Shown here: positions 1-9,886 of the stretch, one piece after another
How the letters are laid out: each line of letters opens with the position of its first letter
Position numbering within the stretch: position 1 is the first letter of the stretch
Virus record (IMG/VR): IMGVR_UViG_2778261064_000002
DNA length: 9,886 nucleotides
Direction: 5' to 3' (one strand)
Origin: a virus
Lineage: Duplodnaviria; Heunggongvirae; Uroviricota; Caudoviricetes
The notes under the pieces: model-generated
Told to the model about the DNA's origin: nothing
Databases searched by the model: none
The model's input: only the letters and a program-made list of their open reading frames with translations
Program-made: the position numbers and the translations under genes

Positions 1-34
1 GTCTCAACAACTGCATTGTGTGATCCTCTCACGT

Positions 35-68
35 TTATCGAATTCGATAATCAAATTCGATTATCGAA
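35..68. promoter_or_regulatory. Operator-like palindromes upstream of the HTH regulator gene: a perfect 16-bp palindrome TTATCGAATTCGATAA (35-50) and an odd-centred 13-bp palindrome TTCGATTATCGAA (56-68) sharing the half-site TTATCGAA
   Basis: Read directly from the sequence. Two adjacent dyad-symmetric sites with a shared half-site lie in an AT-rich leader about 115-150 bp upstream of the ATG at 184. Dyad sites like these are typical of dimeric HTH repressor operators. Which protein binds them is unknown. Confidence 0.4.
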
Positions 69-183
69 TGTGATAAAAGATATGCGATCAAAAGTACGCG
101 GTCAATAACTTTTTGCGTATTTTTAGTCGCGCAAGCACAAAAGTACGCACATGCTTGTAACCTGTTAATTTATATGGTGAATT

Positions 184-855
184 ATGGAAAAGAACGGAAA
201 TGCGCCAATTAACGATAAACGTACTTTTTCTTATGATGGAATAGTACGCTTTAACGAACGTCTGAGAATCGCCATGGGAGATATGAGTAATCACGCTCTT
301 GCACGGCAAAGCGGCTTATCCGAGGCATCTATAAGAAAGTATGTAAAAGGTGATAGCTATCCAACTATTGATAATGCAGCAAAAGTTGCTGATGCGTGTG
401 GAGTATCTCTTGCATGGCTGTTAACTGGTGAGGATTGCGGTACTGATGATAATCACAAACGACCAGGTGCGAACAAAAAGACGCAAAAGAAAGCGTTAAC
501 TGATGCGTACAATGATGCGCAGAACGGATTACAACTTATATTGGCTAATCTTCTACCTGAAGATGCTGAAATGTTATTCTCGACGCTATGCAAAGTAGGT
601 ATTAACGGTGTGTTGGCACGATTACACGCAACAGGCGACCATGTTTTAAGTGCTGACCCAGAAACGGTCATCCGAAGCCTGAACATCAGAGAATCGCTCA
701 AAGATGCCATTAGTGTGGCATTGGCTGGCAACGAAGAAACTGACAAAGAGATTTTGCAACGCGCCAAATCCTGTATCCGAGCAGGAACACCAGGTGATCG
801 CGTTCCCGTCACACCGGAGCAAAAAACTAAGCCTATAAACAAGAAATCAGCATAA
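184..855 (+). CDS. XRE-family helix-turn-helix transcriptional regulator (cI-like N-terminal DNA-binding domain, uncharacterised C-terminal domain), 223 aa
   Basis: ORF from the track with ATG at 184 and GGTGA 4 nt upstream. Residues about 20-80 (NHALARQSGLSEASIRKYVKG...AKVADACGVSLAWLLTGE) match the XRE/cI-type HTH followed by the characteristic VS..WLLTG motif. The C-terminal roughly 140 aa looks helical and lacks the S24 peptidase Ser/Lys hallmarks of LexA/cI autocleaving repressors. Confidence 0.8.
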   Translation: MEKNGNAPINDKRTFSYDGIVRFNERLRIAMGDMSNHALARQSGLSEASIRKYVKGDSYPTIDNAAKVADACGVSLAWLLTGEDCGTDDNHKRPGANKKTQKKALTDAYNDAQNGLQLILANLLPEDAEMLFSTLCKVGINGVLARLHATGDHVLSADPETVIRSLNIRESLKDAISVALAGNEETDKEILQRAKSCIRAGTPGDRVPVTPEQKTKPINKKSA

Positions 856-1157
856 GCGCCTCGTTTTGGCGGGGCGTGTGCTGTTAGCTAATCAGCAATA
901 ACCACAACAAAACCGAACACAACAGATGAGAACAACTTGAGGAAAACGGGCAAGGATAAAACACTTTTTAAAAGCATTTAAAACCCGTTAAGTTTGTAGC
1001 AGAACCAGATCAAAAGCGCCCAGAATAAAGCGTAAAAAAAGGCACTTTTGGTCATTTCTCACAAATCCGCCCAGAATCACACTGAATCACCACACCCCGC
1101 GCCACGCAAGGCTTGCAGGTTCTACCAGGCTGCACGAACTCCACCCAGAATTGATCG

Positions 1158-1700
1158 CTACCCCACAGTTGCTCCCACTTTTACACTGGCAGATGCCGGT
1201 GCCACCGTCAGCCCGGTAACGCTCACTGTTTCAGTGCCTTCCTCTGCCAGATACGGACGCCCCACACCGCTGATTTTCACAGTGCGGGTCATCACGTCTT
1301 TTGAGGCAATGGTTTTACCCAGTGAACTCAGCCAGCCACGGAAAACATCAACAGTACCGTTGGGATATTTGATACGAAACGCGCAGACTTCACCGGAGTC
1401 GAACAACTGAACCAGTTTTTTCTGCCCGCTGTCACCCGGACGCCAGGCCAGCGTCGCCGAAGTATCACCGACTGATTTCTGCCCCTGGGTTGTCGTTTTC
1501 CAGTCTGCATCTTCATCATCGAGATAAGTATCATCTTCTGCATCAGCGGTCATTTCGCCAGGTTGCAGATCCTTCACCATCGCAAGACGCAGCCAGTCAG
1601 TGTCTGACAAAGGGTTCGCAAATGCGTCGCCGTTGCCGGTATACATCCAGAACGTCGTCCCCGCACCTTTCGTCTTTGCCAGTGGATTTGGTGTGGTCAT
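1158..1700 (-). CDS. V: Major tail tube protein, lambda gpV homologue, C-terminally short (180 aa; lacks most of the Ig-like C-terminal domain)
   Basis: Translation from the ATG at 1698-1700 ([36 protein letters not shown]...YLDDEDADW...[12 protein letters not shown]...[12 protein letters not shown]...) aligns closely with lambda gpV as I recall it ([36 protein letters not shown]...). Strong RBS AAGGAGGTG upstream. The upstream in-frame extension of the track ORF to 1775 is rejected. The ORF stops at TAG 1158-1160 where lambda V continues. Confidence 0.9.
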
Positions 1701-1710
1701 TGCCACCTCC

Positions 1711-2112
1711 TTAATTCGTGTACGTGATCTGGTACGTGATTTCCGCCATCGCCCAGGTGGCCATCTCATTATCACGTTGATAGTTAAAACCGAGTGGGAT
1801 CAGGGTGTCGATGAGTCCGGAAAGTGCCGGTACATCATTCAGGGCCGGGAAAATGGTGCTCTCCATCCACATATCCAGCTCTGAATCCGGTGCCTGTGCC
1901 CGGATGAAGACAGCAATATGCAGAACAGCCTGCCAGTCATCTTCATCCGTCATTTTTCCGGTGTACTGAGCATCACTCAGCCACACCGCCACGGCAGGCA
2001 GTTCCTGCGCATCAACAAATGCCGGAAGCCCGTCAAAAAACGTGGCGCTGTCTCCACACTGTTCCCGAAGGCGTGCCAGTACGACCTGGCGGATTTGTGT
2101 ATGTCGGTTCAT
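1711..2112 (-). CDS. U: Tail terminator protein, lambda gpU homologue (133 aa from ATG at 2110-2112; alternative ATG at 2122-2124)
   Basis: Translation ([15 protein letters not shown]...ATFFDG.PA..D...PAVAV.L....YTG...D..WQA.LHI.VF..AQ.PDSELD.WMES...P......PALS.LI......Y.RD......A..TY.ITY) closely matches lambda gpU as recalled. The ATG at 2110-2112 forms an ATGA overlap with the Z stop codon. Confidence 0.93.
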
Positions 2113-2687
2113 CGGGTCAGCCATAACCTCAGTTGTTGTTTCAGTGCATACCCCAGCTGTTTCGGCATTTCCGCAGCAATGATGCGGTCGCGGGCATCTT
2201 CAAATGCCTGTGTCAGCGGTCCGGACAGCGGGATTTTCACCACATCAATGGGGTAACGATTTTTGCCATCAATACGCCGCATCACATGCCAGCGACCATT
2301 CGCCAGTTGCTGAATAAACGCATCCCGGAAAAGATATTTACCCACCTTCAGCACACTGCCACGGTACTGCAGTTTTCCACCACGCCGGGCCAGTCTGACC
2401 CGGGCTGTCCCCAGCTTAATGGCGGGCAGATTGCCCCGGTTAACGCGGATCCTGGCCGTCATTTTTCCTGACGGACTGGCTTTAAACACCCGGACACGCT
2501 GACGTACCAGTTTCAGGGGGATCCCTTTCACCTGGTTATCTCCCGCAACGGTATTCCCGGCAACCTGCCGGGTGGCAACCGAGACCGCTTTCTGTGCCAC
2601 ACGGTTTATCGCCCATGCGCTGGCCTGTGGTACCATACGGGTATCAAGGCTGTTCAGATTGCGGATGGCATTCTCAAGCCCCTTCAT
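2109..2687 (-). CDS. Z: Minor tail protein / tail completion protein, lambda gpZ homologue (192 aa)
   Basis: Translation MKGLENAIRNL...AINRVA...RIRVNRGNLPAIKLGTARV...FIQQLANGRWHVMRRIDGKNRYPIDVVKIP...LGYALKQQLRL closely matches lambda gpZ as recalled, and has the same length. RBS AGAGGTG upstream of the ATG at 2685-2687. Confidence 0.93.
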   Translation of the reverse strand: MKGLENAIRNLNSLDTRMVPQASAWAINRVAQKAVSVATRQVAGNTVAGDNQVKGIPLKLVRQRVRVFKASPSGKMTARIRVNRGNLPAIKLGTARVRLARRGGKLQYRGSVLKVGKYLFRDAFIQQLANGRWHVMRRIDGKNRYPIDVVKIPLSGPLTQAFEDARDRIIAAEMPKQLGYALKQQLRLWLTR

Positions 2688-2698
2688 CCCACACCTCT

Positions 2699-2974
2699 TT
2701 ACTCAATAAAGATCATTGGCTTACCGTTAAAGCGTTCATGCCGTGTGACCGTCCATTGTTGTTCGTCATAAACAACGCGATCCCCGCGCCGTGGGCGATA
2801 TCCCGAAGAAAACACCACCAGAGAGACCGCAGGTCCGGACAGAGCATTCAGCTCTGCCAGTGTTTCTCCCAGGATCACAGTCATATCGACATCATTAATC
2901 GAGGCTGTCTTTCCCATCTTTCTGACCGTGATAGCATCCATACGCGCTGCCAGCCGGGAAAAGGGATCAGACAT
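2699..2974 (-). CDS. Head-tail joining protein, gpFII-like (91 aa)
   Basis: Small ORF directly between the head and tail genes. The N-terminal pattern MSDPFSRLAARMDAITVRKMGKTASI resembles lambda FII (MADFDNLFDAAIARADETIRGYMGTSATI) and it has an RGD-containing C-terminal region. Its start overlaps the stop of the upstream DUF2190-like gene by 8 nt. Confidence 0.7.
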   Translation of the reverse strand: MSDPFSRLAARMDAITVRKMGKTASINDVDMTVILGETLAELNALSGPAVSLVVFSSGYRPRRGDRVVYDEQQWTVTRHERFNGKPMIFIE

Positions 2975-3290
2975 TGAGTTTTACCGGCACTTCTTCTGCA
3001 CTGGTTCCAGCATCTGCCCAGACAACCCCGACCAGCGGATCAGAGCCGCTGTTAGTCAGCTGAACTTTTCCGGACTTCAGATAAACCTTCTTACCCGTTT
3101 TCATGTCATCCGTTTTCAGCTTAGGCAGCATAAACACACCTTCGGTCAGGCCGTCGCCTGTTTCACCCTGTGGAATATCGGTCAGCGTCACCGCAAAAAC
3201 ATCGCCCACCTGCACCAGATCTCCGCTGCTGATGGCTGCACTGGCAACAATCGCCACCGTTTTTCCTTCTTCTACAAAATTCTTTGCCAT
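2967..3290 (-). CDS. DUF2190-like small phage head protein (putative capsid decoration/cement protein), 107 aa from ATG at 3288-3290
   Basis: Begins MAKNFVEEGKTV...SGDLV.VG..F.V...DI..G..G....EGVF.LPK, the pattern I recall for DUF2190-family proteins encoded just after major capsid genes. GGAG RBS upstream. The track ORF start at 3335 is an upstream in-frame extension and is rejected. Confidence 0.7.
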   Translation of the reverse strand: MAKNFVEEGKTVAIVASAAISSGDLVQVGDVFAVTLTDIPQGETGDGLTEGVFMLPKLKTDDMKTGKKVYLKSGKVQLTNSGSDPLVGVVWADAGTSAEEVPVKLNV

Positions 3291-3333
3291 AACTGTCTCC
3301 GCACAGCCCCGTTCAGGGGCTGATTTCAGGTAC

Positions 3334-3353
3334 AAAAAAAGCCCTTACGGGCC
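3334..3353 (-). terminator. Candidate intrinsic terminator or mRNA 3' stabilising hairpin just downstream of the capsid gene (minus-strand GGCCCGTAAGGGC stem-loop followed by T7)
   Basis: Plus strand 3334-3353 is AAAAAAA followed by GCCCTTACGGGCC, so the minus-strand RNA forms a short GC stem (4-5 bp, 4-nt loop) followed by seven U. It lies 24 nt after the capsid stop. A second 7-bp hairpin (3304-3322, CAGCCCC-gttca-GGGGCTG) sits between it and the next RBS. The stem is short, so it is probably only a partial terminator. Confidence 0.45.
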
Positions 3354-3376
3354 ATCAGAGTTGTTGTCTGCGACGT

Positions 3377-5335
3377 TTACGCCGTACATTTCACCAGACC
3401 GCGGTGATCAACTGGCGCGACACCGGCGTCAATACGCACTTTCGTTGTCACGCCATCCACACTGAAGCCCTCCATCTGATCAATATATGGCGTATCCACA
3501 CCGTTGAGATAAGCCACTTCAATCGTATCGGAGCCTTTGGACGCAGCCAGGTAGAAAGTGGTCTGGCTGTTATCATCAAGACGAGGCTCTGCAATAACGG
3601 TCGCAAAATCTTTCACCGGGTTAATAATACCGGCGTTAATGTCAGCCCCCTTGACACTTGAGGAGCGAATGACCTGGTTAGCAACAGACTCCATCGCCGT
3701 CGGTACCAGTACGAACGCAGGACGAATATTCAGATGACGCTCCCCCTCTTTCTGAACACGCATCAACTGGCGGGCTTTATCCAGCGATGCCACGTCCATT
3801 GCAGCGCTCTCCAGTACGTTTGCATGTTTCGCTTTATCGAACAGACTTACATTATCTGTGGATATTTTCGGGTTAGACGTCAGAATGGCATAAACCAGAT
3901 CGGCAATAGTGGATTTCGCCGCACGACCCAGTTTCATCGGGACATCGGTCAGCATATTCAGATCATCATTGATAATGGCCTGACGGGTGATACTGAACAG
4001 CTCGCCATAGGTCGCCAGTGCAATAGTGGCCTGTTTATCTCCGGTGGTGACGTATTTATATTCCGCCCCTTCACGCACCTGACGCAGAGCACTGAAGCCC
4101 CCCATACCCACACGATGGGCAATTTTAAAATCAGACAACTGACCTTTCCGCGTCCACTGTTCATAGGTTTCAGGGGCATCTTCCCAGCCCTGCAGAATGG
4201 CTTTGTTCGCAACATCCAGCAGAATATTACCGAAGTCAGACGTACTGTGTGTGAACGCCGCACCGACCATCTGCATCGGGTTATAACTGGAAACCCCAAT
4301 CCCCCGTTCAGTCAGTGACATACGAGCATATTCACGCAGGGTCATCCCGTTGTAGACATTATCACGTTCGGTTTTTTCAAATCCGGCACGCGCCATCAGC
4401 GCCTGGCGGATCCCGTCCCCCACAAAATTACCGTTACCGGCATAAATATGAGCCGGGGTATTTTTATTGGATGGCGTGGACTCGCGCCCCATCTCGTTCA
4501 ACAGCTTTTCGCGGGCCTGCTCCAGCGAACATTCAGGATCGGCAAGACACTGAGCCTGCAGCGTCTGATAACGCCCGCCAAACATGGCAAACAAATCATT
4601 AATACCGTTTACACGCGCTTTTTGCTCTGCCAGTACCTGCGCACGGATACTGTTTTCATCCACCACGGGTGCTGCTGCCTGCACTGGCGTCCGGGAGGCT
4701 ACAGGTTCATTATCCTGTACGCGTGGAGCACTGTTGCGTGGCGGAGTAATCATGTTTCGAATGGATTCCGGCATCTTTTTAAATTCCTCTGTACGTTTTG
4801 ACTGAATACATGCCATTGCCTTAACGGCTGGCGTTACCTGATCAGCAAATCCATGTGCCAGACATTCGGCACCGGACATCCAGGTCTCATCCGCCAGCAT
4901 GGCAGCAATTTCATCGGTGGTTTTCCCGGTTTTCTGTGCATAAGCGGGTAACAGAACCGCCTCAACCTTATCGAGCAGGTCGGCATAGGTGCGCATGTCT
5001 TCCGCATCACCGCCCGTAAAGCCAAATGGTTTATGAATCATCATGAAGGTGTTTTCCGGCATAATGACCGGGTTTCCCACCATCGCAATGACCGACGCCA
5101 TTGACGCCGCCACACCGTCGACATAAACGGTAATGGACGCACCATGTGTTTTCAGCGCATTAAAAATGGCGATGCCTTCAAAGACATCGCCACCCGGTGA
5201 ATTAATATGGAGATTAATGTGGGTGATATCGCCCAGTGCATTCAGATCACTGATAAACTGCTTCGCTGTAACACCCCAGAAACCAATCTCGTCATAAATA
5301 TAAATATCCGCGTCACTCTGGTGACCAGCCTGCAT
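3377..5335 (-). CDS. Prohead protease (ClpP/S14-like), scaffold-like linker and HK97-fold major capsid protein fused in one ORF (652 aa from ATG at 5333-5335)
   Basis: The N-terminal roughly 200 aa carry ClpP-family hallmarks (INSPGGDVFEG, GVAASMASVIA with the catalytic Ser, MIHKP with the catalytic His; compare E. coli ClpP INSPGG / GQAASMG / MIHQP). The middle roughly 130 aa are Ala/Gln/Glu/Arg-rich and scaffold-like. The C-terminal roughly 320 aa look like a major capsid protein. The track ORF (739 aa) has an 87-codon upstream extension overlapping the portal gene; I take the ATG 13 nt after the portal stop. Confidence 0.88.
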   Translation of the reverse strand: MQAGHQSDADIYIYDEIGFWGVTAKQFISDLNALGDITHINLHINSPGGDVFEGIAIFNALKTHGASITVYVDGVAASMASVIAMVGNPVIMPENTFMMIHKPFGFTGGDAEDMRTYADLLDKVEAVLLPAYAQKTGKTTDEIAAMLADETWMSGAECLAHGFADQVTPAVKAMACIQSKRTEEFKKMPESIRNMITPPRNSAPRVQDNEPVASRTPVQAAAPVVDENSIRAQVLAEQKARVNGINDLFAMFGGRYQTLQAQCLADPECSLEQAREKLLNEMGRESTPSNKNTPAHIYAGNGNFVGDGIRQALMARAGFEKTERDNVYNGMTLREYARMSLTERGIGVSSYNPMQMVGAAFTHSTSDFGNILLDVANKAILQGWEDAPETYEQWTRKGQLSDFKIAHRVGMGGFSALRQVREGAEYKYVTTGDKQATIALATYGELFSITRQAIINDDLNMLTDVPMKLGRAAKSTIADLVYAILTSNPKISTDNVSLFDKAKHANVLESAAMDVASLDKARQLMRVQKEGERHLNIRPAFVLVPTAMESVANQVIRSSSVKGADINAGIINPVKDFATVIAEPRLDDNSQTTFYLAASKGSDTIEVAYLNGVDTPYIDQMEGFSVDGVTTKVRIDAGVAPVDHRGLVKCTA

Positions 5336-5348
5336 CCTGAACCAGGAA

Positions 5349-6857
5349 TTATTCTTCGGACTGGTCGTCGGTGTGCTGCGGCTCCTGTCGTTTCGTTGCG
5401 GCACTGCTGCCTCCTTTATCACTGGCCGGATCAGTATCAAATACCAGATCCAGCTTGCGGTTTTCATCAATTTCGGCCTTGCGCCGACGTTTGACATCAT
5501 CCGGATTACGACCACCAGCACGTACCCAGTCTGATTCTGTCGCCGCTCCACCACGAATCTGGATTTTCCAGGCCTCAGCCTCCTTAACAGGGTCAATCCA
5601 CGGCATCACTGGTCCGGAATACACCGCGGTATACAGTGAAGAACGGTCAAGATCGCGGGGTAGCCTGATAACACCGGATGCCACAGCCTGTTTCAGCCAG
5701 GCACGATACATCGGGCGGGTGACGGCACCAATAAACCAGTCCTGCAGGATCAGGTAGCCATCAGTAGACTCAACCAGTTCCTGACGCTGGGCGCTGTAAG
5801 TGCCGTTATAGTTGCGTGCCGTACTGGAAAAACTCAGACGACTGCCCGCCGCCACGGCACGCAACTGACCATTACGAAAAGTTTCAAGGTTAGGATTGGG
5901 ACGATCCGACTTCACCATTCCGATTTCTTCGCCGGGTTTCAGATCGTCGTAAATAATGCCTGGCTGAATGGTAAGCTCGCGTTCATTCTCCTTGCTGCCA
6001 TTACCATCCGGTTCATAGCTCTGCCCGTCGCCTTTGCGGATGTACATCCCCAGAGCAGCGGCGATCCTTGCTGCAGTCAGCTCAGAATCTTCATACTCTT
6101 TCAGGGCACTGAGGCGGATCAGCACACCGGACAACAAAGACGTCCCGCGCATCTGGTGCAGACGGCGAACAAATTTAAGATGCAGCATTCGCTCTGCATC
6201 CACTTCTTTGGTTTCCATCTGCCGCCCGGATACGGGACGGCTTTTATACACCAGATATTTTTCGGGACGCCCCCAGTCATCAACAAACACGCCCTGATTC
6301 AGCCTGTTGCTCTCATCACTGGTCATGGGAATAAAGTCCGGCTCGAGCGCCTCCAGCCAGAAATGAACACCGGCAGAAGGCGTCAGGCTGTTTATGCGCC
6401 CGGAAACCATCTGGGCAAACACCTCACCATCGCGCAGCCAGGTACGCAGCATCAGACGTTCCAGCATCGGACGGGTAAACTGCCCGGTGACTTCCGGACT
6501 GACAGACCATTCACTCCATCGGGTGCGTATCTCCGCTGCCAGATCACGGGCAATGGCCCCATTGCGTAATACCGGATGTGGCTCGACAATAATCCCGTTT
6601 TTCCCCACCACCCGTTCTTCCAGCTTGTCAAATACACCAATAACCAGATCGTGGTTGTTATCAAGGTAACGGGCCTGCTCACGTAACGACACGGCCCCGT
6701 ACTGGCTTAACTGGTCGGCAGTTCGGTTTTCCCGCCGGGCTTTGTGTGTCCGCGTCGTTTTTACGGCCTCATAAGCCTGGATCACCGCACGGGAACGCAG
6801 CCTTGCCGCTTTCCATCCTGGTGAAAAAACGCCAATCACATCATCAAGAATTGCCAT
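5349..6857 (-). CDS. Portal protein, lambda gpB family (502 aa from ATG at 6855-6857)
   Basis: Large ORF between the gpW-like and protease-capsid genes. The internal segment LRAVAAGSRLSFSSTARNYNGTYSAQRQ resembles lambda gpB LRYIAAGLGVSYEQLSRNYAQMSYSTARAS, and the C-terminus is acidic. The ATG start overlaps the W stop codon (TGATG). The track ORF begins at an upstream GTG (6929), which I reject. Confidence 0.88.
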   Translation of the reverse strand: MAILDDVIGVFSPGWKAARLRSRAVIQAYEAVKTTRTHKARRENRTADQLSQYGAVSLREQARYLDNNHDLVIGVFDKLEERVVGKNGIIVEPHPVLRNGAIARDLAAEIRTRWSEWSVSPEVTGQFTRPMLERLMLRTWLRDGEVFAQMVSGRINSLTPSAGVHFWLEALEPDFIPMTSDESNRLNQGVFVDDWGRPEKYLVYKSRPVSGRQMETKEVDAERMLHLKFVRRLHQMRGTSLLSGVLIRLSALKEYEDSELTAARIAAALGMYIRKGDGQSYEPDGNGSKENERELTIQPGIIYDDLKPGEEIGMVKSDRPNPNLETFRNGQLRAVAAGSRLSFSSTARNYNGTYSAQRQELVESTDGYLILQDWFIGAVTRPMYRAWLKQAVASGVIRLPRDLDRSSLYTAVYSGPVMPWIDPVKEAEAWKIQIRGGAATESDWVRAGGRNPDDVKRRRKAEIDENRKLDLVFDTDPASDKGGSSAATKRQEPQHTDDQSEE

Positions 6858-7075
6858 CAGAACCTCGCCAGCCGGTACCCGGGATGCCCCCGTCGTCGTG
6901 TAATCAGAGCCGCAAGGCGGCGCTCCCACTCCTGCCGTCCCTGCCGGATCTCAGATAAGTTTTCCATGGTCATCTGCTGACCATTAAAGGTGACGGATTT
7001 TCCGTCCAGCACCGCCATTTCAGCTTCCGTATAACGCTGAATCATGGCTTCGATATCATTCTGGTTCATAACCAT
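6857..7075 (-). CDS. W: Head-tail connector / head completion protein, gpW-like (72 aa; alternative ATG at 7067-7069)
   Basis: Small ORF between the large terminase and portal genes, as in lambda. The C-terminal RRRGHPGY matches lambda gpW RRRGPAGF, and the central region is similar. Its start overlaps the large terminase stop codon. Confidence 0.75.
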   Translation of the reverse strand: MVMNQNDIEAMIQRYTEAEMAVLDGKSVTFNGQQMTMENLSEIRQGRQEWERRLAALITRRRGHPGYRLARF

Positions 7076-9168
7076 CCTCCGGAAGTCAGCCAGGGGTTAA
7101 CATCGTCAGTTACTGTTTTCTTCCGTTTTTGTTTTTTAACAGGCGTGGATACCGGTTCCGGTGAGGGTGACGGTTCGGTACTGTCCGGGACACACTCCAG
7201 CCAGGTTTCCCGGCTCGCCCACTCCGGTGCATCCGGCCAGCGGATCTTTTCGTATCCATGCAGAATGACCAGAGCCTCGGCATACACCATCAGGTCAAAA
7301 GCTTCGTTGGCACCGCGACCCGGCTTACTCCATTTCCCGTCACTGCTCCGCTCTTCATACGTCAGTTCGTCGTAAAACCAGCTCCCCAGCCAGTCAGGGA
7401 AATGCACATAGCCGGGACCTGGCGAGTCACGCCATAACGCGTTATTCACCCGGTCTTTCAGGGCATCCGTCTGAAGAAGCCAGAGCGGCACATCACCTGC
7501 GGCCTGCGCCCGTCGGCCCGTTCGTCCGGTGTTATCAGGGAATGTACGGGTGATCAGTTTTGCGCGCCGGATGCTGTCGCCCTTAAACAGGTAAATACGT
7601 TTACCAAGGCCATCACGACGGCAACGACGCCAGAATTTATAGGCATTATCAGTGACCCCGTCTTCACCGCCGGAGTCCACCGCCATTGCCATCAGTCGCA
7701 TTTGTTGAGAAGGATCGGAGGCCAGCGGCCAGCTTTTATGAAAAACATCCGTCAGCAGGACATCCCAGTCTTCCGGATAGCTGGCCGGATCAATTCGCTG
7801 GCTCTCCCCGTCGCTGTCACCGCGCAATGACTGCGTGATGTTGTAACGATCAATAATCCAGCGTTCACCACGGCTGCCATAGCCCGTTACCTGAACCACA
7901 AAACGGCGATGACGTCCCGCCTGCACATCCACTGTCGCCACAAGGAAATTAACGCCATCCGGCACACTGCGGGAAGGAACTGGCTCTGCCCGCTGCTCAA
8001 GCAGTTCACTTTTTCGTTGCTCCATGCTGGCGCGGGGAAGATAAGGTAATCCCCAGTCGGTATTGATAACCGTCTTGAGTGTTTCTTCACTTCCGGTTGT
8101 CTCGTATTCCTGTTCTGCAGTAAGCAGTTTGTAAACGAGTTGCGAGAGTGTCTGGTAAGCAGCTGCCGGACCCTCCATCCAGAATGACGCAATACGTGAA
8201 CGTCGGGGATCACCATAACGACTGCCATCCGCATTGATGGATTCACCATCCCGCAACCAGACCCCACGTCCGTTCAGCTCACGTTTTTGTTCAGGCATAA
8301 TCCGTCCTGAACAGGAAGGACACTGAATATAAGCCGCCTCACTTGCCAGCACGGGATCGGCAATATCACGGAAACCAGCAACCACATCGCCGCAGGGCTG
8401 AAAATACTCACCACAGTGTGGACAGGGCCAGTACCAGCGACGGCGATCGCCACGGTTATAGAGCGACAGTATCCCCGTGGTTGGCGGAGCCTCATGCGGT
8501 GAAGTCCGTCGCCATTTCACATCCTTCACATCCCTGCCGGGGGAACTCTCCACCAGCGTCATACCACTGGACATAAATGTGGTGGTACGTTTTGAGGCAA
8601 GAGAGAAGGCATCCCCCTCGCCATCAATATCTTCCGGAAAACGGTCATAATCCGTCAGCGCGACGCATTTATAATCTGATGAGGACATGATATTGACTGA
8701 TGGCCAGCCGATTTTCAGGTAGTTGCCAGCAAGGAATGTTCTGTCATAAACGTTGTTGTCATTTTTGTTCGGACTCAGGCGACTGACCACTTCCGGGCTG
8801 ACGCGAAACGTTCTGGCAAGTCGTTTTTTGGAGTGTTCGCGGGCTTTTTCCTCCGTCATCTGAATGATCAGCATATCCGCAGGATCGCAAATCACGTTGT
8901 AAATCACCCAGCCGTCAATCAGGCCGATAGTCTTGCCGGTTCGTGCCGGACCAACAAATATCACTGCGTCGTATTCACGCGAGGCCAGGCAGTTCATCGG
9001 CTCAATAACATACGGTGCGACCAGCGGATCCCACGGGACTGAGTTCCCGGCCCCCATGGGCACCTGCATATACTGAGCAACGGCATCAGCAACCCGCATT
9101 CGTCTCGGTGCGCGAAGGATATAACCTGAATCGGTTCGTGCTGCCTTTGCGGTTTCCTGATTCAGCAT
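7066..9168 (-). CDS. Terminase large subunit, gpA family (700 aa)
   Basis: Walker A-like motif VGPARTGKT near the N-terminus and a Cys/His cluster WPCPHCGEYF...CPSC comparable to the lambda gpA ACPHCGE region, with size and position matching. The start ATG overlaps the small terminase stop (TAATG), with GGAGG RBS. Confidence 0.93.
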   Translation of the reverse strand: MLNQETAKAARTDSGYILRAPRRMRVADAVAQYMQVPMGAGNSVPWDPLVAPYVIEPMNCLASREYDAVIFVGPARTGKTIGLIDGWVIYNVICDPADMLIIQMTEEKAREHSKKRLARTFRVSPEVVSRLSPNKNDNNVYDRTFLAGNYLKIGWPSVNIMSSSDYKCVALTDYDRFPEDIDGEGDAFSLASKRTTTFMSSGMTLVESSPGRDVKDVKWRRTSPHEAPPTTGILSLYNRGDRRRWYWPCPHCGEYFQPCGDVVAGFRDIADPVLASEAAYIQCPSCSGRIMPEQKRELNGRGVWLRDGESINADGSRYGDPRRSRIASFWMEGPAAAYQTLSQLVYKLLTAEQEYETTGSEETLKTVINTDWGLPYLPRASMEQRKSELLEQRAEPVPSRSVPDGVNFLVATVDVQAGRHRRFVVQVTGYGSRGERWIIDRYNITQSLRGDSDGESQRIDPASYPEDWDVLLTDVFHKSWPLASDPSQQMRLMAMAVDSGGEDGVTDNAYKFWRRCRRDGLGKRIYLFKGDSIRRAKLITRTFPDNTGRTGRRAQAAGDVPLWLLQTDALKDRVNNALWRDSPGPGYVHFPDWLGSWFYDELTYEERSSDGKWSKPGRGANEAFDLMVYAEALVILHGYEKIRWPDAPEWASRETWLECVPDSTEPSPSPEPVSTPVKKQKRKKTVTDDVNPWLTSGGWL

Positions 9169-9659
9169 TACTCCTCCTGCTGTAATTCCTCCTCATCATC
9201 CGCACCTGCTTCGGTCACCCGCAGGGCTATCTGATCGCGCAGATCATCAATAATGGACTGAACACGGCTCACAGCGGCAGGCTGCAGACCGCAGTCGCGT
9301 TCCAGAATATCCGGTAATGTCTCCAGCACCTGCACGACCGCTTTTGCCCAGATGGCAAACTCCCGTCTGACATCACTGGCCGGAATGAGTTGTGCTGTTT
9401 CCTGTTCGAACTTAAGACGCTCACGTTCAGACTGATACCAGGCTTTGCGCTCATGTGGATCCATTTCGCCCTCAGCAACCGGCGGTGGTAACCCCATAAA
9501 TTCAGTCAGAATATCGGTCAACCGGTATAGCTTGAGTTTGTCATGTCCACCAGCGGGACGAATGTTTTTCAGTCTTGCCACGACAGTCTGGCGGTGCAGA
9601 CCAGATAAAGCCGCCAGTTGATTAATATTCAGCACCAGGTTTTTCAACTCATGATCCAT
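9168..9659 (-). CDS. Terminase small subunit, Nu1-like (163 aa)
   Basis: First gene of the packaging operon, immediately upstream of and overlapping the large terminase gene. N-terminal HTH-like segment (LVLNINQLAALSGLHRQTVVARLKN) and acidic C-terminal tail (DDEEELQQEE), as in Nu1-type small terminases. Strong RBS GGAGGAAAT before the ATG. Confidence 0.8.
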   Translation of the reverse strand: MDHELKNLVLNINQLAALSGLHRQTVVARLKNIRPAGGHDKLKLYRLTDILTEFMGLPPPVAEGEMDPHERKAWYQSERERLKFEQETAQLIPASDVRREFAIWAKAVVQVLETLPDILERDCGLQPAAVSRVQSIIDDLRDQIALRVTEAGADDEEELQQEE

Positions 9660-9886
9660 ATTTCCTCCGGAGAGCTTTAAACATGCATCGTGCGAACAAC
9701 TTTAAGAAAACGCGTTCGATGTCGAACAAAAAACACTCAATTCGACATACAAAAAACAAACAACCATTAATAATCAATAAGATGCAAAGATGATGGTGGC
9801 CGATAAAAAGTAACCGGCTCATTTAAACCGTCTGGTCTGTTTCCTCCGGCTCTACAAAAATAATGTCCATCATTTTTAATGGACAC
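9660..9886. other. Non-coding region upstream of the small terminase gene; candidate cos / terminase-recognition region with TCGAAC/GTTCGA repeats and a terminal 7-bp inverted repeat
   Basis: No credible ORF. Imperfect palindrome GTTCGATGTCGAAC (9714-9727), inverted copy TTCGACAT (9741-9748) and CGAAC at 9693-9697. Inverted repeat TGTCCAT-cattttta-ATGGACA at 9864-9885. By analogy with lambda, cosB/cosN lie within about 200 bp upstream of Nu1. The cos assignment is inferred from position only. Confidence 0.25.

Follow-up and report, generated by a model that had tools for sequence, protein, structure and literature searches.

Putative immunity region of a Mu-like prophage nested in a lambdoid prophage, with candidate operators for an XRE-type repressor and a Ner-family protein

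In phage Mu, transposase and repressor share a fold and sites, O1 and O2 being bound by the I-alpha domain of the transposase as well, and a comparison of Mu with D108 places the head of the transposase within the immunity module. Two divergent promoters, PcM and Pe, and an operator/enhancer element have been described for Mu (PMC3820752). The Ner-family protein EnrR binds AT-rich palindromes, as seen in a crystal structure, and its own promoter (PMC9023278), which fits binding of a Ner protein to the dyads described below.

The DNA analysed here, referred to as the window, comprises 9,886 nucleotides. It is likely, with a probability of about 0.78 in our estimate, that positions 18-250 represent the early-control (immunity) region of a Mu-like prophage, in which the repressor would read one family of repeats, the boxes, and a Ner-like protein would read another, the TTATC/GATAA dyads (Table 1). 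The region is a further example of a well-known type of phage lysis-lysogeny switch. As in Mu and D108, it lies some 1 kb in from the left end, transcription of the repressor gene runs toward this end and that of ner-A-B in the opposite direction, repeated putative operators lie over the early promoter with a Ner dyad just upstream of ner, and the transposase possesses an I-alpha domain with an immunity-type-specific reading head. It differs from Mu and D108 in its repressor, which has an XRE-type HTH and is not a homologue of the transposase I-alpha domain, and in the location of two putative operator boxes inside the repressor coding sequence. Furthermore, while Mu has an IHF site between its operators, no IHF consensus WATCAANNNNTTR is present in the window, where a degenerate site could still exist. 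In sequence, neither the putative operators nor the putative Ner site is related to its counterpart in Mu and D108.

Judged by sequence comparison, the DNA-binding domain of the repressor has its nearest relatives in the c repressors of Pseudomonas D3112-like phages (DMS3, MP22, JBD), whose N-terminal domain is related (FxERLR...GVSLxWLxTGE). In DMS3, repeated boxes are also found upstream of the repressor gene and inside its 5' end, and the transposase also carries PF02316. In contrast, the DMS3 repressor contains a Peptidase_S24 self-cleavage domain, which was not detected by Pfam in the repressor of the window, and the DMS3 intergenic region measures 548 bp versus 167 bp here. For DMS3-2, annotated as a transcriptional regulator upstream of the transposase gene, no Pfam match was obtained at E<=0.01, and it is therefore not a PF13693 protein. 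The Ner-like protein of the window resembles Ner, Nlp (SfsB) and EnrR. It is 89 aa long in an identical prophage (L001), belongs to PF13693 (WP_077781711.1, E 1e-19), and matches the PDB structures 1neq (Mu Ner) and 7f9h (EnrR). The site proposed for it differs from both described types: four TTATC/GATAA half-sites over 42 bp are found and not the EnrR motif AATAAATNATTTATT, and the arrangement is unlike the D108-type dyad CCGTGAGCTAC-N8-GTAGC...

Table 1. Features of the control region and related elements (positions in the window unless another sequence is named; promoter and operator entries are predictions)
Feature	Position	Strand	Sequence	Remarks
Ner-family gene	1-17	-		first codons MQLLR...; gene continues past the left edge of the window
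ner-like ribosome-binding site	24-30	-	GAGAGGA	read from the sequence; kept in G1-G3
Dyad 1, half-sites 1 and 2	35-50		TTATC-gaattc-GATAA	perfect 16-bp palindrome TTATCGAATTCGATAA
Inner dyad, half-sites 2 and 3 with flanks	45-66		CGATAATC-N6-GATTATCG	best-conserved symmetry of the element
Odd palindrome, 13 bp	56-68		TTCGATTATCGAA	counted within inner dyad 45-66
Dyad 2, half-sites 3 and 4	61-76		TTATC-gaatgt-GATAA	16-bp dyad TTATCGAATGTGATAA; covers predicted transcription start
Predicted Pe -10	77-82	-	TATCTT	promoter scan; Pe would drive ner and transposase genes A and B
Box 1	90-98	+	AAAAGTACG	within 17-bp spacer of predicted Pe
Predicted Pe -35	100-105	-	TTGACC	promoter scan; 17-bp spacer
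Box 2	116-124	-	CGTATTTTT	1 mismatch; just upstream of Pe -35; convergent with box 1
Box 3	139-147	+	AAAAGTACG	45 nt before repressor start codon
Repressor gene	184-855	+		223 aa; XRE-type HTH N-terminal domain and uncharacterised C-terminal domain
Weak box	188-196	+	AAAAGAACG	1 mismatch to the 9-mer; repressor codons 2-5
Inverted box pair, first member	220-228	-	CGTACTTTT	in repressor coding sequence; followed by 11-bp spacer
Inverted box pair, second member	240-248	+	AATAGTACG	in repressor coding sequence
ATTCTGGGYG repeats	1017-1026, 1068-1077, 1142-1151	-	ATTCTGGGYG	just inside left terminus
Left terminus of Mu-like prophage	1167	-	5'-TGTGGGG	matches at other insertion sites stop there
DMS3 boxes	775-988 of DMS3 (L031)		CTATAGARCTTGAAA	repeated; upstream of c gene, partial copies in its 5' coding part
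Variable transposase head	11618-11737 of L001			equivalents in L004, L006, L011, L012 and L013

Positions 1-1167 are the left end of a Mu-like prophage of about 36.9 kb inserted in a lambdoid major tail gene. The same segment is found at 100% identity in the chromosomes of eight E. coli OkiPb017xx genomes, and in OkiPb01701 the left end is followed by the repressor gene, the control region, the Ner-like gene, a Mu-type transposase gene and an AAA ATPase gene. The repressor gene diverges from an operon of ner, transposase A and ATPase B, as expected of a Mu-type phage. According to the annotation of the identical copy, the OkiPb017xx prophage forms its junction with the host gene fliH, repressor side first, and the genes beyond the ATPase specify Mor, lysis functions, and Mu-type head and contractile-tail proteins. 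The control region is placed about 0.9-1.15 kb inside the left end, which has a 5'-TG terminus and repeated putative transposase sites. The latter are three ATTCTGGGYG repeats, probably the end-binding sites of the transposase; in another locus (L030) the same repeats occur at the left end and related copies near the right end (37848 and 37876). The sequence from 1168 matches a lambdoid major tail gene, with hits to genes for phage major tail proteins at 1168-1200, so that one prophage, the Mu-like one, is nested in another. The remainder of the window, 1168-9886, is lambdoid prophage with large minus-strand ORFs resembling terminase, portal and head genes. The control region belongs to the Mu-like transposable prophage and not to a lambdoid phage. 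Related copies of the element are found within a wide variety of host genes, in keeping with a transposable phage. Of 5,426 complete E. coli genomes, 96 gave matches, as did several other Enterobacterales, and a megablast search with 1-1167 gave no match among cultured phages.

In the repressor (WP_052319567.1), residues 25-84 correspond to HTH_3 / Phage_CI_repr of Pfam, and the full-length protein falls in phrog_3037, 'transcriptional repressor'. It is about 32% identical to the c repressors of Pseudomonas phages MP22 and DMS3, mainly in the DNA-binding domain (32% identity and E 5e-14 in pairwise comparisons with D3112/DMS3-type c repressors by tblastn and BLASTP); a single-sequence search of the PDB revealed no relative. 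Between alleles, the last ~65 residues are nearly identical (700-855 and the equivalents in L002/L003) beside N-terminal and middle parts of only about 50% identity, which indicates a recombination boundary inside the repressor gene. On the other side of the control region, the reverse complement of 1-34 reads GAGAGGA-N7-ATGCAGTTGTTGAGAC. With GAGAGGA preceding it, the ner-like gene begins at 17 on the minus strand, so that the repeats fall in the interval 18-183 between ner and the repressor gene of a Mu-like prophage.

An earlier note on this DNA, prepared from the letters of the sequence, had listed a perfect 16-bp palindrome TTATCGAATTCGATAA at 35-50, a 13-bp palindrome TTCGATTATCGAA at 56-68, direct copies of CAAAAGTACGC at 89-99 and 138-148, and an inverted near-copy GCGTATTTTT at 115-124, all of which are present. 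The palindrome at 56-68, although real, turned out to be only one reading of a nested 42-bp dyad with TTATC/GATAA half-sites. The boxes are likewise real, but their proposed extent of 35-150 was too short, as the family runs on into the repressor coding sequence (220-228, 240-248 and, weakly, 188-196). Counted as 10-mers with at most one mismatch, five boxes are present, to which a weaker sixth may be added, all within 90-249; those in the repressor gene are 219-228 (-) and 240-249 (+), and the weak box shows two mismatches as a 10-mer (188-197). By the same definition, no further box was detected anywhere in the 9.9-kb window. Further copies of the motifs were also sought across the prophage: its remaining part contains only two 10-mers with one mismatch, both changed in the GTACG core, and the exact core AAAGTACG is restricted, within the prophage, to the control region. 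A family of five 10-mers (at most one mismatch) was never obtained in 500 dinucleotide-preserving shuffles of 18-260, the maximum being three. A chance origin of the repeats, at similar frequency in shuffled or flanking sequence, is thus ruled out by the shuffles together with the absence of the motif elsewhere in the prophage.

The comparative evidence far outweighs these shuffle statistics. The loci compared were 14 from E. coli, and 13 from other Enterobacterales and one Pasteurellaceae genome, Gallibacterium; box and promoter layouts were compared in 13 loci and the dyads aligned in 12. Gene order, protein families, motif positions and the patterns of conservation and co-variation were read directly from these sequences. 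Two loci, L002 and L003, have an identical Ner gene and a repressor with 60% identity to that of the window. As far as position 78 their DNA hardly differs from the window; beyond it the sequences have diverged, but every AAAGTACG core persists as an island. At the position of box 2 both contain a perfect CGTACTTTT, and at the position homologous to the weak box (188-196) L002 contains AATAGTACG.

Among immunity groups, the sequence of the box varies and its layout is kept. The box is AAAAGTACG in G1, AAAAATCCG in G2, AATAAWCCG in G3, AAAAGAAAG in G4, AAAAGAACG in L016, AAAAGAAAC in L021, and AAAAGGAAC in L017/L018, the variants by group in the 13 loci being GTACG, ATCCG, AWCCG, GAAAG, GAACG, GAAAC, and GGAAC. 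In groups with other repressor types the motifs are quite different from these boxes. The shared layout consists of a plus-strand box, a minus-strand box 16-26 nt further on, and often a third box ahead of the repressor start. In addition, the 5'-terminal ~100 nt of the repressor reading frame contain a minus/plus pair, exactly 20 nt from start to start, in eight loci with five box sequences. The amino acids encoded at this pair vary between groups exactly in the codons that spell the box (KRTF...IVRF, ERII...IIRF, DRII...INRF). The amino acids of the repressor thus change to fit the local box, indicating that the DNA motif and not the peptide is under constraint. This would be a clear case of regulatory DNA sites within a coding sequence in which the amino acids follow the site.

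The position of the boxes relative to the early promoter is also common to the groups. A sigma-70-type promoter, Pe, is predicted on the minus strand at 105-77. In 11 of the 13 related loci, a -10 of the TAnnnT type ends 57-60 nt ahead of the ner ATG; likewise in 11 of 13, and irrespective of immunity group, the corresponding position holds a -35-like hexamer, which in most of them reads TTGAYN. Box 1 lies in the spacer of predicted Pe and box 2 beside its -35. The spacer holds the group-specific box in G1-G3, L016 and L021, where it starts 0 or 1 nt after the -35, a classic site for a repressor to keep out RNA polymerase; G4 is an exception, its first box being located upstream of the -35 and not in the spacer. 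For the repressor gene, the promoter scan gave no plus-strand promoter upstream of 184, and a separate scan over the 13 loci gave no consistent position. Taken together, the AAAAGTACG boxes are most likely operators of the repressor.

The dyads are arranged differently. Across the 12 aligned loci the element has 40-42 bp and follows the order TTATC-N6-GATAA, N8-10, TTATC-N6-GATAA, ending at the Pe -10; dyad 2 abuts this -10 (0-2 nt) in 10 of the 11 loci in which the promoter was found. The distance between the element and the start codon of ner is 18 nt in G1-G3 and L016/L019/L021, and 17-19 nt in L006/L007/L020. The arms of the element are conserved, and its centres and linker are variable. 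Columns 11-16 and 27-32, the inner half-sites, pair in 11-12 of the 12 loci. In the Sodalis MAG (L022) the outer half-sites are degenerate and the inner 12-bp dyad is perfect. A perfect palindrome of at least 16 bp was obtained in 28 of 2000 local shuffles, so that the palindrome by itself is only mildly unusual. With up to two mismatches, ATCGAATTCGAT occurs three times in the window (0.5 expected), and TTATC-N6-GATAA occurs only at these two places in a 42-kb stretch holding the same prophage. A reading as 13-bp tandem repeats was rejected as specific to one immunity group, since the other groups keep only the TTATC/GATAA arms; the 13-bp periodicity arises because three half-sites here happen to share TTATCGAAT.

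These sites were examined together with the proteins of the respective loci. The same arms accompany at least four Ner alleles and repressors with unrelated helices, and the extended half-site tracks the class of the Ner helix, GATAATC occurring with ..SMRNVFYR (G1-G3) and GATAACA with ..SLKNALYR (G4, L020, L022). A PF13693 gene is found beside a dyad-symmetric site that overlaps its own predicted transcript start. In Pantoea sp. Eser (L023), which has a Mu-type c repressor adjoining, a dyad CCGTGAGCTAC-cttatgag-GTAGCCCGTGC is present about 25-55 nt upstream of ner, in a location equivalent to that of the TTATC/GATAA element. Its pattern, CCGTGAGCTAC-N8-GTAGC.., resembles the D108 Ner site, and a D108-like dyad at the same relative place fits binding of Ner to dyads. 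The four TTATC/GATAA half-sites at 35-76 are therefore regarded, on the basis of these comparisons, as most likely the operators of Ner, and a putative Ner operator consensus is obtained from the alignment.

The groups also differ in a way that separates the two kinds of sites. G1-G3 possess nearly the same Ner recognition helix (..S/A-MRNVFYR) and different boxes, which argues against Ner on the boxes. The repressor helices of G1-G4 are very different (SEASIRKY, SEATIRKY, SETTIRKY, PSTLNNY) and the TTATC/GATAA arms the same. Accordingly, boxes follow the repressor and dyads follow the Ner family. From these patterns we infer which protein reads which motif, where the promoters are positioned, and what the regulatory consequences would be. 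Transcription from Pe would start near 70 and proceed leftward through ner and the genes for the transposase and the MuB-like protein. The XRE-type repressor would bind the AAAAGTACG boxes, and boxes 1 and 2, in the Pe spacer and upstream of the -35, would together shut Pe. Box 3 sits where the promoter of the repressor itself should be, and the inverted pair inside the repressor gene would serve in autoregulation or as a looping anchor. Ner, once made, would bind the four half-sites, cover the Pe start and damp early transcription. The earlier note had envisaged a multi-operator switch possibly bound by a second factor, and the two repeat families indeed behave, across related prophages, as would be expected of sites for two proteins. 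The divergent promoter it suspected for a gene left of the window has its counterpart in predicted Pe, and the cro-like gene it considered there is of the Ner family, the Mu counterpart of cro (PF13693), starting at 17 on the minus strand. For this uncharacterised family of Mu-like prophages the analysis supplies concrete candidate operators, and the comparison a series of natural immunity types, in each of which a repressor helix goes with a particular box sequence.

The boxes could have an additional function. The transposase (WP_042970503.1) contains PF02316, rve and Mu-transpos_C domains according to Pfam, and in a profile search its N-terminus matched the enhancer-binding domain of MuA (1TNS, E 1.4e-7) and the DNA-binding domain of Mu c (1G4D); a single-sequence PDB search with the N-terminus found nothing, only the profile search giving matches. 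An I-alpha domain, as needed for reading an enhancer, is thus carried by the transposase. It is possible, if on balance improbable, that the boxes are also a transposition enhancer bound by this N-terminal winged-helix (I-alpha) domain. Between immunity groups only the first ~40 residues of the transposase, the helix-turn-helix head, differ, mirroring the situation in Mu versus D108, and hardly any variation is seen over another ~130 residues in G1, G2, G4, L011 and L012. Since only the head varies with the immunity group, it belongs to the immunity module. In the pairs L001/L002, L013/L014 and L006/L007, the repressors are 45-60% identical, the transposase heads 99-100%, and the box is the same; moreover, the boxes are situated 0.92-1.08 kb from the left end, the location of the Mu enhancer. 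On the other hand, the repressor is XRE-type and unrelated to I-alpha, so that two different folds would need to read one sequence, the box positions in or beside the Pe -35 and spacer are accounted for by repression alone, and positional linkage (ner is only 270 bp) could explain co-inheritance. Among 15 loci from a contig scan, no natural recombinant separating the transposase head from the repressor was found. Because repressor, Ner allele and the first ~40 transposase residues are always inherited together with the boxes, co-variation does not separate repressor from transposase as the reader of the boxes. That two unrelated folds read the same boxes, the XRE repressor as operators and the I-alpha transposase as enhancer, through co-evolution and not just linkage, is doubtful. 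If true, Mu-style competition between repressor and transposase at an enhancer would have been kept without the homology that explains it in Mu, and boxes serving the transposase as well would make a good system for studying the co-evolution of two folds on one DNA target.

For the inner dyad at 45-66, a function mainly in RNA was considered, as a stem-loop at the very 5' end of the ner-A-B mRNA with a role in message stability or translational control. With the predicted transcript start at ~70, the hairpin would be placed at about +5 to +26. Folding beats shuffles in three of four groups (z -3.8, -2.6, -2.0), and the linker pairs 17/26 and 18/25 covary in the 12-locus alignment, as does the pair 11/32 flanking the arms, which is complementary in 12 of 12 loci with three Watson-Crick types. 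However, one group folds no better than shuffles (z +0.4), the arm sequences TTATC/GATAA are themselves conserved, beyond mere complementarity, the outer half-sites 35-39 and 72-76 share these arms with 72-76 being outside the predicted transcript, and wobble pairing on the transcribed strand does not account for the mismatches. A search of 1-1200 gave no Rfam family match at E<=1. A primary role in RNA is considered unlikely, and binding of Ner to the dyads as DNA remains the preferred interpretation.

Even less support can be given to the view that the boxes are an enhancer instead of repressor operators, with the repressor not binding them; this is very unlikely. A reversed assignment, with the repressor on the TTATC/GATAA dyads and Ner on the boxes, would by itself fit the identical Ner gene and boxes shared by L001 and L002, but it is highly improbable given that G1, G2 and G3 have almost one Ner recognition helix and yet different boxes, that the repressor helices of G1-G4 differ strongly (SEASIRKY versus PSTLNNY) with the same arms, and that it would be unusual to find a repressor acting only downstream of the -10 and Ner covering the -35.

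Inspection of the transposase genes led to some further observations. For L013/L014 (~1858-1906, minus strand), the transposase start in RefSeq looks too short; an upstream in-frame ATG adds MWVTAKECVGLPDLPM, restoring the conserved first helix of the domain. In L021 and L022 (Sodalis MAG), in-frame stops are present in the reading frame of the transposase N-terminus, and these symbiont copies are therefore probably decaying prophages.

What the first reader, a model, noticed from the sequence alone, without database searches (positions are those of the whole stretch)
184..855. Orphan cI-like HTH regulator with an unrecognised C-terminal domain, convergent on the truncated tail gene
The N-terminal domain is a clear XRE/cI-type HTH (…ACGVSLAWLLTGE), but the C-terminal roughly 140 residues lack the S24 peptidase Ser/Lys dyad used by LexA-like autocleaving repressors. 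This architecture would fit an antirepressor-controlled or otherwise non-SOS-cleaved repressor. Its position is also odd: it lies downstream of the tail genes and convergent with them, not in a normal immunity region. It may belong to a neighbouring element, for example a second prophage or island fused by the deletion that removed the tail genes.
Basis: partly seen in the sequence, partly recalled or inferred. Interest (0 to 1): 0.5.

Follow-up and report, generated by a model that had tools for sequence, protein, structure and literature searches.

The report
Repressor of an inserted Mu-like prophage
The "orphan" regulator is the lysogeny (c) repressor at the left end of a Mu-like transposable prophage that has jumped into the tail-tube gene of a lambda-like prophage; this explains its odd position and is a known kind of event.

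Summary
ORF 184-855(+) is a real 223-aa protein with a confident XRE/cI-type HTH (aa 23-81) and an all-helical C-terminal part with no S24 peptidase. The "orphan" reading does not hold.

Window 1-1167 is 100% identical to the left end of a complete 36.9-kb Mu-like prophage in E. coli OkiPb01701, where it splits fliH. That prophage carries ner, Mu transposase, MuB-like ATPase, kil, mor, gpT head and sheath tail genes. The same end (...CTACCCCACA) abuts unrelated genes in 49 complete E. coli genomes.

In the window it ends at 1167, inside codon 178 of a lambdoid major-tail gene. So the tail gene is interrupted by transposition, not shown to be deleted. A divergent ner (cro-like) gene starts at window nt 16.

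The protein matches PHROG 3037 full-length and is about 30% identical to c repressors of Pseudomonas transposable phages. Its C-terminal module recurs behind four different DNA-binding domains, including the Mu-type domain, and shows weak collinear similarity to the Mu repressor C-terminus.

Likely operators are six AAAGTACG-like half-sites (91-248). The 35-76 palindromes track Ner, not c.

The inducing signal is untested. I infer Mu-like proteolytic control, not SOS autocleavage. Verdict: ordinary, a new member of a known kind.

The parts
1..16 (-). First five codons (MQLLR) and one further base of the divergent ner-like (cro-like) gene. The contig ends here.
   Evidence: In the identical OkiPb01701 sequence the CDS L001 19747-20016(-) starts at window nt 16. 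It is 89 aa with Pfam HTH_35 at E=1.1e-19.
35..76 (.). Overlapping TTATC-N6-GATAA palindromes (35-50, 49-63 degenerate, 61-76). Probable Ner operators in the leader of the early transcript.
   Evidence: They keep the same positions in prophages whose c repressor has a different DNA-binding domain, but are absent where ner is of another type.
77..105 (-). Candidate early promoter Pe for ner-A-B (-35 TTGACC at 105-100, -10 TATCTT at 82-77).
   Evidence: Consensus scan only, 9 of 12 matches. Its function is inferred.
91..248 (.). Six AAAGTACG-like half-sites (91+, 116-, 140+, 189+, 220-, 241+). Probable c-repressor operators, flanking the -35 of Pe and overlapping the 5' end of c.
   Evidence: All five AAAGTACGC-like matches in the 9886-nt window fall within 91-249; the sixth site, AAAGAACG at 189, comes from the 8-mer scan. 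The same six positions are kept in AVS0151, which has a near-identical HTH, although the surrounding DNA has diverged. They are replaced by other repeats where c has a PF07022 or PF02316 domain.
184..855 (+). c (lysogeny) repressor gene of the Mu-like prophage, 223 aa plus stop.
   Evidence: PHROG 3037 'transcriptional repressor' matches at 2.8e-37 over aa 11-214.
250..426 (+). XRE/cI-type helix-turn-helix DNA-binding domain (aa 23-81).
   Evidence: Pfam HTH_3 at aa 27-79. AF2 gives five helices with pLDDT 86-93.
481..783 (+). All-helical C-terminal module (aa 100-200) shared by repressors of this phage group. Inferred to mediate oligomerisation and regulation.
   Evidence: AF2 helices. No Pfam, PDB or Foldseek match. 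Only 49 cluster representatives among 1.84 billion carry it. It is joined to four DNA-binding domain types.
784..852 (+). Disordered C-terminal tail ending ...TPEQKTKPINKKSA, with conserved P211 and K221. Candidate protease recognition tail (inferred).
   Evidence: pLDDT below 50. Invariant columns. Mu repressor relatives end ...KKAV.
660..1167 (+). Segment conserved at about 78-92% among heteroimmune relatives. The mosaic breakpoint lies inside c at about aa 159-164.
   Evidence: Thirty-three records match from query 660-675 to 1167 only, eight more match there plus a short 5' piece (51% covered), and eight OkiPb genomes match over 1-1167.
856..1167 (+). Non-coding left end (attL) of the Mu-like genome, ending in 5'-...CTACCCCACA-3'.
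   Evidence: Three independent insertions share the sequence up to this CA and then diverge.
1016..1151 (+). Three direct repeats CCNCCCAGAAT (1016-1026, 1067-1077, 1141-1151), lying 141, 90 and 16 nt from the tip. Probable transposase-binding sites, analogous to Mu L3, L2 and L1.
   Evidence: The right end of the OkiPb prophage has GCCCAGAAA at the same 16-nt distance from its tip. Binding itself is inferred.
1158..1700 (-). Truncated lambdoid major tail (tube) gene. Codons 1-177 and two bases of codon 178 are native (1700-1168). The frame then runs 7 nt into the Mu-like end to a stop at 1160-1158, giving 180 aa instead of 247.
   Evidence: The intact 247-aa gene in STEC299 is L005 2790-3533, and the match starts at 3001. 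Pfam Phage_TTP_12.

Best explanation
The gene encodes the c (immunity) repressor of a Mu-like transposable prophage. Window 1-1167 is the left end of that prophage. In order it contains:
- the start of ner (1-16, minus strand);
- the ner/c control region;
- c, transcribed towards the end;
- about 310 bp of attL with three transposase-site-like repeats;
- the terminal CA at 1167.

The phage transposed into codon 178 of the major-tail gene of a resident lambdoid prophage. This is why the repressor appears 'downstream of and convergent with' tail genes.

Inferred mechanism:
- The HTH domain binds the AAAGTACG-type half-sites that flank the -35 of the early promoter and overlap the start of c.
- The helical C-terminal module assembles the protein into oligomers that occupy these scattered sites.
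- This shuts off ner-A-B (transposase) transcription, maintains lysogeny and confers immunity.
- Ner, the cro-like partner, binds the TTATC-N6-GATAA palindromes.
- With no S24 domain, the repressor cannot be inactivated by RecA-stimulated self-cleavage. I think the most likely release is Mu-like: conditional proteolysis (ClpXP, possibly Lon) through the exposed basic C-terminal tail. This last step is inference only.
For: Shown:
- 1-1167 is 100% identical to the left end of a complete 36.9-kb Mu-like prophage that splits fliH in the OkiPb strains. That prophage has ner, Mu transposase, an AAA ATPase, kil, mor, lysis genes, terL, a DUF935 portal, gpT head, sheath and baseplate.
- The same terminus ...CTACCCCACA abuts aslB, eutC, chbG, an HTH gene and others in 49 complete genomes.
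- 1168 onward is a lambdoid tail gene that is intact in other strains.
- The nearest relatives in isolated phages are c repressors at the left ends of Pseudomonas transposable phages DMS3, MP22, JBD and D3112-like phages, covering aa 18-193 at about 30% identity. PHROG 3037 matches full-length.
- There is no S24 domain and the C-terminal part is all-helical.
- Operator-motif covariation is as described, and all five AAAGTACGC-like matches in the window cluster at 91-249.
- The C-terminal module occurs behind HTH_3, PF07022, HTH_19 and the Mu-type PF02316 domain, in the same genomic position.
- Profile-profile alignment to the Mu repressor C-terminus is collinear over 79-90 columns, with E=0.013 and then 0.0025. 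None of 150 block-shuffles reached the real score.

From the literature:
- Mu repressor is degraded by ClpXP through a conditionally exposed C-terminal determinant (PMC10584840, discussion).
- Mu-like phages are often found inserted in other prophages of STEC (PMC10132054).
Against: - The window is a whole 9.9-kb contig that stops 16 nt into ner. The rest of the Mu-like prophage and its right junction in the source genome were not seen, so a truncated remnant is not excluded.
- Operator and promoter assignments rest on motif clustering, covariation and a simple consensus scan, not on binding data. No convincing sigma-70 promoter for c itself was found.
- Similarity to the Mu repressor C-terminus is weak. 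BLASTP finds nothing, and an HMM search of 1.84 billion representatives with the C-terminal profile did not retrieve Mu repressor.
- The ClpXP idea has no direct support here.
- The repressor's DNA-binding domain is unrelated to the transposase N-terminus. So the Mu-specific repressor/transposase competition at the enhancer may not apply.
Confidence: 0.88

Rival explanations
1. One reading: an orphan cI-like regulator from a neighbouring island or prophage, brought next to the tail genes by a deletion that removed the distal tail genes.
For: The tail gene is truncated and the two segments have different origins. The distal tail genes are not in the window.
Against: The breakpoint coincides to the base with the conserved terminus of a transposable phage seen at many unrelated loci. 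The regulator has its normal partner gene ner 168 bp upstream. In complete genomes the interrupted target genes continue on the other side of the prophage, for example fliH, eutC and chbG.
Confidence: 0.04
2. Only a left-end remnant of the Mu-like prophage survives in the source genome. The repressor would then be a stand-alone immunity gene protecting the host from related Mu-like phages.
For: The contig ends 16 nt into ner, so nothing beyond is documented.
Against: The 1167 bp are 100% identical to an intact prophage, which argues for a recent, undecayed insertion. A contig break exactly where the sequence becomes shared with other Mu-like early regions looks like an assembly break at a repeat. 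The same contig occurs in 4 samples.
Confidence: 0.1
3. The repressor is inactivated by a small antirepressor protein, possibly under LexA control as in Gifsy-type prophages, rather than by proteolysis.
For: The protein lacks an S24 domain. The early region of the complete relative holds many small proteins of unknown function.
Against: No PHROG or NCBI annotation of an antirepressor was found among ten early proteins or in the whole prophage. The module architecture and the basic C-terminal tail resemble Mu repressor, for which ClpXP control is documented (PMC10584840).
Confidence: 0.15
4. It is a host XRE-family regulator or an antitoxin (HigA/HipB-like) unrelated to phage immunity.
For: There are weak sub-threshold NCBIfam hits to antitoxin models.
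Against: All those hits lie far below the curated cut-offs and cover only the HTH. Every homologue whose context was examined sits at a Mu-like left end next to ner and the transposase.
Confidence: 0.01

Closest known systems
c repressors of Pseudomonas transposable phages (D3112/DMS3/MP22/JBD group; PHROG 3037)
   Same: The position is the same: about 300 bp from the left end, transcribed towards the end and divergent from the early operon. Both have a cI/XRE-type HTH followed by a non-S24 C-terminal part. Similarity of about 30% spans aa 18-193, and the PHROG 3037 match is full-length.
   Different: Identity is only about 30%. The host phage is a myovirus-type E. coli Mu-like prophage (sheath and baseplate genes), not a D3112-like siphovirus. 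The closest isolated-phage transposase is 49% identical or less.
Phage Mu repressor Rep (c, 196 aa)
   Same: It has the same role and the same place in the genome. It has the same two-part plan with a helical C-terminal part and a basic C-terminal tail. There is weak collinear profile similarity of the C-terminal parts. Sister proteins join this same C-terminal module to a Mu-type PF02316 domain.
   Different: The DNA-binding domain is an XRE HTH, not the PF02316 winged helix shared by Mu Rep and MuA. No pairwise similarity is detectable, and the HMM search does not reach Mu Rep.
Lambda cI / LexA-type autocleaving repressors
   Same: The N-terminal HTH is of the same class (Pfam HTH_3, Phage_CI_repr), and both work in a divergent repressor/cro-like switch.
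   Different: There is no S24 peptidase domain. The C-terminal part is all-alpha, so RecA-stimulated self-cleavage is not expected.
Mu-like prophages inserted in other prophages of STEC (Sp18-like; Stx phage records LC727881 and LC727895)
   Same: This is the same kind of event: a Mu-like phage inserted in a lambdoid prophage (PMC10132054 reports 6 of 10 Mu-like phages inserted in mobile elements).
   Different: Here the target is a morphogenesis (tail tube) gene of a non-Stx lambdoid prophage. Relatedness to Sp18 was not tested.

Membership tests
Transposable (Mu-like) prophage left end | Element terminus is identical at independent insertions and flanked by unrelated host DNA | tested here: met
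   ...CTACCCCACA is followed by different sequences in the window, AVS0151, E2348/69, 08-00022, RM9088 and OkiPb. Left-end matches lie at varied loci in 49 genomes.
Transposable (Mu-like) prophage left end | Gene order c / ner / DDE Mu transposase / MuB-like ATPase next to the end | tested here: met
   This order is seen in the identical OkiPb sequence and in four other relatives. The transposase has PF02316, rve and Mu-transpos_C. In the window itself only c and 16 nt of ner are visible.
Transposable (Mu-like) prophage left end | Termini 5'-TG...CA-3' with repeated transposase-binding sites at both ends | tested here: met
   Both ends read TG...CA, and a CCCAGAA motif lies 16 nt from each tip. 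The left end has three direct copies. Actual binding was not tested.
Transposable (Mu-like) prophage left end | 5-bp target-site duplication | tested here: inconclusive
   Four insertions show 4 bp duplicated, with a fifth base that is ambiguous in three of them and mismatched in OkiPb. The window's own right junction is not available.
PHROG 3037 / D3112-type c repressor | Full-length profile match covering both the HTH and the C-terminal part | tested here: met
   E=2.8e-37, aa 11-214 against profile positions 6-187 of 189. tblastn to annotated c repressors.
Mu Rep family (Pfam PF02316 repressors) | N-terminal Mu-type winged-helix DNA-binding domain shared with the transposase | tested here: not met
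   Pfam finds HTH_3 and not PF02316. There is no similarity to the transposase N-terminus.
Mu Rep family (Pfam PF02316 repressors) | Homologous C-terminal oligomerisation/regulatory part | tested here: inconclusive
   hhalign gives E=0.013 and 0.0025, and 0 of 150 block-shuffles reach the score. BLASTP and the large HMM search are negative.
Mu Rep family (Pfam PF02316 repressors) | ClpXP-dependent degradation through the C-terminal tail | not testable with these tools
   Only the tail sequence ...NKKSA can be compared with ...VKKAV.
LexA/cI S24 autocleaving repressors | C-terminal Peptidase_S24 domain with a Ser/Lys dyad | tested here: not met
   No Pfam hit for aa 90-223 at E<=10. The AF2 model is all-alpha.
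Antirepressor-controlled repressors (Gifsy type) | Cognate antirepressor gene in the same element | tested here: inconclusive
   None is recognisable in the complete relative, but several early ORFs have unknown function.

The most novel reading that the evidence does not exclude
The C-terminal roughly 120 residues are a portable 'transposable-phage repressor module' (oligomerisation plus a protease-sensing tail). It would be homologous to the uncharacterised C-terminal half of Mu repressor, and recombination would have attached it to at least four unrelated DNA-binding domains to create new immunities. All these E. coli, Salmonella and Yersinia Mu-like prophages would then share one SOS-independent, ClpXP-type induction logic whatever their operator specificity.
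Probability: 0.35. Interest if true: 0.45.

Novelty: new member of a known kind. Interest (0 to 1): 0.25.

Why it matters
The main value is correct annotation. What looked like a misplaced orphan regulator and a deleted tail region is a prophage-in-prophage insertion. That insertion probably disables tail production by the lambdoid prophage, and it adds a mobile mutagenic element to the genome.

There is a secondary point. The repressor's helical C-terminal module has no Pfam family and no solved structure. It is shared by a small family (49 clusters at 50% identity among 1.84 billion representatives). It is recombined with different DNA-binding domains, which makes it a compact natural example of immunity switching by domain swap. 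If it proves homologous to the Mu repressor C-terminus, it would give comparative data on how Mu-type repressors sense host physiology.

Tried and rejected
- Exact search for the 40-nt junction in one genome per species found nothing, so the source genome is not in that collection.
- Exact-protein look-up identified the source as contig PTRP01000062.1 of GCA_002965585.1. The contig is the whole window, so no further flank could be read.
- Foldseek of the C-terminal model against PDB and BFVD gave nothing below E=0.4. The AlphaFold-database library was unavailable.
- A profile search of PDB sequences gave nothing below E=0.1.
- Pfam on the C-terminal part gave nothing.
- BLASTP against Mu repressor gave nothing.
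- BLASTP against the transposase gave nothing meaningful.
- An HMM search of 1.84 billion representatives with the C-terminal profile did not retrieve Mu repressor.
- Rfam found no RNA family in the window.
- The simple promoter scan found no convincing promoter for c.
- A PHROG scan of ten early-region proteins found no antirepressor.
- I tried to settle the target-duplication length on four insertions. It remained ambiguous between 4 and 5 bp.

Full report
**1. The observation**

The ORF at 184-855(+) exists and encodes 223 aa. The identical sequence is annotated as a CDS with the same limits in complete E. coli genomes, and the gene caller used for the source contig agrees. Homologues share the N-terminal MEKNG... 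start.

Domain evidence:
- Pfam finds HTH_3 at aa 27-79 (E=1.7e-10) and Phage_CI_repr.
- Residues 90-223 hit no Pfam model even at E<=10.
- AlphaFold2, run on a 23-sequence family alignment, gives a confident five-helix HTH domain (aa 23-81, pLDDT about 90).
- A disordered linker follows (86-105), then five helices (100-122, 125-154, 159-165, 170-180, 184-200) and a disordered tail (201-223).

An S24 peptidase is a beta fold, so its absence is confirmed. The palindromes at 35-76 are real. The neighbouring minus-strand tail gene is truncated.

**2. Where the gene really sits**

Megablast of window 1-1800 against 5,426 complete E. coli genomes splits the query sharply:
- 1-1167 is 100% identical to eight OkiPb strains.
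- 1168-1800 matches lambdoid tail genes in about 2,600 other genomes.
- No genome has both parts together.

In OkiPb01701 the 1167 bp are the left end of a 36.9-kb prophage that splits fliH. Its genes run in this order:
- the HTH protein in question;
- a divergent 89-aa HTH_35 (Ner-type) protein;
- a 680-aa transposase with PF02316, rve and Mu-transpos_C domains;
- an AAA ATPase, a Kil homologue and Mor;
- holins and an endolysin, terL and a DUF935 portal;
- a gpT-type head protein, then tail sheath, tape measure, baseplate and fibre genes.

This is the gene order of phage Mu.

The 3' part of the left end (window 660-1167) occurs in 49 complete genomes next to unrelated genes. These include aslB, eutC in E2348/69, ypdF, phnJ, chbG, yfcC, an RHS gene, a TonB receptor gene, a phage capsid gene and a holin gene. 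Alignment of three insertions shows identity up to ...CTACCCCACA and unrelated sequence after it. Three further insertions agree.

Both ends of the element read TG...CA and carry a CCCAGAA motif 16 nt from the tip. The left end has three direct CCNCCCAGAAT copies at 16, 90 and 141 nt from the tip, against about 0.08 expected in shuffles. So window 1167 is the terminus of a transposable phage genome.

**3. The target**

In STEC299 the same lambdoid region is uninterrupted. A 247-aa major tail protein gene (L005 2790-3533) is followed by the G, T and tape-measure genes. The window matches from L005 3001, which is inside codon 178.

In the window the frame runs 7 nt into the Mu-like end and stops, giving a 180-aa product with Pfam Phage_TTP_12. 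The rest of the window (1168-9886) is an ordinary lambda/Gifsy-type head and tail module. It contains DUF1441, GpA terminase, portal, a ClpP-capsid fusion, a cement protein, and Gifsy-2, Z-like and U-like proteins.

The tail gene is therefore interrupted by an insertion. Nothing shows a deletion.

The window is the whole contig PTRP01000062.1 of GCA_002965585.1 and ends 16 nt into ner. The other junction therefore could not be read.

Insertions of Mu-like phages into other prophages are documented:
- In STEC CC119, 6 of 10 Mu-like phages sit in mobile elements (PMC10132054).
- Two Stx phage records are annotated with an inserted Mu-like phage.

**4. What the protein is**

- The full-length match to PHROG 3037 'transcriptional repressor' has E=2.8e-37.
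- The best tblastn hits among 50,697 phage records are the annotated c repressors at the left ends of Pseudomonas transposable phages (DMS3, MP22, JBD16C, H70, JD024 and others). They cover aa 18-193 at about 30% identity, are encoded 215-1100 nt from the genome end, and are transcribed towards it.
- In the window the stop codon lies 312 nt from the terminus and the gene points at the terminus. This is the same layout as Mu c, at 339-929 in Mu.

The suggested divergent cro-like gene is there: ner starts at window nt 16.

**5. The C-terminal module**

The database search found 72 relatives in Escherichia, Salmonella, Shigella, Yersinia, Citrobacter, Edwardsiella and Plesiomonas. They share the motifs ...GIKGVLxRLQ...AIRSLNIRESLKDAICMALAGNEETDKEIL...TPEQETKPVxKKxA.

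Their N-terminal domains differ: HTH_3, PF07022 (CI_repr), HTH_19, and in P0069, P0099 and P0100 the Mu-type PF02316 domain. P0069 lies in the same place, divergent from ner-transposase-ATPase.

At DNA level, most heteroimmune relatives become similar to the window only from nt 660-675, about aa 159-164. So the immunity region is mosaic, with a breakpoint inside c. The tail also occurs as two alleles (QRAKSCIRAGTPGDRVP versus RRIESRARxGSPGGQT) that are reshuffled among N-terminal types.

A profile of the module finds only 49 clusters (50% identity) among 1.84 billion representatives. It has no relative in PDB by sequence or by fold.

Comparison with Mu repressor gives mixed results:
- BLASTP finds nothing.
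- Profile-profile alignment is collinear over the whole C-terminal part, with E=0.013.
- With a 108-sequence profile, E improves to 0.0025 over 79 columns.
- None of 150 block-shuffled controls reaches that score (mean 12.4, sd 2.4, maximum 19.7, against 21.9).
- The large HMM search does not retrieve Mu repressor.

I rate homology to the Mu Rep C-terminus as possible, not established. Both families end in a disordered, proline- and glutamate-rich tail with a basic terminus (...KKSA or ...KKxA/G here...KKAV in Mu).

**6. Control region**

Six AAAGTACG-like half-sites lie at 91(+), 116(-), 140(+), 189(+), 220(-) and 241(+). All five matches to AAAGTACGC (one mismatch or none) in the 9.9-kb window fall in this 159-nt stretch; the sixth site, AAAGAACG at 189, is an 8-mer match with one mismatch.

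- In AVS0151 the repressor has a nearly identical HTH but is otherwise 58% identical. The same six positions carry the motif there, although the DNA between them has diverged.
- In E2348/69 and 08-00022 (PF07022-type repressors) the motif is absent and AAAGAAA-type repeats take its place.
- In the PF02316-type element TGTTTAAA repeats take its place.

The motif thus covaries with the repressor's DNA-binding domain, so these half-sites are the best operator candidates.

A minus-strand promoter-like site (-35 TTGACC at 105-100, -10 TATCTT at 82-77) lies between the first two half-sites and faces ner.

By contrast, the TTATC-N6-GATAA palindromes at 35 and 61 keep their positions across XRE-type and PF07022-type repressors, where the Ner proteins are 49% identical. 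They are missing where ner is of a different type. They are therefore more probably Ner sites.

All binding assignments are inferences.

**7. How it probably works**

Shown: the identity, position and architecture of the gene, and the absence of an S24 domain.

Inferred:
- Oligomers formed through the helical module occupy the scattered half-sites.
- They block the early promoter and so silence ner, the transposase and the ATPase.
- Sites overlapping the 5' end of c may give autoregulation, as O3 does in Mu.

Derepression cannot use RecA-stimulated self-cleavage. For Mu, ClpXP degrades the repressor through a C-terminal determinant that is exposed conditionally (PMC10584840). The shared architecture and tail make the same logic my preferred guess, at roughly 35-40%.

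An unrecognised antirepressor among the many small early ORFs remains possible. None is identifiable.

One difference from Mu stands out. The transposase keeps a PF02316 N-terminal domain while this repressor has an XRE HTH. The direct repressor/transposase competition for the operator-enhancer described for Mu need not hold here.

**8. Verdict**

This is a correctly observed gene with a partly wrong interpretation. It is the immunity repressor of a Mu-like prophage inserted in a lambdoid tail gene. That makes it a new member of a known kind.

The element group is not represented by a closely related isolated phage: the best transposase match is 49% identical and the best repressor match among phage records covering most of the protein is about 34%. 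The repressor's C-terminal module is uncharacterised, which gives the finding modest residual interest.

Noticed in passing
L001 21160-21175, L002 16515-16530, L003 195-215; L008/L009; L013; L014/L015: The target duplication of this Mu-like group is unclear. With TG...CA ends, only 4 bp are duplicated in OkiPb fliH (CAAT; the intact target is CAATC). In three other insertions the fifth base is T on both sides (AGTG|T, CAAG|T, AGCG|T). So it is either a 4-bp duplication or a 5-bp one with an atypical right terminus. Mu makes 5 bp.
   Followed up: partly
window 1 and 9886: The window is a complete 9,886-bp contig (PTRP01000062.1, GCA_002965585.1), and the same contig is seen in 4 samples. It breaks 16 nt into ner, within the stretch (window 1 to about 83) that is shared with heteroimmune relatives. 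This suggests an assembly break at a repeat, possibly a second Mu-like copy in the genome.
   Followed up: partly
window 660-855 (c codons about 159-223): There is a mosaic breakpoint inside the repressor gene. Two alleles of the C-terminal tail (QRAKSCIRAGTPGDRVP versus RRIESRARxGSPGGQT) are reshuffled among different N-terminal domain types. P0001 is 93% identical to the window protein but carries the other tail.
   Followed up: partly
window 189-248: Three of the six operator-like half-sites lie inside the first 22 codons of c itself. This is reminiscent of Mu, where, from memory and not checked here, the repressor-binding region is said to reach the start of c.
   Followed up: no
L001 20001-21167 with L002 16518-16865 (OkiPb01701): In eight bovine OkiPb strains the identical Mu-like prophage interrupts fliH, which should abolish flagellar export and motility.
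   Followed up: no
L008 1998-2435 and L009 2662-7492 (E2348/69): In EPEC E2348/69 a related Mu-like prophage splits eutC, and an ISEc13 element splits eutA nearby. The ethanolamine operon is therefore hit twice.
   Followed up: no
L001 14961-15194: The early region of the Mu-like prophage encodes a 77-aa protein that NCBI names 'ANR family transcriptional regulator' (AraC negative regulator type). PHROGs lists its function as unknown.
   Followed up: no
L013 9735-14682 (strain 08-00022): A related Mu-like prophage is itself inserted in an HTH-protein gene and carries an IS66-family ISCro1 element inside its tape-measure gene. Mobile elements are nested three deep here.
   Followed up: no
window 1158-1167: The truncated tail-tube ORF reads across the junction and ends at a stop codon supplied by the Mu-like end. 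It gives a 180-aa protein that lacks the C-terminal 70 residues.
   Followed up: yes

Follow-up and report, generated by a model that had tools for sequence, protein, structure and literature searches.

The window studied here, one whole draft contig of 9,886 bp (PTRP01000062.1 of assembly GCA_002965585.1), very probably records the insertion of a ~37-kb Mu-like prophage into V, the major tail tube gene, of an mEp460-type lambdoid prophage. The junction, between bases 1167 and 1168, falls precisely at the last nucleotide of a Mu-like prophage that is transposable in other genomes. We assume that the full element, of which 1,167 bp are visible, is present in this genome, and we infer that its insertion was simple. 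The lambdoid tail module would then end abruptly because the Mu-like prophage sits in V and the contig stops ~1.2 kb inside that prophage, 16 nt within its ner-like gene.

The joint inside gene V

We compared the window by BLAST with 5,426 complete E. coli genomes and a phage collection. In thousands of records the match breaks precisely between bases 1167 and 1168. Bases 1168–9886 are 98–99.9% identical to functional mEp460/HannyBb-type lambdoid phages, with the best match to HannyBb (99.9%) and further matches to cdtI-type phages and many E. coli prophages; bases 1–1167 are 100% identical to eight OkiPb strains. In a three-way alignment the window tracks strain OkiPb01701 through ...CTACCCCACA and then HannyBb from GTTGCTCCC. 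None of the 5,426 complete E. coli genomes spans the 1167|1168 joint by BLAST. Since the split recurs in thousands of records without a complete genome that spans it, the junction is not a chance feature.

The original prediction had stated that the V homologue stops early at 1158, and so it does: the minus-strand ORF at 1158–1700, assigned from homology and Pfam to the interrupted major tail tube gene (V'), encodes 180 aa and ends in ...VKVGATVG, compared with 247 aa for V of phage HannyBb. The ORF end, however, is not the end of homology, which BLAST and alignment with intact phages place at base 1168. Residues 1–178 of V' are 100% identical to HannyBb V, whereas the Mu-like tip supplies codons 179–180 (Val-Gly) and the TAG stop, and the V frame reads ...GGA GCA AC|T GTG GGG TAG across the joint. 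The lambda tail-tube domain (PF16461) is complete in V' (residues 18–152, 3.7e-67), while the Big_2 Ig-like domain, which occupies residues 161–240 in full-length V, is missing by Pfam; V' is thus a disrupted member of the lambda gpV type that keeps the tube domain of the tube-plus-Big_2 pair. The Ig-like domain is truncated, as had been proposed, but the break lies 18 aa inside the domain rather than at its start, and 69 residues are lost rather than about 80. A full-length V relative aligns end to end with the lambda gpV structures 6p3e and 9mfe; 2k4q matches its N-domain and 2l04 its Ig domain. Lambda gpV (PDB 6p3e, 2k4q, 2l04), to which the homology is full-length, resembles V' in the N-terminal tube domain but has the whole C-terminal Ig-like domain, which in V' is cut after ~18 residues.

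Composition changes near the joint: GC content is 0.52–0.58 on the right and drops to 0.37–0.47 left of ~1100. This agrees with the AT-rich setting described earlier for a convergent regulator gene, which is here identified as the repressor of the Mu-like prophage. The minus strand between 856 and 1157 contains no ORF of more than 30 aa, also as reported before. A terminator and promoter scan of bases 1–1300 returned nothing beyond shuffle expectation that bears on the junction, and Rfam gave no match across the whole window.

To the right of V', the lambdoid genes are intact on the minus strand, in line with the earlier descriptions of a complete head/packaging module and of lambda-like Z, U and N-terminal V sequences. 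The U homologue (tail terminator, PF06141, 1.4e-60) lies at 1711–2124 and the Z homologue (tail completion, PF06763, 1e-76) at 2109–2687. They are followed at 2699–9659 by the head/packaging module of an mEp460-type prophage, which by Pfam labels on the called genes comprises a Gifsy-2/FII-like gene, a decoration protein, a ClpP protease-capsid fusion, a portal, a W-like gene, terL and terS (DUF1441). Phages mEp460, phi458 and PhiR47_1 are colinear with the window at 98–99% identity across 8.5–8.6 kb, and the order terS-terL-W-portal-protease/capsid-D-FII-Z-U-V is that of the mEp460-type structural module. The cos site falls at about window position 9684, where position 1 of the mEp460 genome maps in the alignment, and the right contig end (9886) lies ~200 nt past it. 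From cos to V codon 178 the window is fully colinear with the mEp460-, HannyBb- and cdtI-type phages; in those phages, however, V runs to 247 aa, with G, GT and the tape measure gene behind it, whereas V' is interrupted. The portal and ClpP protease-capsid fusion genes (window 3377–6929) overlap by ~55 nt in the gene calls of the source contig, a layout typical of mEp460-type phages, and both seem intact.

The Mu-like element and its relatives

Window bases 1–1167 correspond to positions 8001–9167 of the OkiPb01701 locus (L001), where a complete Mu-like prophage of 36.9 kb (NZ_AP042598.1:2391628–2428522) interrupts fliH and has these bases as its left (repressor) end. The two share the same tip nucleotide and gene order and are 100% identical over this length, but differ in insertion site. 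The first 16 nt of a ner-like (HTH_35) early gene, cut by the contig end, occupy bases 1–16 on the minus strand; the homologous HTH gene (PF13693, 1e-19) runs from 7747 to 8016 on the minus strand of the OkiPb01701 locus and starts at window base 16. On the other side of a 17–183 intergenic stretch, a plus-strand gene at 184–855 encodes a 223-aa repressor with a CI/XRE-type HTH (HTH_3, 1.7e-10; Phage_CI_repr, 1.6e-5), identical to WP_052319567.1, which adjoins the ner, MuA and MuB genes in OkiPb01701. The repressor and the ner-like gene are thus divergent, as is usual at the left end of such phages, and from its position the interval 17–183 would be the repressor/early-operon control region. 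It holds three palindromic copies of an ATCGAAT-type / CGATAATCGAATTCGATAA-type motif spaced by 13 nt (32–76), two exact copies of CAAAAGTACGC (89–99 and 138–148), and promoter-like sites on both strands; the repeats are likely candidate operators. V and the Mu-like ner-A-B operon share a strand (window 184–1700).

Between the repressor and the joint, bases 856–1167 form a non-coding, attL-type left end, recognized by its constant end point and its repeats. Three same-strand copies of (A/C)NCCCAGAAT, at 1012–1026, 1063–1077 and 1137–1151, are presumed to be the transposase sites L3, L2 and L1; at the right end of the element, two repeats are direct and a third is inverted. The sequences of the tips are 5'-TGTGGGGTAG... 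and ...GAAGTTACA-3', that is TGTGGGG… on the left and …GTTACA on the right; TTCTGGG stands at nt 18–24 from both tips, and the right end has the architecture TGT-N14-TTCTGGG. Such 5'-TG…CA-3' termini with multiple subterminal repeats, to which a transposase would bind, are a mark of Mu-like elements.

Phage Mu has three sites per end, in the order L1-gap-L2-L3 and R1-R2-R3 with the third right-end site inverted, a layout that the repeats at both ends of the element resemble. The likeness to Mu extends to a left-end repressor gene transcribed towards the tip (Mu c), a divergent ner-A-B operon, TG…CA tips and near-random insertion, and Mor and contractile-tail genes are present in the family as well. 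The repressors differ, being c-type in Mu and of the CI/XRE type with an HTH in the present element.

The rest of the element can be read from OkiPb01701, where the genes beside the left end specify the 223-aa HTH repressor, the divergent ner-like protein, a 680-aa transposase and a 297-aa AAA+ ATPase. The transposase contains Mu-transpos_C (PF09299), the Mu DNA-binding domain HTH_Tnp_Mu_1 (PF02316) and rve, and the B-like ATPase combines AAA_22/TniB with an N-terminal HTH. The OkiPb01701 prophage accordingly has both a MuA-type DDE transposase and a MuB-type ATPase, the genes for which lie outside the window. Further in are Mor, lysis genes, a terminase, a DUF935 portal, a gpT-type capsid, sheath, tape measure, baseplate and fibre genes. 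Judged by this gene content, the OkiPb01701 element is a Mu-like transposable myophage.

The left end occurs in ~49 complete E. coli genomes, and in these the match stops at window base 1167, give or take a chance extension of 1–4 nt. The sequences beside it differ from genome to genome and include eutC (in EPEC E2348/69), aslB, phnJ, chbG, ypdF, the yfcC-pta spacer, and prophage capsid and holin genes; in STEC316 (H74), the left end adjoins a phage holin gene. A constant end with differing flanks is characteristic of Mu-like transposable phages (saltoviruses), and the constant tip and variable flanks in ~49 genomes identify the element as a transposable phage. The E2348/69 prophage in eutC agrees with the window in tip nucleotide and gene order, and its end sequence is 91% identical over 660–1167. 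Only this part aligns, so its immunity region is different from that of the window. A literature search on the Mu-like element of E2348/69 found nothing.

Searched as DNA against the phage collection, the left end matched nothing but 66 nt of a Klebsiella phage, which argues that no isolated phage is closely related at the DNA level in this region. Among sequenced phages, the closest of which are Pseudomonas VW-6B, Klebsiella ST405-OXA48phi1.1 and Yersinia Tongde, no transposase exceeds 49% identity to the one of this family, and that of Sp18-type elements reaches ~44%. The inserted element thus belongs to a Mu-like lineage other than the Sp18 type, and yet it is a common E. coli prophage, found also in E2348/69.

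Target duplication and origin of the joint

As a proxy for the far side of the window's insertion, we compared both junctions in eight family members from complete genomes. Seven of them, OkiPb01701 (fliH), 08-00022, RM9088 (chbG), E2348/69 (eutC), 160-11H1 (yfcC-pta), Ec55 (ypdF) and SCAID WND1-2021, are simple insertions, with the split target picking up again past the prophage. All seven are flanked by 4-bp direct repeats (ATTG, CTTG, CGCT, CACT, GACA, CGCT and ACTT), where phage Mu sensu stricto makes a 5-bp duplication. We also considered a 5-bp duplication with a right tip of ...GTTAC. Next to the right tip stands A in every case, whereas the target carries G (fliH, yfcC-pta) or C (ypdF) just 5' of the repeat. 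In these three independent insertions the target thus has another base than the invariant A, which therefore belongs to the phage, and the 5-bp reading was rejected. This E. coli Mu-like family therefore appears to make 4-bp target duplications, in contrast to the 5-bp target stagger of Mu (PMC3325207), which is a small mechanistic point. By the 4-bp rule of these seven relatives, the duplication in the window would be GTTG, the first lambdoid bases (1168–1171).

One of the simple insertions, in SCAID WND1-2021 (L014 5658–41473), is a direct analogue of the nested insertion in the window: the element lies within a lambdoid protease/capsid gene, terL and terS continue past it, and the duplication is ACTT.

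We propose that DDE transposition placed a ~37-kb Mu-like prophage at codon 178/179 of V, and that this prophage would carry a CI-type repressor, a ner-like gene, a MuA-type transposase, a MuB-type ATPase, Mor and contractile-tail genes. The window would then contain one of two junctions, the Mu-like left end (1–1167) against the 5' two-thirds of V (1168–1700). The 3' third of V and the genes G/GT/H/M/L/K/I/J would be expected on the far side, ~37 kb away and on another contig, so that the lambdoid tail genes most likely lie beyond the Mu-like prophage. Reading into that far side, one would meet the Mu-like right end, a short GTTG duplicate and then 3' V, with a predicted joint (in window orientation) of CTGTAAAGGTCAGCGTGGTGGTTG|TGTAACTTCGCGTT. 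Searches for this second junction (right end, 3–7 nt, rest of V) gave no match in the genome_contigs, viral_contigs and metagenome_contigs sets, the first two of which gave none for the first junction either, and the predicted 51-aa ORF of the V 3' remnant (from an internal GTG) had no exact match in the protein collection, where fragments merge into full-length clusters. That the targets of seven of the eight relatives resume beyond the prophage supports a simple insertion here as well.

The joint could also be a Mu-like end beside which DNA was lost, either by an adjacent transposase-mediated deletion or by recombination between two Mu-like copies, in which case a head-only remnant would be left. 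The eighth relative, F163 (NZ_OY754349.1; L011 167 and 34733), is of this kind: phnJ stands on its left and a fragment of a phnL-like ABC ATPase gene on its right, the flanks do not show a matching duplication, and the right tip has changed from ...GTTACA to ...GTTACT. Next to this insertion part of the phn operon has been deleted, and as one case among eight F163 leaves the remnant scenario a prior of roughly one in eight. The position of the left contig end, inside the ner-like gene, might in addition mean that a second, partly identical Mu-like element was available as a substrate for rearrangement. The contig ends suggest that the ner/A/B region and the lambdoid region beside cos are repeated elsewhere in the genome, which may harbour another Mu-like prophage whose immunity region differs. 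Against loss, however, stand the seven simple insertions and the window itself, which bears no sign of it, and we regard this origin as unlikely. The original prediction of a deletion or recombination junction is accordingly upheld as to a foreign junction, located at 1167|1168, but not as to a deletion or general recombination scar, given that the joint is the exact Mu-like tip known from ~49 genomes.

A misjoining of a Mu-like end to an unrelated lambdoid contig by a short-read assembler is much less probable still. In its favour, the source is a fragmented draft and the joint is found in no complete genome; yet the joint coincides to the base with the element's biological tip, the two sides have no sequence and no k-mer in common there that could mislead a k-mer assembler, and the V' protein spanning the junction was read on four contigs of 5–10 kb each (collection sources, NCBI and Logan). 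A naturally short V with a displaced tail module, the alternative named earlier, or a point nonsense mutation in V has nothing in its favour apart from the short ORF and is next to impossible, being refuted by the identity of V' to 247-aa V proteins up to residue 178, by DNA homology to every V-bearing phage that stops at 1168, and by the foreign origin of the last two codons and the stop.

Expected consequences for the lambdoid prophage, and known nested phages

With the Mu-like prophage inserted in V, V' would retain the tube-forming domain without the Ig domain. Lambda tolerates the loss of the gpV Ig-like domain, so the truncation of V' alone need not kill tube assembly. The larger effects would come from the length of the insert: if inserted as proposed, it would place the tail genes ~37 kb from the late promoter and roughly double the cos-to-cos length. 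A split tail operon and an oversized cos-to-cos genome should together leave the lambdoid prophage without packageable, tailed virions, and the insertion thus almost certainly disables the lambdoid phage. What seems to be a decayed, tail-less prophage would be a nested prophage pair whose view is cut by the contig end, and calls of prophage completeness in draft assemblies can be misled by such contig ends.

More speculatively, late transcription from V' would run antisense through the Mu-like repressor gene and sense into ner-A-B. A further step, in which a family with a 4-bp stagger receives antiterminated lambdoid late transcription into ner-A-B, so that induction could switch on transposition of the passenger, is an improbable though conceivable extension.

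The event itself is of a kind already documented. In STEC genomes, Mu-like (Sp18-type) phages are inserted into prophages and Stx phages (Microb Genom 2023, PMC10132054), and the GenBank Stx-phage records LC727881 and LC727895 carry the annotation 'region of the inserted Bacteriophage Mu-like phage'. In those cases, as in the window, a transposable phage splits a lambdoid prophage in two, at locations that vary by strain; there lambdoid and Stx prophages are hit, whereas here a non-Stx, mEp460-type prophage is struck in its tail tube gene V. The window is in this respect an ordinary instance of Mu-like insertion into a lambdoid prophage, and it adds another case of mobile elements that inactivate one another.

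Follow-up and report, generated by a model that had tools for sequence, protein, structure and literature searches.

The window studied here, that is, the whole stretch of 9,886 nucleotides of viral DNA that was analysed, appears to carry the head gene of a lambdoid prophage of the mEp460/cdtI type, in which protease, scaffold and capsid parts are encoded in a single frame that is read from two starts; we put the probability of this reading at roughly 0.8. A second, protease-free scaffold-capsid product probably arises from a conserved internal start, as judged from sequence conservation. The genes and signals concerned are the following:

3377..5404, minus strand: most likely extent of the full-length fusion coding sequence (675 aa, 73.6 kDa, GTG start, stop codon 3377..3379)
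3377..5335, minus strand: shorter version of the ORF (652 aa from ATG 5335), used by several GenBank phage records
5410..5416, minus strand: Shine-Dalgarno (SD) sequence AAGGAGG of the long form, 5 nt before GTG 5402..5404 and within the portal 3' end
4785..4789, minus strand: internal SD-like GAGGA in codons Glu206-Glu207, 10 nt before the internal ATG
4772..4774, minus strand: ATG of Met211, proposed internal start, with a predicted linker-scaffold-capsid product of 465 aa (50.7 kDa)
5349..6857, minus strand: portal gene of the lambda family (Pfam Phage_portal_2, 7e-82), whose last 56 nt overlap the fusion gene
2967..3290, minus strand: head decoration/cement gene (107 aa, ATG 3290; Phage_cement_2, 1.6e-19; PHROG 122 'head decoration')
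3333..3353, minus strand: terminator-like hairpin GGCCCGTAAGGGC followed by a T-run, 24 nt past the fusion stop codon

The fusion ORF is a real gene, and not a product of chance or of a frameshift in sequencing, because the sequence of the window has no internal stop in this frame, as had been claimed in an earlier note on this DNA, and because the same frame is continuous in 77 phage records (16 of them near-identical isolated phages) and in 1965 of 5426 complete E. coli genomes, about a third. The gene is also already known, as a curated family and a common E. coli prophage head gene. The NCBIfam model NF045540, entitled 'ClpP-like prohead protease/major capsid protein fusion protein', matches residues 9-651 over profile positions 2-651 of 652 (984.8 bits, cutoff 475, E=2.3e-296), and the architecture of this family, with both domains in one uninterrupted frame after the portal gene, is present in the window. 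RefSeq applies the same name to near-identical genes on E. coli chromosomes. The protein is not a member of the related model NF045541, which matches only residues 200-649 (399.5 bits, cutoff 525). At the DNA level the gene is 98-99.7% identical to those of E. coli phages including mEp460, cdtI, Ayreon, Tritos and PhiR47_1, and genes of this near-identity (98-99.7%) are carried by plaque-forming phages whose hosts include E. coli K-12, C, MC1061 and ECOR13. In these phages, and in the more distant Gifsy-2 (70% protein identity) and Fels-1 (72%), the same gene occupies the same position after the portal gene with the same architecture; between the mEp460-type phages and the window there is no difference of substance. 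The suggestion in the earlier note that protease-capsid fusions are annotated in Gifsy-like prophages is borne out by the latter two identities and by the dedicated NF045540 model.

A frameshift or a lost stop in a decaying prophage might be imagined to have merged separate protease and capsid genes, since the prophage is damaged elsewhere (a Mu-like insertion in gene V) and databases do hold chimeric calls joining the fusion protein to terminase, portal or tail proteins. We give this explanation virtually no weight: it is already refuted by the counts of phage records and E. coli genomes given above, together with some 100 cluster representatives (36-60% identity) in which the frame is likewise continuous and whose alignment with the fusion protein runs from end to end.

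The public records of near-identical genes are inconsistent. Their starts conflict in GenBank, with lengths of 652, 675 and 707 aa, and so do their names, which include 'Nu3', 'protease C', 'major head protein', 'protease/scaffold' and even 'terminase protein'; an internal start is annotated in none of these GenBank records. Since the records name the gene inconsistently and disagree on its start, mEp460-like phages appear to be without an annotated major capsid protein, and automated comparisons are misled.

The start of the long form is most likely GTG 5404, 69 nt upstream of ATG 5335, giving 675 aa. The SD duplex at GTG 5404 (-11.6 kcal/mol) is the strongest among all in-frame start candidates, and that at ATG 5335, the first ATG beyond the portal stop codon, is weak (-2.2 kcal/mol). 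The equivalent start and its strong SD are kept in CP-1639, mEp213 and a Klebsiella phage; a relative of 90% identity has ATG where the window has GTG 5404, again with the strong SD, and the 675-aa proteins named by NCBI begin at the equivalent position. With this start the gene would therefore span 3377..5404 and overlap the portal 3' end (portal stop 5349) by 56 nt. The single protease-linker-capsid ORF of the earlier note thus stands as a fusion, but its length of 652 aa, corresponding to a 1959-nt coding sequence identical in extent to that annotated in mEp460 and cdtI, gives way to the likelier 675 aa. The note was right that the six-frame ORF (3377..5596, TTG start) is overcalled at 739 aa, reaching past the portal stop at 5349.

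The long protein is divided as follows:

4820..5335, minus strand: serine protease domain of the ClpP family, covering residues 24-195 in the numbering of the 675-aa protein
5102..5104, minus strand: codon of the predicted catalytic Ser101, in GVAASMAS, aligned to the ClpP active-site Ser
5033..5035, minus strand: codon of the predicted catalytic His124, in MIHKP, aligned to the ClpP active-site His
4886..4888, minus strand: Glu173 codon, aligned pairwise with the triad Asp of ClpP chains
4658..4819, minus strand: variable Ala/Pro/Thr-rich linker, residues 196-249, with disorder predicted at 225-246
4484..4657, minus strand: helical scaffold-like (delta-domain-like) segment, residues 250-307, three helices
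4427..4483, minus strand: low-confidence connector, residues 308-326, candidate zone of maturation cleavage
3380..4426, minus strand: HK97-fold major capsid protein domain, residues 327-675, about 38 kDa

Both domain assignments of the earlier note held up. Its three motifs (INSPGG, GVAASMAS and MIHKP) all lie in the N-terminal third, and the Pfam search that it had proposed found CLP_protease at the N-terminus (aa 23-168, E=4.4e-36) and Phage_capsid_4 at the C-terminus (aa 354-649, E=1.2e-54). PHROG 133 aligned across the whole length of the protein. The structure prediction that it had also called for, an AlphaFold model (mean pLDDT 88.6) built from an alignment of 85 sequences that represent 50% clusters, supports a ClpP fold and an HK97 fold. 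Of the two observations that the note had said would count against the fusion, the lack of a ClpP-family domain and a frameshift or stop splitting the gene, neither was made.

Judged by its sequence, the N-terminal domain is a relative of ClpP rather than cellular ClpP, because the models for cellular-ClpP equivalogs score far under their cutoffs (e.g., TIGR00493, 59.7 against 308.6). Its place in the ClpP family (Pfam PF00574, MEROPS S14) is indicated by an HMM score above the gathering threshold, the predicted ClpP fold and the aligned catalytic Ser and His. The domain does not belong to the peptidase S49/SppA family, the lambda gpC type (SppA model 22 bits, cutoff 155). Ser101 and His124 are unchanged in all 85 fusion proteins (34-52% identity). 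In 81 of the 85 the residue aligned with the triad Asp of ClpP is acidic (Glu in 75, Asp in 6), and in the window protein Asp172 adjoins Glu173. It could be supposed that the domain is a catalytically dead relic that acts as internal scaffold mass, with a host protease maturing the capsid. The Glu in place of the canonical Asp in the third triad position would fit such a view, as would the precedent of Staphylococcus phage 80alpha, whose capsid is reportedly matured by a host protease. We regard a dead relic as very improbable.

The linker is poorly conserved, ranging from 9 to 64 aa across relatives, and is an indel hotspot between close relatives; its residues 225-246 have pLDDT values below 50. 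The following segment is modelled as helices 250-273, 280-288 and 294-307 (pLDDT 88-97), and the alignments with PHROG protease-scaffold families run through residues 250-307. Confidence then falls to 54 at residues 311-320, flanked by confidently folded parts, and the model thus makes the connector 308-326 a candidate for maturation cleavage. The capsid domain scores above the Phage_capsid_4 threshold and is predicted to have the HK97 fold. Sequence and profile searches of the PDB yielded no solved structure of the fusion, but ClpP chains only, plus weak matches to the Mu-gpT-type capsid of JBD30.

The internal start was assessed in a comparison set of 57 representatives (<88% nucleotide identity, 50-100% amino acid identity), whose diversity came from a genome-contig scan; a viral-contig scan with the window protein gave near-identical loci only. 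The codon of Met211 is ATG at all 77 loci and in all 57 representatives. SD pairing of -5.5 kcal/mol or better precedes it in 57/57, compared with 11.6% of all in-frame positions; the protease/linker boundary is the sole position of the gene with such an SD, and Met211 the sole conserved Met codon with a consistent one. Codon 206 is NAG in 55 of 55 sequences, against fractions of 0.02 to 0.75 in 37 other NAR columns, and has the lowest codon entropy among 344 conserved columns, the strongest synonymous-site constraint in the gene. The product of codon probabilities (10^-21.5) overstates the significance, the representatives being related, and the within-gene column controls are fairer. The SD motif persists while the residues that it encodes vary (EE, ED, QE, KD and GD). 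The surroundings of Met211 are moreover the least structured RNA of the gene (mean z +1.8), positions 207-216 being the top 10 of 661. In its sequence the gene therefore has what defines a nested protease/scaffold arrangement, an in-frame internal start with its own ribosome-binding site past the protease domain.

Two other possibilities were considered and rejected. One is that chance SD-like sequences explain the signal; the other strong SD-like columns (47-50, 134-137, 411-412 and 449-451) come from Gly-Gly or Glu-Gly codons and have no conserved start. A programmed -1 frameshift at TTT AAA AAG before Met211, which would give a protease-only product of about 231 aa, would require a heptamer that is not conserved, relatives having AAA AAA or GAA AAA.

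A further line of evidence comes from a sister family of fusions whose protease is unrelated, sampled as Ralstonia YO023_3, Stenotrophomonas S1 and 56 representatives from viral contigs. ATG stands at the equivalent boundary in 51 of the 56, where the best mean SD pairing of the entire gene is found; GGA lies exactly 7 nt upstream of this ATG in 36 of the 51, and the residues upstream are highly variable. In Vibrio phage K306, a split relative, the protease gene ends at the equivalent of residue 222 and a separate capsid gene begins there.

The principal alternative is that only the full-length protein is made, every subunit bringing its own protease and scaffold for 1:1 autoproteolysis. The uninterrupted frame is conserved across thousands of sequences, and the ratio fits sterically, as only about 24-40% of the cavity inside a T=7 procapsid would be taken up by 415 N-terminal parts; the short form is not strictly required, because a 1:1 ratio is physically possible. 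The internal SD of the window is moderate (-6.0 kcal/mol, against -11.6 at the long-form start) and lies 10 nt before its ATG. Position 211 is ATG throughout the gammaproteobacterial clade, but remote relatives (34-52% identity, compared at the protein level only) have Val, Ile, Ala or Pro there, and in these remote clades the position lies within a conserved F..hP motif. Since other hydrophobic residues are kept in this motif in the remoter relatives, position 211 has a structural role as well. Under this alternative the conserved GAGGA and ATG would serve otherwise, for example as a translational pause between domains or as a structural Met. Neither can jointly explain the ATG in 57/57, the unique NAG constraint and the minimal RNA structure, nor the recurrence of SD-N7-ATG in the family with the unrelated protease despite freely varying upstream residues. 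A strict single polypeptide is thus possible but unlikely, and we prefer the reading with two starts.

The gene order around the fusion is terS, terL, W-like adaptor, portal, fusion gene, decoration, connector, Z, U and V, with no further genes in between. The PHROG match of the portal begins at residue 24-25 of its ORF, and the mEp460 portal has 502 aa. Downstream, ATG 3290 of the decoration gene is preceded by GGAG and 6 nt, and the records of mEp460 and mEp213 mark a rho-independent terminator at the position homologous to the hairpin. A scaffold gene of its own is absent from the interval between portal and decoration genes, and no other protease, scaffold or capsid gene was found in the head module of the window; the fusion gene is therefore taken to supply all three functions. 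Its product is predicted to be the main shell protein of the virion, as no rival capsid gene occurs in the head module of the window or of mEp460.

The end of a Mu-like prophage sits inside the tail-tube gene V. Because this gene is interrupted, the copy in the window may no longer yield virions.

By analogy with lambda, HK97, Mu and P2, head assembly would proceed as follows. The capsid domains would first build a procapsid on the portal, enclosing the N-terminal parts, after which the protease would remove linker and scaffold; the remaining capsid protein, about 38-40 kDa in size, would expand during DNA packaging, and the downstream decoration protein would stabilise the expanded shell. The long form of 73.6 kDa, carrying the protease, would be initiated at GTG 5404, and the short form of 50.7 kDa, with scaffold and capsid parts, at ATG 4774 behind GAGGA, with the predicted N-terminus (M)PESIRNMITPPR. 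The short form would be the bulk building block of the shell, and the protease would enter as a passenger, covalently joined to the N-terminus of some of the capsid subunits, so that the ratio of the two initiation events would set its dose. Literature searches returned no experimental work on the fusion protein, its cleavage site or its products, and no expression, proteomic or N-terminal data for it; for this reason the second product, like the cleavage site, is inferred. The earlier note had envisaged autoproteolytic maturation from one polypeptide. The one-frame fusion on which this view relied is confirmed, but a single product is not, as the conserved internal ribosome-binding site and ATG suggest a second.

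Nested protease and scaffold genes are established in lambda (C/Nu3) and HSV-1 (UL26/UL26.5). Lambda C, Nu3 and E are three products of two genes, with the capsid protein E separate. The long and short forms proposed here are nested like C and Nu3, but the capsid domain is in the same frame, and the short form would comprise scaffold and capsid rather than scaffold alone. The protease is of the S14 ClpP type and not S49, and the capsid domain is of the Phage_capsid_4/Mu-gpT-like type and not of the lambda E family. In HK97 the prohead protease cuts off the scaffold (delta domain), which forms the N-terminal part of the capsid protein gp5. The proposed short form has the same organisation (linker, helical scaffold and HK97-fold domain); the HK97 protease gp4, however, is encoded by a separate gene, differs in fold and is recruited non-covalently, whereas covalent fusion to a capsid subunit is proposed here. 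A paper by Liu and Mushegian of 2004 is said to concern prohead protease displacement.

A described counterpart in another host is gp5 of Pseudomonas phage MD8 (also F10, JBD68 and the vB_Pae_CF series), which is 56-57% identical across 97% of the length. One MD8 gene is described as encoding protease, scaffold and capsid protein, and the MD8 paper did not consider a second translation product (PMC8508860). An internal CAGGAG-N-ATG can be read from the DNA of vB_Pae_CF140a (L082), a close relative in the MD8 group and the Pseudomonas phage that was compared at the DNA level. The NF045541 fusions (the Ralstonia YO023_3 ORF and Stenotrophomonas S1 gp8) share the overall architecture, a homologous linker-scaffold-capsid module and the SD-ATG at the protease/linker boundary, but their N-terminal protease is unrelated to ClpP. 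In actinobacteriophages (Arthrobacter clusters AM, AU and AN; Rhodococcus RRH1) fusion of capsid and maturation protease is unusual but recurrent (PMC5513430), in sequences unrelated to the window gene. Nested protease/scaffold products have been demonstrated by ribosome profiling for HFTV1 gp17 (bioRxiv 10.64898/2026.09.13.751334). Encapsulins with shell-fused cargo, such as the Pyrococcus furiosus virus-like particle (PDB 2e0z), resemble the proposed protease passenger, but they are not viruses and have neither proteolytic maturation nor DNA packaging.

The fusion per se is of little importance: it is a curated family, known from many isolated phages and carried by roughly one in three complete E. 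coli genomes. On balance we favour the view that the 'fusion' is really a nested gene pair and that a second family, whose protease is unrelated, shows the same solution, which would make it a general and apparently undescribed way of dosing and packaging the protease. If this is true, the principle of lambda C/Nu3 extends to the capsid protein itself. A functional internal start would explain how these phages escape a forced 1:1 ratio of protease to capsid protein, and the arrangement would represent a simple, recurrent means of loading an enzyme into an HK97-fold shell, with relevance to the engineering of capsid and encapsulin containers.

The minus-strand frame in which an earlier note had recognized, from the sequence alone, a ClpP-like protease fused to a major capsid protein (3377-5335, 652 aa) is indeed continuous. 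The six-frame ORF spans 3377..5596 (739 aa, TTG start), and ATG 5335, the first ATG past the portal stop codon, yields 652 aa without interruption. The motifs INSPGG, GVAASMAS and MIHKP are all found in the protein, and HMM searches detect two Pfam domains, CLP_protease (residues 23-168, E=4.4e-36) and Phage_capsid_4 (354-649, E=1.2e-54), while PHROG 133 matches over the entire length. A frame that stays open this far and strongly matches two domains cannot be put down to chance; the observation is confirmed, and its domain interpretation is right.

The proposed start, in turn, should be moved. ATG 5335 is preceded by essentially no Shine-Dalgarno (SD) pairing (-2.2 kcal/mol), whereas the in-frame GTG 5404, 23 codons upstream, follows AAGGAGG at a distance of 5 nt (-11.6 kcal/mol), the best SD of all in-frame start candidates. 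In CP-1639, mEp213 and a Klebsiella phage, too, a start with a strong SD stands equally far from the protease domain; a relative of 90% identity carries ATG at the position of GTG 5404, and in most of 57 diverged representatives the best-SD start lies 34-42 codons ahead of the YDEIG motif. The NCBI-named proteins are likewise 675 aa long, matching GTG 5404. All this makes it most likely that the gene comprises 3377..5404 and overlaps the portal gene by 56 nt.

An AlphaFold model (mean pLDDT 88.6), built on an alignment of 85 relatives with 34-52% identity, delineates the region between the protease and capsid domains:

Parts of the fusion protein between the two domains (minus strand, residues of the 675-aa form)
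196-249: linker rich in Ala, Pro and Thr, predicted to be disordered at 225-246; 9-64 aa long among relatives
250-307: scaffold-like part, three confident helices in the model
308-326: connector, modelled with low confidence

All 85 relatives share Ser101, His124 and Gly71-Gly72, and Glu173, at the position of the ClpP Asp, is acidic in 81 of them, so the predicted protease is very probably active. Unlike lambda gpC, which belongs to the S49 family, it is a ClpP relative, and the capsid domain differs from lambda E in being of the Phage_capsid_4/Mu-gpT-like kind.

The gene itself is already known and ordinary. The curated NCBIfam model NF045540 scores the protein at 984.8 bits (cutoff 475), and its DNA is 98-99.7% identical to the gene of the isolated phages PhiR47_1, mEp460, cdtI, phi458, Ayreon, Tritos and HannyBb. 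When 50,697 phage records were searched at the protein level, 77 proved to carry the full-length fusion, among them Stx-converting phages (~76% identical), the Pseudomonas phages MD8, F10 and JBD68 (~57%) and one phage of Providencia (63%); the note's suggestion that Gifsy-like prophages carry it is correct (Gifsy-2, 70%; Fels-1, 72%). At least 80% of the gene is held by 1965 of 5426 complete E. coli genomes, whose copies RefSeq labels with the NCBIfam fusion name. Among 1.84 billion cluster representatives there are 6753 matches at E <= 1e-30, and about 100 of the best 150 align over the whole length in one stretch (36-60% identity). The protease-scaffold-capsid architecture has been described for MD8 gp5 (PMC8508860), and analogous capsid-protease fusions for Arthrobacter phages (PMC5513430).

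Naming is chaotic across the matched GenBank and IMG records: the gene appears as 'head-tail preconnector protein Nu3', 'protease C', 'scaffolding protein', 'major head protein', 'Clp protease ClpP' and even 'terminase protein', with annotated lengths of 652, 675 or 707 aa, and the mEp460 record has no gene labelled major capsid protein. Several database proteins (e.g., P0005, P0033 and P0061) are chimeras of the fusion protein with terminase, portal or tail proteins, probably through assembly or gene-calling errors.

The head module runs terS, terL, W-like adaptor, portal, fusion gene, decoration protein, connector, Z, U and V, and contains no second protease, scaffold or capsid gene.

Other features of the window
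9168..9659 (-): small terminase subunit, a DUF1441/PHROG 141 protein
3333..3353 (-): terminator-like GC-rich hairpin and T-run, 24 nt past the fusion gene stop
~3304..3322: second hairpin
2967..3290 (-): decoration gene, Phage_cement_2 family
1158..1700 (-): V ORF, truncated
184..855 (+): 223-aa HTH protein, HTH_3 and Phage_CI_repr domains, PHROG 3037 'transcriptional repressor'

Lambda families account for the large terminase subunit, portal, Z, U and V, but the small subunit is not a homologue of lambda Nu1, which illustrates the mosaic nature of the head and tail module. The decoration gene follows the capsid gene, while in lambda the unrelated D precedes E; the ORF list overcalls it from TTG 3335, and GGAG-N6-ATG 3290 fits the 107-aa mEp460 homologue. 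The first hairpin sits within the late operon, ahead of the decoration gene, and mEp460 and mEp213 have a rho-independent terminator annotated at the corresponding site. The hairpin could increase the amount of capsid-gene transcript compared with the genes that follow, or stabilise the RNA at its 3' end.

Phage homology ends at 1168, within the tail-tube gene V (junction 1167|1168), and positions 1..1167 match, with 100% identity, the end of a transposable prophage of Mu-like type, whose order in E. coli OkiPb01701 is repressor-like HTH gene, ner-like HTH, Mu-type transposase and AAA ATPase; there the same element end adjoins a disrupted fliH. Read along the minus strand, this end has the sequence 5'-TGTGGGGTAGCG, starting 5'-TG as in Mu. 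The junction is absent from the complete E. coli genomes of the collection. As V is cut after ~177 of 247 codons, followed by two codons of insert, the lambdoid prophage is probably tail-defective, although its head gene is intact. The 223-aa HTH protein belongs to the Mu-like element rather than the lambdoid prophage, and is presumably its c-type repressor.

The fusion gene also holds an apparent second translation start, a feature absent from the earlier note: at the protease/linker boundary of the fusion protein lies Met211 (ATG 4774..4772), with GAGGA (4789..4785) 10 nt before it. The DNA of 77 relatives (50-100% protein identity; Enterobacterales, Pasteurellaceae, Pseudomonas, Vibrionaceae and Shewanella) was reduced to 57 representatives of <88% nucleotide identity, for which naive probabilities are inflated by relatedness. 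The codon is ATG in all 57, and each has SD-like pairing of -5.5 kcal/mol or stronger before it, a strength reached at 11.6% of in-frame positions overall. Nowhere else in the gene does every representative reach that value, and of six columns with a conserved start codon no other has a consistent SD, although the SD here is of moderate strength. The motif is kept while the encoded residues vary (EE, ED, QE, KD, GD). Codon 206 is NAG in 55/55, against fractions of 0.02-0.75 in the 37 other Glu/Gln/Lys columns, and its codon entropy is the lowest among 344 conserved degenerate columns. A folding scan (50 nt, averaged across representatives) gave 207-216 as the ten least structured of 661 positions. 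Protein sequences of remoter relatives have Val, Ile, Ala or Pro at position 211. The alternative of a -1 frameshift at AAA AAG, next to Met211, was rejected, as that sequence is not conserved.

In a sister fusion family, the NF045541 type, the linker-scaffold-capsid module is homologous but the protease fused to it is unrelated, so the capsid module has been combined with two different proteases. Such fusions lie at our DNA loci L172 (2329-4422), L081 (2502-4484) and L173-L252. In two examples, the Ralstonia phage YO023_3 ORF and Stenotrophomonas S1 gp8, SD-N6-ATG occurs at the same boundary (GAGGAA and CAGGAG, respectively). Viral contigs supplied 56 representatives (36-100% identity). In 51 of them the boundary column is ATG, and just one other column has a start codon in at least 85%; mean SD pairing is better at the boundary than anywhere else in the gene (-6.1 kcal/mol versus a background of -2.4), and GGA stands exactly 7 nt upstream of the ATG in 36/51. 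Few parts of the protein vary as much as the residues just upstream, and this conserved nucleotide motif amid unconserved protein looks like a ribosome-binding site. At the sequence level, the sister family is an independent replication of the internal-start feature. In Vibrio phage K306, a split relative, the protease gene ends at the equivalent of residue 222 and a separate capsid gene begins 28 nt later, marking the same module boundary.

We infer from these patterns that two proteins are probably made from one frame: a long form of 73.6 kDa that comprises protease, scaffold and capsid domains, and a short form of 50.7 kDa that lacks the protease. The protease would then enter the shell as an N-terminal passenger on some subunits. 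By analogy with the established assembly of lambda, HK97, Mu and P2, the capsid domains should build a procapsid that encloses the N-terminal parts, after which the protease should cut off linker and scaffold and leave a shell protein of ~38-40 kDa; the connector (308-326) is the candidate zone for this cleavage. At a 1:1 ratio the N-terminal parts would, by computation, fill ~24-40% of a T=7 cavity, so equal amounts of protease and capsid are sterically possible. The suggestion of autoproteolytic maturation from one polypeptide is probably incomplete, given the protease-free form predicted from the conserved internal start.

The nested-gene principle is known from HSV-1. It is established for lambda C/Nu3 (PMC8508860) and ribosome profiling has recently demonstrated it in HFTV1, a virus of archaea (bioRxiv 10.64898/2026.09.13.751334); a literature search of incomplete coverage found no report of such an arrangement in the fusion families. 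What is added here to a known gene is the view, well supported though unproven and to which we assign a probability of about 0.7, that the "fusion" genes are nested and have a conserved internal start, so that in them the principle of lambda C/Nu3 would be extended to the capsid protein itself.

Follow-up and report, generated by a model that had tools for sequence, protein, structure and literature searches.

An IS66-family element probably separates cosB from cosN in a lambdoid prophage with a DUF1441 small terminase subunit

The cosB sites of lambda, phi80, 21 and Gifsy-1 share the order R3-I1-R2-R1 with R2 inverted (PMC9026076), and Gifsy-1 combines lambda-like 12-nt ends with an R3-I1-R2-R1 cosB (PMC4669245, PMC9026076). 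R3 occupies bp 50-65 in lambda and bp 48-60 in N15 (PMC9026076). The cosQ element is 7 bp long and highly conserved, and within the cohesive end bp 7-12 vary, with the left half and cosQ being conserved (PMC4669245). The cohesive end of phages LLS and mEp213 has been inferred as GGGCGGCGCGCT (PMC12315714). In lambda, deleting even 3 bp from the segment that separates cosN from cosB leads to a severe packaging defect (PMC4669245, PMC9026076).

The window, the whole stretch of DNA analysed here (9,886 nt), is the entire draft contig PTRP01000062.1 of GCA_002965585.1, which is recorded in four samples. As it comprises a whole draft contig, both of its ends are probably repeat-induced breaks, and the contig most likely breaks off inside a multi-copy IS repeat. 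The minus strand carries a lambda-type head module that comprises TerS, TerL, a small head protein, a lambda-family portal and a ClpP-protease/major-capsid fusion, and that continues with a cement protein and then Z, U and tail-tube homologues, the tail-tube gene being split by a Mu-like prophage at 1167/1168. The terminase genes are as follows.

9168..9659, minus strand: small terminase gene (TerS), 163 aa, Pfam DUF1441 (PF07278, E=4.6e-44)
7066..9168, minus strand: large terminase gene (TerL), lambda gpA family, ATPase and endonuclease domains (PF05876, E=8.5e-72; PF20454, E=1.1e-85)

The TerS gene lies directly upstream of the gpA-family TerL gene (GpA_ATPase, GpA_nuclease), and it is such adjacent terminase genes with a gpA-family large subunit that mark a lambda-type cos. 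A preliminary description of the window, made from its letters alone, had called the small terminase gene Nu1-like; the role is borne out by related phage records, in which the DUF1441 protein is annotated as the terminase small subunit (vB_EcoS-606R10, mEp460 and Gifsy-2), but the family is DUF1441 and not Pfam Nu1. An N-terminal HTH-like segment of TerS gives a weak Pfam match to HTH_30 (residues 11-40), and this match, together with analogy, suggests a winged-HTH fold; the search for solved-structure relatives of TerS returned no significant match (best E = 0.78) and none to Nu1 structures. Over 21,000 blocks of a public protein collection index this TerS sequence. The lambdoid prophage to which positions 9660-9809, upstream of this gene, belong has a head module resembling that of Gifsy-2/mEp460.

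We consider it probable (about 0.85) that 9660-9809 is the cosB half of a lambda-type cos, and that an IS66-family (ISCro1-type) element has inserted in TTTTTATC and displaced cosN. The preliminary description had proposed an alignment to the cos regions of related lambdoid phages, and in this comparison of sequences 9660-9809 shows homology to the interval between cosN and terS in lambdoid phages of the Gifsy/mEp460 type; the last 77 nt of the window are not phage sequence. Colinearity with the window extends from terS to TTTTTATC in eleven close uninterrupted relatives (ten prophages with identical TerS, and phage PhiR40_1), which then continue ...GGGTCCTCCCGGTGGGGTGGCCTGCCACGGGGCGGGAGCGTCGCGGAAAAAGGCTAGTTTTTGCA. 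Beyond TTTTTATC the intact relatives carry ...ACGGGTCCTCCCGGTGGGGTGGCCTGCCACG GGGCGGGAGCGT CGCGGAAAAAGGCTAGTTTTTGCA, so that the uninterrupted arrangement reads ...GCATTTTTATCGGCC... with TTTTTATC in single copy. Every uninterrupted relative examined has cosQ (GGGTCCT) and a lambda-like cosN just upstream of TTTTTATC; among 80 loci in IMG/VR, a public viral-contig collection, 78 contain the cosN core, 72 contain GGGTCCT and none contains the IS.

The intact sequence aligns with the lambda right-end/left-end join as ACGGGTCC..CCGGTG..ACGGGGCGG...CGCGG. The GGGTCCT of the intact relatives falls on lambda 48473-48479, which we take to be the cosQ of Wieczorek & Feiss 2001, and CCGGTG is common to both. 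As in lambda, GGGTCCT precedes the ACG|GGGCGG... nick region by 29-30 bp; in the alignment ACG|GGGCGG starts the 12-mer, and CGCGG follows it. By this alignment the 12-nt 5' cohesive end of the intact relatives is predicted to be GGGCGGGAGCGT, and the nick positions would be those of the lambda site by analogy. The predicted end is unlike that of lambda at positions 7, 8, 9 and 11, which fits the published rule that bp 7-12 are variable (PMC4669245). If bp 1 is the G that opens the predicted end, the terS start is at bp 187 here; in lambda it is at bp 191. The boundaries of three phage records provide indirect hints of 12-nt 5' cohesive ends: the LLS record has its cohesive end annotated at bp 1, the record of Hafnia phage yong2 stops exactly at the bp 12 equivalent and begins CGCGGG, and in mEp460_4F5 the cut lies 5 nt upstream of the nick predicted here. 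Prophage L014 departs from the other prophages immediately left of GGGTCCT, which indicates that the conserved block starts at cosQ. A literature text search for the predicted 12-mer retrieved unrelated papers only, and a search for Hafnia phage yong2 found no paper. Within 9660-9886 of the window, cosN (ACGGGGCGG...CGCGG; lambda-like GGGCGGCGACCT with conserved CG flanks, ∼190 bp upstream of terS) is absent, and cosQ (GGGTCCT, ∼30 bp upstream of cosN) is absent from the window.

At the place where the relatives continue into cosN, the window contains the following features.

9802..9809, minus strand: 8-bp insertion target TTTTTATC, inferred to be one copy of a target-site duplication (bp 37-44 of the intact cos)
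9810..9886, plus strand: tnpA-proximal end of an IS66-family element, ISCro1 type, consisting of the terminal inverted repeat GTAACCGGCTC..., the 5' leader and tnpA codons 1-8
9864..9885, no strand assigned: TGTCCAT-n8-ATGGACA, within IS66-family tnpA codons 1-8

In megablast searches against phages and complete E. coli genomes, homology to related prophages ends at window position 9809, and all 77 nt of 9810-9886 agree (100% identity) with three independent IS copies of 2,699 bp, located on an F-type plasmid, in a Stx prophage and in an O157:H16 chromosome. Searches with the same 77 nt gave 5,253 matches across 1,732 complete E. coli genomes and 1,761 across 1,204 plasmid records. The matched places carry the annotation ‘IS66-like element accessory protein TnpA’; next come tnpB and a transposase of the IS66 family, which NCBI PGAP labels ‘ISCro1 family’ in one genome. 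The three full copies end in GTAAGCG.../...GGTTAC, with imperfect terminal inverted repeats that match at 16 of 22 positions, and are flanked by 8-bp duplications (GATTTTAG, TTTTTATC and TTTATCAT); the other, tnpA-distal, end reads GTAAGCGACTCG.... Their length of 2,699 bp, the GTAA-starting imperfect terminal repeats, the 8-bp target duplications and the proteins encoded (tnpA 225 aa, tnpB 115 aa, DDE transposase, tnpC, 523 aa) are all as in IS66-family elements of the ISCro1/IS679 type. The terminal repeats with target duplication and the three genes are found in these full, identical copies elsewhere, whereas the window shows one end, one inferred target copy and tnpA codons 1-8; in its first 77 nt nothing distinctive sets the window's element apart from the ISCro1/IS679 type, and ‘ISCro1 family’ is the PGAP label. 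The tnpA start, transferred from the NZ_CP145711.1 annotation, lies at window 9863 (ATG TCC ATC ATT TTT AAT GGA CAC). It is the end of an IS66-family element that occupies 9810-9886, both the identity of the IS and its exact boundary, 9809|9810, being directly observed. The preliminary description had regarded the roughly 225 bp upstream of terS as non-coding and as one continuous phage region, which fails on both counts, as 9810-9886 is an IS66-family end and 9863-9886 are tnpA codons 1-8. A 57-aa open reading frame at 9822..9649 is a chimeric chance frame that has no Pfam match and takes its start codon from inside the IS.

The phage side of the boundary shows the subsites of a cosB. Positions in the intact cos are numbered as bp = 9846 minus the window coordinate.

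9786..9797, minus strand: candidate R3 TerS-binding site ACCATCATCTTT, core CCATCAT at 9796..9790 (bp 50-56), with one mismatch to TCRWCAY
9772..9784, plus strand: IHF-like site, I1 equivalent, AATCAATAAGATG, matching 8 of the 9 specified consensus positions (one mismatch to WATCAANNNNTTR)
9741..9748, plus strand: candidate R2 TerS-binding site TTCGACAT, inverted with respect to R1 and R3, core TCGACAT at 9742-9748 (bp 98-104)
9714..9727, minus strand: candidate R1 TerS-binding site GTTCGACATCGAAC, the imperfect palindrome of the preliminary description, core TCGACAT at 9725..9719 (bp 121-127)
9676..9705, minus strand: conserved block AAAGTTGTTCGCACGATGCATGTTTAAAGC (bp 141-170), containing CGAAC at 9693-9697 and lying outside the R core pattern

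Eight phages were compared, namely the window phage (type A), an mEp460-like phage (type B), L065 (type C), VT1-Sakai, Fels-1, Gifsy-2, LLS and yong2, the TerS proteins other than that of the window phage being 44–87% identical to it. Across these phages the core TCRWCAY recurs at bp 44-52 (+), bp 96-100 (-) and bp 119-123 (+), not at every position in every phage. For R3, runs of TCATCAT/TCATCAC are found at bp 44-55 on the R3 strand in type B, type C, VT1-Sakai, Fels-1, LLS and yong2, and CCACCATCATC, in the R3 region, is invariant in type-A sequences. Seven of the eight DUF1441-TerS phages carry a core at the R2 position, bp 96-100, on the opposite strand; the exception is type C (L065), where only TTAACAT, a variant with one mismatch, is present, and lambda has no such core at this place. 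On the R1 strand, TCRWCAY occurs at bp 119-123 in type B, type C, VT1-Sakai, Fels-1 and Gifsy-2, and Gifsy-2 displays the same cosB design with TCGACACTGAA-type sites. Judged by sequence, the placement of TCRWCAY corresponds to an R3-I1-R2-R1 layout in which R2 is inverted and the IHF-like site lies between R3 and R2, with positions and orientations that are conserved.

Conservation within the types follows the same pattern. In a set of 19 distinct type-A and 33 distinct type-B sequences there is little change in the R cores, and the spacers take most of the variation. The R1 site is invariant in all 19 distinct type-A sequences, the type-B R1 core varies at bp 125 and bp 127, and the R2 core has one minor variant in each of types A and B. 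The block at 9676-9705 is almost invariant in the same 19 and 33 upstream sequences and is recognisable in type C (L065). One-mismatch matches to the IHF consensus number 8 in the whole window against 7.35 expected; given this chance frequency, the consensus was rejected as stand-alone evidence, and the site at 9772-9784 is retained only as positional evidence, that is, for its place between R3 and R2, as in lambda. In mEp460-type relatives a perfect IHF consensus (TATCAATCTATTA / TATCAATACATTA) occupies the same place within diverged flanks. By analogy with lambda, TerS and IHF would be the proteins that bind these sites. R1 was also flagged by a terminator scan, but its fold is only -5.4 kcal/mol (z = -0.86), and it was discarded as a terminator.

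Reading of both strands, together with a repeat finder, placed all four motifs of the preliminary description where it had located them. These are GTTCGATGTCGAAC (GTTCGA-TG-TCGAAC) at 9714-9727, with arms of 6 bp and a 2-bp spacer; TTCGACAT at 9741-9748, which is a perfect 8-bp inverted copy of ATGTCGAA at 9719-9726; CGAAC at 9693-9697; and TGTCCAT-n8-ATGGACA at 9864-9885, with TTATTTTT following it on the minus strand. By themselves the repeats do not exceed what chance would give: perfect inverted repeats of 8 bp or longer within 40 bp arose in 70 of 1000 dinucleotide shuffles of 9660-9809, and a 7-bp inverted repeat in 66 of 1000 such shuffles of 9810-9886. Their significance comes only from the comparison with related phages, in which the TCGAAC-type repeats coincide with the R2 and R1 positions conserved across the family and so may well be the small-terminase recognition sites that had been proposed. 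Likewise, the expectation of Nu1 R-sites plus an IHF site as in lambda is realised in R2, R1 and the IHF-like site, but R3 (9786-9797), which is critical in lambda, had been missed.

Relative to lambda, the locus is alike in its gpA-family TerL, in TerS lying immediately downstream of cos, and in a three-site cosB with an inverted middle site, an IHF-like site in the interval from R3 to R2, and similar distances from cosN. It differs in that the TerS of the window belongs to Pfam DUF1441 and not to the Phage_Nu1 family, and that the R core of the window phage is TCRWCAY, whereas the lambda R sequence is of the CGTTTCC type. In addition, R1 of the window phage, at bp 121, is closer to R2, lambda R1 being at about bp 145, and both cosQ and cosN are missing from the window. 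The cos sites of Gifsy-1, Gifsy-2, Fels-1, mEp213 and LLS provide the closer likeness, with a DUF1441 TerS (44–63% identity), a ClpP-like protease fused to the capsid protein, and a conserved placement of the TCRWCAY sites. The window phage is set apart from the Gifsy/mEp213/LLS type by its predicted 12-mer GGGCGGGAGCGT, by R2 and R1 in the TCGACAT variant, and by the IS that interrupts its copy; in LLS and yong2 the cosB is shorter, which places terS at bp 130-131.

The preliminary description saw the region up to the window end as a cos, and the window might accordingly be thought to hold a complete and functional site in which the 9864-9885 repeat forms part of cosN/cosQ or of a packaging-signal end; TerL is of the gpA family, and the 227 bp from the terS ATG to the window end approach the 190 bp between cosN and Nu1 in lambda. 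This is extremely improbable, as neither cosN nor cosQ occurs in 9660-9886, relatives carry both exactly where the window has IS sequence, and the repeat is identical in IS copies on plasmids and at unrelated loci. What stands of the cos claim is the cosB homology of 9660-9809; cosN lies outside the window, beyond the switch to IS66-family sequence at 9809|9810, and the ‘terminal inverted repeat’ assigned to cos is IS sequence, identical on F-type plasmids, in a Stx phage and in a chromosome. The same repeat had been offered as a terminator for phage late or lysis transcription, and its hairpin with the minus-strand T-run has the appearance of an intrinsic terminator upstream of the terminase genes: a scan flags a 10-pair stem followed by TATTTTTGTA, and the minus-strand RNA folds at -11.2 kcal/mol (z = -3.7) and is followed by UUAUUUUU. 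We nevertheless hold a phage terminator to be highly unlikely. The hairpin belongs to the IS, overlaps tnpA codons 1-8 and travels with every IS copy, and the region from the lysis genes to terS lacks such a hairpin in uninterrupted relatives. A terminator here would also be counter-productive, since lambdoid phages need their late transcript to pass through cos and on into the head genes. The hairpin could instead serve the IS itself, either by stopping outgoing antisense transcripts or by occluding the tnpA start in read-through RNA; on the plus strand it folds at -8.0 kcal/mol and takes in the UG of the tnpA start codon.

A further alternative is that the 9809|9810 junction is an assembly artefact, a chimeric contig end, and that cos is really intact. 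The phage-IS junction is known from one contig; it was found neither in 5,426 complete E. coli genomes nor in the 80 IMG/VR loci, and the exact 40-nt junction pattern was not found in GTDB species-representative genomes, so that it is absent from every other genome searched. Moreover, the IS tail measures exactly 77 nt, and 77 is a common largest k-mer of de Bruijn assemblers, which suggests that the contig end was shaped by the assembler. Against this, the break coincides with the very end of the IS, the terminal base of its inverted repeat, a boundary that a random chimera would not respect, and the adjoining 8-bp target is AT-rich, like the targets of other IS copies. A 77-nt overlap into a repeat is also what is expected at a genuine unique-to-repeat junction in a short-read assembly, and the same 9,886-nt contig was recovered in four samples. 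An artefact at this position thus seems to us a slim prospect.

The insertion of the IS in TTTTTATC, the reading we prefer, would have direct consequences for packaging. In the intact order, cosQ (GGGTCCT) would be followed after 29 bp by cosN (GGGCGGGAGCGT), after a further ∼36 bp by R3, I1, inverted R2 and R1, and after another ∼60 bp by the terS ATG at bp 187. DUF1441 TerS dimers, assisted by R1, would occupy the TCRWCAY cores in R3 and R2 on the two sides of a bend induced by IHF, and the bound TerS would anchor the gpA-type TerL on cosN, ∼45 bp away. TerL would then make staggered nicks at cosN and packaging would start towards terS, with termination at the next cos requiring cosQ and cosN. 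Entry of the 2.7-kb IS66-family element into TTTTTATC, at bp 37-44, would separate cosN from cosB and initiation would be lost. The IS sits 5 bp before R3, and cosQ and cosN, if they still exist in the genome, would be at least 2.7 kb from cosB. Given that small deletions between cosN and cosB are severely defective in lambda, a 2.7-kb element 5 bp before R3 should abolish packaging initiation, and by this analogy the prophage is probably unable to package its own DNA. Under a simple insertion, the far junction would consist of the IS end GTAAGCGACTCG... joined to ...GGCTAGTTTTTGCATTTTTATC.

Neither component of the region is of a new kind: one is a lambda-type cosB as in the Gifsy/mEp460 group, the other the end of an IS66-family element. 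Modest novelty lies in mapping TCRWCAY explicitly for DUF1441 terminases and in a naturally occurring IS insertion that parts cosN from cosB. Recognition of the junction keeps an IS66 end from being annotated as a phage cos element or terminator, and gives exact cosB subsite coordinates for a very common E. coli prophage head module. The prophage is probably packaging-defective, with its cos split by the IS and its tail-tube gene by the Mu-like prophage, and its terminase, portal and capsid genes are intact; if this is true, it could still supply terminase and heads to other elements with a matching cos. The conserved TCRWCAY layout is a testable proposal for the reading of cosB by DUF1441 TerS, and extends the work of the Feiss laboratory on lambda, 21, N15 and Gifsy-1. 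We advance only tentatively, as a conjecture with the odds somewhat against it, the fuller scheme in which DUF1441 TerS would read TCRWCAY as R3(+)-IHF-R2(-)-R1(+), the CAT and CAC cores would represent distinct specificities, the contig would be a spacing mutant, and the IS hairpin would act as a read-through guard. A one-residue code relating the residue after HRQT in the recognition helix to CAT or CAC cores was rejected, as type C (L065) breaks the pattern. Cores of the CAT type are present in the window phage, VT1-Sakai, Fels-1 and LLS, and cores of the CAC type in mEp460 and Gifsy-2.

The window is the whole of contig PTRP01000062.1 (9,886 nt; assembly GCA_002965585.1), and the same contig is present in four samples. 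The tail of the IS66-family element at its right end is exactly 77 nt long, the length to be expected when a k=77 de Bruijn contig stops in a repeat. Three comparison loci, L007 (NZ_CP145711.1), L003 (LC645450.1) and L105 (NZ_CP051001.1), carry independent copies of this 2,699-bp element, and the target duplications of these IS66-family copies are 8 bp in length and AT-rich (TTTTTATC, GATTTTAG and TTTATCAT). The octamer TTTTTATC is the target of both the F-plasmid copy and the insertion in the cos site of the window, which hints at a target preference of the IS66-family element. The L009 prophage also has an IS66-family insertion in its protease-capsid gene (L009 11215-12492), and another adjoins a phage portal gene in NZ_CP195362.1 (search match H42). 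These two insertions lie in the same head module as that of the window, at other sites within the module, and prophages with this head module may have been inactivated repeatedly by IS66-family elements.

The left end of the window (1-1167, with the junction between 1167 and 1168) is not lambdoid but comes from a Mu-like transposable prophage, of which it is the left end. This element reads inward from its end as TGTGGGGTAGCG... and carries the following gene:
184-855, plus strand, c-repressor-like HTH gene.
At ~38-70 the Mu-like element has operator-like repeats (ATCGAATTCGATAATCAAATTCGATTATCGAA) at its inner edge, in a divergent regulatory region that adjoins the repressor gene. The Mu-like stretch recurs with 100% identity in Escherichia coli OkiPb01701, where the copy continues with a Ner-like gene, a Mu-type transposase and an AAA ATPase, and where the insertion site is fliH. 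In the window, the Mu-like element breaks the lambda-V-like tail-tube gene, whose product has 180 aa here and 247 aa in intact relatives; the lambdoid prophage has therefore suffered two disruptions, the other being that of cos by the IS.

A further reading frame, with its start in the IS, overlaps cosB:
9649-9822, minus strand, 57-aa ORF.
This ORF has no match in Pfam. In the uninterrupted relative PhiR40_1, an annotated 101-aa 'hypothetical protein' (L001 2856-3161) spans cosQ-cosN-cosB in the same frame region, and both reading frames are likely to be artefacts of annotation across the cos site. The 10-nt sequence TTTCCTCCGG occurs twice, as a perfect direct repeat: the copy at 9661-9670 is complementary to the Shine-Dalgarno region of terS (CCGGAGGAAATATG), and the copy at 9840-9849 lies within the IS leader. 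The repeat is probably coincidental.

The mEp460_4F5 record (L002, LR595868.1, 1-30) has 3 nt fewer than L059 and the other loci with mEp460-like (type B) upstream sequences. The missing nucleotides fall directly after the predicted cohesive end (GGGAGCG-CGG versus GGGAGCGTCGCGG), and the cut in the record lies 5 nt upstream of the predicted nick; the gap and the offset cut could both be end-assembly artefacts of the record.
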